Source: Clostridiales bacterium
GTDB lineage: Bacteria; Bacillota; Clostridia; Saccharofermentanales; Saccharofermentanaceae
DNA: 64,000 bases
Direction of reading: 5' to 3'
Assembly (NCBI GenBank): GCA_017513085.1
Contig: JAFWDK010000006.1
Location: 1 to 64,000 of the forward strand
In this document: positions 1-64,000 of the stretch, in pieces
How the letters are laid out: every line of letters starts with the position of its first letter
Position numbering within the stretch: position 1 is the stretch's first letter
Made by a program: the position numbers and the translations under genes
Notes under the pieces: generated by a model
Databases searched by the model: none
Told to the model about the DNA's origin: nothing
What the model saw: only the letters and a program-made list of their open reading frames with translations

Positions 1-3000
1 ATCTGCTACTGCAGTCTCGTTTACTGCATACGTTGTGTTCTCAGGCAGATTCTCGATCGTTACACTCTCGCCTACTGCCAGGTTTGCTGTAACCTTCGTA
101 CCACTAAGGGTTCCGCCTGTTACGGTTACCTTGCTCAGATCTTTACCTGCAGGAACTGTCAGGTCGATCGTGATCTCAAACTTAGCTGTTGCCGCAATCT
201 CATCACTGCCTGCTGCCTTGGTCTTGGTGACCTTCAAGTTACCGGTCTTTGCAAGGTCGTCAACCATCGTGATGAGACCTGAATCCTTATCTACGTTGTT
301 CTTACCCTGTACGGTTGCGTCTGTGATCTTTCCATTCTCAACCGTGAATACGATATCTGTAGATACTTCGTAATCGCTGCCTTCCGGTACCGCTGTTTCT
401 TTCAGCGTGTATGTACCATTCGGCAGGTTCTTGATCTCTGTCGCTTTAGTACCGGACTTGAACTGGATTCCGTTGCCTGTGTATCCGGTCGTTGCAGCTG
501 CGCCTGTGCCGTAGTCAACAGTCACTGCGCCACTTGTTACCAGAGACTTCAGGTCGATGGCTGTTGTTCCGTCTACGCCTGTCAGTGTCAGCGTTGCTCC
601 AGGAAGCTCATTTCCTGCTACATCCAGGGCCTTCTTGCTGATCGTTACGTTGCACTTAGTTTCCTCATATTTGTTATAGACATCAATACAGTCCGGACCG
701 TAGTCAAGATCATCAACTTTCTTTTTTGAATCACAGTATTCGATCTCTTTTGACATCACATAATTGCTGATACCTGTTAGATCCTCATGCGCATCATACG
801 TAGCGCCAACAGGAAGTCTTCTGATATTGATATACTGATCACCCTTAAGATAGCAGGTAACTGTATTAGTATTCCTGTCAACAGTATAAGAAGCTCCATC
901 GCGTTCATAAGGATTGAGGATAAGTACCGAATCCCAATCGATTGTTCCATTTGTGGGTGGAGTAAACTCTACAACGATCTTAAACAACTGATCTCTTGCG
1001 TCCGTACCCTCAACATGCTTAACGACCTTAACGTCGTAAACATGATAAGTATCCTTAAACTCAATAGTTTTAACTTCACCAGGATTCAGAGTAAACGTTT
1101 TGGTCTTAATAGGATCTCGGTTAGTCTCATTACGTCTTGTTACTTGTTCATCACTTCCGTTAATCGTATAAACAACAAATATATTCATTCCGGAAGCGTT
1201 AGTAAGGATCTCCGTAACAGTATATGACTTGGACAGATCAGTAACAGGAATATCTACGGACTTGTAGCTCACATAATAACCATTGCCCGGATCACTGATA
1301 GTGAACTTACTTGTGTCACCGAGATTTCCTCTCCAGATCTCTGTTCCGTCCTGATCATTTACAACAAAAGTCAGATTATTCTTATCTGCAGTTGAAAGAT
1401 TAGACAGCACGCCATAGATCGTCTTTGTAATGTTGATCTTAGCTTTCTCATACTTGTTATTTACAACTGCTTTATGCTCTACGCCGTCTCCGGTAAGAGT
1501 GATAAATGCTGAAGCCTGATCATAATCAGAGGATACCTCTCCGATTTTGGTGTTTCCATCATAATACTCAATGTTAACCAGAGAATAGCCATCGGTCAGT
1601 GCAGAAGCACCTTCAATGACACGGCACTTTGTTCCTACCGGAATTTTAGACAAAGTAACGCTATTCGCCGCACCTGCTTTGATAGAAGTAGAATACGTCG
1701 TGCTTGGTTTTGTAATAGGAGCAGCACCATTCACAGAATAAGCAACCGGCGAGTCAAACTCTACTGTAATCGGATATGTCTTATCCGGATCATATCCGTC
1801 ACCGGTAATATTCTTTACGATCTCAAGGCTACCCTCGTGCTTGTATGTGTAATCATTGGTAATGGTGATCTCACCTGTTTTAGTGGTGTCGTTGATCGCG
1901 ACTTCAGACTTTGTCGGATCGCCCGTAACCTCATATGTAGTTACAAGATCGAAGTGAACGTTTTCGGAAACATTCTCGTTCTTCTCTACCACTTTATAAT
2001 TTCCAGGATTCTTGAGGGCAACCTCAACCGTCTCACCATCTGTAATGGTGAAGCAGTAAGGATCAATACCGTTATTGATCTCTTCTCCGGCAGTATTGAT
2101 GTATTTGTTCGTATTCGTATTCAGTACAGCAAACGCATATACAGTATTTGTATATGGATAGGTACCGGTTACATTTTTCTTAACACTCAACGCGTAACGC
2201 GTATAGACATTTTTAATTGTTCTACTTGCCATCGAATTGGAATTTAACGTAAACGTCTGTCCATTCTCATAATTGACAGCAAAAGAGTATCCGGGAATCT
2301 TCGCAGAATCTTTTTCTTCTAAATGATAAACACCTGTTGGAATCAGCTCAGAAACGAATCTATTCTGATATCCGGCACGTACTTTAATATAATACGGTGT
2401 AGTTTCAAAAGTTACTGTGCCGTTTCGTTCTGTATAGTACTCACCCTTAGAATTGATGATTGCAATTTCATATTCTTTATCCGCGTAGGAAGGATCCAAT
2501 CCTTCTACATTCTTAATAATTTCTACGCGTTGCTTATAAACCTGATCATAGGTATTCGTTATGATATAAACGCCGGTTTCATATTGCTTGACAGGGCTCT
2601 GGGTTTTTACCGTATATTCTTTAAAAACATAACTGTCGCTTCCTGTCTTATCACCACCCGTCTCCGTGATAGTATACTCACCGACAGGAACATTCTCGAA
2701 ACGCTTTACACCATTCGTAAAATCAGCCCAACTAAGCGTAACCGTAGTAAAGTCATCCGGTCCTGTGACCGTAAATGAAAGATTATCCAGACCTCCGATC
2801 TGATTAAGGATATCATTGTTATTCTGGTTATAGAAATATTTCCGAATCTCCAAATTGTTTTTCTGGCGTGTGTATTTATTCTCCAGAGAAACATCTCTAT
2901 TCTCGTTAGGATTAGAAGAGGTCAGTACCTGCGGACCTGTGAATGTCACACTATAGCCTGGAACTTCGGCAGACTGTCCATTCTCTTCAATAACATAGAG

Positions 3001-5202
3001 AGTGTTCAATTTCAATCCGTAGATCGTTAGGCTTTCTCCGATACCAACGGACAGATATTGCTTCGTAGTACTGGTTTTACCATTTGTATCGACAATATAC
3101 TGATTCGAATTGTTATCTCTTAAAGCAAACTGAATCTTCTTTCCGGCAAAAGCATCCGGGATCGTGCTTGGTTCTTGATCATCGATCGTAATTTTCTTCG
3201 TAACGGTGATCTGTGTGGTATTATCCAGATCTGCCTTCTCATAAGTATTGTTGATAACAACATTCTTATTATCCTGGTTATTCAAGGCAATTGTCGCAGT
3301 CGGATAATCACTGTTTGCATCCAGCGAAGTCTGGGCGCCATCGACGGAAATCGTAGTCGCTGTCAGCGAATATCCGCGAATATCGCCTTCTTCCTCAACA
3401 ATTGTATATTCACCGGGTTTCAGATCGCTGATCTGGATCGTCCGATCCTTACTCAATTCGAAATAATGCTCTTTGGTTTTCAGGGTTCCGTTATAGTCCT
3501 GAACATACTGTTGGCCTTTTTTCACAGCCACCTTATATGTCTTGTTCGGATCTTCACCATCCAACGTTTTTGTTAACTGTAAAGAAGCTTTTTGATCTTT
3601 TTTGACCTCATTGAAAAAAGCACCCAGTGAGAATTCTGCACCGGACATATCCTTGTGATCCTCACCGCCATACGCATTACCTGCTGCTTTATCTTCAGCG
3701 GAGAGATACATCTTTGTTGTAACGACAAAGTGGATATTTCCATTAAAATTGGTAATATCAACTTGAATATCGATTTCGCCATCAGAGAGCAACACATTAT
3801 CGAGGCCGTCTTCTTTTTTCAATTCTTTAATCACATAATAATGTGTTTCTCCCACGACCGGGTCGATATCGCTGGCCTTATACTTCAGTGTCGGGAAAGT
3901 AATTTTGCTAAAGGCATCATTTTTAACAGTGGTCGCAGTACCGATCGTTTTCTGATAGTCGCTCTCTGTTTCCTGGAAAGTAAAAGTATAATCTCCGGCA
4001 GAAAGTTGAATGCTGTTATCTTCTTCCGGAACACCTGTCTTGTTTTGGGTAAAAGCTTTTCGAGCAGCAAAATGCAGGTCACTCTCACCATTGTCGATTT
4101 CAAAATCTTCACGGTCATGATAAATATAGTGGAATTCACCATCTGTCACGATCGTTTTTCCTGCTGCCGCGATCCAACCTGCACTAGAACCTACAACATT
4201 ACCTGTTGTTCTCGGGTTCGGAACCAGGAAGAGACCCGCAGTAATATCATAGTCTACACTAGATGCATTGGGGATATTCCAAATGATACTTCTGGCAATA
4301 TACTTGTCAACATCTTTATTGTGATCAGAATCATCACCTTTGCAAGTTGTATCCGTATCAATCTGCTTTCCGGCTGTCTCAACACGGTATTTAGACATTT
4401 TGGTATAACCGTCAGTGAGTAGATTGAACACAACTACAGTACTCGGATCCTTCTTAATCGTAAGACCGCCTGTTGTCCCAATCACGTTTTGAAGTTTGGA
4501 ATCTCCCGGTACATTGATATAGATCGTTGCATCCTTATATGACGGGTCGGTAAGATCGATCGTCGCATGCTCTCCATCAGAGAAAGCAGCAATCTTGTCA
4601 CCATCAAAGGCATTCTTGGTCAGCATTGTATCGGATTGACGCTTGATATTGACAAGCATGGTATCAATACTCAGTTCCAGGTCCGCCTTTTCATAAGTTC
4701 TATAGACCGGAACACCCTTGAAGTCGGTATTATACTGAAAGCGATTGTTTTCAACCAGTTCCTTGGTAGTATCAAACACGAACTTCATTCCATCTCCGCC
4801 AATATAGGTCTGGCCGAAAATAGCCTTCGATCCGGGTGCGATATCCGCGATGATAAACTGAGCCGGTTCTGCGCCAGCCAGGTCGACGTCACAGTTTTTA
4901 TCCGCATTTATGCGGTAAAGCTTCGTCGCAAAGGTCGTCTCCATATGACCGACCAGATGCAATTCTTCGCCACTCACAATACCATAGTTCACAGCACGCT
5001 CCAAAATCGTACTGTAATTGACTAGGCTTGCCGAATCGAAATCCGACACGCCGGCATCCGCGGCAACTTGCGGAACATAAAGGCTCTTCAAGCCTTTTTC
5101 TTTGTTTGACCTCTTGAATGCCATCGTTCCAACCACCAACGAGGTCACGAGAACCAAACTAGTCGCTCCAAGGAATTTTTTGTTTCTGAAAAGTCGTTTC
5201 AT
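1..5202 (-). CDS. Giant secreted surface adhesin, partial (3' end outside the window): signal peptide, choice-of-anchor-A-like N domain, then tandem Spy0128/SpaA/CnaB-like Ig domains
   Basis: ATG at 5202 after GAAGGAG; begins MKRLFRNKKFLGATSLVLVTSLVVGTMA. The frame (1734 codons) is still open at base 1 (...TIENLPENTTYAVNETAVAD) and was spot-checked at several positions. It is missing from the ORF track, consistent with no stop inside the window. Repeating ~110-125 aa units (xxTK...YTIxE...xNxY). Confidence 0.88.
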   Translation of the reverse strand, partial: MKRLFRNKKFLGATSLVLVTSLVVGTMAFKRSNKEKGLKSLYVPQVAADAGVSDFDSASLVNYSTILERAVNYGIVSGEELHLVGHMETTFATKLYRINADKNCDVDLAGAEPAQFIIADIAPGSKAIFGQTYIGGDGMKFVFDTTKELVENNRFQYNTDFKGVPVYRTYEKADLELSIDTMLVNIKRQSDTMLTKNAFDGDKIAAFSDGEHATIDLTDPSYKDATIYINVPGDSKLQNVIGTTGGLTIKKDPSTVVVFNLLTDGYTKMSKYRVETAGKQIDTDTTCKGDDSDHNKDVDKYIARSIIWNIPNASSVDYDITAGLFLVPNPRTTGNVVGSSAGWIAAAGKTIVTDGEFHYIYHDREDFEIDNGESDLHFAARKAFTQNKTGVPEEDNSIQLSAGDYTFTFQETESDYQKTIGTATTVKNDAFSKITFPTLKYKASDIDPVVGETHYYVIKELKKEDGLDNVLLSDGEIDIQVDITNFNGNIHFVVTTKMYLSAEDKAAGNAYGGEDHKDMSGAEFSLGAFFNEVKKDQKASLQLTKTLDGEDPNKTYKVAVKKGQQYVQDYNGTLKTKEHYFELSKDRTIQISDLKPGEYTIVEEEGDIRGYSLTATTISVDGAQTSLDANSDYPTATIALNNQDNKNVVINNTYEKADLDNTTQITVTKKITIDDQEPSTIPDAFAGKKIQFALRDNNSNQYIVDTNGKTSTTKQYLSVGIGESLTIYGLKLNTLYVIEENGQSAEVPGYSVTFTGPQVLTSSNPNENRDVSLENKYTRQKNNLEIRKYFYNQNNNDILNQIGGLDNLSFTVTGPDDFTTVTLSWADFTNGVKRFENVPVGEYTITETGGDKTGSDSYVFKEYTVKTQSPVKQYETGVYIITNTYDQVYKQRVEIIKNVEGLDPSYADKEYEIAIINSKGEYYTERNGTVTFETTPYYIKVRAGYQNRFVSELIPTGVYHLEEKDSAKIPGYSFAVNYENGQTFTLNSNSMASRTIKNVYTRYALSVKKNVTGTYPYTNTVYAFAVLNTNTNKYINTAGEEINNGIDPYCFTITDGETVEVALKNPGNYKVVEKNENVSENVHFDLVTTYEVTGDPTKSEVAINDTTKTGEITITNDYTYKHEGSLEIVKNITGDGYDPDKTYPITVEFDSPVAYSVNGAAPITKPSTTYSTSIKAGAANSVTLSKIPVGTKCRVIEGASALTDGYSLVNIEYYDGNTKIGEVSSDYDQASAFITLTGDGVEHKAVVNNKYEKAKINITKTIYGVLSNLSTADKNNLTFVVNDQDGTEIWRGNLGDTSKFTISDPGNGYYVSYKSVDIPVTDLSKSYTVTEILTNASGMNIFVVYTINGSDEQVTRRNETNRDPIKTKTFTLNPGEVKTIEFKDTYHVYDVKVVKHVEGTDARDQLFKIVVEFTPPTNGTIDWDSVLILNPYERDGASYTVDRNTNTVTCYLKGDQYINIRRLPVGATYDAHEDLTGISNYVMSKEIEYCDSKKKVDDLDYGPDCIDVYNKYEETKCNVTISKKALDVAGNELPGATLTLTGVDGTTAIDLKSLVTSGAVTVDYGTGAAATTGYTGNGIQFKSGTKATEIKNLPNGTYTLKETAVPEGSDYEVSTDIVFTVENGKITDATVQGKNNVDKDSGLITMVDDLAKTGNLKVTKTKAAGSDEIAATAKFEITIDLTVPAGKDLSKVTVTGGTLSGTKVTANLAVGESVTIENLPENTTYAVNETAVAD

Positions 5203-5282
5203 GCTGTCTCCTTCATTCTGTCTTTTTTGCCAAATTCATACCCGACTACCACATCATGGCAGTTATAATTACTTAATTTTAT

Positions 5283-5310
5283 ATTCTAAATGGAAAGTGT
5301 TCCAATTCAA
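5283..5310 (-). promoter_or_regulatory. Candidate sigma-A promoter of the adhesin, with a palindrome in its spacer
   Basis: Minus strand TTGAAT-16-TAGAAT; the spacer contains TGGAA-N4-TTCCA (5291-5304). Confidence 0.45.
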
Positions 5311-5403
5311 TTCAGATTTTTTGACTTAATTGTAAACTTATAAGATTTCCATCAATCCGAAATAAAAATTTAATAATCCTTTCTTTCGTGATATTCACGT
5401 AAC

Positions 5404-5440
5404 AAAAAAGATCCCGAAGGATTTCTCTTTCGGGATCTTG
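5404..5440 (-). terminator. Intrinsic terminator after rpsT
   Basis: AAGATCCCGAA/TTCGGGATCTT stem followed by a U-run on the minus strand. Confidence 0.85.
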
Positions 5441-5463
5441 TAAAGTCGAAACCGAGTCAGAAC

Positions 5464-5727
5464 TCACGCCTTGGCAGCATTAGCAGCCTTAGCCATTCTG
5501 GACTTCTTTCTAGCCGCTGCATTCTTGTGAATATATCCCTTAGCAGCAGCCTTATCGAGTGCAACCTGAGCGTCCTTAACGAGCGCTGCGGAATTATCAT
5601 CAGATGCGGCGATAGAAGCCGTTGCCTTCTTGACAATGGTGCGCATCTCGCTCTTCTTCATCTTGTTGGCCAAAGTCTTCTTCTCAGTAACTTTAACACG
5701 CTTACATGCAGACTTGATATTCGGCAT
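5464..5727 (-). CDS. rpsT: 30S ribosomal protein S20
   Basis: MPNIKSACKR...LDKAAAKGYIHKNAAARKKSR signature. Start moved to 5727, after GGAGGTGAAGGA. Confidence 0.97.
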   Translation of the reverse strand: MPNIKSACKRVKVTEKKTLANKMKKSEMRTIVKKATASIAASDDNSAALVKDAQVALDKAAAKGYIHKNAAARKKSRMAKAANAAKA

Positions 5728-5850
5728 TTCCTTCACCTCCATCATTATTATCTTCAATTAGACACCGAGATATTTTATCATGGTTTATTCATCGATGCAA
5801 GAGCATTTTCGAGAGTTTTTTACTTTTTTACCATCTTTCTTTGCAAACAC

Positions 5851-6588
5851 TCACTCTTTCGACCACATTCCCTTTGTTGCTTCGTATAAACCTATACTCG
5901 TGGCAATAGGCAGATTGAGACTGTCGATCCCGTCTCCGTGGTCGATCCGCACAGGTTGCCCAATACTGGAAAACGCCTCTGGAAGTCCGGTTGCTTCATT
6001 TCCCATGATCAGCGAAAATGGTTTCTCGATCTTCACCTCATGCAAAAGTTTGCTTCCGTCAAGCATGAACGGATACAAGTGCCGTTCTTCCTTGTTATTA
6101 TTTTCAATATATTCTTTCCAGGAGTCGAAATATTTAAAGTTCAATCGTGAAAGCGCTCCCATGGATGCCCGGATCACCTTCGGATCGAAAAAATCCACTG
6201 CAGGTCGGATAATCGCAATGTTCGGTACACCAAATCCTACCGCGCTTCGTATGATCGTTCCCGCATTTCCTGCATTAGAAGGATTGACCAAAACCACATG
6301 GGAAGCTTTCGGATCCAGTTCACAACGGTATTTTCTTACCATGGCGATCACATAGCAGTTCTCTTTCTGAGAAAGAATAGAAAAGACTTTATCGTTCACT
6401 TCCAGCGGAATACCATATTTTTCACATATCCTCCCAATCTTCTCTTTTGTTTCCGATTCATGAAAAGCACTATGCAGATATACTCTGGAAACATTCTTGG
6501 GGCGGATATTCAGATATTCCATGCTCACCGTAGCCCCCAGGCAATATGTCTCAAAATCTTCTTTTTTATATCGTTTAACTGTCGCCAT
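5851..6588 (-). CDS. TrmH/SpoU-family (SPOUT) RNA methyltransferase
   Basis: Motifs NPSNAGNAGTIIRS, VIRASMG, MGNEATGL and IDSLNL. Confidence 0.92.
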   Translation of the reverse strand: MATVKRYKKEDFETYCLGATVSMEYLNIRPKNVSRVYLHSAFHESETKEKIGRICEKYGIPLEVNDKVFSILSQKENCYVIAMVRKYRCELDPKASHVVLVNPSNAGNAGTIIRSAVGFGVPNIAIIRPAVDFFDPKVIRASMGALSRLNFKYFDSWKEYIENNNKEERHLYPFMLDGSKLLHEVKIEKPFSLIMGNEATGLPEAFSSIGQPVRIDHGDGIDSLNLPIATSIGLYEATKGMWSKE

Positions 6589-7019
6589 CAGAGCCTCACT
6601 ATACGATCTGCTGTCAGCATGCTCTGCAAAAGCGATGCCATATCGTCACAAACGATCCGGGCATCCTCCGGCATTCTTCCAAGATAAAACAACGATTCAT
6701 TACATGCTTTCACTGTGATCTCACGATCCAGGATCGCCTTCCAACAGGAGAAACACTCGCTTTCCGGCAACAGAAGCTTCACTCCGTCGTGCAACAGGAT
6801 GATCTCATCCGGTACAGCCTTAGCAGTTGCCAGACTCTTAAGGGAATGAAGCATCAACTCCCGGCCATGTTCTTCTGAGTCTGCATCTCCTTTGTTATCG
6901 CCGACTATCTCTCCTTCGATGACAAGCACGACTCTCTTCGGCCGTTCGTCCTGTCCCACAAGAGCAAACTGCGGCTCAACCTTTGTCGTTCCCTGATTGC
7001 GGAATCCTCCGATCTCCAT
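6588..7019 (-). CDS. DsrE/YedF-like sulfur-relay family protein
   Basis: GRELM...L, IILLHDGVKLL and VKACNESL pattern of the DsrE/YedF C-domain. Confidence 0.6.
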   Translation of the reverse strand: MEIGGFRNQGTTKVEPQFALVGQDERPKRVVLVIEGEIVGDNKGDADSEEHGRELMLHSLKSLATAKAVPDEIILLHDGVKLLLPESECFSCWKAILDREITVKACNESLFYLGRMPEDARIVCDDMASLLQSMLTADRIVRL

Positions 7020-7021
7020 AC

Positions 7022-7789
7022 TTATGCTTTCTCCTTATTTTCCTTCGGTGCATCCGCAGGTTCACCACCCAACAGGGCGATAGCTCTCGGAACAGCATCT
7101 TTGCTGTTTCCCCACGGCTTGCTCTGGTTTCTATAATCGAATTTCAATGTGAACCACTCCACATCCTTGATCATCTCATCCAGGCCCTGATTGTGCGTCG
7201 CGGCCAAAGCACTGACAAATTCCGCCGCTTCGTTCTGGCTCAGTTCTTTTGCAGCAGCACGGAGCAGTTCCGCAACATGCGGCAGACAGTGATAGGTCTT
7301 TGTAGCAAAAGTATCTCGGAACGATTGATCCTGGAAGTATAGCCACATGATGACTTCCATATAACGATCCATCGTTGTCTTGATCTTGTCACAGATAATA
7401 CATGAATTCAGACGCTCATCGATCTTATCCGCCAGTGCTGTCAATCTCTTCTTGTACTCTGCATCTTTTCCTTTCAGAAGTGTCTTCTTCTCCGGTGCGG
7501 CTTTCTCCCACATCGGATCAGTATCTTTCTTCACGTCCTGAATATGTGTATGAAGCATCAATCCCATTCCCAGACGGTTGATCTCGCGACCAAACATCTT
7601 GTTTAAGTGATCTCCGCAAAAGCCGGACTTATTCGTCAGTACTCTTGTGTCCGGTTCCATCAGAGATGGCCCGAGATAATAGTCCAGCGCATCGGATTCC
7701 ACTTTTTGCTTCAAAGCACAAAGCGGGCAGGCGCAACTGGAAGAATACGCATCGTTCACCGGAATCGTGTATATCTTTTCAACTTTCAT
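7022..7789 (-). CDS. DUF6062-like protein with two CxxC...CxxH zinc-type motifs
   Basis: EKIYTIPVNDA, CPLC...GFCGDH, CIIC...HCLPH and KFDYRN..KPWG. Confidence 0.75.
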   Translation of the reverse strand: MKVEKIYTIPVNDAYSSSCACPLCALKQKVESDALDYYLGPSLMEPDTRVLTNKSGFCGDHLNKMFGREINRLGMGLMLHTHIQDVKKDTDPMWEKAAPEKKTLLKGKDAEYKKRLTALADKIDERLNSCIICDKIKTTMDRYMEVIMWLYFQDQSFRDTFATKTYHCLPHVAELLRAAAKELSQNEAAEFVSALAATHNQGLDEMIKDVEWFTLKFDYRNQSKPWGNSKDAVPRAIALLGGEPADAPKENKEKA

Positions 7790-7798
7790 TTTTCCCTC

Positions 7799-8848
7799 CT
7801 AAGCCGGATCTTCGTGGATCAGACGCTTCGCCCGGACATCCACCGCTACCATATTGATCGAAGAGTACTCCTCAATATAACGTCCCAATCTCTGTTGCGC
7901 CGTAAGAAGCACTTCCTGCGCATTAAACCCGTAGTAAAGCTCCAGATCGATGCTCAAGACGACGCCGTAGACGCGCTTTTCAGAACGAAAGCCCACAACA
8001 TCGTGAACGCCCTGAACTTTCCGCAAGATGATCTTAACCAGATCAAGAAGCGCATCGTCCGAGATCGAATAACTGCCCAAACTCGAAAATGTCGGACGCA
8101 CGACCGTTCTTTCCGTATCCGGCGCTACAGGCTGCACGCCACGTTCCTTATCCCATCTTCTGCGAAGCCGGTTCAACGGATCCGAGAAGTATCCGGAAAA
8201 CTCGTGCTTGATTTCCATGCTGGGAACAGGGATCGTATGCATGCCTTCACGCATTCGCGTATTTCTGGCCTGAGTGATCTCCTCTTCCGAACTGACATCC
8301 TCGATACGGATCAGCATGGCCGGCTGATTCAGCCAAAGATTGTTGCAGATCTTCTGTAGCATGGCATCAGACGTACCAAGGATCATGAGCGTGGACGGAA
8401 GGTTTTCCGCAAGTGCTCTTCTCATTGTCGCCGATCGGCTCGGATCCTCAAAAAGCGCTTGCCTCACCGACTCGAGTTTTGTCGGTGCTTTTTTCGCAGA
8501 GTTACCGGCCACAATACGGCTTCCGTTGATCAGAAGTCCGTCATCAATGATGTACTTAATCGAATTCTGCTTGGCGACACGGATTGCTCTGGTACTCTTG
8601 CCTGTTCCGGACGGTCCTACAAAAGCAACTACCGCGATCGATGAAAGCAGGTCACGCATTTCCTGTTCATCGCTCGCGGCAATTTCGATCTGTCGTTCCG
8701 TACGCAGATGCGCACGCGTATCTACGTTTTTCTCTAAACGGCGAAGAGTTGCCCGAAGTTCCGGAATAAAAACGCCACGACGGGACGCACCTTGTTTTTC
8801 CTCAAGGTGTTCAGCCTGATCCTTGCCCTTCGGTTTTGGCAACTCCAT
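7799..8848 (-). CDS. P-loop NTPase fused to a C-terminal Asp23/Gls24-like domain
   Basis: Walker A GPSGTGKS, IIDDGLLI, then VVRPTFS.LG and an Asp23-like C-terminus. Confidence 0.8.
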   Translation of the reverse strand: MELPKPKGKDQAEHLEEKQGASRRGVFIPELRATLRRLEKNVDTRAHLRTERQIEIAASDEQEMRDLLSSIAVVAFVGPSGTGKSTRAIRVAKQNSIKYIIDDGLLINGSRIVAGNSAKKAPTKLESVRQALFEDPSRSATMRRALAENLPSTLMILGTSDAMLQKICNNLWLNQPAMLIRIEDVSSEEEITQARNTRMREGMHTIPVPSMEIKHEFSGYFSDPLNRLRRRWDKERGVQPVAPDTERTVVRPTFSSLGSYSISDDALLDLVKIILRKVQGVHDVVGFRSEKRVYGVVLSIDLELYYGFNAQEVLLTAQQRLGRYIEEYSSINMVAVDVRAKRLIHEDPA

Positions 8849-8879
8849 ACTTCTACCTTTATACCTTTATAAATAAGTA

Positions 8880-9605
8880 TCAGTTATCCCAGTTATTGAA
8901 AACTTCCTGAACGTCATCGTTCTCTTCAAACTTTTCAAGCATCAGTTCCAACTTGGAACAAATGTCGGGGTCTTCCACCTTAGACCAGTTCAACGGAACC
9001 GGGCCAAGTGTCGAATCTACGAAAGTATATCCTTTCGCATCCAGAGCATCCTTAACTTCATAATAAGCTGCCGGATCAGTCAGGATCTCGTAATATCCAT
9101 CTTCCGCGCTGAAATCTTCAGCACCGCAATCCAAAGCATCCATCATGACCTGTTCTTCATCATCAAATTCCTCGGAATCGATCAGGATCGTACCCTTGTC
9201 CTGGAACATAAAGGAAACGCTTCCGGAAACGCCCATGTTTCCGTCATACTTATCAAAGATATGACGCACATCCGCTGCCGTACGGTTTCTGTTATTAGTC
9301 AGCGCACGCACCATAATGGCAATTCCACCCGGACCATATCCCTCATAAACGATTTCTTCGTACTCATCACCTTCACCGGCACCAGCCGCCTTCTTGATGG
9401 CACGGTTAATATTGTCGTTCGGCATATTGGCCGCCTTAGCCTTCGCAATAACATCCTTCAGCTTGGAATTGTTCTCCGGATCAGGTCCACCGGCCTTAAC
9501 CGCCACCATGATCTCCTTGGCTACTTTAGTAAAAACGGCACCCTTTGCCGCATCCGATGCTTCTTTCTTTCTTTTAATATTATTCCACTTGGAATGTCCG
9601 GACAT
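8880..9605 (-). CDS. yebC: YebC/PmpR-family protein
   Basis: MSGHSKWNNIKRKK, YEGYGPGG and DDVQEVFNN. Confidence 0.95.
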   Translation of the reverse strand: MSGHSKWNNIKRKKEASDAAKGAVFTKVAKEIMVAVKAGGPDPENNSKLKDVIAKAKAANMPNDNINRAIKKAAGAGEGDEYEEIVYEGYGPGGIAIMVRALTNNRNRTAADVRHIFDKYDGNMGVSGSVSFMFQDKGTILIDSEEFDDEEQVMMDALDCGAEDFSAEDGYYEILTDPAAYYEVKDALDAKGYTFVDSTLGPVPLNWSKVEDPDICSKLELMLEKFEENDDVQEVFNNWDN

Positions 9606-9693
9606 AAAAAACCTCCAAAAAAATAGTACACGATATTATATCATCTATTGTTTTATACGCCAACTGATCGTTTTATATGCTTTTTCCGAAAAC

Positions 9694-10581
9694 TTACCCG
9701 AAAAGCATATTGAAAAAAGCATATCCGAAATATCCGACTGCGGCACCCGTAGCCAACAGAGTACCCAAATACTTGACGTTTCTTCCATTTCCGATTGCAC
9801 ACCGGGAAATCAGATAAACCACCGCACACACGATAGCCGGGACCACTCCGATGCATCCACAAAGAATGATCGCAAAAAGATCCGACGTTCTCAGCGCCTT
9901 CATCTTATCACTTTTGAAATAGGATTGTGACTTCTTAGACAAGCTATTGATCATTATCGCCAGCACCACAGCCAAAAGTCCGATAGCCGCCGCAATCAAA
10001 ATCTCAATCAGAATATCCGCAAAAAGGCCGGCCGTACTCTTATCCGATGAAGACACAGTCCATCCGAGCTTGTCCGACAAAGCCGGACCCATCGCACGGA
10101 AAAGCACTTGCACCGCAAGATCGATCAGAAGTGCTACCGAAAGATTGTACATGGACGAACCGGTATCTTTCATGATCATCATTTCGACGATCACGATATT
10201 GATCATAATAAACAGTGCACAAAGCACTATAAACGGGAAAAGATTTTTCTTTGGGTCAACAGGATCCAGGAACATGGAAAGATGGGTAACTGCCATCAGA
10301 ATATACATAAGACCTGTCAGACTCTCGATCTTAATGTATCTGGAAGAAATCGGAGTCTTGCAGTATCTGCACTTTCCTCCAAGGAAAAGCCAGCTGAAGA
10401 TCGGTACCAGATCAAGCGCTCCGAGTTCGTGACCACATGTCATGCACATGGAATGACCTTTCACTATGGTCCTGTGTTCCGGTATACGGTATATACAAAC
10501 ATTCGTAAAACTGCCAATAACGGCACCAAACATGCCGGCCATGATTATATTGATAATCGTAAACACCAAATCAACGTTCAT
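9694..10581 (-). CDS. pilD: Prepilin peptidase/N-methyltransferase PilD-like (A24A) with a divergent peptidase half
   Basis: IGSFTNVCIYRIP, CMTC...GKCRYC zinc motifs and multiple TM helices; divergent from pilB. Confidence 0.85.
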   Translation of the reverse strand: MNVDLVFTIINIIMAGMFGAVIGSFTNVCIYRIPEHRTIVKGHSMCMTCGHELGALDLVPIFSWLFLGGKCRYCKTPISSRYIKIESLTGLMYILMAVTHLSMFLDPVDPKKNLFPFIVLCALFIMINIVIVEMMIMKDTGSSMYNLSVALLIDLAVQVLFRAMGPALSDKLGWTVSSSDKSTAGLFADILIEILIAAAIGLLAVVLAIMINSLSKKSQSYFKSDKMKALRTSDLFAIILCGCIGVVPAIVCAVVYLISRCAIGNGRNVKYLGTLLATGAAVGYFGYAFFNMLFG

Positions 10582-10968
10582 TCGTTCACACTCCTATCCA
10601 TTTAACATTATTACAAAAAAAGAATTATTTCAATTGCCACTTTCTTTTTACCATTAGGCGTTTGTGTAATTTCAACAAAATATCGATATTCCGTTCTAAA
10701 ATATTCATAATCAGTTGCAAAATCGTTGTTTTCCATGTATATTTATTGAGAAAAACTGATGAGTATTTGTGTTGGCTTATAGGGTTACAATGAGATGACA
10801 ATTCTGTTCTTGGGTGAGAACGAATTGTAATTATTTGATTTCACTTTTAGTCTATACAACGCCCTGTTTTGGGTGTACATTACTATTATCAGCAAAATTA
10901 GATATTTGGGTCGAGACGTCGGTCCATATCTCTTTATGCTAAAACGTACATCAGTTTGGGAGGGTTTG

Positions 10969-12645
10969 ATGAAGCGATTAGGTGACATTCTTATCGACAG
11001 TGGCTTTTTGTCACAGGCAGAATTGCAGGAAGCTCTTGAGGCACAGCGATCTTCTCCGTCCAAGAAACGTTTGGGTGAAATCATTGTTGAGAAAGGTCTT
11101 CTGACCGAACTGGATATCCTTAGAGCAATTTCGAGCCAGTATGAAATTCCGATTATCGACTTACAGCAAGTTGACATTGACCAGGAAGCAACCAAGGTCG
11201 TTACTGAGCAGTATTGCGAAGAGAACTTGATTATTCCTGTTGCTTTTGACCAGGACAAACTGGTCGTTGCTATCTATGACCCGTTGAACATTCTTGTAAC
11301 TGATGACCTCCGTTTCCGTACAGGTAACGATATCGTTACGCTCCTTGCTCCGAAGCAGCAGATCCTCACCGCGATCAAGATGAATTATGGTAGAGAAGTT
11401 GCTAAGCAGGCTTCTGATGAACTTGCTGCCGATCTTGATCTCGAGGATATGAAGAATCTGGCTGACGAGATCACAGACGAAGTAAACAACGCTCCTGTAG
11501 TTAAGCTCGTTAACTCCATGATCGACTTCGCTATCCGAGCAAATTCTTCCGATATTCACATCGAACCGATGGAAGATCGTGTTCGAGTCCGTATCCGTAT
11601 CGACGGTGTGCTTTCCGAGATCATGAATAACCCGGTTGCCGCGAAAGACGCGATCATCACACGTATCAAGATCATGTCCGGCATGAACATCGCCGAGAAG
11701 CGTATCCCTCAGGACGGTCGTGTACAGACCATGATCAACGGTAAGCCTGTTGACATGCGTGTATCCGTTCTCCCTACGGTACATGGTGAGAAAACCGTTA
11801 TCCGTATCCTTGCTAAGAACGACGCAAATCTTAATCGTAAGTACTTAGGCATCAGTGAACACAACAACGCGATGATCGACAAGATCGTCAAAGTTCCTCA
11901 GGGTGTTTGCCTTATCTCCGGTCCTACCGGTTCCGGTAAGACAACTACTCTTTACACACTCCTTTCCGAAAAGAATACTCCAGAAACAAATATCGTAACT
12001 GTTGAGGACCCGGTAGAAATTCAGATCCCAGGTCTCAATCAGGTACAGGTTAACGCCAAGGCCGGAATGACATTCGCAAGTGGTCTTCGTTCTATCCTCC
12101 GTCAGGACCCGGATATCATCCTCGTCGGTGAGATCCGTGACGGTGAGACTGCCGAGATCGCAATGCGTGCTGCTATTACCGGTCACTTGGTTTTCAGCAC
12201 GATCCACACCAACGATGCTGTTTCTTCCATCAACCGTTTGATCGATATGGGTATCGAGCCATTCATGGTTTCGACAGCTGTTATCGGCGTTGTTGCTCAG
12301 CGTCTTGTTCGTCGTATCTGCACGAACTGCCGTGAAGAATATGAACCGGGTCCGGATGAAGTCGAGCTTTTGAAACTGCAGCCCGGACAGAAACTCTATC
12401 GTGGCGCCGGTTGCTCCGAGTGTAACGAGAAGGGTTATAAGGGACGTATTGCTATCCATGAAGTTGTAATTATGACCAAAAAGATGAGAGCGCTTCTTGA
12501 GCGCCGTGCTTCAGAAGATGAGATGCGTGCATTGGCAATCTCTGAAGGAACATTGATGTTGGCTGATTCTGCTGCACAGTTAGTACTGGAGGGTATTACA
12601 ACCGTTGCAGAGATGAGTAAAGTAACATATTCCATTGACGGTTAA
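10969..12645 (+). CDS. pilB: Type IV pilus assembly ATPase PilB with N-terminal MshEN domain
   Basis: SDIHIEP, Walker A GPTGSGKTT, LRQDPDIILVGEIRD, CxxC-CxxC. Start 10969 follows GGGAGG. Confidence 0.96.
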   Translation: MKRLGDILIDSGFLSQAELQEALEAQRSSPSKKRLGEIIVEKGLLTELDILRAISSQYEIPIIDLQQVDIDQEATKVVTEQYCEENLIIPVAFDQDKLVVAIYDPLNILVTDDLRFRTGNDIVTLLAPKQQILTAIKMNYGREVAKQASDELAADLDLEDMKNLADEITDEVNNAPVVKLVNSMIDFAIRANSSDIHIEPMEDRVRVRIRIDGVLSEIMNNPVAAKDAIITRIKIMSGMNIAEKRIPQDGRVQTMINGKPVDMRVSVLPTVHGEKTVIRILAKNDANLNRKYLGISEHNNAMIDKIVKVPQGVCLISGPTGSGKTTTLYTLLSEKNTPETNIVTVEDPVEIQIPGLNQVQVNAKAGMTFASGLRSILRQDPDIILVGEIRDGETAEIAMRAAITGHLVFSTIHTNDAVSSINRLIDMGIEPFMVSTAVIGVVAQRLVRRICTNCREEYEPGPDEVELLKLQPGQKLYRGAGCSECNEKGYKGRIAIHEVVIMTKKMRALLERRASEDEMRALAISEGTLMLADSAAQLVLEGITTVAEMSKVTYSIDG

Positions 12646-12657
12646 GGAGGAAAGAAA

Positions 12658-13779
12658 GTGGAAGAATTTACATTAAGTATGGATGCCATTCTCACAGAGG
12701 CTGTTCGTCGCCAGGCGTCCGATACGCACATCACAGTTGGTCTGCCACCTATGATCCGCGTACACGGCGAACTCATGCCCCTCAATTCCAACATTTTGAC
12801 ACAGAGTGACACTGAATATCTCTGCAAATCTATGTTGGACAAGTCCAGACAGCAGTATCTCAATGAGCGTGGTGAGATCGACTTCTCTTACGTTGTTAGA
12901 GATTACAGCCGTTTCCGTTGTAACGTATTTAAGCAGCGCGGTAGTTATACTCTGGCTGCACGTACTATCACAACAGAAATTCCGACATGTGAGCGTCTCG
13001 GACTTCCTGAATTGTTTAAGGATCTGGCTCTGAAACCGCGTGGATTGATTCTTGTAACAGGTCCTACGGGTTCCGGTAAATCAACTACTCTGGCCGCCAT
13101 GGTTGGTCACATCAACCAGAACCGCCGTTGTCACGTTCTCACTCTTGAGGAACCGATCGAGTATCTGCACCGTCATGGTGAGTCGATGATCAACCAGCGT
13201 GAAGTTCACGAAGATACCCTCTCTTTTGCTAATGCTCTTCGTGCTGCTCTCCGTGAAGACCCGGACGTTATCATGGTTGGTGAGATGCGTGACCTCGATA
13301 CGATCAGTACAGCTATCACAGCTTCTGAAACCGGTCACTTGGTTATGTCCACACTCCACACCAGTGGTGCTGCCGACACGATCAACCGTATCATCGACGT
13401 ATTCCCGCCGCATCAGCAGGATCAGATCCGTGTTCAGTTGGGTACAGTTCTTGTTGCGGTTATCTCTCAGACACTTCTTCCCCGTGCGGATGGTGCAGGA
13501 CGAGTAGCTGCATTTGAGATCCTGATCGCAAATGACGCTGTTCGTAACCTTATCCGTGAAGGTAAGACATATCAGATCGATAATACCATTGCGACTAACC
13601 TCAAACTTGGTATGTGTTCTCTTGACTACTATCTTGCCGAGCTTACTAAGAAGGGTCTGATCACACGTGAGACTGCTATCTCCCGTTGTAAGGATCCGGA
13701 TGAATATCGCCGTTACCTCGCTTCCGCCGGCACTGCGAATTCTGTATCTAATGGTCTATTTAACTCGTTGGAGTACTAA
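12658..13779 (+). CDS. pilT: Retraction ATPase PilT
   Basis: GPTGSGKSTT, ALREDPDVIMVGEMRD, HLVMSTLHT and AVRNLIRE. Confidence 0.96.
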   Translation: MEEFTLSMDAILTEAVRRQASDTHITVGLPPMIRVHGELMPLNSNILTQSDTEYLCKSMLDKSRQQYLNERGEIDFSYVVRDYSRFRCNVFKQRGSYTLAARTITTEIPTCERLGLPELFKDLALKPRGLILVTGPTGSGKSTTLAAMVGHINQNRRCHVLTLEEPIEYLHRHGESMINQREVHEDTLSFANALRAALREDPDVIMVGEMRDLDTISTAITASETGHLVMSTLHTSGAADTINRIIDVFPPHQQDQIRVQLGTVLVAVISQTLLPRADGAGRVAAFEILIANDAVRNLIREGKTYQIDNTIATNLKLGMCSLDYYLAELTKKGLITRETAISRCKDPDEYRRYLASAGTANSVSNGLFNSLEY

Positions 13780-13810
13780 TAAATAGAAAACAAAGAAGGA
13801 GGTTTGCTTC

Positions 13811-15019
13811 ATGCCAAATTTCAAATATGAAGTAGTCGACGCAAGTGGACGTTCAAGCAAAGGTGTCATAGAAGCCGCTACCATGGCAGATGCTTCGAAG
13901 ATGCTCCGTGCTGACGGTCGTTTCATTGCCTCTCTTGAACAAGACAATGGCTCAAGTCTTTTGACAATGAACGTCGGAAGTCCAAAGCTGAAGACAAAAG
14001 ATCTCATGATTATCACGAGACAGCTTTCTTCTCTTCTGAGTGCCGGTATTACAGTTATCCGTTCTTTGGATATGTTGTATCAGCAAATGGAAAGTAAGAA
14101 GGCGAAGGCAGTTATCGGTTCCATCTATGAGTCGATCCAATCCGGTAAAACATTGTCGGAAGCCTTCCGTGAACAATCCAAGGCTTTACCTACGATCATG
14201 ATTTCTATGATTTCTGCAGGTGAGGAATCCGGTCGTCTTGACGAAGTAACCGCAAGATTGGCTGCTCACTTTGAGAAAGAGCAAAAGTTGAAGAATAAAG
14301 TTGGTGCCGCCTTGGTATATCCTATTATTCTTGCCGTTGTTACTCTCGGTATTACTGTCGGTTTGATGACCCTCGTAGTTCCGAAATTCGCTGAAACATT
14401 GAACTCCCTCGGTGGTGAGCTCCCTGGCCTCACCAAGGCAGTCATGAATTTCAGTGACAGCTTGGTAGACTTCTGGTACATCTATCTTGCTGTAATTCTT
14501 GGTATCATCGTAGCGTTCCGTATGTGGAAGCATTCAGAGAAAGGTAGCCTTTCCTGGTCCAAGTTCGTGCTTAAGGTTCCGATTTTCGGTAAAGCTCAAA
14601 AAGCAACCGCTGCTGCACGTTTCACCCGTACCATGGCTACATTGCTCCGAAGCGGTATCAGCGTACTGGACTCTATGGAGATCACGAGTCACACTCTTGG
14701 AAACAAATGGCTGGAAACACAGCTCTATGATTCCAGAAATGAAATCCGTAAAGGTTCTTCTGTTTCCCGTTCCATTCGTGGTATCAAGGAATTCCCTCCT
14801 ATGATCTACGCTATGACAGCTATCGGTGAAGAATCTGGTACTTTGGATAGCATCCTTGACAAGGCAGCAGACTTTTTCGAGGATGAGGCAGATGCAGCTA
14901 CTGCAAAGATGACAGCAGCTTTGGAGCCTATCATGATCATCATCATGGCTGGTGTCGTTCTTCTCGTAGTTGGTGCTTGTGGTCTACCAGTACTCACAAT
15001 GTCCAGTAACATTTTGTGA
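13811..15019 (+). CDS. pilC: Type IV pilus platform protein PilC (T2SSF family)
   Basis: AGEESGRLD, ALVYP, AIGEESGTLD, LEPIMI; three TM segments. Confidence 0.95.
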   Translation: MPNFKYEVVDASGRSSKGVIEAATMADASKMLRADGRFIASLEQDNGSSLLTMNVGSPKLKTKDLMIITRQLSSLLSAGITVIRSLDMLYQQMESKKAKAVIGSIYESIQSGKTLSEAFREQSKALPTIMISMISAGEESGRLDEVTARLAAHFEKEQKLKNKVGAALVYPIILAVVTLGITVGLMTLVVPKFAETLNSLGGELPGLTKAVMNFSDSLVDFWYIYLAVILGIIVAFRMWKHSEKGSLSWSKFVLKVPIFGKAQKATAAARFTRTMATLLRSGISVLDSMEITSHTLGNKWLETQLYDSRNEIRKGSSVSRSIRGIKEFPPMIYAMTAIGEESGTLDSILDKAADFFEDEADAATAKMTAALEPIMIIIMAGVVLLVVGACGLPVLTMSSNIL

Positions 15020-15043
15020 TGATAACTCGAAAGGAGATAAATT

Positions 15044-16162
15044 ATGGCTTTAGGAAGTGGAAGCAGCAAAGAGATTTCGATTGACGTCTCTAGCTCAAAC
15101 ATGAAAATGGTAGTCGGCGGCTACAACCGCAAGACTGGAACGGTTCAGATCGATAAGTTCGGCATCGTCCCGCTCGAGTCTGATACTATCGCTGATGGTG
15201 TCATTTCTGACCAGTTTGGTGTAGTAATGGCGCTGAAAAATGCACTGGCTAAGTCCAATATTCAGGACAAGCGTGCGATCTTGACAGTTGAGGGTAGTTA
15301 TCTTCACACAAGAGACCTGGAACTCCCTGCAGTAAAAGCAGAACAGCTCCGTGATATGGTCCGTTACGAGATCTTGGGTCAGGGCACAAACAACCGCGAT
15401 ATGATCGTTGAATATATCGTATATGACAAAGTACTTGACGAAGAAACCAAGCAGCAGAAGTACAAAGTACGTGCTACAGCAATTCCGAAGGATGTTGCCA
15501 ATGACTTCCGTGAATTGATGAAGACAAGTGCTTTGAACCCGATCGCGCTGGATGTTAATCCGAATGCTATCCGTAAGCTTTTCAAAAGCGGAACGATCAA
15601 CGGAACAACCAACATTGCATCCAACACTTTGTTGCTGATCGAGTTGTCCTCCAAGACAACAAATATCACTGTTTTGGATAAAGGTTTCCCGGTACTGACA
15701 CGTCGTCTGCAGTTTGGTCACTCCAATGTGCGCCAGGTTGCTGAGACTGTTAAGAAGGTTCAGGGCAATTCTGCTAACAAGTCTTCCATCCTGACAAGAC
15801 GTCTTCAGGTCGTTAAAGGTGAAGGTATTTCCAACGTTGATGTTTCTGATATCGATGTATGGCACGAGACAGTTAAGGACGAGCCTTCCTTGAACAGTGC
15901 AGTTTCTGCATACTTCAAGAGCTTGACCGATGCTATTTCCAGAACTGCTCAGTTCTCCATTTCCAAGTATCACTTGGATGCGATCAGCACATGCTTCCTC
16001 TATGGTAGCGGCGCTAAGTATCGCAAGATGGACAAAGAGCTTTCTCGTCAGCTTGGTACTCAGGTTGAAATTCTCGGTTCCCTTAACACAGTTCAGGGAC
16101 CGAAAGACTTTATCTTATCAGACTATGTGAATGCGTGCGGCGCACTCATTCGTGACAATTGA
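15044..16162 (+). CDS. pilM: PilM, actin-like alignment protein
   Basis: ISIDVSSSNMK, LLIELSSKTTNI, FLYGSGA; position in the operon. Confidence 0.88.
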   Translation: MALGSGSSKEISIDVSSSNMKMVVGGYNRKTGTVQIDKFGIVPLESDTIADGVISDQFGVVMALKNALAKSNIQDKRAILTVEGSYLHTRDLELPAVKAEQLRDMVRYEILGQGTNNRDMIVEYIVYDKVLDEETKQQKYKVRATAIPKDVANDFRELMKTSALNPIALDVNPNAIRKLFKSGTINGTTNIASNTLLLIELSSKTTNITVLDKGFPVLTRRLQFGHSNVRQVAETVKKVQGNSANKSSILTRRLQVVKGEGISNVDVSDIDVWHETVKDEPSLNSAVSAYFKSLTDAISRTAQFSISKYHLDAISTCFLYGSGAKYRKMDKELSRQLGTQVEILGSLNTVQGPKDFILSDYVNACGALIRDN

Positions 16163-16176
16163 AAGGAGGCGAGATT

Positions 16177-17091
16177 ATGAGTTTAGCAAAATCAAAGAAT
16201 GACTTTTCTAAAAGAGATATGAACTTCTTCTCTGAATTCAGCTCAGGTGCTTCTCAGAATTTTTCGTCTGCATTACCGGTCTTTCTTCTGTTCGCGCTCG
16301 GTATTATTATTGTGACATTGATCATCTGGATTGCTTGCAGCGTTTCTACGATGAAGAAGACAAACAGAGCAAACGAGTTGAGATCTACGATGAACTCTCC
16401 TGAGTATCTCGAAAAGCTGTCCAGAAAGGATCAGACACAGGCTGAGGTTGAAGAGTTAAGACAGTATAGTTACGTTATTTCCACACTGGAAGTAAAAGTT
16501 TCCGGAACTACTACTGCTGCTGCTGAGACTTTCACATCTGTTGTAGATGCTCTCCCGAACGACACAGTTCTCACCTTCTACGATGATACAAACGGAACTG
16601 TTGAGATCCACGGAACAAGTATTAACTCCGAGTCTCCGCTCAACTTTCTCAAGACTCTCTCAGACAAAGAGTTGTTCAGCTTTATTGAAGATTCCATCAA
16701 GCCTTTCGACCCGATTGCTGGTGGTTATACCGAAAAATCTCTGATTATGGCTGAAATGCGTTATGAATTCGTATTCAAGTGCACTCTCAAAGGTCACTAT
16801 GCTGTTACATGGGCTCGTTTCCTTGATGGTCCGACACTTACACCTTTGACAGAGGTTTCTACAAATTCTTACAACGCAGGTAAGGACTACCTGATTCAGA
16901 GCGTTGCTACATACCAGACAGAGGGTGTCAACTATACTCTTACAAACATCAAGATCAATGGTGCTCCGGTATCCGCAGCTACATTGGCTGAAGCAATTGC
17001 TACAAACGAACTTAAGGGCAAAGTTGCTACAACGATGAATATCGAACTTGTATATACTGCGCCTGCAGAAGGTGAAGGAGGTGCTTCCTGA
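16177..17091 (+). CDS. pilN: PilN-like protein with a C-terminal extension
   Basis: RDMNFF (INLLP-equivalent), one TM, coiled coil, LPNDTVL...VEIHG. Confidence 0.7.
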   Translation: MSLAKSKNDFSKRDMNFFSEFSSGASQNFSSALPVFLLFALGIIIVTLIIWIACSVSTMKKTNRANELRSTMNSPEYLEKLSRKDQTQAEVEELRQYSYVISTLEVKVSGTTTAAAETFTSVVDALPNDTVLTFYDDTNGTVEIHGTSINSESPLNFLKTLSDKELFSFIEDSIKPFDPIAGGYTEKSLIMAEMRYEFVFKCTLKGHYAVTWARFLDGPTLTPLTEVSTNSYNAGKDYLIQSVATYQTEGVNYTLTNIKINGAPVSAATLAEAIATNELKGKVATTMNIELVYTAPAEGEGGAS

Positions 17092-18281
17092 TGAAGACAA
17101 CAGGTGGTAGAGACACATTCTTATTGTTTGTTGTTCTCGTCTTGGTGATCGGTGCAGTTTGCTATATGTTCGTCATCAAGAGATCATTAAATAAGCTCAA
17201 CCAGGCAAAGATCGATTTGGAGATCGTTGAGCAGGAAAAAGCTGAGAAAGATAAGATTATCGCTCAGGCAGAGGAATTGGACAAAGTACGTGAGGAGTTG
17301 AAGGCTTCTATCGCTGCTAAAGAGAAAAAGCTTCCTCCGGAGCTTCTTACTCAGACAATTCAGCGTAAACTGTATAAGCATTTCGAGGAAGCTGGCATTC
17401 CTTACTACGTAGAGATTGCTAACGACGCGAAGAAGTATGAATCCGTTACACTTCCGGATGGAACTTCCAGCCCTGATAGAGTTGCATATTCCAGCTACAC
17501 TATTAGAGTTTCCGGTACAGACGGATGGTTGCTGACACACGATGAAGGCGACAAGATTCCTTTTGAAGTGTTCTATGAGCAGTCCATCTTGGATCAGACA
17601 ATGGGTATTGGCGGTCAGAATGCAAATGGCGGTGCTACAACACCGAACAAGTCCGCTACTGAAGCTGGTATCGCTGACGTAAAAGCACTGAGAAGTGAAA
17701 AGTATGTTGGCTACAAGGAATTCATGGCAGCTATCCAGAAGATCCAGGCTGACGCTCCGGATTATGTAAAGATCACAGGCGTTGGATTTGAGGATCAGGG
17801 TCAGGGCTTCGGTTATTTCACAGCTGTTGTTAATGTATATTCTTATGAACTGGTTAACCGTATCTCTGATGCTAGCGAACAGAAGGGTATGAACTACATG
17901 AAGTGGGTCGGCTCCGAAAATATTGCAACAGGTGGTCTGGTTGGTCTTCCGAACTACTTCACACTCAGTAGCCCGAACTACAGTATTTCCGAGGATTCTC
18001 CTCTGTACAACCACTATGTATCTCTTGTAGATTTCAAGTTCAATGTTGATCGTCCGTTCGCAGCATGGAACATGTGGGGTTATGAATGGCTGACATTGAA
18101 GCCGATTCTCGATGCAGGCGTAGACAAGAATCCGCAGCTGCTCGAACTCGACATTCAGTTGCAGCTTGGTATGATCACTATGGAAGAATACACAAAACTG
18201 AGTTCTTTGATCATTGGTTCCGGCGTTGAGCTTCAGAATGGAGCAACACTCCCTGACGCAAATACTACACCGGCAACATAA
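17091..18281 (+). CDS. PilO-like protein, unusually long
   Basis: RDTFLL + TM + coiled coil + LP motif; overlaps the pilN stop codon (TGATG). Confidence 0.6.
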   Translation: MKTTGGRDTFLLFVVLVLVIGAVCYMFVIKRSLNKLNQAKIDLEIVEQEKAEKDKIIAQAEELDKVREELKASIAAKEKKLPPELLTQTIQRKLYKHFEEAGIPYYVEIANDAKKYESVTLPDGTSSPDRVAYSSYTIRVSGTDGWLLTHDEGDKIPFEVFYEQSILDQTMGIGGQNANGGATTPNKSATEAGIADVKALRSEKYVGYKEFMAAIQKIQADAPDYVKITGVGFEDQGQGFGYFTAVVNVYSYELVNRISDASEQKGMNYMKWVGSENIATGGLVGLPNYFTLSSPNYSISEDSPLYNHYVSLVDFKFNVDRPFAAWNMWGYEWLTLKPILDAGVDKNPQLLELDIQLQLGMITMEEYTKLSSLIIGSGVELQNGATLPDANTTPAT

Positions 18282-18301
18282 GAACAATTGATTCAATCAT
18301 C

Positions 18302-18336
18302 AAGGGAGCTGTCAAAAATGACAGCTCCCTTTTTTT
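18302..18336 (+). terminator. Terminator of the pilB-O operon
   Basis: AAGGGAGCTGTCA/TGACAGCTCCCTT stem plus T-run. Confidence 0.92.
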
Positions 18337-18745
18337 GTCGTTTCTTCGTTTCGTACAGCAGGAAAGAATCGTGTTTCAAAGTATAACTATTCTTCTCATC
18401 AACACAAATGAATAATCTTCAGTCGCTCCGCCACAGAAAAGATCTCCTTGACCCCGATGGAGCAGGTGATGTGTCCGATATCCGAGATCTCGATTCTTCT
18501 ACTACCTTTCTCATCCGTTGCAGTAGAATAATCCGTTTTAAACCACCATCTCGAACCGATAAGATGCTAATTCTTGTTATAGCGCTATTCTGCAACAGAA
18601 CTGTTCTGGCGAAACACTTGGATCAAACAACTTGATTTTAATATGCATATTATGGAAAAACACCGTATCAAAGAACTTCAATAATTCTTCAAGCATTGTA
18701 TATAATACTTATTTAAACCTATATATAGTGTCCTGAGTGAATTTA

Positions 18746-18800
18746 GACACAATTTGTCACAATTTAAAATCGTAACGTTATACACAATTTCAAATTGTAA
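18746..18800. repeat. 10-bp-period direct repeats (GACACAATTT GTCACAATTT ... TACACAATTT) plus an inverted copy; candidate operator
   Basis: Copies at 18746, 18756 and 18781, and reversed at 18792-18800. Confidence 0.5.
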
Positions 18801-18987
18801 ATAAATATATCCTCGTTTCATCCAATTGACCGGATCGTCTGCAAAGCACTGAAATACAAGCATTTGACGCGGATCCAGGTTTCATGTTATTATATCAAAC
18901 GAGTTCATGATTTATTCAATTATGCCATGAATTGTGACGGCCAAAAAATTTTTTTCACAAAAATGTGAAAAAACTTCAAAATTGGTA

Positions 18988-19015
18988 TTGCATTTTCAGA
19001 ATCACATGCTATAAT
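18988..19015 (+). promoter_or_regulatory. Sigma-A promoter of pilin 1
   Basis: TTGCAT-16-TATAAT with extended TG; strong RBS TAGGAGG downstream. Confidence 0.8.
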
Positions 19016-19055
19016 GTAATTACAAACTCAATAAAACATTTAGGAGGAACTTATT

Positions 19056-19256
19056 ATGAAGAAGATTCAGAAGAACAGAAAAGGTTTTACATTGGTTGAA
19101 ATGGTACTCGTTATCGCGATTATCGTTATCCTAGCTGCAGTAGTATTCTTTACAGTAGCTGATTACCTCAACGCTGCTAAGGGCGCTACATCCAAGCTTT
19201 CTGAGCACAACAGCGCTATCGCTGCTGGTACAGCTGATATCTCTGCTAACCTGTAA
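19056..19256 (+). CDS. Short head-less type IV pilin 1 (56 aa mature), likely the major pilin
   Basis: Class III signal KG|FTLVE; has its own promoter and terminator. Confidence 0.92.
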   Translation: MKKIQKNRKGFTLVEMVLVIAIIVILAAVVFFTVADYLNAAKGATSKLSEHNSAIAAGTADISANL

Positions 19257-19278
19257 TTTCAATCTTGTAGCAATTATC

Positions 19279-19309
19279 GGGGGGGGCTTTAAAAGTCCCC
19301 CCTTTTTTT
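19279..19309 (+). terminator. Terminator after pilin 1
   Basis: G8-CTTT/AAAG-T-C6 stem plus T-run. Confidence 0.9.
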
Positions 19310-19368
19310 ATCTTTGAAGCTATTGGTATTACTTAATTTCCGGATTCAATTTGTTTACAATTTAGTTA

Positions 19369-19396
19369 TTGATTCTCAGTTCAGTGGTGTTATAAT
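19369..19396 (+). promoter_or_regulatory. Sigma-A promoter of the minor-pilin unit
   Basis: TTGATT-16-TATAAT with extended TG. Confidence 0.75.
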
Positions 19397-19422
19397 TATC
19401 TTGGTTATACTTGGAGGCAATT

Positions 19423-19638
19423 ATGAATAAAATTTATAAAAACAGACGCGCTTTTACGCTTGTAGAAATTGTAATTGTTGTTGCAATTATTGTTTTGTTA
19501 GCCGCTGTTACTGGACTGTCCGTTTCTGAGTATATTTCTAATGCTCACGCTGGTTCTGAACAATTAAGTTCCAAGCGGGCCGCTTCCATCGCTAATAACT
19601 CGGCTATCAACGATAGTTTTGTTAATATCGGTTATTAA
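19423..19638 (+). CDS. Short head-less type IV pilin 2 (61 aa mature)
   Basis: MNKIYKNRRA|FTLVE (Ala at -1); GGAGG RBS before the ATG at 19423. Confidence 0.88.
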   Translation: MNKIYKNRRAFTLVEIVIVVAIIVLLAAVTGLSVSEYISNAHAGSEQLSSKRAASIANNSAINDSFVNIGY

Positions 19639-19651
19639 GGAGGAAGTCGAC

Positions 19652-20176
19652 ATGTTTCGAAAGAATAAAGCCTCTAAGCGAGGATTCACCTTGCTTGAGA
19701 CTATGTTATCTGTTGCACTCTTACTGATTGTTTCTCTCGTTGTTTATGAAGGTTTTTTGACTGTTCTCAGCTACGCTGCAGATACTGCTCTTGCTGATCG
19801 AATGAGTAATACAAACCAGCAGACAATGTATGAGAATGTAAGTGATGTAACTAATGGTGCAAAGGTTGCTGCAGTTGATTCAGGCGCTGCTATTTACATT
19901 GATGGTGGCGGAATCAATAATGTATACATGGTTAAGGCGCTGACCGGTGATGCCGGTGCTTCTCACCTGACCGGTACTTCTCTGATGCAGGATCCTCAGT
20001 TCACAGCTACGACAAAGAGACATGGTTTCTATTATGTTTGCCGTGGTTGTCCTACACACAATGAACCTCTTTCCTATTACGAAGTTGACGATGGTCACGG
20101 TGGAAAGAATATCGTTGGTAAGTGCCCTCATAAGGATGCTGGCGTTCAGTGTGGTTATTCCATCGTAATTAGATAA
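19652..20176 (+). CDS. Minor pilin (PilV/GspI-like) with a Cys/His-rich C-terminus
   Basis: KRG|FTLLET; AAGGAGG RBS before 19652; CRGCPTH...CPH...C. Confidence 0.85.
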   Translation: MFRKNKASKRGFTLLETMLSVALLLIVSLVVYEGFLTVLSYAADTALADRMSNTNQQTMYENVSDVTNGAKVAAVDSGAAIYIDGGGINNVYMVKALTGDAGASHLTGTSLMQDPQFTATTKRHGFYYVCRGCPTHNEPLSYYEVDDGHGGKNIVGKCPHKDAGVQCGYSIVIR

Positions 20177-20188
20177 GGAGGTGTAAAT

Positions 20189-20725
20189 ATGGTTAGATTA
20201 AGTAAAAAACAGTCTAATTCCCGTCGAATCGGATTTACACTCCTTGAGATGGTTATCGTTTTGGCGATTATGCTGATGCTCTTCACTTATCTGGTTGCAA
20301 CCTTCCAGGTTATTGAAAAAGGTCATACCGGAACCGCTATGATTAACGATTTGCATGACTACGCATCCATGAATTTGAAGGCTATTGCGAATAATCTTTG
20401 TAATGCTACTTCTGTTGGATCGACCGGTAAAACTATCAGCGTAGCTAGTGGAAATCATGTAGTTGTTGATTCTAACAAACTGCTTCCATCCTATACACAG
20501 TATCCTGGTAATGCAAATGGTGCTCGTTGGGCCTTAGGTTTGTCCTTTACTACTGATTCTGCTCGTAAGATGGTTTATGTAACGATTAAATTATACGATT
20601 CTAAGGAAGGCAACGCTCTTGCTTATACTGATAACATTTCAGTATACTGCCCAGGCTGTAAAGAAATGTCTGATATTACCAATGCCAACTCGATCGTATT
20701 CTCTACGGAACCGGTTATAACATAA
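20189..20725 (+). CDS. Minor pilin (PilW/GspJ-like)
   Basis: RRIG|FTLLEM; AAGGAGG RBS. Confidence 0.85.
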   Translation: MVRLSKKQSNSRRIGFTLLEMVIVLAIMLMLFTYLVATFQVIEKGHTGTAMINDLHDYASMNLKAIANNLCNATSVGSTGKTISVASGNHVVVDSNKLLPSYTQYPGNANGARWALGLSFTTDSARKMVYVTIKLYDSKEGNALAYTDNISVYCPGCKEMSDITNANSIVFSTEPVIT

Positions 20726-20747
20726 CATAATTAGTCGCTAAGTATTG

Positions 20748-20776
20748 AAAGACCGCTCTTTGAGCGGTCTTTTTTT
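20748..20776 (+). terminator. Terminator after the minor pilins
   Basis: AAAGACCGCTC/GAGCGGTCTTT stem plus T-run. Confidence 0.9.
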
Positions 20777-20858
20777 GTTTCATTCTTCTGTTGCATTTCT
20801 TAGATTTCTTCAGAATTCTATTGCCACTGAATTTTCTTTGAAATTTCAGCATTTGCTA

Positions 20859-20887
20859 TTGCTTTTTAAAAATTGTGGGAATATAAT
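20859..20887 (+). promoter_or_regulatory. Sigma-A promoter of pilin 3
   Basis: TTGCTT-17-TATAAT. Confidence 0.7.
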
Positions 20888-20932
20888 TATGTCATAAATG
20901 TGAATGAACTGTGAAAATCCAGGAGGTGTTTT

Positions 20933-21142
20933 ATGATTAAGTTAAACAAGAACAAGTGCGGCTTTACCTTGCTTGAAATGGTAATCGTTATTGCCATTAT
21001 CGCAATTATCTCAATCGTTATCTTCTTTAGTGTAGTTGATTATCTAAATGCCAGTAAGAAAGCTAAAAGCAAGCTGCAAGAGCATAATGATATTATCGAC
21101 AATGCTGCGGTTCAGATCTCCGCATGTACCGGTAAAACTTGA
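20933..21142 (+). CDS. Short head-less type IV pilin 3 (59 aa mature), paralog of pilin 1
   Basis: KCG|FTLLE; AGGAGG RBS; 33/56 identities to pilin 1 by hand alignment. Confidence 0.9.
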   Translation: MIKLNKNKCGFTLLEMVIVIAIIAIISIVIFFSVVDYLNASKKAKSKLQEHNDIIDNAAVQISACTGKT

Positions 21143-21186
21143 TCCCACATTTTACGACACTTCGTTTTTAATATTCACGTTTTATT

Positions 21187-21228
21187 AGACAAGGCGCCAT
21201 GGAGGCTGGTTGCCTTGTCTATTTTTTT
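21187..21228 (+). terminator. Terminator after pilin 3
   Basis: AGACAAGGC...GCCTTGTCT stem plus T-run. Confidence 0.7.
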
Positions 21229-21484
21229 CTCAGTGGTTTCATCTTTCCCTGGATCCAAGGATTTGCTTATAAATGCCCATATTTCATCTTTTTGCATTCA
21301 AAATGATACCAATATCATTTCGTGCCTACTCAAGCGAATTTGCACCATTCTGCGTGAAATTTGCTGTACATCTGTTTGTGGAGTTACTTCTTTCTTTTTT
21401 TCTTCTATATGTATGTGTGCTTTAAAGCCTCTATTCATCTTATATTGTCTTATTCTTCTCACCTTTAATGATCCTATACGTTGC

Positions 21485-21529
21485 ATATGAAAAGAGCGCA
21501 CAAAATATGTATGTGCGCTCTTTTCATAT
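21485..21529. repeat. Perfect 18-bp inverted repeat with a 9-nt loop
   Basis: ATATGAAAAGAGCGCACA / TGTGCGCTCTTTTCATAT. Confidence 0.9.
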
Positions 21530-21570
21530 ATGGCTTTAGTTTAGGGTCCTTTGCCCTTTAACTTTTAGAA

Positions 21571-21600
21571 TATTAAGGGGGGCTCTTTCGAGCCCCCCAA
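21571..21600 (-). terminator. Terminator of the PilX-like gene
   Basis: GGGGGGCTC-GAAA-GAGCCCCCC on the minus strand, about 30 nt after the stop. Confidence 0.8.
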
Positions 21601-21627
21601 ATAAATCACTTATCTTTGCAGTAGATC

Positions 21628-23502
21628 TTAGTTGTAATAGAACTGATAATCTTCAGCAGAGTAGCAAGATGTCAACGGTTTCGGACCTGTATCACCATCG
21701 TTCGGACCCGGGCAATATGCCATGTTGAGATTATCGGAACTGCCCTGCAGTACTTTTACAGCCTCGAAACGGCCATAGAAGTTTACGTTGTCCTTGAGTT
21801 CCAATGTACTAGCATCTGCTCCACGTCCACCGAGGCAGATATAAGCATCAACTACGCAAGCACGAGCTGCTGATACAAAGTTCTGACCCATACCAAGAAT
21901 GTAAGCTGCCGGCTTTGTTCCGCTAACTGCCTTAACTGCTGCCTGGTGCTCAGCCTGGTGCCAGTCTTCACTTACGTGCTGTGTAGAAACGATACCGCAT
22001 GTTCTACCCATGTAAACGAAACCACACTGATCGTCCATTACGAAATTGACACCCTTATTCAATACGATCTTAAGTTCATTATCGAACTCATTGGATACCT
22101 GAATATAGAAATCGTGGAAAGTTGTATTACCTGTCATTGTAATTGTGCAATCGCCCTTGGAAAGATCGATCTTCATAACACCGGTGCTATATGTACCGGA
22201 CATACGATAGTTCTTACCACCATCTTTAGTAACAACTGCTCCACCGTAACCACCGGAAGCAAGCTGCTCACCACCGGATACTCGATAAGCTTCCATCTCC
22301 TCAGAAGTCGGGACCTGTCTGCCGGCAGCCTTCATGATCTCACCATTGTTTGCCATGTAGTCTGCACCAGTAAACTTCAGGTTATTATATTCAGCCTCTT
22401 CAACAGAACCGGCTGCAAGAGCACTTCTCTGGATAACTGTATTACCGTTAGCACTAACTGTAGCACCATCGTTAATAATTACGTTACCGCCCCAGTTACG
22501 ATTAATCTTAATATTACTTCCGGAATCAGCTACCATATATGTGCAATAGCCATTACCCATTGTGTAAGCATTAATCGTGATATCTGCATTATAGAAATAT
22601 GCAGAATGTGCTTTCATGTTCAAACCACTCTCATTGGTCGCATTCGATCCATCAGCTTTACGGAGAACATGCTGCACTCCGGAAACACCTTCATACGGAA
22701 CGCCCAAGAAATAGAACGAGTGATTACCACGAATCTCAAGACCATTACCTGTAGACTGGATGTCATAACCAGCGTTCGGGCCATAGAAGATAATGTCGTT
22801 GTAGTACAGAGCACCCTGACCACCCTTTACGATACCTGTGTAAACAACACGGTTCTGGAAAGAGGAAGCGGATTCGTTAGATACATTAGCTGTACCATGG
22901 AATACTGTAAAGGAGCGAGGGTCGTTTACGAAGAGCTTCGGAGAATTATTCATAACGCCATCCTCACCTGTTGTAACCATGTTTGTGCAGATTTCCGGAG
23001 TCGGGGCCGGCGGTGTGTACTTAAGACGAACACGCAGGTTCTCGGAATTTCCGTCAAGAGTGGTTACATCAATGATAGTGTGGAAATCCAAGTAAAGATC
23101 TTCACTACCATCAACTTTAGAAACTTCACAAGTTGTGCTGCTCTGTGTTGATCCTGCAAGACCAGGAGCGATATTCAAACCGCTTGTAGCACCGGCAGAA
23201 GCACTCGGTGAAGTTGTGTTTGCTCCACGGATCGTCAATGTGGAATTGACCGCACCCTGGATCATCTTATCAGTAATTTCCTGATTCTCAATTGCATCGA
23301 TCACGGTTTCAGCTGCACTGATAAGAGTCAATCTTTCCTGGCTCAACTCGGCGTCAACATAGTAACGAGATCTACTTGCAATGGTAATCGTCAATGCGGA
23401 TGAAATAAGAATAAGGGACATACCGAAGATTACGAGAACGAGTAGCAACATACCACCCTTCTTGTTGTTCTGATGTCTCTTACTTGTAGGTAAGAATTTC
23501 AT
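21628..23502 (-). CDS. Large PilX/PilK-like tip pilin with a beta-rich adhesin-like domain
   Basis: NNKKG|GMLLLVLVIF: a class III-like signal with no Glu5, typical of the K/X subclass. Gly/Asn/Ser/Tyr-rich body. Confidence 0.75.
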   Translation of the reverse strand: MKFLPTSKRHQNNKKGGMLLLVLVIFGMSLILISSALTITIASRSRYYVDAELSQERLTLISAAETVIDAIENQEITDKMIQGAVNSTLTIRGANTTSPSASAGATSGLNIAPGLAGSTQSSTTCEVSKVDGSEDLYLDFHTIIDVTTLDGNSENLRVRLKYTPPAPTPEICTNMVTTGEDGVMNNSPKLFVNDPRSFTVFHGTANVSNESASSFQNRVVYTGIVKGGQGALYYNDIIFYGPNAGYDIQSTGNGLEIRGNHSFYFLGVPYEGVSGVQHVLRKADGSNATNESGLNMKAHSAYFYNADITINAYTMGNGYCTYMVADSGSNIKINRNWGGNVIINDGATVSANGNTVIQRSALAAGSVEEAEYNNLKFTGADYMANNGEIMKAAGRQVPTSEEMEAYRVSGGEQLASGGYGGAVVTKDGGKNYRMSGTYSTGVMKIDLSKGDCTITMTGNTTFHDFYIQVSNEFDNELKIVLNKGVNFVMDDQCGFVYMGRTCGIVSTQHVSEDWHQAEHQAAVKAVSGTKPAAYILGMGQNFVSAARACVVDAYICLGGRGADASTLELKDNVNFYGRFEAVKVLQGSSDNLNMAYCPGPNDGDTGPKPLTSCYSAEDYQFYYN

Positions 23503-23618
23503 CTTAATTGCCTCCATAATAAATCTTTGTGTCAGTTCGGTTTATTGTTATGTTTGGTTATACTTAATTATCATTATATTTAGATAGTTGCAAAAATAAA
23601 CCCTCTCGTACGGAATGT

Positions 23619-24656
23619 TCACATTTGTTCACAATTTTGTTCGTTTTCATCGCACCTTTCTGGAAATTCCGCAATTTCTTTCTGCTTTTTTAGTTTTTCT
23701 TCCCACTTTTCCTGAACATATCTAGCTGCATTACCATTTACAAATTTCAGCTGTCCGGTGCCATAAAATTCCTGCTGGGGCGTTTTCTTTGCACGGATCT
23801 TAGCTGTTAACGGTCCATGTTCCGAACATTGCCACAATGACATCCAAGTGTGCCCGGATGAAAACCACTCCAGTGTCGCTTCAATAGTCTCTGAACAGAT
23901 CGGACAGAAAAGTTTTTCCTTCAAAGCCACGGCAACGGCTGCTTTTTCATTCGGGAAGACTCCGGTTTTCCATTTAAATTGCGTATTCAGGTTCGGATTG
24001 GAAATGTACTGACGCAAATTTGGAAGATCCGAGGAATCTTGCTTGTCCGGGTTTCTCTTCATGGCAAAATAATCCGTTAGTGTTTCTTTCAAGATCTTGG
24101 CTTCATAATACGCATCTTTATCTGCGCTATGAAAATCATCGGTTTGAGGAATACGATAAAACTCAACCGCATAAGCGACACTTCTTTGTTGAGCTGTGTT
24201 TTCCGCCACACGACCAAACAGCGGCTGGATATCCAAAAAGCGCTCGTTCACTTCTGAAGACAGTCCGTGGATCTTAAGGTTGGATTTCAGAATAGAAATA
24301 TCAGAATCTCCCCAAGCACACAGAATATAGTCATCTCCGCACCAGTCTGCAAAGAATTGGTAGGCTTCCGGGAAAGTAACACCTCTCTTTAAATCATCAG
24401 TACTTTTGTTGATCACCCGGGATACCTGACGGTTCATGATTTTATAGAACTGTGGTCTGACTATAATTGAAAAAGGCCGGGACAAGGAAAAAGACGTCTC
24501 GGAATCCATGGTCAGTTTCACCGCGCCGATCTCGATGATCTCCCCCGGGAGTTCCTTGGGATTGACAGGAGCCGGCATATACGATATCGGCTGATTCCAT
24601 TCCATATCGAATACCACAAACGTGATGGGAAATTGTATTTCATCTTTATTCATCAA
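23619..24656 (-). CDS. DEDDh 3'-5' exonuclease with a C-terminal Cys/His module
   Basis: FDMEWN, EIIEIGAVK, WGDSD, FHSADKDA; CPIC...CSEH. Confidence 0.85.
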   Translation of the reverse strand: MMNKDEIQFPITFVVFDMEWNQPISYMPAPVNPKELPGEIIEIGAVKLTMDSETSFSLSRPFSIIVRPQFYKIMNRQVSRVINKSTDDLKRGVTFPEAYQFFADWCGDDYILCAWGDSDISILKSNLKIHGLSSEVNERFLDIQPLFGRVAENTAQQRSVAYAVEFYRIPQTDDFHSADKDAYYEAKILKETLTDYFAMKRNPDKQDSSDLPNLRQYISNPNLNTQFKWKTGVFPNEKAAVAVALKEKLFCPICSETIEATLEWFSSGHTWMSLWQCSEHGPLTAKIRAKKTPQQEFYGTGQLKFVNGNAARYVQEKWEEKLKKQKEIAEFPERCDENEQNCEQM

Positions 24657-27391
24657 TTGTCATTTCCTTTCACGTTCTCATGCTCTTCCGTCTGCACTGT
24701 GTTCAGGTCTTTTTTCTTTCGGCCAAGTGTTCCTCCCGGCAAAGCTACGAAAACCGCCAGTAAGGAAAAGACACCCAACGAAATCAGACCGGTTTTATAT
24801 TGTGGTGGTTCATACTTCATACTAACGTGGTGTTCACCCTCGGTCAAGTGAACGGCCAGGAAAGCTTTGCACCCTGCAAAAGGTTTCGTTTTCTCTCCAT
24901 CTATGGTAATGTTCCAGCTATTATCATAGGGAATGGTAAAAAGAAGGTTTCCGGAAGAAGGCGCACTGATGTCTCCTTCGACTTGAGCCGCCGAAAACGA
25001 AGTGATGCGGAATGAAGTTTTTCCCAGAGTTTGCTCGAGTTTTTCTAAATTCTCTCTGTTTAAAGAAGACGCAGAAAAACGAATCGTCTCCGTTTTGTTT
25101 TCCGGGAACTCAAGGTGTATGGATAGATGATCCGCTCCTTCTTCGAAAGAGTCCAACACAAATACGCGCTTATGTGCATCGGTTATGCTTTCGGAATTCA
25201 AAGCTCCACCATCGGAATCATACTGTGTCACTTCCAGGATCACCTGCTGTTCACAGTTACATATAATATATATAGGAGATATAAAGTCGGCTTTAACAGT
25301 AAACTCCGCCTCGTTCATGTTCGGAGATGAGACGACCTTGAAACGATCCTCTTTCAGATCCTGTACATTTGTCAGTTTTTCGATAGAATAATCCAGTCTC
25401 TCTAGGACTTTGCCTTCTGAGAACAACCCTGTAAACTGATTTTGGTTTTCAAATGCCGGGAGTTTTCCATCTAGTGATTCGTAGACCATCTCGGATGATG
25501 TAAAGTAACCGATACTTCCCGTCTCCTGCCCCTTTTCCACACCTTCGTCATTGACTCTTCCGGAAACCGCAAACATTTTCTCCAGCCAAGGAACGTTTTT
25601 CACAACCTTGATCTTACCCGAAGCATTGCTCATGCCAAGTGCTTTTAGCGCAGAAACAAAAGCCTTCGACTGGATAAAGTATGCCGAATCCAAAGAAGGA
25701 ACATGATAGATCAGTCCTATGTTTTTCTCCGTCGTCGAATCGAACACCACTCGTTCATATGGCTCCTTCTGCTGGACCAATTCCTGAACTCGAGCCACTT
25801 CCTGCTCATCCGGCTTGTGATACGTTACCGCAGAGTTTAAGCGGTATACCCATTCTGTCTTCTGATTCGTCGACAGTGTTTTTCTCATACTTTCCGGCAT
25901 CGGGTTTTCTTCAGGATCTACGATTGCATCTTTCATGGAACGAACCATATACCGATCCTTCAGCGGATGATACAGCGCAATCGTGCCTTCCACCAGAAGG
26001 ATTCCCGCAAAAACCAAAGAAAGGAAACGGTTCTGCTCTTTGGTGTTTTTCTTTTCCAGAAGTGAGATGACCGCAAAATAGACTACAATAAAACAAACTA
26101 CGTAATAGACTTTGTGGTCAGAATAGTTTACTGATGTTGAGATGGCACAGTTGATCACAAGGAAAGAAAGCAGCAGGGCTGTCACAATTCGGAGATTCTT
26201 GTGATTTTCGGTCAAAGCACCGTGTCCCAGCGCTCTTCCGCCTAAATACATGACCAGGAACACGATCAGGAAGGCCTGAGGGTATGTGCTTGAAATCGGA
26301 TAGTGCGCGCCACTGAACAAGAACGAGAGTAAGCGGTTGGCCATGATCACATAGAAGAAAAGCAAAGCGCTGAAAGAATAGAGCTTCTCTTTGAAAGGGA
26401 TCCGCTCGGACAAACCGTAGAAGAAAACCAGCATCACAGAAACGATACCACAGTACACGCTGGGATATTGTGTGGAATCACTTAGTGAATAAAAACACGC
26501 ATCAAAAGAAAATCTTTCGAATGTATCCCAGATCTTTATGTTGGTATTGAGGTCCTGCGGAAAGCGGAAGCTAAGATCGGTCAAAGAAGAATGCAGGATA
26601 CCTTTTAATACCGGGAACCAGAAGATGAGTGTCATTCCCAGTGCAATCAGGATGCTTAGCGCAAAATCCTTGACATTGATCGCTCTTTTCCGGATGTCGA
26701 TCTTCTTCTTTCTTTCTTCCATCATCAACAGTGGGAACAAAGCAACGGCGAACACGAGAACATATACTCCCGCCTGCCAGGAGCTGATGATGATCATGGC
26801 AAAAGAAAATGTGAAAAGCCATTTTTTCTTGCCCTGAAGGAGATAATGTATGCCGAGGATCAGGAGCGGCAGAAAGATCAAAGTATCCAGATACCACGGC
26901 TCCTCATAGAAAGCAAGCATATAGGCAGACAGACCATATGCAGTGGAAAAAGCAACCGTGACCGGAGAAAGTATTTTTTCCTTTTTCCACAGGAGAACAC
27001 AAAACGTCAAGGATGCAAATGCGCAACGCAACGCGAAAACGGCCTGTGTCACTTTCGGTATATCGGCCTCGGAAAAGCACAGATACAAAAGCGTGAACGG
27101 GCTGGCGGCGTAACATGCGATCAGGTTCCAAAAACTGGTGCCTCCGGCATTGTTCCAGGTAAAAAAGATCGACTCACCGTTCTTCACTTTGTGGCAAAGT
27201 TCGGAAATAACCGGCAAATACGTCTCCTGCATGGAATTCGGCATATAGTATACATCTGTAAATGGAGCCAGATGAAGTCTCCATGCGGCAAAAAGAAGGA
27301 TCAGTACCGGCAGAAAAAAGGCAGCAAGAAGACAGGCCTTGGCCTGTGGCGAAGAAATCGTTATGCGGTTATCTTTATAAAGTGACCTCAT
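24653..27391 (-). CDS. YfhO-family membrane protein (GT-C glycosyltransferase-like)
   Basis: FFTWNNAGGTSFW..YAASPF, many TM segments, C-terminal LFTIPYDNSW...G.HHVSMKYEP. Confidence 0.88.
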   Translation of the reverse strand: MRSLYKDNRITISSPQAKACLLAAFFLPVLILLFAAWRLHLAPFTDVYYMPNSMQETYLPVISELCHKVKNGESIFFTWNNAGGTSFWNLIACYAASPFTLLYLCFSEADIPKVTQAVFALRCAFASLTFCVLLWKKEKILSPVTVAFSTAYGLSAYMLAFYEEPWYLDTLIFLPLLILGIHYLLQGKKKWLFTFSFAMIIISSWQAGVYVLVFAVALFPLLMMEERKKKIDIRKRAINVKDFALSILIALGMTLIFWFPVLKGILHSSLTDLSFRFPQDLNTNIKIWDTFERFSFDACFYSLSDSTQYPSVYCGIVSVMLVFFYGLSERIPFKEKLYSFSALLFFYVIMANRLLSFLFSGAHYPISSTYPQAFLIVFLVMYLGGRALGHGALTENHKNLRIVTALLLSFLVINCAISTSVNYSDHKVYYVVCFIVVYFAVISLLEKKNTKEQNRFLSLVFAGILLVEGTIALYHPLKDRYMVRSMKDAIVDPEENPMPESMRKTLSTNQKTEWVYRLNSAVTYHKPDEQEVARVQELVQQKEPYERVVFDSTTEKNIGLIYHVPSLDSAYFIQSKAFVSALKALGMSNASGKIKVVKNVPWLEKMFAVSGRVNDEGVEKGQETGSIGYFTSSEMVYESLDGKLPAFENQNQFTGLFSEGKVLERLDYSIEKLTNVQDLKEDRFKVVSSPNMNEAEFTVKADFISPIYIICNCEQQVILEVTQYDSDGGALNSESITDAHKRVFVLDSFEEGADHLSIHLEFPENKTETIRFSASSLNRENLEKLEQTLGKTSFRITSFSAAQVEGDISAPSSGNLLFTIPYDNSWNITIDGEKTKPFAGCKAFLAVHLTEGEHHVSMKYEPPQYKTGLISLGVFSLLAVFVALPGGTLGRKKKDLNTVQTEEHENVKGNDN

Positions 27392-30192
27392 TCTTCCTTC
27401 GGCTCCTCAGGCTTCGCCTCCGCATCTGTCTGAGCTTCTGTCTGAGCTTCAGTTTCGGGCGCTTTCTCCACATCTTCCGGCACATTCTCCGCTTCGGAAT
27501 CTGACGCAGACGCCGCGGCGTCAACTTCGTGGGCCGGTTCTTTTTCAGCATACTTTTCTTTCAGATCGATATACTCCAGGATCTTGCGGCAGATCGTCAA
27601 GAAAACCAGTGCGCCGAGTGCAACATAGGTAATATAACAGCAGAATGTAAAGCGCGCCGGGTGATAGCTCAGAGAAATATTGTGCGTACCTGCAGAGAGG
27701 CGGAGCGCCATAAAGGCATTATCAACATTCTCGATATCTGCTTTCTGGCCATCGACAGTAGCCACCCAGCTTTCGTCGTACGGGATGGTAAGGAAAAGCA
27801 CGCCGTCTTTTTCCGCTGTGATCACACCTTCCATATGTGTGGAATCATAGCTTAAGACTTTCATCTGCTCATCACTCAGTTTCTCCACCATTTCCTTATA
27901 TGCATCTTCAGAAACTCTGGCACACTGGATCCAGAGGTTGCCTGTGAGTTTGCTGTCATTGAATTTCAAAGTAACCAGTTTGTTGGTATTCTTCTCGCAA
28001 TAGCCGAGATCCATAAACTGGTAAGTTCTCGCCGTATACTTCGTTTCCGAAACATCGGTGGAATGCTTGAGCTGATCGTTGATGACCACCTGCGGAGCTT
28101 TGTTGGCCACCACATACAGATACAGATGGTCTCCGGGCTTTGCATCCTTCACCGTCAGCATGATCTCGGCTTTGCTCTCTTCAAATGTGTATTTATATCC
28201 GGTGCGCTCGTTGCCGCCGCCATCTTTAACACCGGTAGCCGAATTAATGTTTACTTCCATCGGTTCAAAAACGTTGCCCTCAATACCCATGCTGTTTACA
28301 AAAGCATTGTTGGACAAAAACGGAACAGATGTCTGATTCATGTGGTATTCCAGTATACCCGGATCAACCATGTAACCTACAGACAGCGCGTCGGGGTTTA
28401 CAAAATGACGAAGTTCCGAGCCGGTTTCCACCTGTTGGAAACAAACCGGGATCGGAGACGTTTTGTAAAGGTCATACATGTTTTTTACACCGAAAAGTGT
28501 GCCGGTTACCTCAGTCAGTCCGAAATTACGCATACTGTTGATACCGTTGTTATGGAAACCGAGATTGTTGATGAATTTCACGAAACTCTCTCTTGCCGTC
28601 GAAGTAAATATCGAGATTCCTTTCATGTTATAGAGCGCCGGCTGATTGCAGATATAAGCCGGATAGATCTCCGAACGCTCGAATCCAAACGGACTTTGCG
28701 CTTCGGATTCCTTGAGCATGGTCTGGATCTCATCGTAGTGCGAACCGTAAAAGTCCCAGCCGGTGAAACCCTCATGTGCTGCAACCAGACTGACGGTTAC
28801 TGCCGTAGCTGTAAATATCTCGGCCACCAGTACAAAGAAAAGGGCGATCTGCTGAAACATCGCGCTTTTTTTGCCGTTGGCGATCATTCTCAGAAGCGCG
28901 GTATATACGATGATGAAAACGATGGAAATGCCCATGGCAATGTAACCTTCCTGACCTTCTCCGATCTTTTCGTAAAGGATCAGGAACGCGATCATGCTCA
29001 AACACGGAACCATGAGTTCTCCTTTGGAAAAACTCTTGAGGTTACGGAGAACTTTGTATCCCATGATAACGACCAGGAAAGAAATCAGAAATGCCTGTCT
29101 GTACGGGATCTGGTTCGGGAAATGGAAGCCGTGCCAGATATAAGTCATCATACGGCTGCTTAAGCTGATATACATGATTGCCAGACCGATACCGTATGCG
29201 ATCTTTTCTCTGAGCCGGATCTTTTTGCAAAGAAAATAGAGAGGCAACAGCATAACGATGAGGATACCGCAGTATACATTGGCCATTCCATCACGGATAT
29301 TCGGATTCGAGCCGACAAAGAAGCGGCTGATGAAATCGAACATGTCATTCGTGACCTGGAATTCCTTCGGGAAGGTGCCACCGGTTGCCGAGGATTTCTG
29401 AAGAGTGAAATAGGTCGACAGCGTCAGGAATGCAGAGATTCCTCCGGCGATACCGGAGTATACGGCAAAACGCCATGCTGCCGCCCAAAAATTCTTGATC
29501 GTGATACGTTCAGTAATGCTAACATAAAGGATCGGCGCATAAAACACAAGGAAAAGGCAGACGAAATAGCCAGCATAGAAATTGCTGATCAGGCAGACAG
29601 CCAATGTCAGGCAATACAGAAGTGGTTTTTTATCTCTCATCATACGGATCAGGCCGTATACGATCAGCGGCAGAAGCATGACTGCATCATGCCACATGAT
29701 ATTCCAGAAATAAGAGGCTACCCAGCCACACAGAGCGTAGGAACTAGAAAATGCGACAAGAAGGAGGTCCTTTCTTTTCTTATCGAACTCCTTCAGAAGG
29801 ATCGACATAAAAAGACCTGTAAGTCCGACACGGATGATGGCGATCAGCGCTATGCAGTCGCCAACATATTTTGGAGGAAATAAAAGTGCCAGAATATTAA
29901 GTGGACTGGCTGAATAGTTTGCAAACACAGCCCAGAAATTCGTACCCATACCCACGTTCCAAGAGAAGAACAGACTCTCTCCGGAAAGGATCTTATTTCT
30001 AAGTTCTACAAGAAACGGTGCATACTGATGGTAACAGTCAACCGTAAGGACCATATTTGTTCCCGCGCCCAGAGGGTGGACCTGCAAGATCAAAAAGACA
30101 ATAAACATGATGAAAGCAGGAATAAAAAACGAGTAAATATAAAACTGTCCTTCACAGTATTTCCGAAACAGTTTGTTTCTTGAACGCATCAT
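27388..30192 (-). CDS. YfhO-family membrane protein (GT-C glycosyltransferase-like)
   Basis: VDCYHQYAPF, FSWNVGMGTNF..YSASP, WHGFHFPNQIPYR, LFLTIPYDESW. Confidence 0.92.
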   Translation of the reverse strand: MMRSRNKLFRKYCEGQFYIYSFFIPAFIMFIVFLILQVHPLGAGTNMVLTVDCYHQYAPFLVELRNKILSGESLFFSWNVGMGTNFWAVFANYSASPLNILALLFPPKYVGDCIALIAIIRVGLTGLFMSILLKEFDKKRKDLLLVAFSSSYALCGWVASYFWNIMWHDAVMLLPLIVYGLIRMMRDKKPLLYCLTLAVCLISNFYAGYFVCLFLVFYAPILYVSITERITIKNFWAAAWRFAVYSGIAGGISAFLTLSTYFTLQKSSATGGTFPKEFQVTNDMFDFISRFFVGSNPNIRDGMANVYCGILIVMLLPLYFLCKKIRLREKIAYGIGLAIMYISLSSRMMTYIWHGFHFPNQIPYRQAFLISFLVVIMGYKVLRNLKSFSKGELMVPCLSMIAFLILYEKIGEGQEGYIAMGISIVFIIVYTALLRMIANGKKSAMFQQIALFFVLVAEIFTATAVTVSLVAAHEGFTGWDFYGSHYDEIQTMLKESEAQSPFGFERSEIYPAYICNQPALYNMKGISIFTSTARESFVKFINNLGFHNNGINSMRNFGLTEVTGTLFGVKNMYDLYKTSPIPVCFQQVETGSELRHFVNPDALSVGYMVDPGILEYHMNQTSVPFLSNNAFVNSMGIEGNVFEPMEVNINSATGVKDGGGNERTGYKYTFEESKAEIMLTVKDAKPGDHLYLYVVANKAPQVVINDQLKHSTDVSETKYTARTYQFMDLGYCEKNTNKLVTLKFNDSKLTGNLWIQCARVSEDAYKEMVEKLSDEQMKVLSYDSTHMEGVITAEKDGVLFLTIPYDESWVATVDGQKADIENVDNAFMALRLSAGTHNISLSYHPARFTFCCYITYVALGALVFLTICRKILEYIDLKEKYAEKEPAHEVDAAASASDSEAENVPEDVEKAPETEAQTEAQTDAEAKPEEPKEE

Positions 30193-30369
30193 CTTTTTCC
30201 CCAGTTCTTTTAATAATGTATTATAATTGCTTGCTTATTGTATCACATCGTCTACGATTACGCACTTTCCTGCTTGGCGAAAATCTTGTAACCTTACAGA
30301 AATGGAATTATCAAATCAATTATGTTACAGTATAAGTTGAATATTTATAGTCATTCTTGCGAGGGAAAA

Positions 30370-31290
30370 TTGAGCAGACTGAAGATCAAAATCATATTTA
30401 ATCCTTCTTCCGGGCGGCAGGCCAATGGCCTTGTTGTGGGAGATATTCTGCACTATCTTTCCGAAGCGGACGCCATTGAGCGCGCAGATGTTTTCTACAC
30501 GGCTACGAAGGATGACGCCAAGAACTGCGCCGCATCTTTGAAACCAGGTGAATTTGACATGGTCATCGCGGTCGGCGGAGATGGTACGATCAATGAGGTC
30601 GTCAGTGGACTAATGGTGGGAGGCTCTAAAACTCCACTCGCGATCCTTTCCGGCGGAACAGTCAACGACTTTGCCACCGCATTAAATCTTCCGACCAATC
30701 CTTCGGCGTTTGCCAGAATGCTCATGGACGGAAGCAGGATGAAAGTGGATGTCGGTCAGGCAGGAGACTACTATTTTCTCAATGTGCTGGCCGGCGGTCT
30801 GATGACCGATGTCGCGTACAAAGTTCCATCCTCTGCCAAGACATCTCTCGGATCTTTGGCCTACGTGATCGAGGGAGCCAAGGAAGCTCCCGGCAATCTT
30901 TTCAAGAGCATCCCGCTCTATTTTGCCACTTCAAGCAACGAATACAGAAAAGACGTCCTGGTCTTCCTGATTTCGAACAGCAGGAGCGTCGCCGGCATCC
31001 GAAAGCTTTTCCCTAAGGCGCAGCTTTCCGATGGTCTTTTGGATGTTTTGATATTGAGTAAACTCGAACCCGGGCAGTTTCTGCCTCTTATCGGAAAATA
31101 TATCGTTGGTGATCATATGTCTGACGATAGCGTACTTTACTTTCAAACCGATCATCTGGACATTGCGTCCATCGGTGATCAGGAGGTACGTCTGGATCTC
31201 GATGGTGAAGAAGGTCCTCTTCTTCCCATCACAGTCAAGTGCCTCCCTCAAGCATTAACACTGATCGTTCCTTCAGAGGATGGGGCATAG
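30370..31290 (+). CDS. Diacylglycerol/lipid kinase (YegS/DgkB family)
   Basis: NPSSG, GGDGTINEV, GGTVNDFA and LDGE motifs; TTG start after GAGGG. Confidence 0.92.
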   Translation: MSRLKIKIIFNPSSGRQANGLVVGDILHYLSEADAIERADVFYTATKDDAKNCAASLKPGEFDMVIAVGGDGTINEVVSGLMVGGSKTPLAILSGGTVNDFATALNLPTNPSAFARMLMDGSRMKVDVGQAGDYYFLNVLAGGLMTDVAYKVPSSAKTSLGSLAYVIEGAKEAPGNLFKSIPLYFATSSNEYRKDVLVFLISNSRSVAGIRKLFPKAQLSDGLLDVLILSKLEPGQFLPLIGKYIVGDHMSDDSVLYFQTDHLDIASIGDQEVRLDLDGEEGPLLPITVKCLPQALTLIVPSEDGA

Positions 31291-31337
31291 AGTCATTTCT
31301 CTCCAGGGTTTACGCGATTTGATGAAAGGTACAGGAA

Positions 31338-33155
31338 ATGAAGAAGAATAAACACAAGCAAAATGAAGAACCGTTAGATGAACAAATACTCGAGTCGACG
31401 GATTCAGAAAAAACAGAGAACGAGGTTTCCGTTGATCCTGATGCGGATTCCCCGGATACTTCCGTTTCGGATTCGGAAGATGATGCGTCCACTGATCCTG
31501 ATGAGGATATATCGGCCGACGAAGATCTGCCTGCTGCATCTTCTGACATTTTGCCGGAAGAAGGCTCTGCCGAAGAATCGGCGGATGAAGAGGAAGATAG
31601 CATTTCTTATGAGGATCTGGATCCGATCCCGATGGAGCTCTCTACTCACGACATCAATACCATCGTGGACGACGATGATCCGGATACACCTTTATTTGTT
31701 GAAACTTCTACCAAGAGATCCGATGCTACAGTGACCACTCGTGGAAAGAAAATGAATTTGAAACCACGCATGTTCCTGATCGTAATGGCCGTGATCTCCT
31801 TGATCATACTGGCCTGGTCCGTCTTTTCCCTGGGCAACATTTCCGAACGTCTGGCAAGTCCTTTGACCGTAGGAAATCAAGATGTTTCAAATGCCGAATT
31901 CAGTTTTATGTATCATTACGTATTGTTGGAAAACGGCGTGGATATCTTCAAAGAAAAAACCGAAGAAATGCTCTCTTCACCGGGTGAAAACGGTTTTGCC
32001 TCTTATCGTGATTATTTTCTGGATGCCACTGCAAAAGAGATCCAGACAGTATATATGCTTTATGACGATGCTGTCGCACACGGCTACTCCATCAGTCAGG
32101 AACACAAAGATCGTGCGAAAGCTTATATTGAATGGCTGAAGGGCAAGGCCGGCGCGATCCATGTAGATCTGGATACATACATCAAGGGTACCTTCGGGCC
32201 TCTCGTAAACAAAGATCTGATCATGGATGTGCTTCCGAAAGTATATTTTACCGAGGACTATTCCGCTCACCAGAAACTGGATGAATTGAAAGCAACACAG
32301 GAACAGGCCGAGCAGGCTTATCAGGATTCCAGGAACTCCTACGATCTTGTCTCTTATCGCGTGCTGAGAATCACTTTCGAGGCCCGAGAGGAGAGCTATG
32401 TTACCACCGCGAATATTCATGCGCAAAAGATCATCGAGGCGATCGACCACGATCAGTCCAAGTTCGAATCTGTTGCCGCGAAGCATTTTTCGGGTGAAGC
32501 ACAGCAGAAGCTTCTGGTACCGGATTCCACACTTCAGAAACGTGTCCGCTATAGCGAAGTCGAAGAGGACCAGTGGCGCGCGTGGCTTTTCGATACATCC
32601 AGACAATCCGGCGACTGTACGATTTTCAAAGATGTATACGGCTTCCCGATCATCTTCTGTTTTGTTGAACGTGTCCGTCAGGAAGAGCCTCTGCGCAATG
32701 TGCGTTTCTTCTATATCAATCTTGCTGACGAAGAATCTGAACAGCCCGGCATACCGGCATCCGACATTCTTCCGCTTTCCCAAACTATTTTCGATAGCGT
32801 AACAGATGAAGCAAGCATGATCACTCTTGATACTACTTACGCAGACGAGCTTTTGGAAGGGTCCATGCGTTCGGTGCAGCAGGCATCGTTGTTTCCGGGG
32901 AACAGCGATCCTGAATTTGATGAATGGATCTTCGACTCACAGCGAAAGCCCGGCGACAAAACAATGATCCAGCACGACAAAGAGATCGTGATCCTCTTCT
33001 ATGTGGAAGCTTCTCCGAATCCGGAATGGTATGACCGTGTCAATAGTTTCATCCGTATGGATAATTACCAGAGATTCATCAGTGAAAAACTGAAAGATTA
33101 TCAATACACTTTCCATCAGGATGGTCTGGACTATATCAAGGATGTACCATCCTGA
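31338..33155 (+). CDS. Membrane-anchored SurA/PrsA-like foldase with a long acidic N-terminus
   Basis: Asp/Glu/Ser-rich first ~120 aa, one TM, then TVGNQDVSNAEF.F.Y and two W.FD..R.GD repeats. Confidence 0.6.
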   Translation: MKKNKHKQNEEPLDEQILESTDSEKTENEVSVDPDADSPDTSVSDSEDDASTDPDEDISADEDLPAASSDILPEEGSAEESADEEEDSISYEDLDPIPMELSTHDINTIVDDDDPDTPLFVETSTKRSDATVTTRGKKMNLKPRMFLIVMAVISLIILAWSVFSLGNISERLASPLTVGNQDVSNAEFSFMYHYVLLENGVDIFKEKTEEMLSSPGENGFASYRDYFLDATAKEIQTVYMLYDDAVAHGYSISQEHKDRAKAYIEWLKGKAGAIHVDLDTYIKGTFGPLVNKDLIMDVLPKVYFTEDYSAHQKLDELKATQEQAEQAYQDSRNSYDLVSYRVLRITFEAREESYVTTANIHAQKIIEAIDHDQSKFESVAAKHFSGEAQQKLLVPDSTLQKRVRYSEVEEDQWRAWLFDTSRQSGDCTIFKDVYGFPIIFCFVERVRQEEPLRNVRFFYINLADEESEQPGIPASDILPLSQTIFDSVTDEASMITLDTTYADELLEGSMRSVQQASLFPGNSDPEFDEWIFDSQRKPGDKTMIQHDKEIVILFYVEASPNPEWYDRVNSFIRMDNYQRFISEKLKDYQYTFHQDGLDYIKDVPS

Positions 33156-33180
33156 CCTCAAACACTTACGGAAATAAAAC

Positions 33181-33218
33181 AAAAGGGATCTGCCTGCATC
33201 AGACAGATCCCTTATTTT
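33181..33218. terminator. Bidirectional terminator
   Basis: AAGGGATCTG/CAGATCCCTT stem flanked by A and T runs, between convergent genes. Confidence 0.85.
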
Positions 33219-33244
33219 CTGCAATTTAGTTCTGACCGATATGA

Positions 33245-33370
33245 TCAGGAAGACTGAAGCGCAACGGCAATAAAAATAATGATGGAAGAAAGCATCATGA
33301 TCGACAGTAAGATAGCAAGAAATCTTACTCCGGTACTATACTTCGATTTTTGCGGGTTATTTCCTCTCAT
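33245..33370 (-). CDS. 41-aa single-TM small protein (DUF4044-like), absent from the ORF track
   Basis: GGAGG RBS; MRGNNPQKSKYSTGVRFLAILLSIMMLSSIIIFIAVALQSS*; followed by a terminator. Confidence 0.75.
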   Translation of the reverse strand: MRGNNPQKSKYSTGVRFLAILLSIMMLSSIIIFIAVALQSS

Positions 33371-33460
33371 AACTATTCCTCCATATGAAACTAGTGTTAG
33401 TGTATCACGATGACGATTTTTGTCAAATCGTCTTCATCACTTATGCTTCCGGAACAAACG

Positions 33461-34489
33461 TCATAAATATGTCAGAAGTTCCTGGCGAACCTCGTCCATA
33501 CGCGGATCGGCAATTCCGAAATCCATCAATTTGTAATTCCATGCAGAACGGCCAATGCCATATTTTCTAAATACCTGATTGATCATGGCATACCACTTCA
33601 CCGTTTCCACCGGATCGACCCGATCGATCACACCATACTCGCCACAGTAGAGCGCAACATTTCTCTTCTCGGCGACCTCGATCGCTTCGGCAAAGATCTT
33701 CTCGAAATAAGCACTGCTGAGTGTTGTGTCCGAAGAGAAGCCGGCAAACCCTGTGGTTACCTGCTGAAGCATCTTCTCCCCTGCCACGTCCATCTCCTTG
33801 TACGGCGCATCGATTGAAATGCGGAAGGATGTATCCATCGTCGGGATCCATGGCGCGCCCTGATGGGTAAAGATCAAAGGCTCATAGCAATGGAAATTGT
33901 AGATGATGTTTTCATCGTACGGCATAGCCAGATCCTTAACGGAATCCACGCTGTTATTCCAATATCCACCAACAAGGATCTTGATCGTTGGCGCGATCTT
34001 GCGGATCCGTCTGATGCAGTTCTCTGCAATCTGATTCCAAAGTTCACAATAGGACTTATCCGTGACTTCATTGAGGAGCTCAAAAGCCAGGCGGTCTTCA
34101 TATTTGCCGAAACGCTCCGCCACCTTCTCCCAGAGAAGATAAAAACGTTCCTGAAGTTTCTCGCTGTCGAAAAAACCTTCTTCGCCGAAAGCCGGGTCGA
34201 AAGAATATCCCATTGTCTTATGAAGATCCAGGATCATATTGAGTCCGTACTTTCCGCACCAGTCGATCACGTCCTGAATATGTCCGTAGCCGCTCTCAAC
34301 AGGGTTTCCTTCCTCATCCTCGATCAACTCATAATCGAACGGAACGCGGACATGATCCATGCCCCATTCCTTGATCGTCTTGATATCTTCTTCTTTTACA
34401 AAATTGCTATAGGTCTCTTCGGTGTCATCGCACTGCGAAAGCCACCCGCCTAAATTGATACCTTTCTGGTATCCGTTCCAAGTTTTCAT
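33461..34489 (-). CDS. GH5 endoglucanase/cellodextrinase (CelC-like), no signal peptide
   Basis: GINLGGWLSQ, DHVRVP, FELLNE and LYCGEYG catalytic motifs. Confidence 0.93.
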   Translation of the reverse strand: MKTWNGYQKGINLGGWLSQCDDTEETYSNFVKEEDIKTIKEWGMDHVRVPFDYELIEDEEGNPVESGYGHIQDVIDWCGKYGLNMILDLHKTMGYSFDPAFGEEGFFDSEKLQERFYLLWEKVAERFGKYEDRLAFELLNEVTDKSYCELWNQIAENCIRRIRKIAPTIKILVGGYWNNSVDSVKDLAMPYDENIIYNFHCYEPLIFTHQGAPWIPTMDTSFRISIDAPYKEMDVAGEKMLQQVTTGFAGFSSDTTLSSAYFEKIFAEAIEVAEKRNVALYCGEYGVIDRVDPVETVKWYAMINQVFRKYGIGRSAWNYKLMDFGIADPRMDEVRQELLTYL

Positions 34490-34572
34490 GAACCGTTTCT
34501 CCTCATATGCACATGATAAGCCTATTATAGCAGACCGGAACACCGAAGAAAAAGCACTTTTTCATTTGTGGG

Positions 34573-34619
34573 AAAAGCATTTGCGCGTGCCTTTAGGGAT
34601 CGGACACGCGCAATGCTTT
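34573..34619 (-). terminator. Hairpin/terminator after the ABC permease
   Basis: AAAGCATTTGCGCGTG...CACGCGCAATGCTTT. Confidence 0.7.
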
Positions 34620-34653
34620 AGAGGGTATTATGAGGAAATCCTGTGTCAGGACA

Positions 34654-37008
34654 TCATTCTGAAATCAGTTCATACGCGGAGACCCGCTTGATCCCGCGGG
34701 ACATCACATAGGTCATGGCGAAAACGATCGCACCGATCACGGCAATGGTCAGAAGGATCAGCATCGGGAACACCAAGAAGTCCACTTTTTCCACACCGAA
34801 CCCGGACAGGATCACTGTCAGAAGCGGGTTGACCAGGAAAAATCCGACGATCGCGCCGATCACCGATGCAAGGATCGTGACAGGCATAAGCGACATTGCA
34901 AGTTGCAGTTTCAACTGTTTGCTGGTAAACCCGACGGCTTTTTTGATACCGAATTCTTTTTCCTTCTTGATGAAGATCGTCTTCAGAAGGATCTTAATGA
35001 CCAGAAGGATGATCGCCAGGTTCAGCGCCACCATGATCATGACGATCAACGCAACCGCTGAAATCTCGTTGCCTTCACCACTGTGTACGACATCGTACCA
35101 GTTTCCCGTCGCAATACACTTGTCACCGAGCAGTGCCTGGATGTCAGAAAGAGCACGATCGACATTTGCCACACTCGGATCTGCCATACGGAAACGGATG
35201 ATCTCGTAGTTCGTATCGATACCGAGACGTTTCGCGCCTTCTTCGCTCACAAAGATACGTTCACCAAGATTCATGACTGCCTGCTGGTAGCCTGTGATAA
35301 TGTACCGGACAGAATTGTTTCCGCTTCTTACCTCGATCTCATCTCCGATGGAAACACCAAGCCGCTCTGCGATGATCTTTCCTATCACGCATTCGTTGGC
35401 TTCTCGAAAAGAACTTCCTTCGTAAACTCCGCACTGCAGGTATTCCGGTCTATCGGTATAGAAAGCGAATGTCTCATTGCCTTCGATGCTGATATTGGCA
35501 AAGTTATATCCGTACGCTTCGGAGATCCCTTCTACATGACTGATTTCTTCGATGATCCGATGTGTCTCTTCCGTATCAGTATTTACGTTGATATAGCCAT
35601 CCGGGTTATCACCCTGGATCAGGTTCATGAATTCAGTCGGATCGATCTTACTGTTATAAAAAAGGATCCCGGAGAACATGATCATAAATGCCACGACACT
35701 CATTACTCCCAGCAGAATGATATTCTGTCCCTGGCTCTGCAGCATACTTTTCAGTGCAAGAAGCTGATTCAATCCTCCATTCGTGTTTTTGAGAGGAAGA
35801 TAGTTCTTTTTGAAACTGTTGGATTTCAAACCGAAACGCAATGCCGTAGCCGGATGCAGATGCTTGAGTTTGATCGTGGACAAGAATACGACAACGATCA
35901 TGGCAAGCGCGATTCCTCCTAATACGATAGCCGTGGTACTTGGGCAGAAACGGAGTATCCAGGATACACCCGTGATCTTCTGAAACACGACGTTATCCAG
36001 GATCGGCATCGTAAAATAGGATATCACGCATCCGATCACACCACCGGTCAAACCAACGATAATATATTCGAGAGTCATCGCCGCACGGAGCTGTCCGATC
36101 GTGTGGCCCACAGCCCGAAGCGCACCGATATTCTTCACATCTCTGTCGATGTTGTTATTGATCGTAAACACGATCATGATCAGGCAGACAGCAAGAACGA
36201 CAACGGAAAATGCCGTTACCAGACCGGAGATAATGTCCGCCACCGCTACATAGCCTTCTTTAGCCAGATTTCGTTCATACGCGTAATATTCGATTCCTGA
36301 ACTGCTGAACTGATCTCTTACTGCTTGAAGCAACATACCGCTACTGACACCTTCAGCCTGATAGACTTTCACCATCTTCCTGTTAGAAACGAAATTCATT
36401 TCCAAGAATGCCTGCTCGCCAAAAGAGGACATCTCCGAAAACGAATCCGGATCCACCATTATCTCCATCCAGCCGTAGCTGTTTCCACCTATAAGCGCCT
36501 CAAAAATGCCTGCAACCGTAAAATCATTCTCTCCCACCGTAGGCGAATGCATATGAACCTTGTCACCTACCCGAATGTTATTCACAGCCGCATAATACGA
36601 GTTTAAGTACAGCTTTGGTCCATCATACGATTCATCCCTGTCAAAAAAGGCATATTCTTCCGCTAAACCATATTCTCCGATCCTGGTGATCGTTCCACCG
36701 TCGAGATCCAGTTCCTCTGCTCCATTCACAGAAAGTTTCATGGTACCCGGACTTATCATATCCTGAACGGAAAAGCCGGAGATCTCTTTCACTCCGGTCA
36801 ACGCCCGGGTTATCTCTTCATCTGTTCCTACGACATACGCAAGAACATCCGCCTCATTTGTTTTTTCCACCTTCTCATCGTAAATCGAACTATACTGACC
36901 GATAAAGAATCCGGTATGCAGAAGCAACGAAGACAGGATCAAAATAGCCAGAAACGCTACCAGTACGTTTCGGTCTTTTCTCATATTGGCTCGAATCAGT
37001 TTTACCAT
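34654..37008 (-). CDS. FtsX/MacB-like ABC exporter permease (duplicated architecture)
   Basis: IGALRAVGHT and FGIKKAVGFT motifs. Confidence 0.92.
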   Translation of the reverse strand: MVKLIRANMRKDRNVLVAFLAILILSSLLLHTGFFIGQYSSIYDEKVEKTNEADVLAYVVGTDEEITRALTGVKEISGFSVQDMISPGTMKLSVNGAEELDLDGGTITRIGEYGLAEEYAFFDRDESYDGPKLYLNSYYAAVNNIRVGDKVHMHSPTVGENDFTVAGIFEALIGGNSYGWMEIMVDPDSFSEMSSFGEQAFLEMNFVSNRKMVKVYQAEGVSSGMLLQAVRDQFSSSGIEYYAYERNLAKEGYVAVADIISGLVTAFSVVVLAVCLIMIVFTINNNIDRDVKNIGALRAVGHTIGQLRAAMTLEYIIVGLTGGVIGCVISYFTMPILDNVVFQKITGVSWILRFCPSTTAIVLGGIALAMIVVVFLSTIKLKHLHPATALRFGLKSNSFKKNYLPLKNTNGGLNQLLALKSMLQSQGQNIILLGVMSVVAFMIMFSGILFYNSKIDPTEFMNLIQGDNPDGYINVNTDTEETHRIIEEISHVEGISEAYGYNFANISIEGNETFAFYTDRPEYLQCGVYEGSSFREANECVIGKIIAERLGVSIGDEIEVRSGNNSVRYIITGYQQAVMNLGERIFVSEEGAKRLGIDTNYEIIRFRMADPSVANVDRALSDIQALLGDKCIATGNWYDVVHSGEGNEISAVALIVMIMVALNLAIILLVIKILLKTIFIKKEKEFGIKKAVGFTSKQLKLQLAMSLMPVTILASVIGAIVGFFLVNPLLTVILSGFGVEKVDFLVFPMLILLTIAVIGAIVFAMTYVMSRGIKRVSAYELISE

Positions 37009-37763
37009 CCCATCTCCTCCAGAAATCCACGGATCATCTCATGTCTCTTCTTATCGCCGCTTACGTATTTTCCCGGGTTACACTCGCCCTTGATACCGCC
37101 ATCCTCGAGATACAGGATACGGTTTGCGCGTCTTGCGGACTTAATATCATGGGTAACCATGACGACCGACTGGCCTTCGTTATTGATGTCCGTCAGAACA
37201 TTGAGCACCGCCTCGACACCTGCCGAGTTCAGGGCACCTGTCGGCTCATCGGCAAATACGACATCCGGATCGTTGATCACCGCACGTACCATCGCGGCAC
37301 GCTGGGCTTCACCACCGCTGAGCTGTGCCGGGAATTTGTCGGTCATTTCCTCACTGATCCCGACACGTTCGAAAAGCGCTGTCGCTTTTTTCTTCAGATC
37401 TTTCTGTTTCTGTCCAACCAGCATACCCGTGGAGATCGCGTTGTCCATGATGCTCATACTGTCCACAAGATGCACCTGTTGAAAGACGAAACCGCAGTGT
37501 TTCCTGCGGAAGACCGCAAGCTGATCGTCGTTCATTTCCGTGATCTCAGATCCCGCGTAATCGATATGTCCGAGGGATGGCTTATCCATACCGGACAGTG
37601 CATATAAAAGCGTGGATTTCCCTGCACCGGACGAGCCCATGATGACGGTAAAATCTCCATCATAGATCTCGAGATCCAGATTCTTGATGATATGGTACTG
37701 CTTCCCGGAAACCGAGAAACTCTTACTAAGTTTATCTGTCTTGATGATGACTTTTTTCTCCAC
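37002..37763 (-). CDS. ABC transporter ATP-binding protein (LolD/MacB type)
   Basis: GSSGAGKST, LSGGE, FADEPTGAL and VTHD. Confidence 0.95.
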   Translation of the reverse strand: MEKKVIIKTDKLSKSFSVSGKQYHIIKNLDLEIYDGDFTVIMGSSGAGKSTLLYALSGMDKPSLGHIDYAGSEITEMNDDQLAVFRRKHCGFVFQQVHLVDSMSIMDNAISTGMLVGQKQKDLKKKATALFERVGISEEMTDKFPAQLSGGEAQRAAMVRAVINDPDVVFADEPTGALNSAGVEAVLNVLTDINNEGQSVVMVTHDIKSARRANRILYLEDGGIKGECNPGKYVSGDKKRHEMIRGFLEEMGW

Positions 37764-37826
37764 TTGATGTCTCCTTCCGTCTTCTCCAACACGAAAATGA
37801 CCGCACAGTTTTCTCTGTACGGTCTT

Positions 37827-37869
37827 AGTATAGTTCAGGTGATTCTTTAAATCTTTGTCAGATCTTTAA
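37827..37869 (-). promoter_or_regulatory. Promoter with direct repeats in place of -35 (candidate OmpR-type boxes)
   Basis: Minus strand TTAAAGA / ACAAAGA / TTAAAGA, then TATACT. Confidence 0.55.
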
Positions 37870-37876
37870 TCGTGTC

Positions 37877-39169
37877 TTACAAAAGTTTTAATCGGAGCAC
37901 AACGACCATTCCGCCGTCGCGGTTCAGGCAGGTGATCTCACCGCCCATTTTCTCCATAAAATAGCGGGAAATATAAAGTCCCAGACCCGTGCCATCCTTT
38001 CCCTGTGCATTCGAACCGCGCTTGAATTTTCCGAATATCGTCTCAATTTCTTCCTCCGGCACGCCGCCGCCCTTGTCCCCGATCTCGATCACCAGGAAAC
38101 GTACGCCGTCAATTCCCGTTTCACACCGGCTGGTCACGGCCATCTCCGTATCCGCATATTTATAGGAATTGGAAAAGATGTTATTGATGACTTGATTTAA
38201 GCGGAGCGGATCCGCCTGGACCACAGAATCCTCGATTTTGAACCTCCCTACTTTATGTTTATGGTCGGCTTCCGAAATGAAATGAGAAATGTCGTTTGAG
38301 GTCACCTCACCAAGTTTCACTTCCAGATGTTCCAATTCTTCCAAAGTCGCATGGAAAAGGTTCGACACCAGACTGTCGATCTGGTCGGCCTTCGCATTGA
38401 TGCTGCGGATCGTCGTCTTCTCTTCTTCGCTCTTTGCCGAAAGCTCCATCACATCGGCCATCGCCTTGATGGACGTCACCGGAGTCTTAATGTCGTGCGA
38501 AAGCTGCGCCACGAGTTCTTTTCGCGCCTGCACCGCTTCCGCCTCACGAAGCTTACTTGCCCGAAGCTCGTCTCTCATGATGTCAAAAGCACCCGTAAAT
38601 GCACCGAAGACGTTCCCTTTGTCCATTTTCATCGGAGCATCCAGATTACCGGCCGCGACCTCCGTCGCGAAGTCTTTCATCTTGTCAAAAGGATCCACGA
38701 CACGCTTTTTCAGATAGAGAAAATACACGACCGAAACCGCCAGCATCAGCAGGAGAAATCCGCCTACCAGCATCGCGATCGTGCGGTTTCTACGGACCTG
38801 TTGTTCCTGGTAGTTGTTATGTACGATGAGTTTTCCCACGACGCTGCCGTCCTCTGTCGCGATATCGCGGACCGCATCATAATGGGTCGTGGCCGCCGAA
38901 ACAGAAGTAGACATTTTCTCTTTCGAATAAACAAGAAGATTCCCTTCGTCATCGATGACAGCATAGTCGAAAGGCCGGTCACTCTCAATCTTTTCCTTCT
39001 TGTGAAGTTTCGTCTCATCCCAGTTCTTGCCGAGCGCAATCACCAGACGGTTGATCTCCGTCGGATAGGAATCGATCTCGCGTACGCCGAGATTACCGAT
39101 GTACACACCGGCCAGAATGATCAGGGTCAGAAAGAATGCAATATAAAGGAGAAAAGATCGGAGTTTCAC
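37877..39169 (-). CDS. HAMP-domain sensor histidine kinase
   Basis: SHDIKTP H-box and N/G boxes (NSYKY, DKGGG, GTGLGL); GTG start overlaps the regulator's stop. Confidence 0.95.
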   Translation of the reverse strand: MKLRSFLLYIAFFLTLIILAGVYIGNLGVREIDSYPTEINRLVIALGKNWDETKLHKKEKIESDRPFDYAVIDDEGNLLVYSKEKMSTSVSAATTHYDAVRDIATEDGSVVGKLIVHNNYQEQQVRRNRTIAMLVGGFLLLMLAVSVVYFLYLKKRVVDPFDKMKDFATEVAAGNLDAPMKMDKGNVFGAFTGAFDIMRDELRASKLREAEAVQARKELVAQLSHDIKTPVTSIKAMADVMELSAKSEEEKTTIRSINAKADQIDSLVSNLFHATLEELEHLEVKLGEVTSNDISHFISEADHKHKVGRFKIEDSVVQADPLRLNQVINNIFSNSYKYADTEMAVTSRCETGIDGVRFLVIEIGDKGGGVPEEEIETIFGKFKRGSNAQGKDGTGLGLYISRYFMEKMGGEITCLNRDGGMVVVLRLKLL

Positions 39170-39867
39170 GGTACATCCTCCAGGATGAATCCGCTTCCCC
39201 ATACCGTCTTAATGTGGACCGGGTTACTCGGATCTTCTTCGATTTTTTCACGCAGATGGCGGATATGAACGTTAAGTGTGACATCCCCCACAAACTCCGA
39301 TCCCCAGATCTTCTCGAAGAATTCCTCTTTCTTGATGATGCGGTCTCTGTTATTGAGCATATAGACCAGAAGACGAAATTCCATCGCCTTAAGCGGCAGT
39401 TTCTCTCCGTCACGGATCACGACCGCCTTTGAAAGATCGATCGTGACTTTTCCGAGTTTCACAAGATTCTTCGGCTCTTCACTTTCCACACTGCTCTTCG
39501 ATTCTTCGTAACGCTTGAGCACCGCTTTCACTTTTGCCAGAAGCACACCAAGTGAATAGGGCTTACAGATATAATCGTCCCCGCCGATAGACAGCGCCAG
39601 GAGCATGTCGTCCTCCGCCTGTCTTGCACTGATGAAAAAGATCGGGACATTCATTTTTGCGCGGAGCATCTGGCACAATTCAAAGCCGGAATCTTCTCCA
39701 AGATTGATGTCCAGAAGGATCAGAGAACAAGTATTTTCAGCAAGGAATTCCAGCGCCGATTTCTGATCCAGCACATACGCCGCCGATACCCCTGACATAT
39801 TGAAATACTTACAGGTATACTCCGAAAGCTCTTGTTCATCGTCCACGATCAGAACGCTGTAATGCAT
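39166..39867 (-). CDS. OmpR-family response regulator
   Basis: VDDE, LLDI, DDYICKP and LNVHIRHLREKIE..TVWG.G. Confidence 0.95.
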   Translation of the reverse strand: MHYSVLIVDDEQELSEYTCKYFNMSGVSAAYVLDQKSALEFLAENTCSLILLDINLGEDSGFELCQMLRAKMNVPIFFISARQAEDDMLLALSIGGDDYICKPYSLGVLLAKVKAVLKRYEESKSSVESEEPKNLVKLGKVTIDLSKAVVIRDGEKLPLKAMEFRLLVYMLNNRDRIIKKEEFFEKIWGSEFVGDVTLNVHIRHLREKIEEDPSNPVHIKTVWGSGFILEDVP

Positions 39868-39887
39868 ATCTTCTCCCCCAAATCAGA

Positions 39888-42329
39888 TCAACCCTGCAAA
39901 GCCTGGTCGATTTCTTCTGCATAACGGACAGTCTCCATTGCATCGCGGCAATATCGGTCTGCACCGATGGCATCCGCATATTCCTGCGTCAGTACGGCGC
40001 CTCCGACACAGACTTTCGCCCAGGGCGCCTGCTCGCGAAGAAGCTTGATCGTCTCTTCCATCGCCGGAACAGTGGTGGTCATCAACGCGGAAAGACCCAC
40101 GATCGGCGCATGGAGACGGATCACTTCGTCCACTACGGTCTGCTCAGGCACATCCTTACCCAGATCGCTGACGGCAAATCCGTAGTTCTCCAGGATCAGT
40201 TTCACAATATTCTTGCCGATGTCATGGATGTCGCCGTGGACCGTTGCGATGACAAAAGCACATCTCTTCGGCCCGTCACCGCCATCTTCCGCCATCAGTT
40301 TCTTCACTTCTTCAAAAGCAGCCTTTGCCGCTTCTGCTGCCATAAGGAGCTGCGGCAGGTACACTTTTTTCTTTTCGAAATCCTCACCCACGATATTGAG
40401 GGCCGGGATCACTTCTTCCTGGATGATCTCCAGTGGTTTCTTCTCGGCCAGCAACGCTTTGGTAAGAGAACCTGTCTTCTCTTTCAATCCACGTACGATG
40501 GCTTTCTGCAGTTCCGAAGCCGGGCCACCCGAGGAAGACGCATCCGCTGCCGGAGCGCCTGCAGGTGCTGCACCCGCTGTGGGAGCCGCCATTGTCGGTG
40601 CCGGAAGATTCTGTGCGTAACTGATATAGTCCATGCAGTTTTCGTCCATGTTATGGAGAGCACGGAAAGCATAGTAGACATTCATCATCTCCTGCGAATA
40701 CGGGTTCATGATCGCCGCGGACAATCCGTCCTGCAAACATAAAGCGAAGAATGTCGAGGTGATGATGTTTCTACTCGGAAGTCCAAAAGAAACATTGGAA
40801 ATACCCAATGATGTATTGACCCCGAGATTGTGGCGGATCTTATGCACCGCCTGCATCGTGGCCAGGGCCGCGGTCGTATCTGCGGAGATCGTCATCGCCA
40901 GCGGGTCGAAGATCAGGTCTTTTTTTGCGATACCATAATCGGCCGCCCGCTTGATGATCTTCTCGGCGATCGCCACACGTTCTTCTGCCGTATCCGGAAT
41001 ACCGCCTTCATCGATCGTCAGAGCTACGACAAAACCGCCGTACTTGGCAACGAGCGGAAAGATGACACTCATGACTTCTTCTTTACCATTAACAGAATTG
41101 ACCATGGCCTTGCCATTATACGCACGAAGTCCTGCCTCCATCGCCACCGGATCCGTAGTATCCAGCTGAAGAGGAAGATCCGTTACAGCCTGCAGTTCTT
41201 TGACCGCACGAAGGAGAAACGCCGGCTCGTCGATTTCCGGCAGACCTACGTTTACGTCCAGGAGCTGCACGCCCGCATCCTGCTGTTTCAGAGCTTCACT
41301 CAGAATATAGTCGATATCGTTTTCACGCAGAGCCTGCTGGAAGCGCTTCTTACCGGTCGGATTGATACGCTCGCCGATGAGGATCGGGCTTCCGCCGAAT
41401 TCCACAGCCTGAGTATAGGAAGACACCAATGAACGGTTCTTCTCCGTAACCGGAACCGGTGTGATCGTACTTGCCTTTTCCACAACTGCGCGAATATAGT
41501 CCGGCGTCGTGCCACAGCAGCCACCCGCAATACGGATGCCCTTTTCCAGCAGTTTCCCGACCGACTCGGCAAACTCCGGCGGGAACACGTCATAGACGGT
41601 CTTTCCGTTCTCACTTCTCGGAAGACCCGCATTTGGTTTGAGAAGGACCGGAACGGAAGCATATTCGAGGTATTCTTCCATCACGCCCACAAGCTGGTCC
41701 GGACCAAGAGAACAGTTCGCGCCGATGGCATCCGCATGCATGCCTTCGAGCATGGCCACCATGGCTGCCGGACAGGCACCGGTCATCAGTTTTCCATCCG
41801 CGCCATATGCATTGGAAACGAATACCGGAAGATCCGAATTCTCCTTCGCCGCCAGAAGCGCGGCTTTCGTATCGTAACTATCGTTCATGGTCTCGATGAA
41901 GATCAGATCTACGCCGGCCTTCACACCGAAACACACGGTCTTACTGTACATCGCCACCGCGTCTTCGAATTCATAATCACCGTATGGTTTTAAAAGCTTA
42001 CCGAGAGAACCGATATCCAGCGCCACAAACTTTTCCTGTGTGCCTGTGCTCTGCCGTGCCGCTTCGCGGGCATTCTCCACGGCCGCCTTGATCAGGGTTT
42101 CCAGTTCTTCGTCATCAAATTTCAGACCATTGGCACCGAAAGTATTACTGAGAACGACATTTGAACCTGCATCGTAGTAGGATTTCTGGATCCGGATGAT
42201 TTCCTCCGGACGGCTGACATTCCATCGTTCCGGAAGTTCTCCAGGTTGAAGTCCCGCTTCCTGAAGAAGCGTACCCATACCGCCATCGAGAAACAGAAAA
42301 TGGTCTTTCATGTAGTCGAGAATATTCAT
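39888..42329 (-). CDS. metH: B12-dependent methionine synthase core (Hcy-binding, pterin and cobalamin domains; no reactivation domain)
   Basis: DGGMGT, GANC, GGCCGT, IGERINPTG and DIHDIGKN. Confidence 0.93.
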   Translation of the reverse strand: MNILDYMKDHFLFLDGGMGTLLQEAGLQPGELPERWNVSRPEEIIRIQKSYYDAGSNVVLSNTFGANGLKFDDEELETLIKAAVENAREAARQSTGTQEKFVALDIGSLGKLLKPYGDYEFEDAVAMYSKTVCFGVKAGVDLIFIETMNDSYDTKAALLAAKENSDLPVFVSNAYGADGKLMTGACPAAMVAMLEGMHADAIGANCSLGPDQLVGVMEEYLEYASVPVLLKPNAGLPRSENGKTVYDVFPPEFAESVGKLLEKGIRIAGGCCGTTPDYIRAVVEKASTITPVPVTEKNRSLVSSYTQAVEFGGSPILIGERINPTGKKRFQQALRENDIDYILSEALKQQDAGVQLLDVNVGLPEIDEPAFLLRAVKELQAVTDLPLQLDTTDPVAMEAGLRAYNGKAMVNSVNGKEEVMSVIFPLVAKYGGFVVALTIDEGGIPDTAEERVAIAEKIIKRAADYGIAKKDLIFDPLAMTISADTTAALATMQAVHKIRHNLGVNTSLGISNVSFGLPSRNIITSTFFALCLQDGLSAAIMNPYSQEMMNVYYAFRALHNMDENCMDYISYAQNLPAPTMAAPTAGAAPAGAPAADASSSGGPASELQKAIVRGLKEKTGSLTKALLAEKKPLEIIQEEVIPALNIVGEDFEKKKVYLPQLLMAAEAAKAAFEEVKKLMAEDGGDGPKRCAFVIATVHGDIHDIGKNIVKLILENYGFAVSDLGKDVPEQTVVDEVIRLHAPIVGLSALMTTTVPAMEETIKLLREQAPWAKVCVGGAVLTQEYADAIGADRYCRDAMETVRYAEEIDQALQG

Positions 42330-42453
42330 GCCGCGCACCCCTATGAGATCGTTATGCGGAAATTGTACCACAAATAGCGTCAATATAGTTGCAAAGTGTC
42401 ACAGCAATAAACAAAGAGAATCTTGTTCCGAAAAACTATAGGCATCGTGTACA

Positions 42454-44902
42454 TTACGCTCTTTCCTGAACCACCAGTTTCGCCCTCTTCTCGATATTCT
42501 TGATCACTTTATCGAGGGACTGCTGTCCGTTAAAATAGGCGTTCGCTTCTTCCACTACGATACCCATGATGTTTGTATCGTATTTCATACCTGTCTGCAC
42601 TTTTTCGACGAATGCAGGGAAATCCTTGATTCGATCCATTTCCAAGCCGGCGGTACCTGTGACCCCCAGGCTTTTGGAAGATTCAAAGTCGGCTATTTCC
42701 TTCTCAATATTCTTATTCAGAGCTTCACGGTTGACCGGTATATTCCGGGGGCATATTTCGTTGGGTCTTCTCATCAAGAAGACTTTTCACGAAACTCCAC
42801 GCCTCTTCCGGATAGGCACAGCACTTGCTGATCGACACGGAGACCAGGGTATCCATCAACATACCCTCGCCGGACTCCGGATATCCGCACAGTCTGAGAT
42901 GATCCTGCCCCATAGAAAGATGAGATACATAATTTTCACCACTTTCCACCGATGTCTCCATCATGGCGACCAGACCTCTCTTCAATTTCGCTTCCGGAAG
43001 CATCTGACTGACCGGAGCATCTGCATCATCCATATACATCGTCGGCATCTGATCCATACTCACCGCATATGTCTTCACAAATTCCATCATCTGCCGGAAT
43101 TCATCGGTATCGAAATGAACTTCCTGCTTTTCGTAATCCACGAAACGGGTAATGCTACTTGCCAAGAACGAAGAGAGCAACATTGTGCGTTCTGTTTCCG
43201 GCAGCATCTGCACATCCTGAGGAAGCGAGGCAATGGCCGAATAGATATCCTGCCATGTCATGCTTTCTTTTTCCTCCAGGAATTGATTATTATATTCCAT
43301 TCCGGTTAAGACGAACATAAGCGGAAGGCGATAAAGCTTCCCGTTCTTTTCCGCGGCATGGAAGATATTATCGAAATACTTCGTTCTGTCGATATCCTTA
43401 TCTTTATCGATAAGTGTGTTCAGATCCAGCAATACATTATCTCTCTCGTACTGGAGGCTGGATCCGAAATTAATAAGGATGTCCGGACCCTGGCCGTTTA
43501 CCAGGTCGATATACACCTGATCTTCAATAGCCGAAACCGATCCGTTGTATTTGTTCGCGAAAGTGGTCAGCCACGAGATGGAAAAGTCCGTCAGAAAAAT
43601 GCGACTCTTCTTTGTCGTATCCCTGTTATAATCCACGATGGAATTATAGAGAGCATCATTGTCCGTGTCGATTCCCATAGCAGAAAGGTATCTCTTACCC
43701 ACATGAGGATTCTTCGCGGCTTTCTTCAGATGCTGTACATAGAAGCGGTAGACCTCCTGAAAACTCTCCGCTTTCGGCGACTGATCCTCATCGAATTTCA
43801 TCTCGACAGCAAAATAGTATTCATCATCCGAAACAATCTTCAAAGAATCCGAAAGGATCTCTCCGCGGTAGCAATCCGTCTGATTCCAAGGAATGACAAC
43901 GGTATACTCTCCGCTTTGGAGATCGATCCTGCTTAATCCGGTCGTTGTGTTCATGTATATGTCGTTTTTCCCGCGGATAATATTCTCTTGCTCGCCATAT
44001 TCGAAAGGCCATTCATATTTACCTTCCAGGTACTTACCTGTATCCAGATCAATTTCACTGAATTCATATTTGATTGGATTGCCCGCGGACATAGATTCCG
44101 TCAAGCGATAAAACTTTCCATCGATTTTATACTGACCGCCCCTATCATGTGACCGTGAAAAAGATGTCACAATTCCGTCCGAACCAATCTGACATGTAAA
44201 TCCGGCGCCATCCAGGATCAGATTTCCATTCGGCGTGTACATGCAGTTACTTACATACTGGATCTCCTCTTCAAAAGAAAGCATGTTGACCAGTTCCTTA
44301 GGATCGGAAAGTGTAAGCGTATTGGACAGTTCCATTGAATCCGACAATTCACTGATCTTCGCCACGGAATCCTCCGCGTACAGCACCATTGTCTGTCCAT
44401 TCGGACCTTCGAAAACACACGACGGTTCGAACTGTGTACCGGCCTTTCTTGTCGTAACGAGATTTCCCTTCAGGTCAAAGGCAGCCAGCATGCTCACGTC
44501 TTTTTCCAGAACGATTTTCTCGATTCTTTCCGCTTCTTCGTCACTCAGTTTCTTCTTACCAAGGATATGCTATTTCCACTTTTCTGCGGTCTCATCGTCG
44601 ATTGCATAAGAATCATCGAAATATGCGAAAATACGGTTTTGGGAAATATACATATTGTTGATCCATCGACCCACAAGTATCCTGTCTTTTTCCAGCGGGA
44701 TCTCGAGTTGGAATTCTTCCAGTTCGTAGAAGGGATCGCTCTCCTGAATGACCTGCCCGCTTGCCACGGCAGACCGCACAGCGTCCCTTGCTGCTGTCTT
44801 AGCTTGATCGTCTGTTTTTCCGCCTTTTTTACATGCAACCGAAGACAGGATCACCGCAAGACTGATACTTAGTGCCAAAATACTCTTCGTGAATCGTTTC
44901 AT
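42454..44902 (-). pseudogene. Large extracellular solute-binding lipoprotein broken by an in-frame TAG and a +1 frameshift
   Basis: Lipobox SVAC. The TAG at 44570-44572 is in frame with ORF 42725-44497. Deleting one base from the G5/C5 run at 42747-42751 joins the last fragment, giving about 815 aa. Confidence 0.85.
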
Positions 44903-44976
44903 AACTATTCCTCTCAAACCAACATTTCCCATTTTTATTTTATGTTAAAAACGTGGAACGAGCACTAAGAGATTTG

Positions 44977-45669
44977 TCATATATTAATTCTTTGGATGAG
45001 GGATGATTTCTTGATCCCGATGATCGCCGTGACACTCTTACTTGGCGCCATCAGGCAAGACTCGGAAAGTGTGATCCCGAGCCTTCTTTCGGCATCCAGA
45101 AGCGGAAGAAACACACGCTGCACTTCAATAGGAAGGTCACCATATCCCGGTGAATAACGCCAGTTTGTACTTCCACCGAGTTTTTCCGCACATGCCTTTA
45201 CTTCCGCGTCAAAAGCATCACACAGCGATTCTACACGTTCTGCCCCAAGTCCCTGAAGCAGAAGACCCAGCTTGGGGTCAGCTTTTTCGTATCTTCGGAT
45301 CAGGCGGTCGATCCCGGATCCGATCGTCGCGGCAAAGAGCACTACTTTCGAAGCCCCTTCAAGATTCTTTTTCAATTTTTCGGATTTCTGTTCAAACGGA
45401 AGGATCGGGAAACCATCCTCTCCCCATTCAAGCGGCACGACAACAAATCCCACCCGGAAAGAAAGCACACCGGAAACCAGAGACAGTGCTTTTTCCATAG
45501 AATCAGCAAGTTCCGGATCTTTTGCCGCATTCTCCTGTTCATAGACAGGAATACAGGAATAACGAAGCCACTCCGTCACGTTGACCGAAGGAGTTTCGTA
45601 ATCGAGATATTGTGGAATCGTCTTTGTTTCCGAGGTCAGTGCCTCTTCAAGAATCGTGGTCCGGTCCAT
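44977..45669 (-). CDS. Stand-alone methionine synthase reactivation (AdoMet) domain protein
   Basis: LFAATIG, RYSPGYGD and MAPSKSVTAIIG. Confidence 0.9.
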   Translation of the reverse strand: MDRTTILEEALTSETKTIPQYLDYETPSVNVTEWLRYSCIPVYEQENAAKDPELADSMEKALSLVSGVLSFRVGFVVVPLEWGEDGFPILPFEQKSEKLKKNLEGASKVVLFAATIGSGIDRLIRRYEKADPKLGLLLQGLGAERVESLCDAFDAEVKACAEKLGGSTNWRYSPGYGDLPIEVQRVFLPLLDAERRLGITLSESCLMAPSKSVTAIIGIKKSSLIQRINI

Positions 45670-45678
45670 AGAAGATCC

Positions 45679-46572
45679 TTACTTGATGCCATAATCTTTC
45701 CAGAGAATATTGGAAAGATTGTTCATGATCGCTTCTGCCACATCAGGTTTATTCATGGAGTACACATGCACATTCGTCACACCGTTTGCATACAGATCGA
45801 TGATTTGATCCGTTGCATACGCAATGCCGGCCTGCTTCATGGATTCCGGATCCTGTCCGAAATAATCCACGATGGCCTTGAATCGCTGCGGCATGAAGGA
45901 GCCGCTCAGCTTGATCGCCTTCTCCACCTGGATCGCATTCGTGATCGGCATGATCCCCGGAACGACCGGAACCATAATACCGGCCTCGCGGATCTTGTAC
46001 AGGAAGTTATAGAAAAGATTGTTATCGAAGACCATCTGGCTGACCAGGAAATCTGCGCCGGCTTCGACCTTCTCCTTCAGATGCTGAATATCTTCGTGCT
46101 GGTTCGGACTCTCCGGATGCACTTCCGGGTAGCATGCGCCGCCAATACAGAAATCGTACCCGCTTTCCTTGATCTCCCGGATCAGCTCCACCGCATGACG
46201 GTAGTCCCATGTGGAACGATCCGTCTGCTCGAGTTCCGGCGTCAGGTCTCCCCGGAGCGCCATGATGTTCTGGATCCCCAGGCTATGTATCTCTTCGATC
46301 TTGGCATGGATAGTCTCTCTCGAACTGGACACGCAGGTCAGATGCGCCATCGTCGGCACGCCATGTTTCTCTTCGATCGTCTTGGCAATATCCAATGTAT
46401 AGCGGCTGGTACCTCCACCGGCACCGTACGTCACACTCATGAACGCCGGCCTACTCTCGGCGATCTTCTCGGTAGTCTCCTTCACGCTCTCGAAACTCGT
46501 TTCCTTCTTCGGCGGAAACACTTCGAAAGATAAGGACATATTCTTCTTATTCAGGATGTCGATGATCTTCAT
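45679..46572 (-). CDS. metF: Methylenetetrahydrofolate reductase
   Basis: SFEVFPPK, SVTYGAGG, AHLTC, ALRGD and YPEVH. Confidence 0.96.
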   Translation of the reverse strand: MKIIDILNKKNMSLSFEVFPPKKETSFESVKETTEKIAESRPAFMSVTYGAGGGTSRYTLDIAKTIEEKHGVPTMAHLTCVSSSRETIHAKIEEIHSLGIQNIMALRGDLTPELEQTDRSTWDYRHAVELIREIKESGYDFCIGGACYPEVHPESPNQHEDIQHLKEKVEAGADFLVSQMVFDNNLFYNFLYKIREAGIMVPVVPGIMPITNAIQVEKAIKLSGSFMPQRFKAIVDYFGQDPESMKQAGIAYATDQIIDLYANGVTNVHVYSMNKPDVAEAIMNNLSNILWKDYGIK

Positions 46573-46620
46573 GTTACAAAACTACCTCGCTTCGTTCGTG
46601 CTGTCAGAGATGACCCTATA

Positions 46621-46649
46621 ATTTTAGTGCCTGAACCACGTTTCGGCAA
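46621..46649 (-). promoter_or_regulatory. Sigma-A promoter of metF
   Basis: TTGCCG-17-TAAAAT. Confidence 0.6.
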
Positions 46650-46689
46650 CAGTTTTCTGCAACATACCGAGCGAGCCGCTCCACCACTG

Positions 46690-48213
46690 TCACATCTCCA
46701 CTACCTTAGTCCCCAGTTTCTCCCGGAACCGCACATCATGTTCCACGATCAGCATGGTCGGTGCATACGTCGAAATCAATTTCTCCAGTTGCATCCTCGA
46801 GAACACATCCACATAGTTGAGCGGCTCGTCCCAGATATATAGATGTGCCGGTGTCAGAAGGCTCGTAGCGATCAGGACCTTCTTCTTCTGTCCTTCCGAA
46901 AACTCTTCGATCTTCTTATCGAACTGCGCCTGTTCCAGCGCCAGACAGCGAAGCACAGAAAGGAAAAGACTATAGTCGACTTTATTCTCAAAGGCATGCA
47001 TCCGAAGATCCCCATGAAGATGCGAGGTATCCTGATTCATATATGAGATCACAAGATTGCTCGCCACTTCCAGTCTCCCAGAAATCACGAAATCGTCCTC
47101 GACCGGATATCCCGCTTCCCGCAGCACCGCCTTGATCAAGCTGGTCTTTCCGCATCCGTTTCCACCGTTGAGAAACACACGATCCCCTTGCTTGATTTCC
47201 AGATTCAGGCCTGTAAAAACCGGCTCCGAAGCGTCCTCATACGCAAGAGAAAGATCGCGCGCTTCCACCAGTCTCTCCTTATAGTGCTCAAGCGGCTGGA
47301 TCCGAAGATCCCGGACCTGTTCCACATCCTGCAGCAGTCCTTCTTTCTCCCTTATATTCTTCTCCATTCGCTGCTCGAAGACCTTGACTCGCGCTTCCAT
47401 CTTCTTCGTCTTCGCACCAACATACGATCTGGTAGCTATGCTCCGGTCATGTTCCTTGATCGGGTCGAACCCGATCTTCGTGTTCTCCCCCTTTGTCGCC
47501 CACCGCTGGCTCTGATCCATCGCGCCCTTCAGGCGTCCGATCTCCTTGAGATGCTTCTCGTTTTCCGCTCTGGCGAATGCATCCGCCCGCTCTTTATTCT
47601 CCCACCAGGAACTGAAATTTCCCGTCTGCACCTCGATAGTCGTACGATTCAGGACCAGCACATGATCCACGCACGCATCCAGCAGATCCCGGTCATGCGA
47701 CACCAGGATAAAACCCTTCTTCCCGGCCAGGTATCCTTTCACGATCTCTCTGGCTTCCCGATCCAGATGATTCGTCGGCTCATCGATCAGAAGGAAATCA
47801 TTTTCCCCGGCAAAAAGCACCGCCAGCATGACTTTCGTCCTTTCACCGAAGCTGAGCGTCCCGAAAGGCCGGTACAGAAGTTCCGCATCTACGCCTAACT
47901 CCGAAAGCTCACACATCACGCGCCAGTTTTCCACTCCGGGCTTCCAGATCTCCATCAGTTCATCCGCCGTTTTCGCCTGTTCCTGCACGCTGATTTTGTA
48001 CGGAAAATAATCGCAACGCACATCGCTCTTGATACTTCCGCTATATTCATATTTTCCGAGCAGAAGATTCAGGAATGTGGTTTTTCCCTTGCCGTTCCGC
48101 CCGATAAACCCCAGTTTCCAGTCCGTATCCACAGTAAAAGAAACATGCTCGAAGATCGGATCGAAACTGCTTTCATAAGAGAAAGAAAGATCGTTTACTC
48201 TGATTTGTGCCAT
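46690..48213 (-). CDS. ABC-F ribosomal protection protein, Lsa-like
   Basis: FTVDTDWKLGFIGRNGKGKTTFLNLLLGKYEYSG is characteristic of the Lsa family; two ABC domains, no TM segments. Confidence 0.88.
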   Translation of the reverse strand: MAQIRVNDLSFSYESSFDPIFEHVSFTVDTDWKLGFIGRNGKGKTTFLNLLLGKYEYSGSIKSDVRCDYFPYKISVQEQAKTADELMEIWKPGVENWRVMCELSELGVDAELLYRPFGTLSFGERTKVMLAVLFAGENDFLLIDEPTNHLDREAREIVKGYLAGKKGFILVSHDRDLLDACVDHVLVLNRTTIEVQTGNFSSWWENKERADAFARAENEKHLKEIGRLKGAMDQSQRWATKGENTKIGFDPIKEHDRSIATRSYVGAKTKKMEARVKVFEQRMEKNIREKEGLLQDVEQVRDLRIQPLEHYKERLVEARDLSLAYEDASEPVFTGLNLEIKQGDRVFLNGGNGCGKTSLIKAVLREAGYPVEDDFVISGRLEVASNLVISYMNQDTSHLHGDLRMHAFENKVDYSLFLSVLRCLALEQAQFDKKIEEFSEGQKKKVLIATSLLTPAHLYIWDEPLNYVDVFSRMQLEKLISTYAPTMLIVEHDVRFREKLGTKVVEM

Positions 48214-48282
48214 ATATATGCCTCTTTCTGCCTGAGGATCCACGGTCCCGGGTGCAAGTCCTTCTGCCACCGCCAAGCCAAC

Positions 48283-48559
48283 AAAAAAGCCCGTTCCTAC
48301 GCACGCAGAAACAGACTCACACGATCTTTCTTCTTAAAAGATAGAAACAATGTCGCGATGATTCCATGAAAGCGCACACAAGAAGACCTCGTCTCAGGTC
48401 TTTACCATTCAATGTGTATCCTTCCCAAATCATCACTTTCTCATTGGTCTACCCACACGCGAAACCGCGCTCTTTCTTTCAAATTCCGGAGCGTCCGTAT
48501 CAGCCAAAATACTCGCACCCTATTACTTCGATACTATCACGAGGTGCGGCACTTGGCAA
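48283..48559 (-). promoter_or_regulatory. Promoter, uORF-containing leader and attenuator terminator of the ABC-F gene
   Basis: TTGCCA-17-TAGTAT (48559-48531); a leader of about 310 nt with uORFs; hairpin plus U-run at 48318-48283. Confidence 0.75.
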
Positions 48560-48610
48560 TAGACGTATGGTATAATGAAAACATCAGATTTTCCTAGGGG
48601 AGGAACACTT

Positions 48611-49240
48611 ATGGACGCCAATATTTCCAAGCGCAATACACTGCTTGCTTCCACTGTGATCGCAGGCTTAAAGTCCAGAAACATGGAAGGATATTTTGCC
48701 AAAGATAAAGAAGAAGCACTCAAGATCGCACTGGATCTGATCCCGAAGGGCAGCTCCATCTCCATGGGTGGCGCCATGAGCGTCCATGAAATCGGTCTTT
48801 CCAAGGCACTGAAGGAAGGCGATTACCATTTTATCGACCGCGATGCTTACGAGGATAAGCGTCAGGCCATGCTTCTGGCTTACGATGCCGACTTTTTCCT
48901 TTCCAGCTGTAATGCCATCACGAACGACGGCATCCTGGTCAATATCGACGGCAACGCCAACCGCGTTTCCGCGATCGCGCAAGGTCCGAAACATGTTCTC
49001 TTCATCGTGGGTATGAACAAGGTCTGCGATGATCTCGACGGTGCCATGAAGCGTGCCAGAAACGTTGCCGCACCGATCAACGCCCAGCGCTTCGGTCTCG
49101 ACACACCTTGCTCCAAGAAAGGTTCCTGCTTCGACTGCAAGTCCCCGGATACCATCTGCTGCCAGTTCCTGATCACCCGCTACTCACGTCATCCGGGACG
49201 CATCTCCGTGATCCTGGTAAATGACGATCTGGGCTATTGA
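48611..49240 (+). CDS. LUD-domain (lactate utilization C-like) protein
   Basis: FLSSCNAIT.DG.LVNIDGNANRV and GMNKV. Confidence 0.88.
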   Translation: MDANISKRNTLLASTVIAGLKSRNMEGYFAKDKEEALKIALDLIPKGSSISMGGAMSVHEIGLSKALKEGDYHFIDRDAYEDKRQAMLLAYDADFFLSSCNAITNDGILVNIDGNANRVSAIAQGPKHVLFIVGMNKVCDDLDGAMKRARNVAAPINAQRFGLDTPCSKKGSCFDCKSPDTICCQFLITRYSRHPGRISVILVNDDLGY

Positions 49241-49267
49241 TATCCACGCCAGTCCTTATATACGAAT

Positions 49268-49298
49268 AAAAAAGCGATATCGGAATGGTATCGCTTTT
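49268..49298. terminator. Bidirectional terminator
   Basis: AAAAAAGCGATA..TATCGCTTTT between convergent genes. Confidence 0.8.
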
Positions 49299-49299
49299 C

Positions 49300-50049
49300 T
49301 TATAGAAACCGCAACAGATACAATACCAGTATATGCAACGGATAGAACACATAGAAGAACCATTTATGAAACGGATGCCGGCTTCCGGGTTCTCTGTTGT
49401 AGAAGAAGATAAATACGATTGGTACCAGCACGACGCCCAACTGGTACGCCTCCAGCCAGAACCGCCCATCCGAAACGCCTGCAAAAACCATTGCCAATAT
49501 CGATTCCACAGCTGCAATGATGCCGAATGAAATCCATTTCTTCTTCTCATTGTCCCGATTGATATATGCGAAATGCGCCCACAGCACGGCAAAGATACTC
49601 CAGTCTCCGAAAAGAGACAGGGCGCAAAAGAGAACTACCAGAACAACTTTGATCGCTTTATGGATCTTGAGTTTATCCCACATCCATATCGTTATGAAAG
49701 CGAGGAAGAGTGTCCAGATCACGCCGAACATATCCAGCCCGAAATACGGAAAACGGTTGAATGTGCGGAGCGAATACGGGACCCATGAAATCAGCGAAAA
49801 AACGAAAAGCCGAATCGCGTACTTCTTCTTGTTTCTTGTATACTGATATCCTTCCGCCAATAGCAAAGCCATCCCCGGGCCGGTCAGTCTTCCGAAGACG
49901 TGCATGCACTGTCCGAGCAGTCTTGTCGTCGGCACATATGCCGACGCAATATGGTCAACAAGCATCGCTATGATCAGCAAATACTTGAGCTGATTCCTAT
50001 TGAGTTTCCAATGAGTCCTTCTGTTCAGTTGAAGATCTTCATTCTCCAT
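49300..50049 (-). CDS. TraX-family membrane protein
   Basis: LKYLLIIAMLVDH, GR, AEGY.YTRN..KY..RL and KWFFYVFYPLH. Confidence 0.88.
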   Translation of the reverse strand: MENEDLQLNRRTHWKLNRNQLKYLLIIAMLVDHIASAYVPTTRLLGQCMHVFGRLTGPGMALLLAEGYQYTRNKKKYAIRLFVFSLISWVPYSLRTFNRFPYFGLDMFGVIWTLFLAFITIWMWDKLKIHKAIKVVLVVLFCALSLFGDWSIFAVLWAHFAYINRDNEKKKWISFGIIAAVESILAMVFAGVSDGRFWLEAYQLGVVLVPIVFIFFYNREPGSRHPFHKWFFYVFYPLHILVLYLLRFL

Positions 50050-50051
50050 TT

Positions 50052-50912
50052 TTATCGGATCTGAACCTTTCCCGTACATTCCATGACTGCATTTCCGGTT
50101 ATGATCTCTCCCACTTCATCGCAGATGATCGTTCCGGATCTCGGATTCTTCACCGAATCGATACGTCCCTTCACATCTGCTTCGACCTCCGAATATTCGA
50201 AAGCCAGATCGCACCCTTCCATCGTGCAGTTTACAAGCTTGAGATTTTTGCAGTAGCAGAACGGCTGCGTGCCGATGATCTTGCAGTTGATCAAAGTCAG
50301 ATTCTCCGAGAACCATGCAAGGTATTCTCCCTTGACTACACAGTTCTTCACCGTCACATTCCTGCTGTGCCAGAAAGCATCTTTCGTATTAAGATTACAG
50401 TTCTTGATCTCAAGTCCATCCACATACTGAAAAGAATACTTACCGTTCAAAGTCACATCAGATAACGAAACATTCTTACTGTCGAAGAATACATATTCCG
50501 AAGAGATCGTGACGTTTTTCAGAGAGAGGCCATCACATTTCCATCCGAACTCCGTAGAGTTGATCGTGCAATTGACAAGTTGAATGTCTTCGCATTCACG
50601 CACCGCCTTCACGCCGCGTATCTCACAATCTTTCAGTTTGCCATGCTTGGCATACCAGATCGGTGCCCGGCATGTCTCCTCCATCGTGACCTCATTCGCA
50701 GTGAAGTCGACAACATGCCATAACGGATACCGAAGGGAAAACGTACACTGTTTCACCTTGATATCCGAAGATTCTTTCAGCGCAGATTCTCCGTCTTTAG
50801 GACCTGCAAAAGTGCAACATTCCACTTTCGCGCACGTTGTATGGTACAGTGCCCGCTCTTCATCAAAATTCTGTCCCTTGATCGTCTTTCGCTCGGGAGC
50901 TTTATTACTCAT
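50052..50912 (-). CDS. DUF3737-family beta-helix protein
   Basis: ERALY, GESALKE, RYPLWH, TKDAFW and GEYLAW.S.NL. Confidence 0.88.
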   Translation of the reverse strand: MSNKAPERKTIKGQNFDEERALYHTTCAKVECCTFAGPKDGESALKESSDIKVKQCTFSLRYPLWHVVDFTANEVTMEETCRAPIWYAKHGKLKDCEIRGVKAVRECEDIQLVNCTINSTEFGWKCDGLSLKNVTISSEYVFFDSKNVSLSDVTLNGKYSFQYVDGLEIKNCNLNTKDAFWHSRNVTVKNCVVKGEYLAWFSENLTLINCKIIGTQPFCYCKNLKLVNCTMEGCDLAFEYSEVEADVKGRIDSVKNPRSGTIICDEVGEIITGNAVMECTGKVQIR

Positions 50913-50937
50913 TCAATATTCCTCTTTTTCTATAGTT

Positions 50938-53076
50938 TCACAGCTTGATCGTAATCGAGATCAAGTCTTCCTCTTTGCTGCTGTGTCCGGCATAAAGAAT
51001 GAATTCTCCCGGCTCCAGCACCTTCTCGCACTTGGCATTGATCAAAGAGAAATCATCTTTACTCAACCTGATCTCCACGTCCTTCGACTCACCGGCAGAC
51101 AGTTCGACCTGCTTAAAAGCGATCAGTCTTCTGACAGGCGTCAACACACTGGACACACAGTCATTCTGATAGATCTGCACGGTCTCGACGCCGTCCCGTG
51201 CGCCGGTATTTTTCACTGTAACACGGAGCATCAGATCTTCATCCAGGCACAAGTTTTCGTATGCAAAAGCACTATACCCCATTCCTTCTCCGAATGCAAA
51301 AAGCGGTGCCTGTGGCAGGTCGTTGTATTTTCCGCCATGCCATCCGGGCATCTGATTGTAGTAGACCGGGATCTGTCCGGAATGTCTCGGGAATGAGATC
51401 GGAAGACGTCCTCTCGGATTGATCTTTCCGAAGAGCACCTCTGCCAACGCCTGTCCTGCAAACATGCCGCCGTTAAATCCGCACACTACCGCGTCTGCCT
51501 TCTCCGCCGTATCTCCCATGCAGAGTGGTTTCGAAGCAATAAGGACTGTGCAGATCTTTTTTCCTGTTTCTTTCAGACGGGCGAACAACTCGTTCTGACG
51601 TCCGGAAAGATCCAGATCCGCGCGGTCGGAATACTCACCGAACTGTGGGATCACATCGCCAACGGCATAGATCACTACGTCCGCATCAGAAGCCACGCGT
51701 ACCGCTTCAGCCAGATCCGCATCCTCGTTCACACCTTCCAGCGGCTTCACGGCACAGCCTTTGGCATATACAGCTTCGATACCGTTCTTTTCACAAATAT
51801 CCTTCACGCCTTCCCATAATGTTACATACGGACGGATCGCAGGACGACTGTTCGTCGGATCCGGAACAGGATGTGTGAAGTACGTCCAGTCGCCATACTG
51901 GGCGCGCACATTGTCCGCATTTTCACCAATGACCGCCACTTTCTTCACGTTTCCGCACAAAGGAAGCATGCCGTTATTACGTAGCAACGTTACACTCTTT
52001 CTTGCCGCATCCAAAGAAGCCTCCAGGTGTTCTGGCTTTCCGAAGCAGTCGGGTTCACCTCTCTTCTCCGGTTTGTCGAAGAGTTCCATCTCATATTTGA
52101 TCGTGAGAATATGCAGCACGGCTTCATCCACAACAGAGATATCGACCTTTCCTTCTTTCAAAGCAGCCAGCATTCCTTCGTAGAAACCCTTGGTCGTCAT
52201 GATCATGTCATTACCGGCAGAAGCCGCCATGATCGAAGCTTCGGAAATATCCGCCGCAATATGCTGCAGCCATACCAGACTCTGGGTGTTGTCCCAGTCC
52301 GTGATCACGAAACCATCGAATTTCAATTCATCACGAAGAACATCGTGCAGGATCCGACGGTTCGCGGTAAGCGGAGTTCCATCCAGGAAGCCATATGCCG
52401 TCATGATCGTAGCACAGCCTGCATCCACCGCCTTCTTAAATGGAGGCAGGAAAAGCTCTCTGACTTTTCGTTCTGTTACTTCCGTATCGTAGGCATCACG
52501 TCCTCCGGTAGCTTCGCCATAACCGAGATAGTGCTTCGCGCAAGCGAGGATATGCGCATCATCCGCAAGATCATCACCCTGATAACCTTCAATGATCGCG
52601 GCCCCCATCTCTCCGATCAGATACGGATCTTCGCCGAATGTCTCATTTACACGGCCCCAACGTGTATCACGCCCGATGCAAAGCACCGGGGAAAATGTCC
52701 AATGAAGTCCGTCAGTCGCAACTTCCCGGGCAGTCACCTCACCCATTTTTCTTGCCACTTCCGGATCCCAGCTGCAAGCACAGGTCAACTGCGACGGAAA
52801 GATCGTCGCCTTGTTATTCAATCCATGTCCGTGGATCGCATCAATACCAAAGATCACCGGAATCCCCAGTCTCGTTTTCATTGCTTCTCTTTGCAGTTCT
52901 CTTGCATCATCTCCTAAAACATGCAAAAAAGAACCGGCTCCGAGCTTTGCCCACTTCAGTGCCTCTTCCCTGCCGCCATCCGTATAGGTAACTTGAATCA
53001 TCTGCGCGACCTTTTCTTCCGTAGTCATCCGGGAAAGAAGTTCTCTTGCTTTCTCTTTAGCCGATTCTCTATTCAT
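50938..53076 (-). CDS. GH3 beta-glucosidase/xylosidase, no signal peptide
   Basis: DAIHG, RWGRVNETFGEDP, KHY, ITDW nucleophile motif and a C-terminal Fn3-like domain. Confidence 0.95.
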   Translation of the reverse strand: MNRESAKEKARELLSRMTTEEKVAQMIQVTYTDGGREEALKWAKLGAGSFLHVLGDDARELQREAMKTRLGIPVIFGIDAIHGHGLNNKATIFPSQLTCACSWDPEVARKMGEVTAREVATDGLHWTFSPVLCIGRDTRWGRVNETFGEDPYLIGEMGAAIIEGYQGDDLADDAHILACAKHYLGYGEATGGRDAYDTEVTERKVRELFLPPFKKAVDAGCATIMTAYGFLDGTPLTANRRILHDVLRDELKFDGFVITDWDNTQSLVWLQHIAADISEASIMAASAGNDMIMTTKGFYEGMLAALKEGKVDISVVDEAVLHILTIKYEMELFDKPEKRGEPDCFGKPEHLEASLDAARKSVTLLRNNGMLPLCGNVKKVAVIGENADNVRAQYGDWTYFTHPVPDPTNSRPAIRPYVTLWEGVKDICEKNGIEAVYAKGCAVKPLEGVNEDADLAEAVRVASDADVVIYAVGDVIPQFGEYSDRADLDLSGRQNELFARLKETGKKICTVLIASKPLCMGDTAEKADAVVCGFNGGMFAGQALAEVLFGKINPRGRLPISFPRHSGQIPVYYNQMPGWHGGKYNDLPQAPLFAFGEGMGYSAFAYENLCLDEDLMLRVTVKNTGARDGVETVQIYQNDCVSSVLTPVRRLIAFKQVELSAGESKDVEIRLSKDDFSLINAKCEKVLEPGEFILYAGHSSKEEDLISITIKL

Positions 53077-53211
53077 AAGGGTTTCCTCCAATATCGATAA
53101 CTGATCCGTTTATATGGTCACGTTCATTATATCAGAGGAAACCCTTCTCTTCTTGTTTATTCTGTTAAGATCTGCTCATTGATCCACGTATTGTAAATCG
53201 CATTTTCTTCG

Positions 53212-55011
53212 TCAGTCGATCTCGCCTCTTTCGATACCATACTGATTACAGATTCCGGTAAATTCTTTGCTTCCGCCGAAGAACTGCAGCACGCTGTTTC
53301 TTGTCTGACGGGCGGCATGTATTTCTTCCACCCAGTAAGACACCTCACTTGCTTCAGGGTCTCTTCCCATAAATGTTCTATACAAGCGTTTCACATATTC
53401 TTCGTCAGAAGTCTTGAAACCCAGAAACTCTTCCGAGGTAAAGAATTGTTTTGTTGCGCCGTATCCGGTCTTTTCCAGATTGGTCAATGCCAGGCTCCAG
53501 TATTGAAGTCCTTCCTCCTCCGCTTCTCTTCCCAGACAGCATGTATAGAGGCGGGTTGCGAACTTGATCGCATTCTTGGAAGCAAACTCGGCCTTATGGT
53601 AATGCGCTCCGGATCTGACACCATAGGTCGCGCAAACATTGCACCATTCGGTTGACTCAATAAACTCATTCACGACAGAAGCTTTGCCGGCTCCTTGCTT
53701 AAGTTTGTTCATCCAGAATTCCTTACCGCTCTTATCAGAAGCCCGGTCATAGAAAGTCTTATACAGGACCTCCAGGAAATCGCTGTCGTTCAATTTACGG
53801 TTCATGAATTCCGGTGCTTCGACCAGAAAATACCTTGCACAGTCCGCACCATTGTATTCACCCTTTTTCACCTTTTCGACCCAGAATTTTTTGCCTGCTT
53901 CTTCCGAATCACGATTCAGGGCTACAACATATAAGCGCTCTACAAAATCTTCAAAATCCGGTTCTTTTACCGGATCACCCGGGATCGGTGTAACAGGCTC
54001 CGGGGTCGGTGTTACAGACGGTTCCGGTGTATTCGTCCGGTCTGTGATCATCGTTGACGATTCGTTAAAGAATATCGCGCATCTTGTCATCTGTCCATCG
54101 ATCTCCAATTCTCCCTCACTAAAGACGATCGCGTCACCGGCATGCGAATCCGAGTCTTTCTGAAGCGGGTATTTCTTCATCAATTCGAAAAGGCGCGTGC
54201 AGTCACATATATAAAACTCCGGAAGAGGATTTCCCACCAGACTTAAGTAATACAGATCCTTATGTCCGGACAGATCCAGTTTGGAAAGATTGCCGCCATA
54301 ACACCAGAATTCTTTCAGTTTCGGATTGGTGCTCACATCCACTTTTGATATTGGATTAAAACCGCAGCTTAGATACTCCAGTTTCGGATTTTTACTTGTA
54401 TCCAGAGTTCTGATATTATTCCCGTAGCAATCAATTCTGACCAGTTCCGGATTATGTGTCAGATCAAGTTTATCAATCTGGTTTTCGTAGCATTCGATGC
54501 CGGTAAGTTTGGCATTCTTCGAGACATTAAGTTCTGTCAATTGGTTCTTTCCACACAGGATATACTCCAGGTCTTCATTTTTCGAGACATTCAGTTCGCA
54601 AAGTCCTGTCTCACAGCAAAGCAGTTCTCTCATTTTCGTATTTGCGGAAAGATCCAGTCTTTGCACTTTCGTATAACTGCAAAAGAGATATTCAATGTCT
54701 GCGAAAAACCCGATTCCTTCCAGTGAATAGATTTCTTTTTCGGTACAATCGATCGTTTGCACCGCCTTGATCTCCGATTGACTTAGCTGTCCATCCCGAT
54801 TTATATCAAACGAATCGGAGACATATTTCCGGAACACTTTGTCCGGAAAATTTTTCTCATCAATTCCGACTTCTCCTTGTGTAATGATTTGCTGATCTGA
54901 TCCTTCCCGATCAGCATCCGCACGGAGCACTTTCTGTCCTGTAATGTGTAGTGGCGCAGCCAGGATCCCTGCAGCCAGGATCCCTGCACACACTATTCTT
55001 TTTTCCCTCAT
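53212..55011 (-). CDS. Secreted leucine-rich-repeat protein with a PT linker and DUF4214 repeats
   Basis: NFPD..FR N-cap, 21-aa LxxLDLSxNxxL repeats, TPEP linker and FVERLY..L.R..E..G..FW repeats. Confidence 0.88.
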   Translation of the reverse strand: MREKRIVCAGILAAGILAAPLHITGQKVLRADADREGSDQQIITQGEVGIDEKNFPDKVFRKYVSDSFDINRDGQLSQSEIKAVQTIDCTEKEIYSLEGIGFFADIEYLFCSYTKVQRLDLSANTKMRELLCCETGLCELNVSKNEDLEYILCGKNQLTELNVSKNAKLTGIECYENQIDKLDLTHNPELVRIDCYGNNIRTLDTSKNPKLEYLSCGFNPISKVDVSTNPKLKEFWCYGGNLSKLDLSGHKDLYYLSLVGNPLPEFYICDCTRLFELMKKYPLQKDSDSHAGDAIVFSEGELEIDGQMTRCAIFFNESSTMITDRTNTPEPSVTPTPEPVTPIPGDPVKEPDFEDFVERLYVVALNRDSEEAGKKFWVEKVKKGEYNGADCARYFLVEAPEFMNRKLNDSDFLEVLYKTFYDRASDKSGKEFWMNKLKQGAGKASVVNEFIESTEWCNVCATYGVRSGAHYHKAEFASKNAIKFATRLYTCCLGREAEEEGLQYWSLALTNLEKTGYGATKQFFTSEEFLGFKTSDEEYVKRLYRTFMGRDPEASEVSYWVEEIHAARQTRNSVLQFFGGSKEFTGICNQYGIERGEID

Positions 55012-55044
55012 GATTCTTTCCTCCTTATGATATACATTTTTTCT

Positions 55045-56181
55045 TCAGGCACAGGCCTGTGAAGAATCTTCTTGATTTCTCGGTTCAAATTGACTCATGT
55101 ACCGGGCATATTCCTCTCCATAACGTTTCCAGCCGTCCGGCAGCCACCGGCCGAATCTCTCAAAAACATCGTCCGAGGTTGCGTCCTTGATGACGCGCAT
55201 GATCATATCCGTATAGGTTTCATCGTATTCAAACCGCAACGAGATCCTGCAGATCTTATCGAGCACATCTTCGCCATAGGTTTCTACAAGGAAGGTTACA
55301 AAGCGGATCCCGCACTGGTAAGGTTTATCCTCGTGAAAGCCTGTTATTTCGGAATCTTCTATAAAAGCAGCCACCGGATCATCATAAAACCTGCTTTCGT
55401 CATACAAGGAAAGATTCCGTTCATCACGGACATAGGCAGCACAACTCCTTGCCGGTCGGTTTTCTTTGACCGACAGTTTATACTCGGCATATGTAGCGAT
55501 CCCTTCTGTCAGGACCGTCCCTAGTGAGTTCGACTGACGCAGTTGCAGGACATGTGCCAGTTCGTGATACGCCACACTCAGATCTGCCTGCGGAGAGAAC
55601 ACATCCTTGTCAAAAAGAACCGCCACATTCTCTGCCGCCCACTCGATCTCATCATTTTCCGGAGTGTTCAGGATCAGGATATTCACTTTCGAAAGATCCC
55701 GGTTCACATCGGAAAACGCATTATGAAAATACAAAAATCTCCAATTGATCTCACTATTCACCGGATCGCGATCAAATGAGAGATGCAACTCTTCTTCCAG
55801 TTCACGCATGATCCGCTCCATGTGCACCGCCACATCACCACGAATACTCACACCCTTTTGGAAGAACAGGAAGAATCTATCATCTTCATAAAGACAATCC
55901 TGCCCGATCTCGACGACTTCTTCCGGATCTCCACTCAGTTCGATCGACGGCCATTTGCTTATCGTCTTTCCGTACTCATCTGTTTCCGATGCTAAATTTT
56001 TAAGTTCTTCCTTTTTTCTCGGCGGTTCCGGTTCATTCTCCGGAATGGTCGTCCTTTCATACAGGGAAGGAACCGCATACGCCGGCACCTTCAACGTTTC
56101 TCCTTTTTCTTTGTCGCATCCTGAAAAAAGACTGAGTATTGTACATACTATGAAAACTATACTGATGTTTTGCTTTTTCAT
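55045..56181 (-). CDS. Lipoprotein with a gluzincin-type HEXXH zinc peptidase motif
   Basis: Lipobox FSGC; YHELAHVL followed by TEGIATY. Confidence 0.75.
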   Translation of the reverse strand: MKKQNISIVFIVCTILSLFSGCDKEKGETLKVPAYAVPSLYERTTIPENEPEPPRKKEELKNLASETDEYGKTISKWPSIELSGDPEEVVEIGQDCLYEDDRFFLFFQKGVSIRGDVAVHMERIMRELEEELHLSFDRDPVNSEINWRFLYFHNAFSDVNRDLSKVNILILNTPENDEIEWAAENVAVLFDKDVFSPQADLSVAYHELAHVLQLRQSNSLGTVLTEGIATYAEYKLSVKENRPARSCAAYVRDERNLSLYDESRFYDDPVAAFIEDSEITGFHEDKPYQCGIRFVTFLVETYGEDVLDKICRISLRFEYDETYTDMIMRVIKDATSDDVFERFGRWLPDGWKRYGEEYARYMSQFEPRNQEDSSQACA

Positions 56182-56277
56182 ATCGCAACTCCTTTTTTTG
56201 TTTCGAGAAGAATCTGTCTTACGTTCCCTCTCTCTTTCAAACTCAGTATAGGGCGGCGATGTGTAATCCTTATGTAC

Positions 56278-56316
56278 AAAAAAACGGTTATCTCAAAACC
56301 ATGAGACAACCGCTTC
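56278..56316 (-). terminator. Terminator after the amino-acid ABC operon
   Basis: CGGTT.TCTCA/TGAGA.AACCG stem with a U-run on the minus strand. Confidence 0.75.
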
Positions 56317-56348
56317 GTTTAGTCATATGTTGATCAACCGATATTCAC

Positions 56349-57140
56349 TCAAAGCACCTTCGCCAGGAAAGACTGAAGTCTTTCGTTCTTCGGATGATTA
56401 AATATCTCGTCCGGCGTGCCCTCCTCGAGGATCTTTCCTTCATCCATAAAGATCACGCGCGATCCGACTTCTCTTGCAAATCCCATCTCGTGTGTGACGA
56501 CCGCCATGGTCATTCCGGACTTGGCAAGATCTTTCATAACATCCAGAACTTCACCGACCATCTCCGGATCGAGTGCAGAAGTAGGCTCGTCAAACAGAAG
56601 CACATCCGGAGACATACAAAGCGCACGGACGATCGCGATACGCTGTTTCTGGCCGCCGGAAAGCTGACTGGGATACGCAAGCGCACGGTCCTCCAGCGCT
56701 ACTTTCTTGAGCAGTTCTCTTGCCTTTGCCTCCGCATCTTCCCGACTCATCTTCAGAAGTTTTCTCGGCGCCAGCGTCATGTTATCCAGGATCGTCAGAT
56801 GCGGGAAAAGATTGAAGTGCTGGAACACCATACCCATCTTCTGACGGAGTTTGTTAATATCGTTTTTCGGAGAAGTGATGTCCACTCCTTCAAAGGTGAT
56901 CTGACCTTCTGTCGGCATCTCGAGGAGATTCAGAGAACGGAGGAACGTGGATTTACCGGAACCGGACGGTCCGATAATGACCAGTACCTCTCCTTTCTTG
57001 ATATCCGTGTTGATCCCGTCCAGAGCATGGATCTCACCGGCCTTGCTTTTGTAATGCTTGGCCAGTTTTTTCACCGAGATAAGGACTTCACCGTTATTTA
57101 TCGTCTTCGTTGTTTCGTTATTGGAATTATCAGCGCTCAC
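56349..57140 (-). CDS. Polar amino-acid ABC ATP-binding protein (GlnQ-like)
   Basis: [27 protein letters not shown] and VTHEMGFA. Confidence 0.95.
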
Positions 57141-57897
57141 TGTTTCTCAGCCTCCTTTCAAGTATGGATATTAACTTGGTAAAGAAGATAACGACGATCA
57201 GGTAAATAATTGCTACAGCAATAAGACCCGGAAGCGCGTCATAAGTGCGGCTTCGGATAACATCACCACCACGGGCAAGGTCCATGATGCCAACGTAACC
57301 GGAAACGGATGTTTCTTTGATCAATACGATAAACTCATTGGCCAGCGCCGGCAGAACATTCTTAAAGGCCTGCGGAATGACGATATAGATCATGGTCTGC
57401 ACGTAATTGAAGCCCAGAGAACGGCCGGCTTCAAACTGTCCGTTATCGATACTCATGATACCGGATCGGATGATCTCCGCGACATATGCGCCGGAGTTGA
57501 TACCAAAAGCTAAAGAAGCAACAAGTAAGGTGTTGGTTGAGGCCGCAAAGATGATATAGTACATGATCATGAGCTGGACGACCACAGGCGTTCCACGTAT
57601 CACGGTCAGATAGAGATTCACGATCGTATTGAAAAACTTCAGAAGAAATTTTTTAATACCAGGACGCATATCCTTGATCGTCTTGTCGTGCGTCGCGCGT
57701 ACAATGGCAGCGATCACACCCAGTGCGATGCCGAGGAGCAGCGCGAAGAACGTGATCTTCATAGTCATCCAAAGTCCCTTATAAAGGTACTTGTATCGAC
57801 CATCTTCGATCAAATTGGTATATAAGCGGTCCTTCCACTTTTCCCACCAGGTCGTCAAACCCAGGAGAACCCGGTATCCCTGTTGCGAATATAACAT
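57130..57897 (-). CDS. Polar amino-acid ABC permease
   Basis: [19 protein letters not shown] and [10 protein letters not shown]. Confidence 0.95.
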
Positions 57898-57945
57898 GAT
57901 AACACCCTCCAGATCATCTTCTATTCGAGATTACTATTTTATAAG

Positions 57946-57985
57946 AAAAGAAGGCGGAAATAAAGTATTTCACGCCTTCTTTTTT
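57946..57985 (-). terminator. Intra-operon hairpin/terminator after the binding-protein gene
   Basis: AAAAGAAGGCG...CGCCTTCTTTT. Confidence 0.75.
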
Positions 57986-58042
57986 CATTTCATTTCCATT
58001 TCGTCCGGAAAGCAATAAATGCTGTCAGAACGAGTCCTGCGA

Positions 58043-58876
58043 TCAGCCCTTGGAAGGAATGTACTTCTCGATGATAGCAGCGATCGTACCATCATCAGTC
58101 AGTTCTTTGAGCGCGGCATTGAGTTTATCAAGAAGAACAGTGTTGTCCTTGTTTACACACATAGCATAATCTTCAACCGTGAAAGGTGTTTCCAGGATCT
58201 TCAATCCTTCATTCGCAGCCACAAAAGACTTCGCCGGCTCGTTGTCGATAACTACAGCATCGACCTTACCTGCAGAGAGAGCCAGAACAGCATCCGGTCC
58301 CTTGGAATAACGTACGACCCTTGCTTCACCGACACCGCCATCAGCCGGGTCAAAAGACATATAAATATCACCGGTCGTACCCTGCTGTACGCCAACCTTG
58401 TAGTCGCCGCCCAGGAGAGTGTCGATATCCACGATCTCGGAGCCTTCCTTCACAATGATCGCCTGGATACCTGTAGCATAAGTAGTAGTAAAGTTTACTG
58501 CCTTCTTACGAGTATCGGTAACCGTCATACCGGCCATACCGAAGTCATACTTATTGTTCTGTACACCGGCGATAATAGAATCGAACTCTACGTCCATGAT
58601 CTGCAGTTCAAGGCCGAGTTTCTTCGCAATAGCTTCAGCGATCTCTGCATCGATACCGACGATCTTTTCGTTCTGATAATACTCGTACGGCTGGAAGAAA
58701 GCATTGGTAGCCATGATCAGCTTGCCTTCCTGAACAGTGAACTTTTCTGCAGCTACTGTTGTATCTGCAGCACTCTCCGCCTTGGTCGTTTCTTCAGACT
58801 TCGAACAGCCAACCATTGCTCCCGCCATGCAGAAGATCAATCCAACCGATACGATCTTTGATAATAACTTTTTCAT
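58043..58876 (-). CDS. Polar amino-acid ABC substrate-binding lipoprotein (family 3)
   Basis: Lipobox MVGC; ATNAFFQPYEY and VGVQQGTTG. Confidence 0.95.
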   Translation of the reverse strand: MKKLLSKIVSVGLIFCMAGAMVGCSKSEETTKAESAADTTVAAEKFTVQEGKLIMATNAFFQPYEYYQNEKIVGIDAEIAEAIAKKLGLELQIMDVEFDSIIAGVQNNKYDFGMAGMTVTDTRKKAVNFTTTYATGIQAIIVKEGSEIVDIDTLLGGDYKVGVQQGTTGDIYMSFDPADGGVGEARVVRYSKGPDAVLALSAGKVDAVVIDNEPAKSFVAANEGLKILETPFTVEDYAMCVNKDNTVLLDKLNAALKELTDDGTIAAIIEKYIPSKG

Positions 58877-59097
58877 ATATATCCTCCTTGTGACAAAATG
58901 TCTACGCTATAAGTATAATGCCTCTTTTACATACTGTCATTTCAATATCTGACGAAATTCCATGGCAAAAGCACTTTTTATTCGGCATTTAAACCAAAAA
59001 CCGTATTTCATGCCGAACTATGATTTTCCGTTTCCGACCCGGCTTAAAAAACATGATATAATCAAGTCATCAAATACGAAATTCCGAGGTTTCTTCT

Positions 59098-60333
59098 ATG
59101 TCTTCAGAAACACCGTCCACTTCAGTCTCTTCCCCGAAAACCAAAGGAAGTTCTTTTCTCTGGACTCTTCGTTATACGCTGATCAATGCCACATACTTCT
59201 CCGCATTCTGCACGATCCACGCATGCGCCGCCGTGTTTCTTCTCGGCAATGGTTTTTCGAACACGGAAGTCGGCGTGCTTCTGGCTGTGGCAAACATCAT
59301 TTCCGCAATCGTTCAGCCGGTCATTGCCGGTATCATCGATAAGCAAGGCGCGCTGACGAACCGGCGTTTCATCCTGATATCCGTCTTAACGATCTTATCC
59401 GGATCGGTCCTTCTCTTGTTTTCCGCAAACAACAAAGCGGTGATCTTCCCTGTCTTTGCCCTGATCTATATGATTCAGTTCGCTTACCAGCCTGTCATGA
59501 CCGCGCTCTGTTTTGAATATCAAAAAGCGGGTGCGCCGATCGTCTACGGCCTCGCGCGCGGCTTGGGCTCAGCCAGTTTCGCCATTACCTCAGCCTTCAT
59601 CGGCGGGCTGATCGAGAAGCAAGGGATCACGATCCTGCTTTACATCAATATCGTTGTCATGCTTCTTTCCGCGATCCTGATCTTTACTTTTTGGAAACCG
59701 AAGAACGAAGTGTCCGCTTCGGACCCCGAGTCTGCCAAGTCTTCCGGCAACACTTCCCTTATCTCCTTTATCCGCGCTTATCCTGCTTTCTCTTTGTTTC
59801 TTGTCGGAGTCATCTGTTTTTTCTTCGCGCATAATATGATCAACGATTTCATGATCCAGATCATCAGAAATCTTGGCGGTGGTGAAAGAGAACTGGGGTA
59901 TGCCAACTTCCTTCAGGCGATTCTGGAACTTCCCGTCATGGCAATGATCGGTCTGATCCTAAAGAAGATTTCCGCCAAGAGCCTCTTACTTCTCTCCGGA
60001 GTAGCGTTTTTCGTGAAGATCCTGATCCTGATCTTTGCATCCAATATGGGACACATGTATCTCAGCCAATGCTTCCAGCTTCTGGCTTATGCCGTGTTCA
60101 TACCGGCAGCTGCGTATTACGTCAGCAAAACCATGGCCGACCATGATCAGGTCAAAGGTCAGGCCTTTGTGACCAGCTGCATTACCATCGGCGGAGTATT
60201 CTCAAATCTTATCAGTGGCGTGATCCTCGATCATTTCGGCATCCGCCCCATGCTCATCACCGGCACGGTCGTCTGTGCAATCGGCGTTCTCATCGGGTTT
60301 GTCGCCATGGTGAAACTGCCTTCCAGAAAATGA
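59098..60333 (+). CDS. MFS transporter
   Basis: About 12 TM segments; YGLARGLGS motif. Confidence 0.88.
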   Translation: MSSETPSTSVSSPKTKGSSFLWTLRYTLINATYFSAFCTIHACAAVFLLGNGFSNTEVGVLLAVANIISAIVQPVIAGIIDKQGALTNRRFILISVLTILSGSVLLLFSANNKAVIFPVFALIYMIQFAYQPVMTALCFEYQKAGAPIVYGLARGLGSASFAITSAFIGGLIEKQGITILLYINIVVMLLSAILIFTFWKPKNEVSASDPESAKSSGNTSLISFIRAYPAFSLFLVGVICFFFAHNMINDFMIQIIRNLGGGERELGYANFLQAILELPVMAMIGLILKKISAKSLLLLSGVAFFVKILILIFASNMGHMYLSQCFQLLAYAVFIPAAAYYVSKTMADHDQVKGQAFVTSCITIGGVFSNLISGVILDHFGIRPMLITGTVVCAIGVLIGFVAMVKLPSRK

Positions 60334-60338
60334 CCCTC

Positions 60339-61199
60339 TCAGCAATTCCCGGTATACACGTATTTTAGTTTTTCCCGGGCTATAGCGGCTAGCGCATAGA
60401 CATCCTTAACTGCCGTTGCTTTTGCATCCGTCATTTGAAATCTCGGAAAAAACCTCGATACGTGAAACGGCACTTCCTCTCCTATGACCCGTCCGTTTCC
60501 ATCCTGTAAAGATGCGACCCAGGACACCATCTCGCGCATCATTTCCTTCTCCGCGCTTATTCCCGGCACAGCCAGGCAAGTCAGTTCCACATGAGCGATC
60601 TTTACCGCCTCGGAAACAAACGCCTTCGTCATGGCAAGGCTTCCCCCGAGCACGTCTTTGTAGATGCTTTCCGAAAAGCACTTGATATCAATATTCATGG
60701 CGTCGATATAGGGACCGATCTCCCGAAGGACGGATAATTCCGCCGTCCCGTTTGTCACCAGAACATTCTTCAGTCCTTTATGATGCGCAATCTTCGCCGT
60801 ATCGCGCACAAACTCATATCCGACGAGCGGCTCGTTATATGTATATGCTATGCCGATATTTCCTTCGTTTTGATATTTTTCAGCAACCCGGACAAGCTGC
60901 TCCGGCTCGACCACATCCGCCGATTCCTCCCAGCGCTCTACTCCCTCTCCCCAGGATATCTCGCTGTTCTGACAAAACGGGCAACGGAGATTACAGCCAT
61001 AGCTGCCTACCGACAGGATCATGGATCCGGGCATAAAACGGCGTAATGGTTTTTTCTCGATCGGATCAAGAGCAATCGAAGTGATGCGGCCGTAATTCTT
61101 CGCCACGACTTGCCCGCCCGAAGCAACCCGAGCGCCACAGACTCCATATTGTCCTTCGCTCAATTCACAATGTCGGAAACAAACCTGGCACTTCGTCAC
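60339..61199 (-). CDS. amrS: AmmeMemoRadiSam system radical SAM enzyme
   Basis: CQVCFRHC, DPIEKKPL, CNLRCPFC and YTYNEP; GTG start after GAGG. Confidence 0.92.
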   Translation of the reverse strand: MTKCQVCFRHCELSEGQYGVCGARVASGGQVVAKNYGRITSIALDPIEKKPLRRFMPGSMILSVGSYGCNLRCPFCQNSEISWGEGVERWEESADVVEPEQLVRVAEKYQNEGNIGIAYTYNEPLVGYEFVRDTAKIAHHKGLKNVLVTNGTAELSVLREIGPYIDAMNIDIKCFSESIYKDVLGGSLAMTKAFVSEAVKIAHVELTCLAVPGISAEKEMMREMVSWVASLQDGNGRVIGEEVPFHVSRFFPRFQMTDAKATAVKDVYALAAIAREKLKYVYTGNC

Positions 61200-61215
61200 T
61201 TTTTCCTCTGCTCCC

Positions 61216-62643
61216 TCACACGTGGCGCACAACTTCGAAGCGTTGCAGCGAGTAGTTCTCATGTTCCGCAATACCGCCTTTGCGCATCGCTATCGAAACT
61301 TGCTCATCAACCGTATCCACACCGTCCAGATCAGGAAGAAGCAAGCCTCGTCTTCCATCACGCGTCGACACTATAACACCGTATCGCTTCACATCCAGCT
61401 CGGATCTTGAATCGATCGGTTCCGCCTCACCTAAAACATCCACGTTGATCTCCAGCCAGGCCAGTTCCTCCTCCCGGATCGGATCGAATCTCGGATCACG
61501 GGTACTCGCACTGATGGCATTATTAATGATCTCCTGCGCCAGGCTTGGCGTTGTCGGCGCAATCGTTCCGATGCATCCCCGGAGCATGCCTTGTTTATGT
61601 ATCGATACAAAAGCACCGGCCTTTGTATCCTGAAGCTCCTGCGGGATCGTAACACCTTCTTTTTCCAGGATCAGAAGCGCCTCCGGAACACGAAGTTTCT
61701 TTTTCTCCCGGATATAGCTTTCCAAAGAAAGCCTTGCCAGGCGCACAAACGCATCCGACGAGGCACGCTTATCGGCAAGTGCTTTTTCCTTTTCAGAAAG
61801 ATAAATCTTCAAGAACCGTCGTTCCTCCCGGGTTTCACTTGAAGCCTTCGGATAGAAAGTACAGATACCGTACCCCACGCCGGTAACATCCTGATGGCAA
61901 AGCGCCCTGGCCTCTACGTCGATTCCGTCCCAGGCGCCGGCCATGATGACAAAAGAACGATGTCCGCATTCTGCTGCCTTATCGCAGAATGCTTCCTCGA
62001 AGTCGAACAGTTCGCCAAAAGCACCGCGCCCCATGACATCCATGATCCGCTCGTCGTACACCGGTCCTTCCGGCGCAAAACCATATGGCCCATAGTCCTG
62101 AAGTTTGTGGGAAAGATCACCACTGGCCACGATCACGACTTTACGGTTCAGCGCATTGACCGCCCGTGCCAGGATCGTACCGAATTGATAATGGTCGGCC
62201 AGAGGAAGTCCGGAAAGGCCTATCCTGACGATCTTTCCTCCCTTGTATGCATTGCGGATAAACCATAGCGGCACCATCGTGCCGTGGTCCAGATCCGGTT
62301 CCTGTTCTCCCATGGTTCCTGCCGAAAAGTTCTCGTGATACGCGATTTCACTGATCTTATCCACAAGTTCTTCATCATACTCTTCGGAGAATTTCACATC
62401 CGGTGCACGGAAATAAGAAAATGAGCCCTTCGCTTTTTTTCCGGGGGATATATGAAAATAGTCCGCATAGAGTGTCGCATGCGGACTGGTGATCACGATC
62501 GTGTCCGGCGAAAGGGCAGCGATCTCTCCGGCAACCTGCTCGTACGCACGAATCGTTTCTTCAACTCGTTTTTCACTTCCACGTCCGACTGAAGGGACGA
62601 TCATCGGAGGGTGGGGAACCATAAAAGAAGCCAGGACAGACAT
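61216..62643 (-). CDS. amrA: AmmeMemoRadiSam protein A: Memo/LigB-like domain fused to an AMMECR1 domain
   Basis: PHPP, DHGTMVPL and SGDLSH, then LRGCIGT, DPRF and GLLLPDL. Confidence 0.92.
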   Translation of the reverse strand: MSVLASFMVPHPPMIVPSVGRGSEKRVEETIRAYEQVAGEIAALSPDTIVITSPHATLYADYFHISPGKKAKGSFSYFRAPDVKFSEEYDEELVDKISEIAYHENFSAGTMGEQEPDLDHGTMVPLWFIRNAYKGGKIVRIGLSGLPLADHYQFGTILARAVNALNRKVVIVASGDLSHKLQDYGPYGFAPEGPVYDERIMDVMGRGAFGELFDFEEAFCDKAAECGHRSFVIMAGAWDGIDVEARALCHQDVTGVGYGICTFYPKASSETREERRFLKIYLSEKEKALADKRASSDAFVRLARLSLESYIREKKKLRVPEALLILEKEGVTIPQELQDTKAGAFVSIHKQGMLRGCIGTIAPTTPSLAQEIINNAISASTRDPRFDPIREEELAWLEINVDVLGEAEPIDSRSELDVKRYGVIVSTRDGRRGLLLPDLDGVDTVDEQVSIAMRKGGIAEHENYSLQRFEVVRHV

Positions 62644-62705
62644 AAGAATACCTTCCTTTCGTATCCGGTATCCCCTCGCATCCGGAATACCGGAGCGCCG
62701 ACAGA

Positions 62706-63269
62706 TCAATCTCCGATCGGCTCGCCTTTTCCGTTAAACAGCGGGAGTTTTTCAATGTATCGGATATCGTCTCTCTTCGCCGCGTCACCTTCCGCCAACA
62801 CGCATACGCGTCCGGCCACTTCGCCACCGCAAAGTCTGACTAACTCCTCCATCGCACGAAGAGAACCACCGGTCGAGACAACATCATCCACAAGAAGCAC
62901 ACGCTTTCCGCGGATCAGATCTGCATCGTCTCTTCCGAGATAAAGCCTCTGCACACCTCTTGTGGTAATGGAGGTATCCTCGACCGAAATCGGATCCGGC
63001 ATATAGTTTTTGAGACCTTTTCTGGCTACAAAATATTTTTTCGATCCGGATTGTCTTGCCATTTCATGTGCAAGCGGAATACCCTTGGCCTCCGCCGTAA
63101 ATATGTAATCATACTCCTCATGAGGCATCAGTTTCAGAAGTTCCCTGCCGCAAGCTTCCGTGATCTGCGCATCGCCAAAGCAGATAAATGCGGCGATATA
63201 AAGATCATCGGCAATCTTACAAAGAGGGAGTTCTCTCTCCAGACCTGCTATTGTCATCTTATATTTCAT
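62706..63269 (-). CDS. Type I phosphoribosyltransferase (adenine PRTase-like)
   Basis: EAKGIP, ARK and VLLVDDVVSTGGS PRPP motif. Confidence 0.88.
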   Translation of the reverse strand: MKYKMTIAGLERELPLCKIADDLYIAAFICFGDAQITEACGRELLKLMPHEEYDYIFTAEAKGIPLAHEMARQSGSKKYFVARKGLKNYMPDPISVEDTSITTRGVQRLYLGRDDADLIRGKRVLLVDDVVSTGGSLRAMEELVRLCGGEVAGRVCVLAEGDAAKRDDIRYIEKLPLFNGKGEPIGD

Positions 63270-63315
63270 GTTGTATCCTCCCTCGTTTATCTTGTCTGAT
63301 CTTGGGGTCCAAGCA

Positions 63316-64000
63316 CTAGTCCATCTTCACTTCATCAAGAAGGGCGAAGCGATATCCTTCGCCTTCCAGATATGTCAGAACAGAATCCAGCGCCGCTTCA
63401 TTGGCCGAAGAATCATTGTGCATCAGGATCACTGCGCCGTTATGGTGTCTTCTCTTAAAGCTGGCCAGAACATCTGCCGGGTCAGGCTGATTGTTCTGAT
63501 CGTAATCGTAAAGCGCAAAACTCCAGAACACTGTTGTGTAGCCGCAATCGCGGACAATACTGAGCAACCGCTTGGTATAAGAACCCGTCGGCGGACGGAA
63601 GAACTTGTCGATCTCATAACCGGTCTTCTCGTAGAAATACTCCTCCACATCAAGGATCTCGGCAATGATATCTTCTACTGTCCGGACAGTCAGGTCAGTA
63701 TGCGAAACCGTGTGGTTGCATACCATGTGTCCTTCCTGCTTCATGCGGACGCAATAATCGGAACACTCTTCGAGATACATCTTGGTCACAAAGAAGTTTG
63801 CCTTTACATTATGTGCTTTCAACGTATCAAGAATATTCTTCGTCCGGTTCGAAGGGAAACCGCAGTCGAAGGTCAGATATACGACCTTGTCGTCGTCCTT
63901 GGCGTTCTTATCCACATAAAAGGCGTTATATTCCGAAATATTGAAATATTCGTAGGATCCGGACTGCTCATGGTTATCCTTCAGGATATAGCACCACGTA
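63316..64000 (-). CDS. Polysaccharide deacetylase (CE4, PdaA-like), 5'-partial
   Basis: YLTFDCG, NHTVSH, FRPP.G and LMHN motifs; the frame stays open to the window end. Confidence 0.9.
   Translation of the reverse strand, partial: TWCYILKDNHEQSGSYEYFNISEYNAFYVDKNAKDDDKVVYLTFDCGFPSNRTKNILDTLKAHNVKANFFVTKMYLEECSDYCVRMKQEGHMVCNHTVSHTDLTVRTVEDIIAEILDVEEYFYEKTGYEIDKFFRPPTGSYTKRLLSIVRDCGYTTVFWSFALYDYDQNNQPDPADVLASFKRRHHNGAVILMHNDSSANEAALDSVLTYLEGEGYRFALLDEVKMD

Follow-up and report, generated by a model that had tools for sequence, protein, structure and literature searches.

A putative type IVa pilus of helix-only pilins lacking Pro22 in a clostridial family from gut and rumen

The window, a stretch of 64,000 nucleotides from a Clostridiales bacterium, carries the genes of a type IVa (T4a) pilus machine followed by a group of pilin genes. 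The gene for the extension ATPase, pilB (10969..12645, forward strand), encodes the sole PilB of the genome, with an N-terminal MshEN c-di-GMP-binding motif. Its best model is TIGR02538, at 594 bits against a cut-off of 676, and NF053729 is matched at 57.5 bits against a cut-off of 38. Downstream on the same strand lie the retraction ATPase gene pilT (12658..13779; TIGR01420, 476 bits, cut-off 319) and the platform protein gene pilC (13811..15019; PF00482 in two stretches), likewise single in the genome, and then pilM (15044..16162; PF11104, 65 bits, cut-off 27), a pilN-like gene (16177..17091) whose position is conserved and a pilO-like gene (17091..18281). A hairpin with a 13-pair stem and a T tail (18302..18331, forward) terminates the operon. 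The pilB-T-C-M-N-O series described in the first-pass annotation is present, with the qualification that PF05137 scores the PilN-like protein at 21 bits against a cut-off of 22.8 and that the pilO-like gene, which no PilO family matches, was assigned by its position and an N-terminal membrane helix; this gene is kept in 28 of the 46 loci clustered. The set of PilB, PilC and PilT, together with prepilins bearing a short class III leader, Phe1 and Glu5, is that of a T4a system. As judged by Pfam matches, the PilD function may be divided between two genes. The pilD-like gene of the locus (9694..10581, reverse strand) matches the methylase domain PF06750 (E 3.7e-32) and not the peptidase domain PF01478, and the sole PF01478 gene of the genome, which matches that domain alone, lies away from it on contig C4.

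Pilin 1 (19056..19256, forward) is the first pilin after pilO. It has a 10-residue leader, a G/A-F cleavage site, Phe1, Glu5 and Met6, and its mature form is a helix of only 56 residues. Its promoter region (18954..19015, forward) comprises a TTCACA-N4-TGTGAA palindrome at 18954-18969, found at three sites genome-wide with a relaxed pattern, a TTGCAT box at 18988-18993, a 16-nt spacer and a TG-N-TATAAT box (19010-19015). The gene is closed by a terminator (19279..19303, forward; −19.8 kcal/mol, z −3.1). A promoter scan taken alone was not above chance (17 sites against 13.6 ± 3.4 expected) and missed the boxes of pilins 1 and 3, the support for which is conservation; those of pilin 1, like its terminator, are seen again in relatives. 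A c-di-GMP riboswitch upstream of pilin 1 was considered and rejected, as Rfam at gathering score gave a single tRNA as its sole match in the window and in the related loci L001 and L002.

Codon adaptation of pilin 1 is at the 98th percentile, that of the machine genes at the 86-96th and that of pilins 2, 3, 4 and 5 at the 52-64th, although such indices are noisy for genes of 200 nt. RNA-library contigs spanning 19062-19278/19280 cover pilin 1 in two studies, and one contig in X3 (19062-20710) reads through its terminator. All four RNA runs were in the form of contigs, from which no ranking of genes is drawn; the high depth at pilin 1 stems largely from short contigs of other organisms that are 90-95% alike, and intergenic stretches free of RNA cover carry no weight as evidence. 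The protein shares 53 of 56 residues with its closest relative, from which it differs by three non-synonymous codons. Its GAST content (39%, against 27-29% in pilins 3 and 4) was dropped as a marker of major pilins because it gave no separation family-wide (33.0 versus 31.2). The conserved slot, the gene's own promoter and terminator and the 98th-percentile codon adaptation make pilin 1 the likely major subunit, and it is the sole short pilin with major-pilin traits.

The next unit is an operon of three pilin genes. It is preceded by a promoter-like site (19369..19396, forward; 10/12 match with TG) whose TATAAT-like box recurs in relatives. Pilin 2 (19423..19638, forward; 61 residues mature, head-less) comes first, also in the relatives examined. 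Its stop codon lies 13 nt before the next start, with no terminator hairpin between them (z +0.26), and 40 of its 44 orthologs are 61 residues long, mostly ending in G-F/Y. Then follow two headed minor pilins matching N_methyl, each of 163 residues when mature: hp1 (19652..20176, forward; 174-residue prepilin), with a C-terminal four-cysteine motif in the alignment, and hp2 (20189..20725, forward; 178-residue prepilin), whose position is conserved. A terminator (20747..20773, forward; z −6.4) ends the operon. Beyond pilin 3, on the opposite strand, lies the gene for a large PilX/PilK-like pilin of 607 residues (21628..23502, reverse) with a GG-M leader and Val5 in place of Glu5. Its Atlas neighbours bear PilX_N and DUF7305, it is present in 32 of 35 family genomes, and it is likely a tip subunit with an adhesin-like domain. 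Three co-transcribed prepilins together with a PilX-like protein lacking Glu5 form the set expected of core minor pilins. Because pilin 2 shares an operon with two headed 163-residue pilins and the PilX-like gene is close by, it is likely a minor pilin in the FimU/PilH slot; the assignment of one-to-one roles to the minor pilins is inferred from gene order.

Pilin 3 (20933..21142, forward; 59 residues mature) is a paralog of pilin 1, with 33 of 56 residues identical as the first-pass annotation had counted. Its promoter region (20859..20915, forward) has TTGCTT at 20859-20864, TATAAT at 20882-20887 and then a direct repeat, TGTGAA-N5-TGTGAA, at 20899-20915; the same motif precedes orphan paralogs in loci L032, L035, L040 and L045. 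A strong terminator follows (21186..21221, forward; −20.5 kcal/mol, z −4.3). Pilins 1 and 3, with promoter-like boxes and ribosome-binding sites, are the monocistronic units earlier proposed for all three short pilins, whereas pilin 2 heads an operon. Pilin 3 is a lineage-limited paralog of pilin 1 in this locus position, which it occupies only in G000, G013/L035 and G028 among the genomes examined.

The annotation had further read the three short pilins as switchable major subunits, an idea that the results do not support. In a narrower form, pilin 1, pilin 3 and a fourth short paralog of the genome (an orphan of 56 residues) would be interchangeable majors switched by separate promoters. Identity to pilin 1 is 55-64% for pilin 3 and the orphan, both of which have their own terminators and carry a different upstream motif; most family genomes give two to five short-pilin matches, two studies yielded separate RNA-library contigs for pilin 3, and two major pilins are mixed in the pili of Streptococcus sanguinis (PMC10628169). 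Nevertheless, codon adaptation is ordinary in pilin 3 (62nd percentile) and the orphan (52nd), pilin 3 retains 39 of 56 residues and differs by 17 non-synonymous codons from its closest ortholog against three for pilin 1, and orphan paralogs lie in unrelated neighbourhoods. We regard such switching as very improbable.

The genome also encodes a modular paralog of 239 residues. Its predicted structure has a helix at residues 3-57, a disordered stretch at 58-142 and a separate domain at 143-239. With the linker disordered and the domain set apart, the pilin module of this protein is, in the model, a bare helix too. Foldseek returned no match for it at E 0.001, VIA-align found generic coiled coils only while barely testing the C-terminal domain, and that domain matched no Pfam or PDB sequence family.

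The reading frames of the three head-less pilins of 56, 61 and 59 residues were confirmed, and all pass the Pfam N_methyl cut-off. Each has Phe1 and Glu5 and lacks Gly14 and Pro22, with Phe21-Phe22 in pilins 1 and 3, as first noted; they have neither the globular C-terminal head nor the Pro22 of canonical T4a major pilins. Across 67 distinct short-pilin sequences, no proline occurs in residues 1-52, and the hydrophobic moment is largest at 103 degrees, a period like that of a coiled coil. Tyr27, Ala31, Ala34, His41 and Asn42 are near-invariant, and a hydrophobic stripe is conserved in the C-terminal half. A stripe of this kind is also the surface expected beneath a head or a PilA-C. AlphaFold predicts pilin 1 as a single helix (pLDDT 88), and the model has no Foldseek match. 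Helix melting is beyond AlphaFold's predictive reach (PMC10628169); that the helix is unbroken is likely on account of the missing Pro22.

The short form is a property of the family. Of 105 genomes in this Saccharofermentans-like clostridial family from gut and rumen, 104 gave a match to a pilin of 52-65 residues. In the PilC clade, all 27 loci have a first pilin of 52-64 residues directly after pilO, most loci having been located via the short pilin itself. In a quick PilC tree with long branches, these 27 loci group together as a single clade with support 100; its sister group, with support 85, consists of three PilCs from the neighbouring family, whose pilins are headed and carry Pro22. PilB is single-copy in 22 of 23 genus relatives; in 19 of the 22, the short pilin and PilB share a contig and lie no more than about 9 kb apart, and the locus is split over contigs in the other three. 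In two genomes that retain the short pilin (G010 and G026), no cognate PilB or PilX was detected. Truncation or assembly error was rejected, since identical proteins occur on 17-22 contigs. Homologs are equally short: among near-length homologs, the 120 listed of 741 in a length-limited search have 62-75 residues. In a length-free profile search with 148 motif-bearing hits, 125 have at most 70 residues when mature, 11 have 71-100 and 12 are longer, and Pro22 occurs in two hits. A search for longer homologs gave three matches, two of them on short contigs with the look of chimeric reads and the third an ordinary pilin of another family.

The 99.4% complete genome itself contains seven N_methyl genes (four of 56-61 residues, two of 163 and the modular one of 239) and no canonical headed major pilin. 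The two headed 163-residue pilins lie within the span that the annotation covers. The full pilin census is for this one genome. When a headed pilin with Pro22 served as the query, two of 23 genus relatives gave a match, in both cases to the short pilin. Headed pilins persist in part of the family: genus g2 and G026 have a further pilus locus, whose pilins are of the ordinary headed kind with 150-216 residues.

Pilin 1 could be a Geobacter-like PilA-N that pairs with a secreted head protein encoded elsewhere, giving a lollipop-shaped filament. Geopilin chains are indeed among its best PDB sequence matches, and the conserved stripe and near-invariant residues could bind a partner. The Geobacter genes are adjacent, however (PMC10710030, PMC5174107), whereas none of 49 short pilins in 46 loci is followed by a conserved co-oriented non-pilin gene, in line with the earlier remark that no PilA-C-like gene follows. 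PilA-N has Pro22 and none of the 67 short pilins does, and in the modular paralog the helix is without a head. When 71 small secreted candidates of the one genome were screened heuristically, no clear partner emerged, the non-pilins above the 95th codon percentile all having lipoprotein-type signals. An unlinked head is in our estimation unlikely, though not negligibly so.

We judge it improbable that the helix-only subunits make only a short pseudopilus across the wall, serving to raise the PilX-like adhesin or draw in DNA. Type II secretion systems arose through loss of PilT (PMC10191384), and here PilT is kept, above its family cut-off and beside PilM/N/O-like genes, while the own promoter and top-2% codon adaptation of pilin 1 are as for an abundant subunit. 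On the other side, many homologs are automatically labelled 'type II secretion system protein' in public names, pseudopilin models weakly match the N-terminal helix, and a bare helix may be less stable extracellularly.

A Tad locus lies on contig C14, and the short pilins might be substrates of its machine instead of PilB/PilT. They resemble Flp pilins in size and absence of Pro22, a TadA-type ATPase is encoded in 35 of 35 family genomes, and the genome has a single recognisable A24 peptidase. But the Tad locus has its own 45-residue Flp-like pilin, the short pilins have Phe1 and a 10-residue leader, lack Tyr6 and sit after pilO, and the PilB machine would be left with no major pilin. Moreover, families f2 and f4, in which no PilB and no short pilin were detected, have the TadA-type ATPase in 15 of 16 genomes. 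This assignment is extremely doubtful.

We therefore favour, with a probability of roughly 0.6, a putative helix-only T4a pilus without Pro22 that arose by head loss and is convergent with Tad pili. The minimal-subunit filament of the first-pass annotation is upheld in its T4a machine with PilT and its helix-only subunit in the major slot; the filament itself is putative. Two of the three refuting outcomes named in the annotation were looked for and did not appear: homologs are just as short, and the genome gave no headed major pilin elsewhere. In the proposed mechanism, the stand-alone A24 peptidase would probably cut prepilins ahead of Phe1, and the PilD-like protein of the locus would methylate them. 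The PilX-like protein would join the two headed minor pilins in a tip complex from which assembly starts; the gene order pilin 2, hp1, hp2 (and PilX) fits the core minor-pilin order. Pilin 2, a head-less helix of fixed length, would likely be the adaptor between headed tip and bare shaft. The 56-residue helix of pilin 1 would polymerise head-free into a thin shaft, with the narrow hydrophobic stripe at positions 24, 28, 31, 34, 38, 45, 48, 52 and 56 packing on adjacent helices in place of a beta-sheet and the helix unbroken as in Tad pili, and PilT would retract the filament. Pilin 3, the orphan and the modular paralog are likely occasional subunits, the last presenting a small domain on a long linker. 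Extension is likely governed by c-di-GMP through the MshEN motif of PilB, and the pilus likely serves in attachment to plant fibre or cells and in DNA uptake, the genome encoding ComEC.

The wider proposition is that an abundant gut family builds a PilT-retracted T4a pilus of bare helices of 52-65 residues, in which shaft, adaptor and adhesin-bearing modular subunit are all head-less, Pro22 was lost alongside, and cleavage and methylation are split across two genes. To this we give even odds. The helix-only design has so far been described solely for the unrelated Tad pili, and a literature search, mostly of freely available papers, found no description of the short pilins of this family. If correct, a T4a motor independently acquired a Tad-like all-helical filament, and a major pilin without head and Pro22, served by PilB/PilT, would unlink helix-only subunits from the Tad machine. 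It would be a minimal substrate for a T4a motor, and the pilus a main appendage on the surface of a common, little-studied rumen and gut group. It has been proposed that, through melting around Pro22, the helix can stretch as far as the heads require (PMC10710030). The family would offer a natural test of whether melting serves only to accommodate heads, with rise, twist and stretch as the quantities to compare in a T4a background.

Among known systems, the 2023 Tad structure led to tad pilins being called unique among type IV pilins for lacking a C-terminal domain, and Tad pili demonstrate that a headless helix can build a 50-angstrom filament (PMC10710030). Caulobacter crescentus PilA (Tad/Flp, T4c; PDB 8U1K, PMC10710030) is likewise a helix-only subunit of 40-60 residues without Pro22, with a polar outer face and no second head protein found. 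In contrast to Tad/Flp pilins, pilin 1 has Phe1, Met6 and a 10-residue leader with no Tyr6/Flp motif (18.7 bits with Flp1_like, cut-off 33.5), and the short pilins are encoded with PilB, PilT, PilC and PilM/N/O-like proteins, not TadA/B/C, and with headed core minor pilins, the Tad locus being separate. Geobacter sulfurreducens PilA-N (PDB 6VK9/2M7G) shares the T4a-type leader, Phe1, Glu5, a length of about 60 residues and a PilT machine; it keeps Pro22 and an adjacent 104-residue PilA-C, neither of which is found here, and the present host is monoderm. The aromatic content also differs from that of PilA-N. A conductive pilus was rejected, as the e-pilin criteria call for at least 9.8% aromatics, including position 24 (bioRxiv 10.1101/668343), and pilin 1 has 7.1% F/W/Y (8.9% with His), with an aromatic at position 24 in 0 of 67 sequences. 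The Com (T4d) system differs in its ComGA-GG set without PilT and PilMNO, PilT and PilM being present here, and the ComGC model reaching 18.8 bits (cut-off 75). The pilin of Acinetobacter genomospecies 16 (PDB 8TOB) is also a short N-terminal chain, of 70 residues, in a T4a filament, but it is a full-length lollipop pilin cut mid-chain after translation (PMC10980823), whereas the short pilins are head-less at the gene level. Finally, the monoderm T4a pili of S. sanguinis (PilE1/E2, PilA/B/C; PDB 8PFB) and of clostridia likewise have PilT, no secretin at the locus, large modular minor pilins and more than one pilin paralog. Residues 1-53 of S. sanguinis PilE1 align with the profile of the short pilins. 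PilE1 has a globular head and a segment melted around Pro22 (PMC10628169); unlike PilE1, the putative shaft subunit described here stops where its helix stops.

The genome (3.06 Mb, 99.4% complete, with the window at the start of contig C1) has nearest relatives labelled, for example, Saccharofermentans sp., Mageeibacillus sp. and Clostridiales bacterium, which originate from rumen and gut samples. The gene order at the locus is a reverse-strand pilD-like gene (9694-10581); pilB-pilT-pilC-pilM-pilN-pilO and a terminator; pilin 1 (19056-19256) and a terminator; pilin 2 (19423-19638) with the headed minor pilins hp1 (19652-20176) and hp2 (20189-20725) and a terminator; pilin 3 (20933-21142) and a terminator; and a reverse-strand PilX-like gene (21628-23502). 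The short-pilin observation of the first-pass annotation is real: the three open reading frames encode mature pilins of 56, 61 and 59 residues, all of which have Phe1 and Glu5 but neither Gly14 nor Pro22, and pilins 1 and 3 are paralogs (33/56 identical). Its description of pilin 2 as a stand-alone unit has to be dropped, as the two headed prepilins (163 residues each when mature) begin 13 nt further on with no intervening hairpin. Also overlooked was the 607-residue pilin-like protein without Glu5 encoded just past the pilin genes, whose neighbours in the Atlas have PilX_N and DUF7305. According to passages of a review (PMC10191384), the core minor pilins assemble at the tip, where a subunit without Glu5 caps the complex. 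A four-cysteine motif at the C terminus of hp1 is a potential zinc-binding site and is retained by most of the aligned orthologs. About 620 nt (18332-18950) separate the pilO terminator from the pilin 1 promoter and contain no convincing open reading frame; the entire gap from pilO to the pilin is only 100-170 nt in many relatives.

Pfam detected seven N_methyl genes in the genome, five in the window and one each on contigs C33 and C24. The C33 gene (L001:7338-7538, reverse strand) is a fourth short pilin, an orphan of 56 residues that shares 36/56 identities with pilin 1 and is followed by a terminator of its own. The C24 gene (L002:7789-8538, reverse strand) encodes a 239-residue modular pilin, predicted to comprise the same helix (residues 3-57), a disordered Pro/Thr/Gly-rich linker and a compact 97-residue domain (pLDDT >85); 15 further pilins from relatives (226-318 residues) follow this plan. 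The 97-residue domain is β-rich with conserved aromatics, has matches in 12 of 120 family genomes, and gave no family or fold match. This N_methyl census of a 99.4% complete genome gave no headed major pilin of the canonical kind. PilB and PilC are each present in one copy. A second, stand-alone PilT-family ATPase (contig C15, ~191-1273, reverse strand) is 45% identical to the locus PilT. A separate Tad locus (L003; contig C14, 160664-164527) has its own 45-residue Flp-like pilin without Tyr6, and a TadA-type ATPase is present in 58/60 relatives.

The head might instead be supplied by another gene. In Geobacter the gene for the head directly follows that for PilA-N, a protein that retains Pro22, as stated in the parts consulted of PMC10710030 and PMC5174107. 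Around the 49 short pilin genes examined, in 46 loci, the only conserved co-oriented neighbours found were pilO-like and pilin genes, bearing out the earlier claim that an adjacent PilA-C-like partner is absent. An unlinked partner is unlikely: a heuristic screen of 71 small secreted candidates in the genome gave no highly adapted non-lipoprotein except pilins. Proline is absent from residues 1-52 in all 67 short-pilin sequences. Hydrophobic residues fall at positions 24, 28, 31, 34, 38, 45, 48, 52 and 56, with a moment peak at 103 degrees, and AlphaFold models pilin 1 as one helix (pLDDT 88); helix melting is beyond AlphaFold prediction (PMC10628169, in excerpt). A 70-residue Acinetobacter PDB chain is the full pilin after cleavage, according to a portion of PMC10980823.

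Among the relatives listed, pilin 1 holds the conserved slot after pilO, with TTGCA(T/A) and TATAAT boxes, a GGAGG ribosome-binding site and a terminator. By self-consistent codon adaptation, pilin 1 ranks at the 98th percentile among the 2576 ORFs called, compared with 64 for pilin 2, 62 for pilin 3, 52 for the orphan and 60 for the modular paralog. Pilin 2 orthologs lie upstream of headed pilins in the loci listed and have 61 residues in 40/44 cases from a script limited to ≤66 residues, two longer ones (~82 residues) being known besides. Pilin 3 diverges faster than pilin 1, and just three of the examined genomes have it in the locus. RNA evidence came from four runs of four studies, as contigs and hence indicating presence only. 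Two runs gave contigs that begin at 19062 and stop at 19278/19280, where the terminator lies; one gave a single contig running from pilin 1 through hp2, and two had pilin 3 on separate contigs. The pilin 1 promoter is preceded by a TTCACA/TGTGAA palindrome (18954-18969), and the pilin 3 -10 box is followed by a TGTGAA direct repeat with a 5-nt spacer (20899-20915); both motifs are conserved in relatives.

Pilin 1 matches were found in 35/35 genomes of the Saccharofermentans-like family, 7/8 of one sister family and 0/16 of two other families. A profile matched 104/105 family genomes at E 1e-12, although the modular paralog may account for the weakest matches. In 27/27 PilC-clade loci the pilin that comes first after pilO has 52-64 residues; these loci had been found via the short pilin, and so a second count was anchored on PilB. 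Exactly one PilB was present in 22/23 genus relatives, with a short pilin within ~9 kb on the same contig in 19 and the locus split over contigs in the other 3. In a class-wide sample of 300 genomes the profile matched 70, and the hits in the 61 outside the family all fell within open frames of at least 108 residues. Sister-family pilins have 82-134 residues and Pro22. In an unrooted, quick PilC tree the short-pilin clade has support of 100, with three sister-family PilCs as sister (support 85), and the simplest reading is that the head was lost in the ancestor of the family. Two findings complicate this picture, however. Genus g2 and genome G026 have second pilus loci (L120, L121, L122, L127) with their own PilB (41-43% identical), headed pilins of 150-216 residues and giant pilin-like proteins, and in genomes G010 and G026 a short pilin persists although no cognate PilB or PilX was found. 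The giant proteins include one of 2931 residues (L121) and open frames of 2780 (G031) and 6126 (G026) residues. In G026 a 58-residue short pilin (L126:10214-10420) adjoins a yebC-like gene, the site of the entire pil operon in relatives, as if the machine had been deleted and the pilin retained. A distinct 50-residue pilin-like peptide in g2 (L125:5823-6005, reverse strand) is unlike the pilin 1 family beyond residue 20.

The PilD-like protein keeps its four-cysteine methylase domain and gave a methylase-only match. Only 2/15 aligned PilD proteins matched the peptidase family; PF01478 matches fall at two second-locus genes, and none at short-pilin loci. An A24 peptidase without a methylase domain stands alone on contig C4 (L144:1255-2175, reverse strand), is present as one copy in most genus genomes, and the split pattern recurs in relatives. 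Judged from these domain matches, prepilin cleavage and methylation may be divided between two genes.

We favor a helix-only T4a filament built from pilin 1 by the PilB/PilT machine, at a probability of about 0.62. Gene content and conservation are observed; we infer every assembly step. The PilX-like protein, hp2 and hp1 would initiate the pilus and pilin 2 would bridge to the shaft, in which pilin 1 would pack helix on helix. PilB would extend the filament, likely under c-di-GMP control (NF053729 score above the cut-off), and PilT would retract it, with the paralogs as occasional subunits. The pilus probably serves in adhesion and DNA uptake: ComEC is encoded in the genome, and type IV pili are reported among the extracellular proteins of Ruminococcus flavefaciens (PMC3672088, in part).

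A search, mostly within open-access literature, found nothing on short pilins of this family. By the main machine tests the locus is T4a, but the short subunit lacks the head and Pro22 of a canonical T4a major pilin. It also differs from Flp pilins of the Tad system, as far as these are defined in sections of PMC3244431, from Geobacter PilA-N in having no adjacent PilA-C, and from e-pilins by the criteria in the accessible part of bioRxiv 10.1101/668343. The thin pili of Saccharibacteria, as described in extracts of PMC11623550, are built from lollipop pilins.
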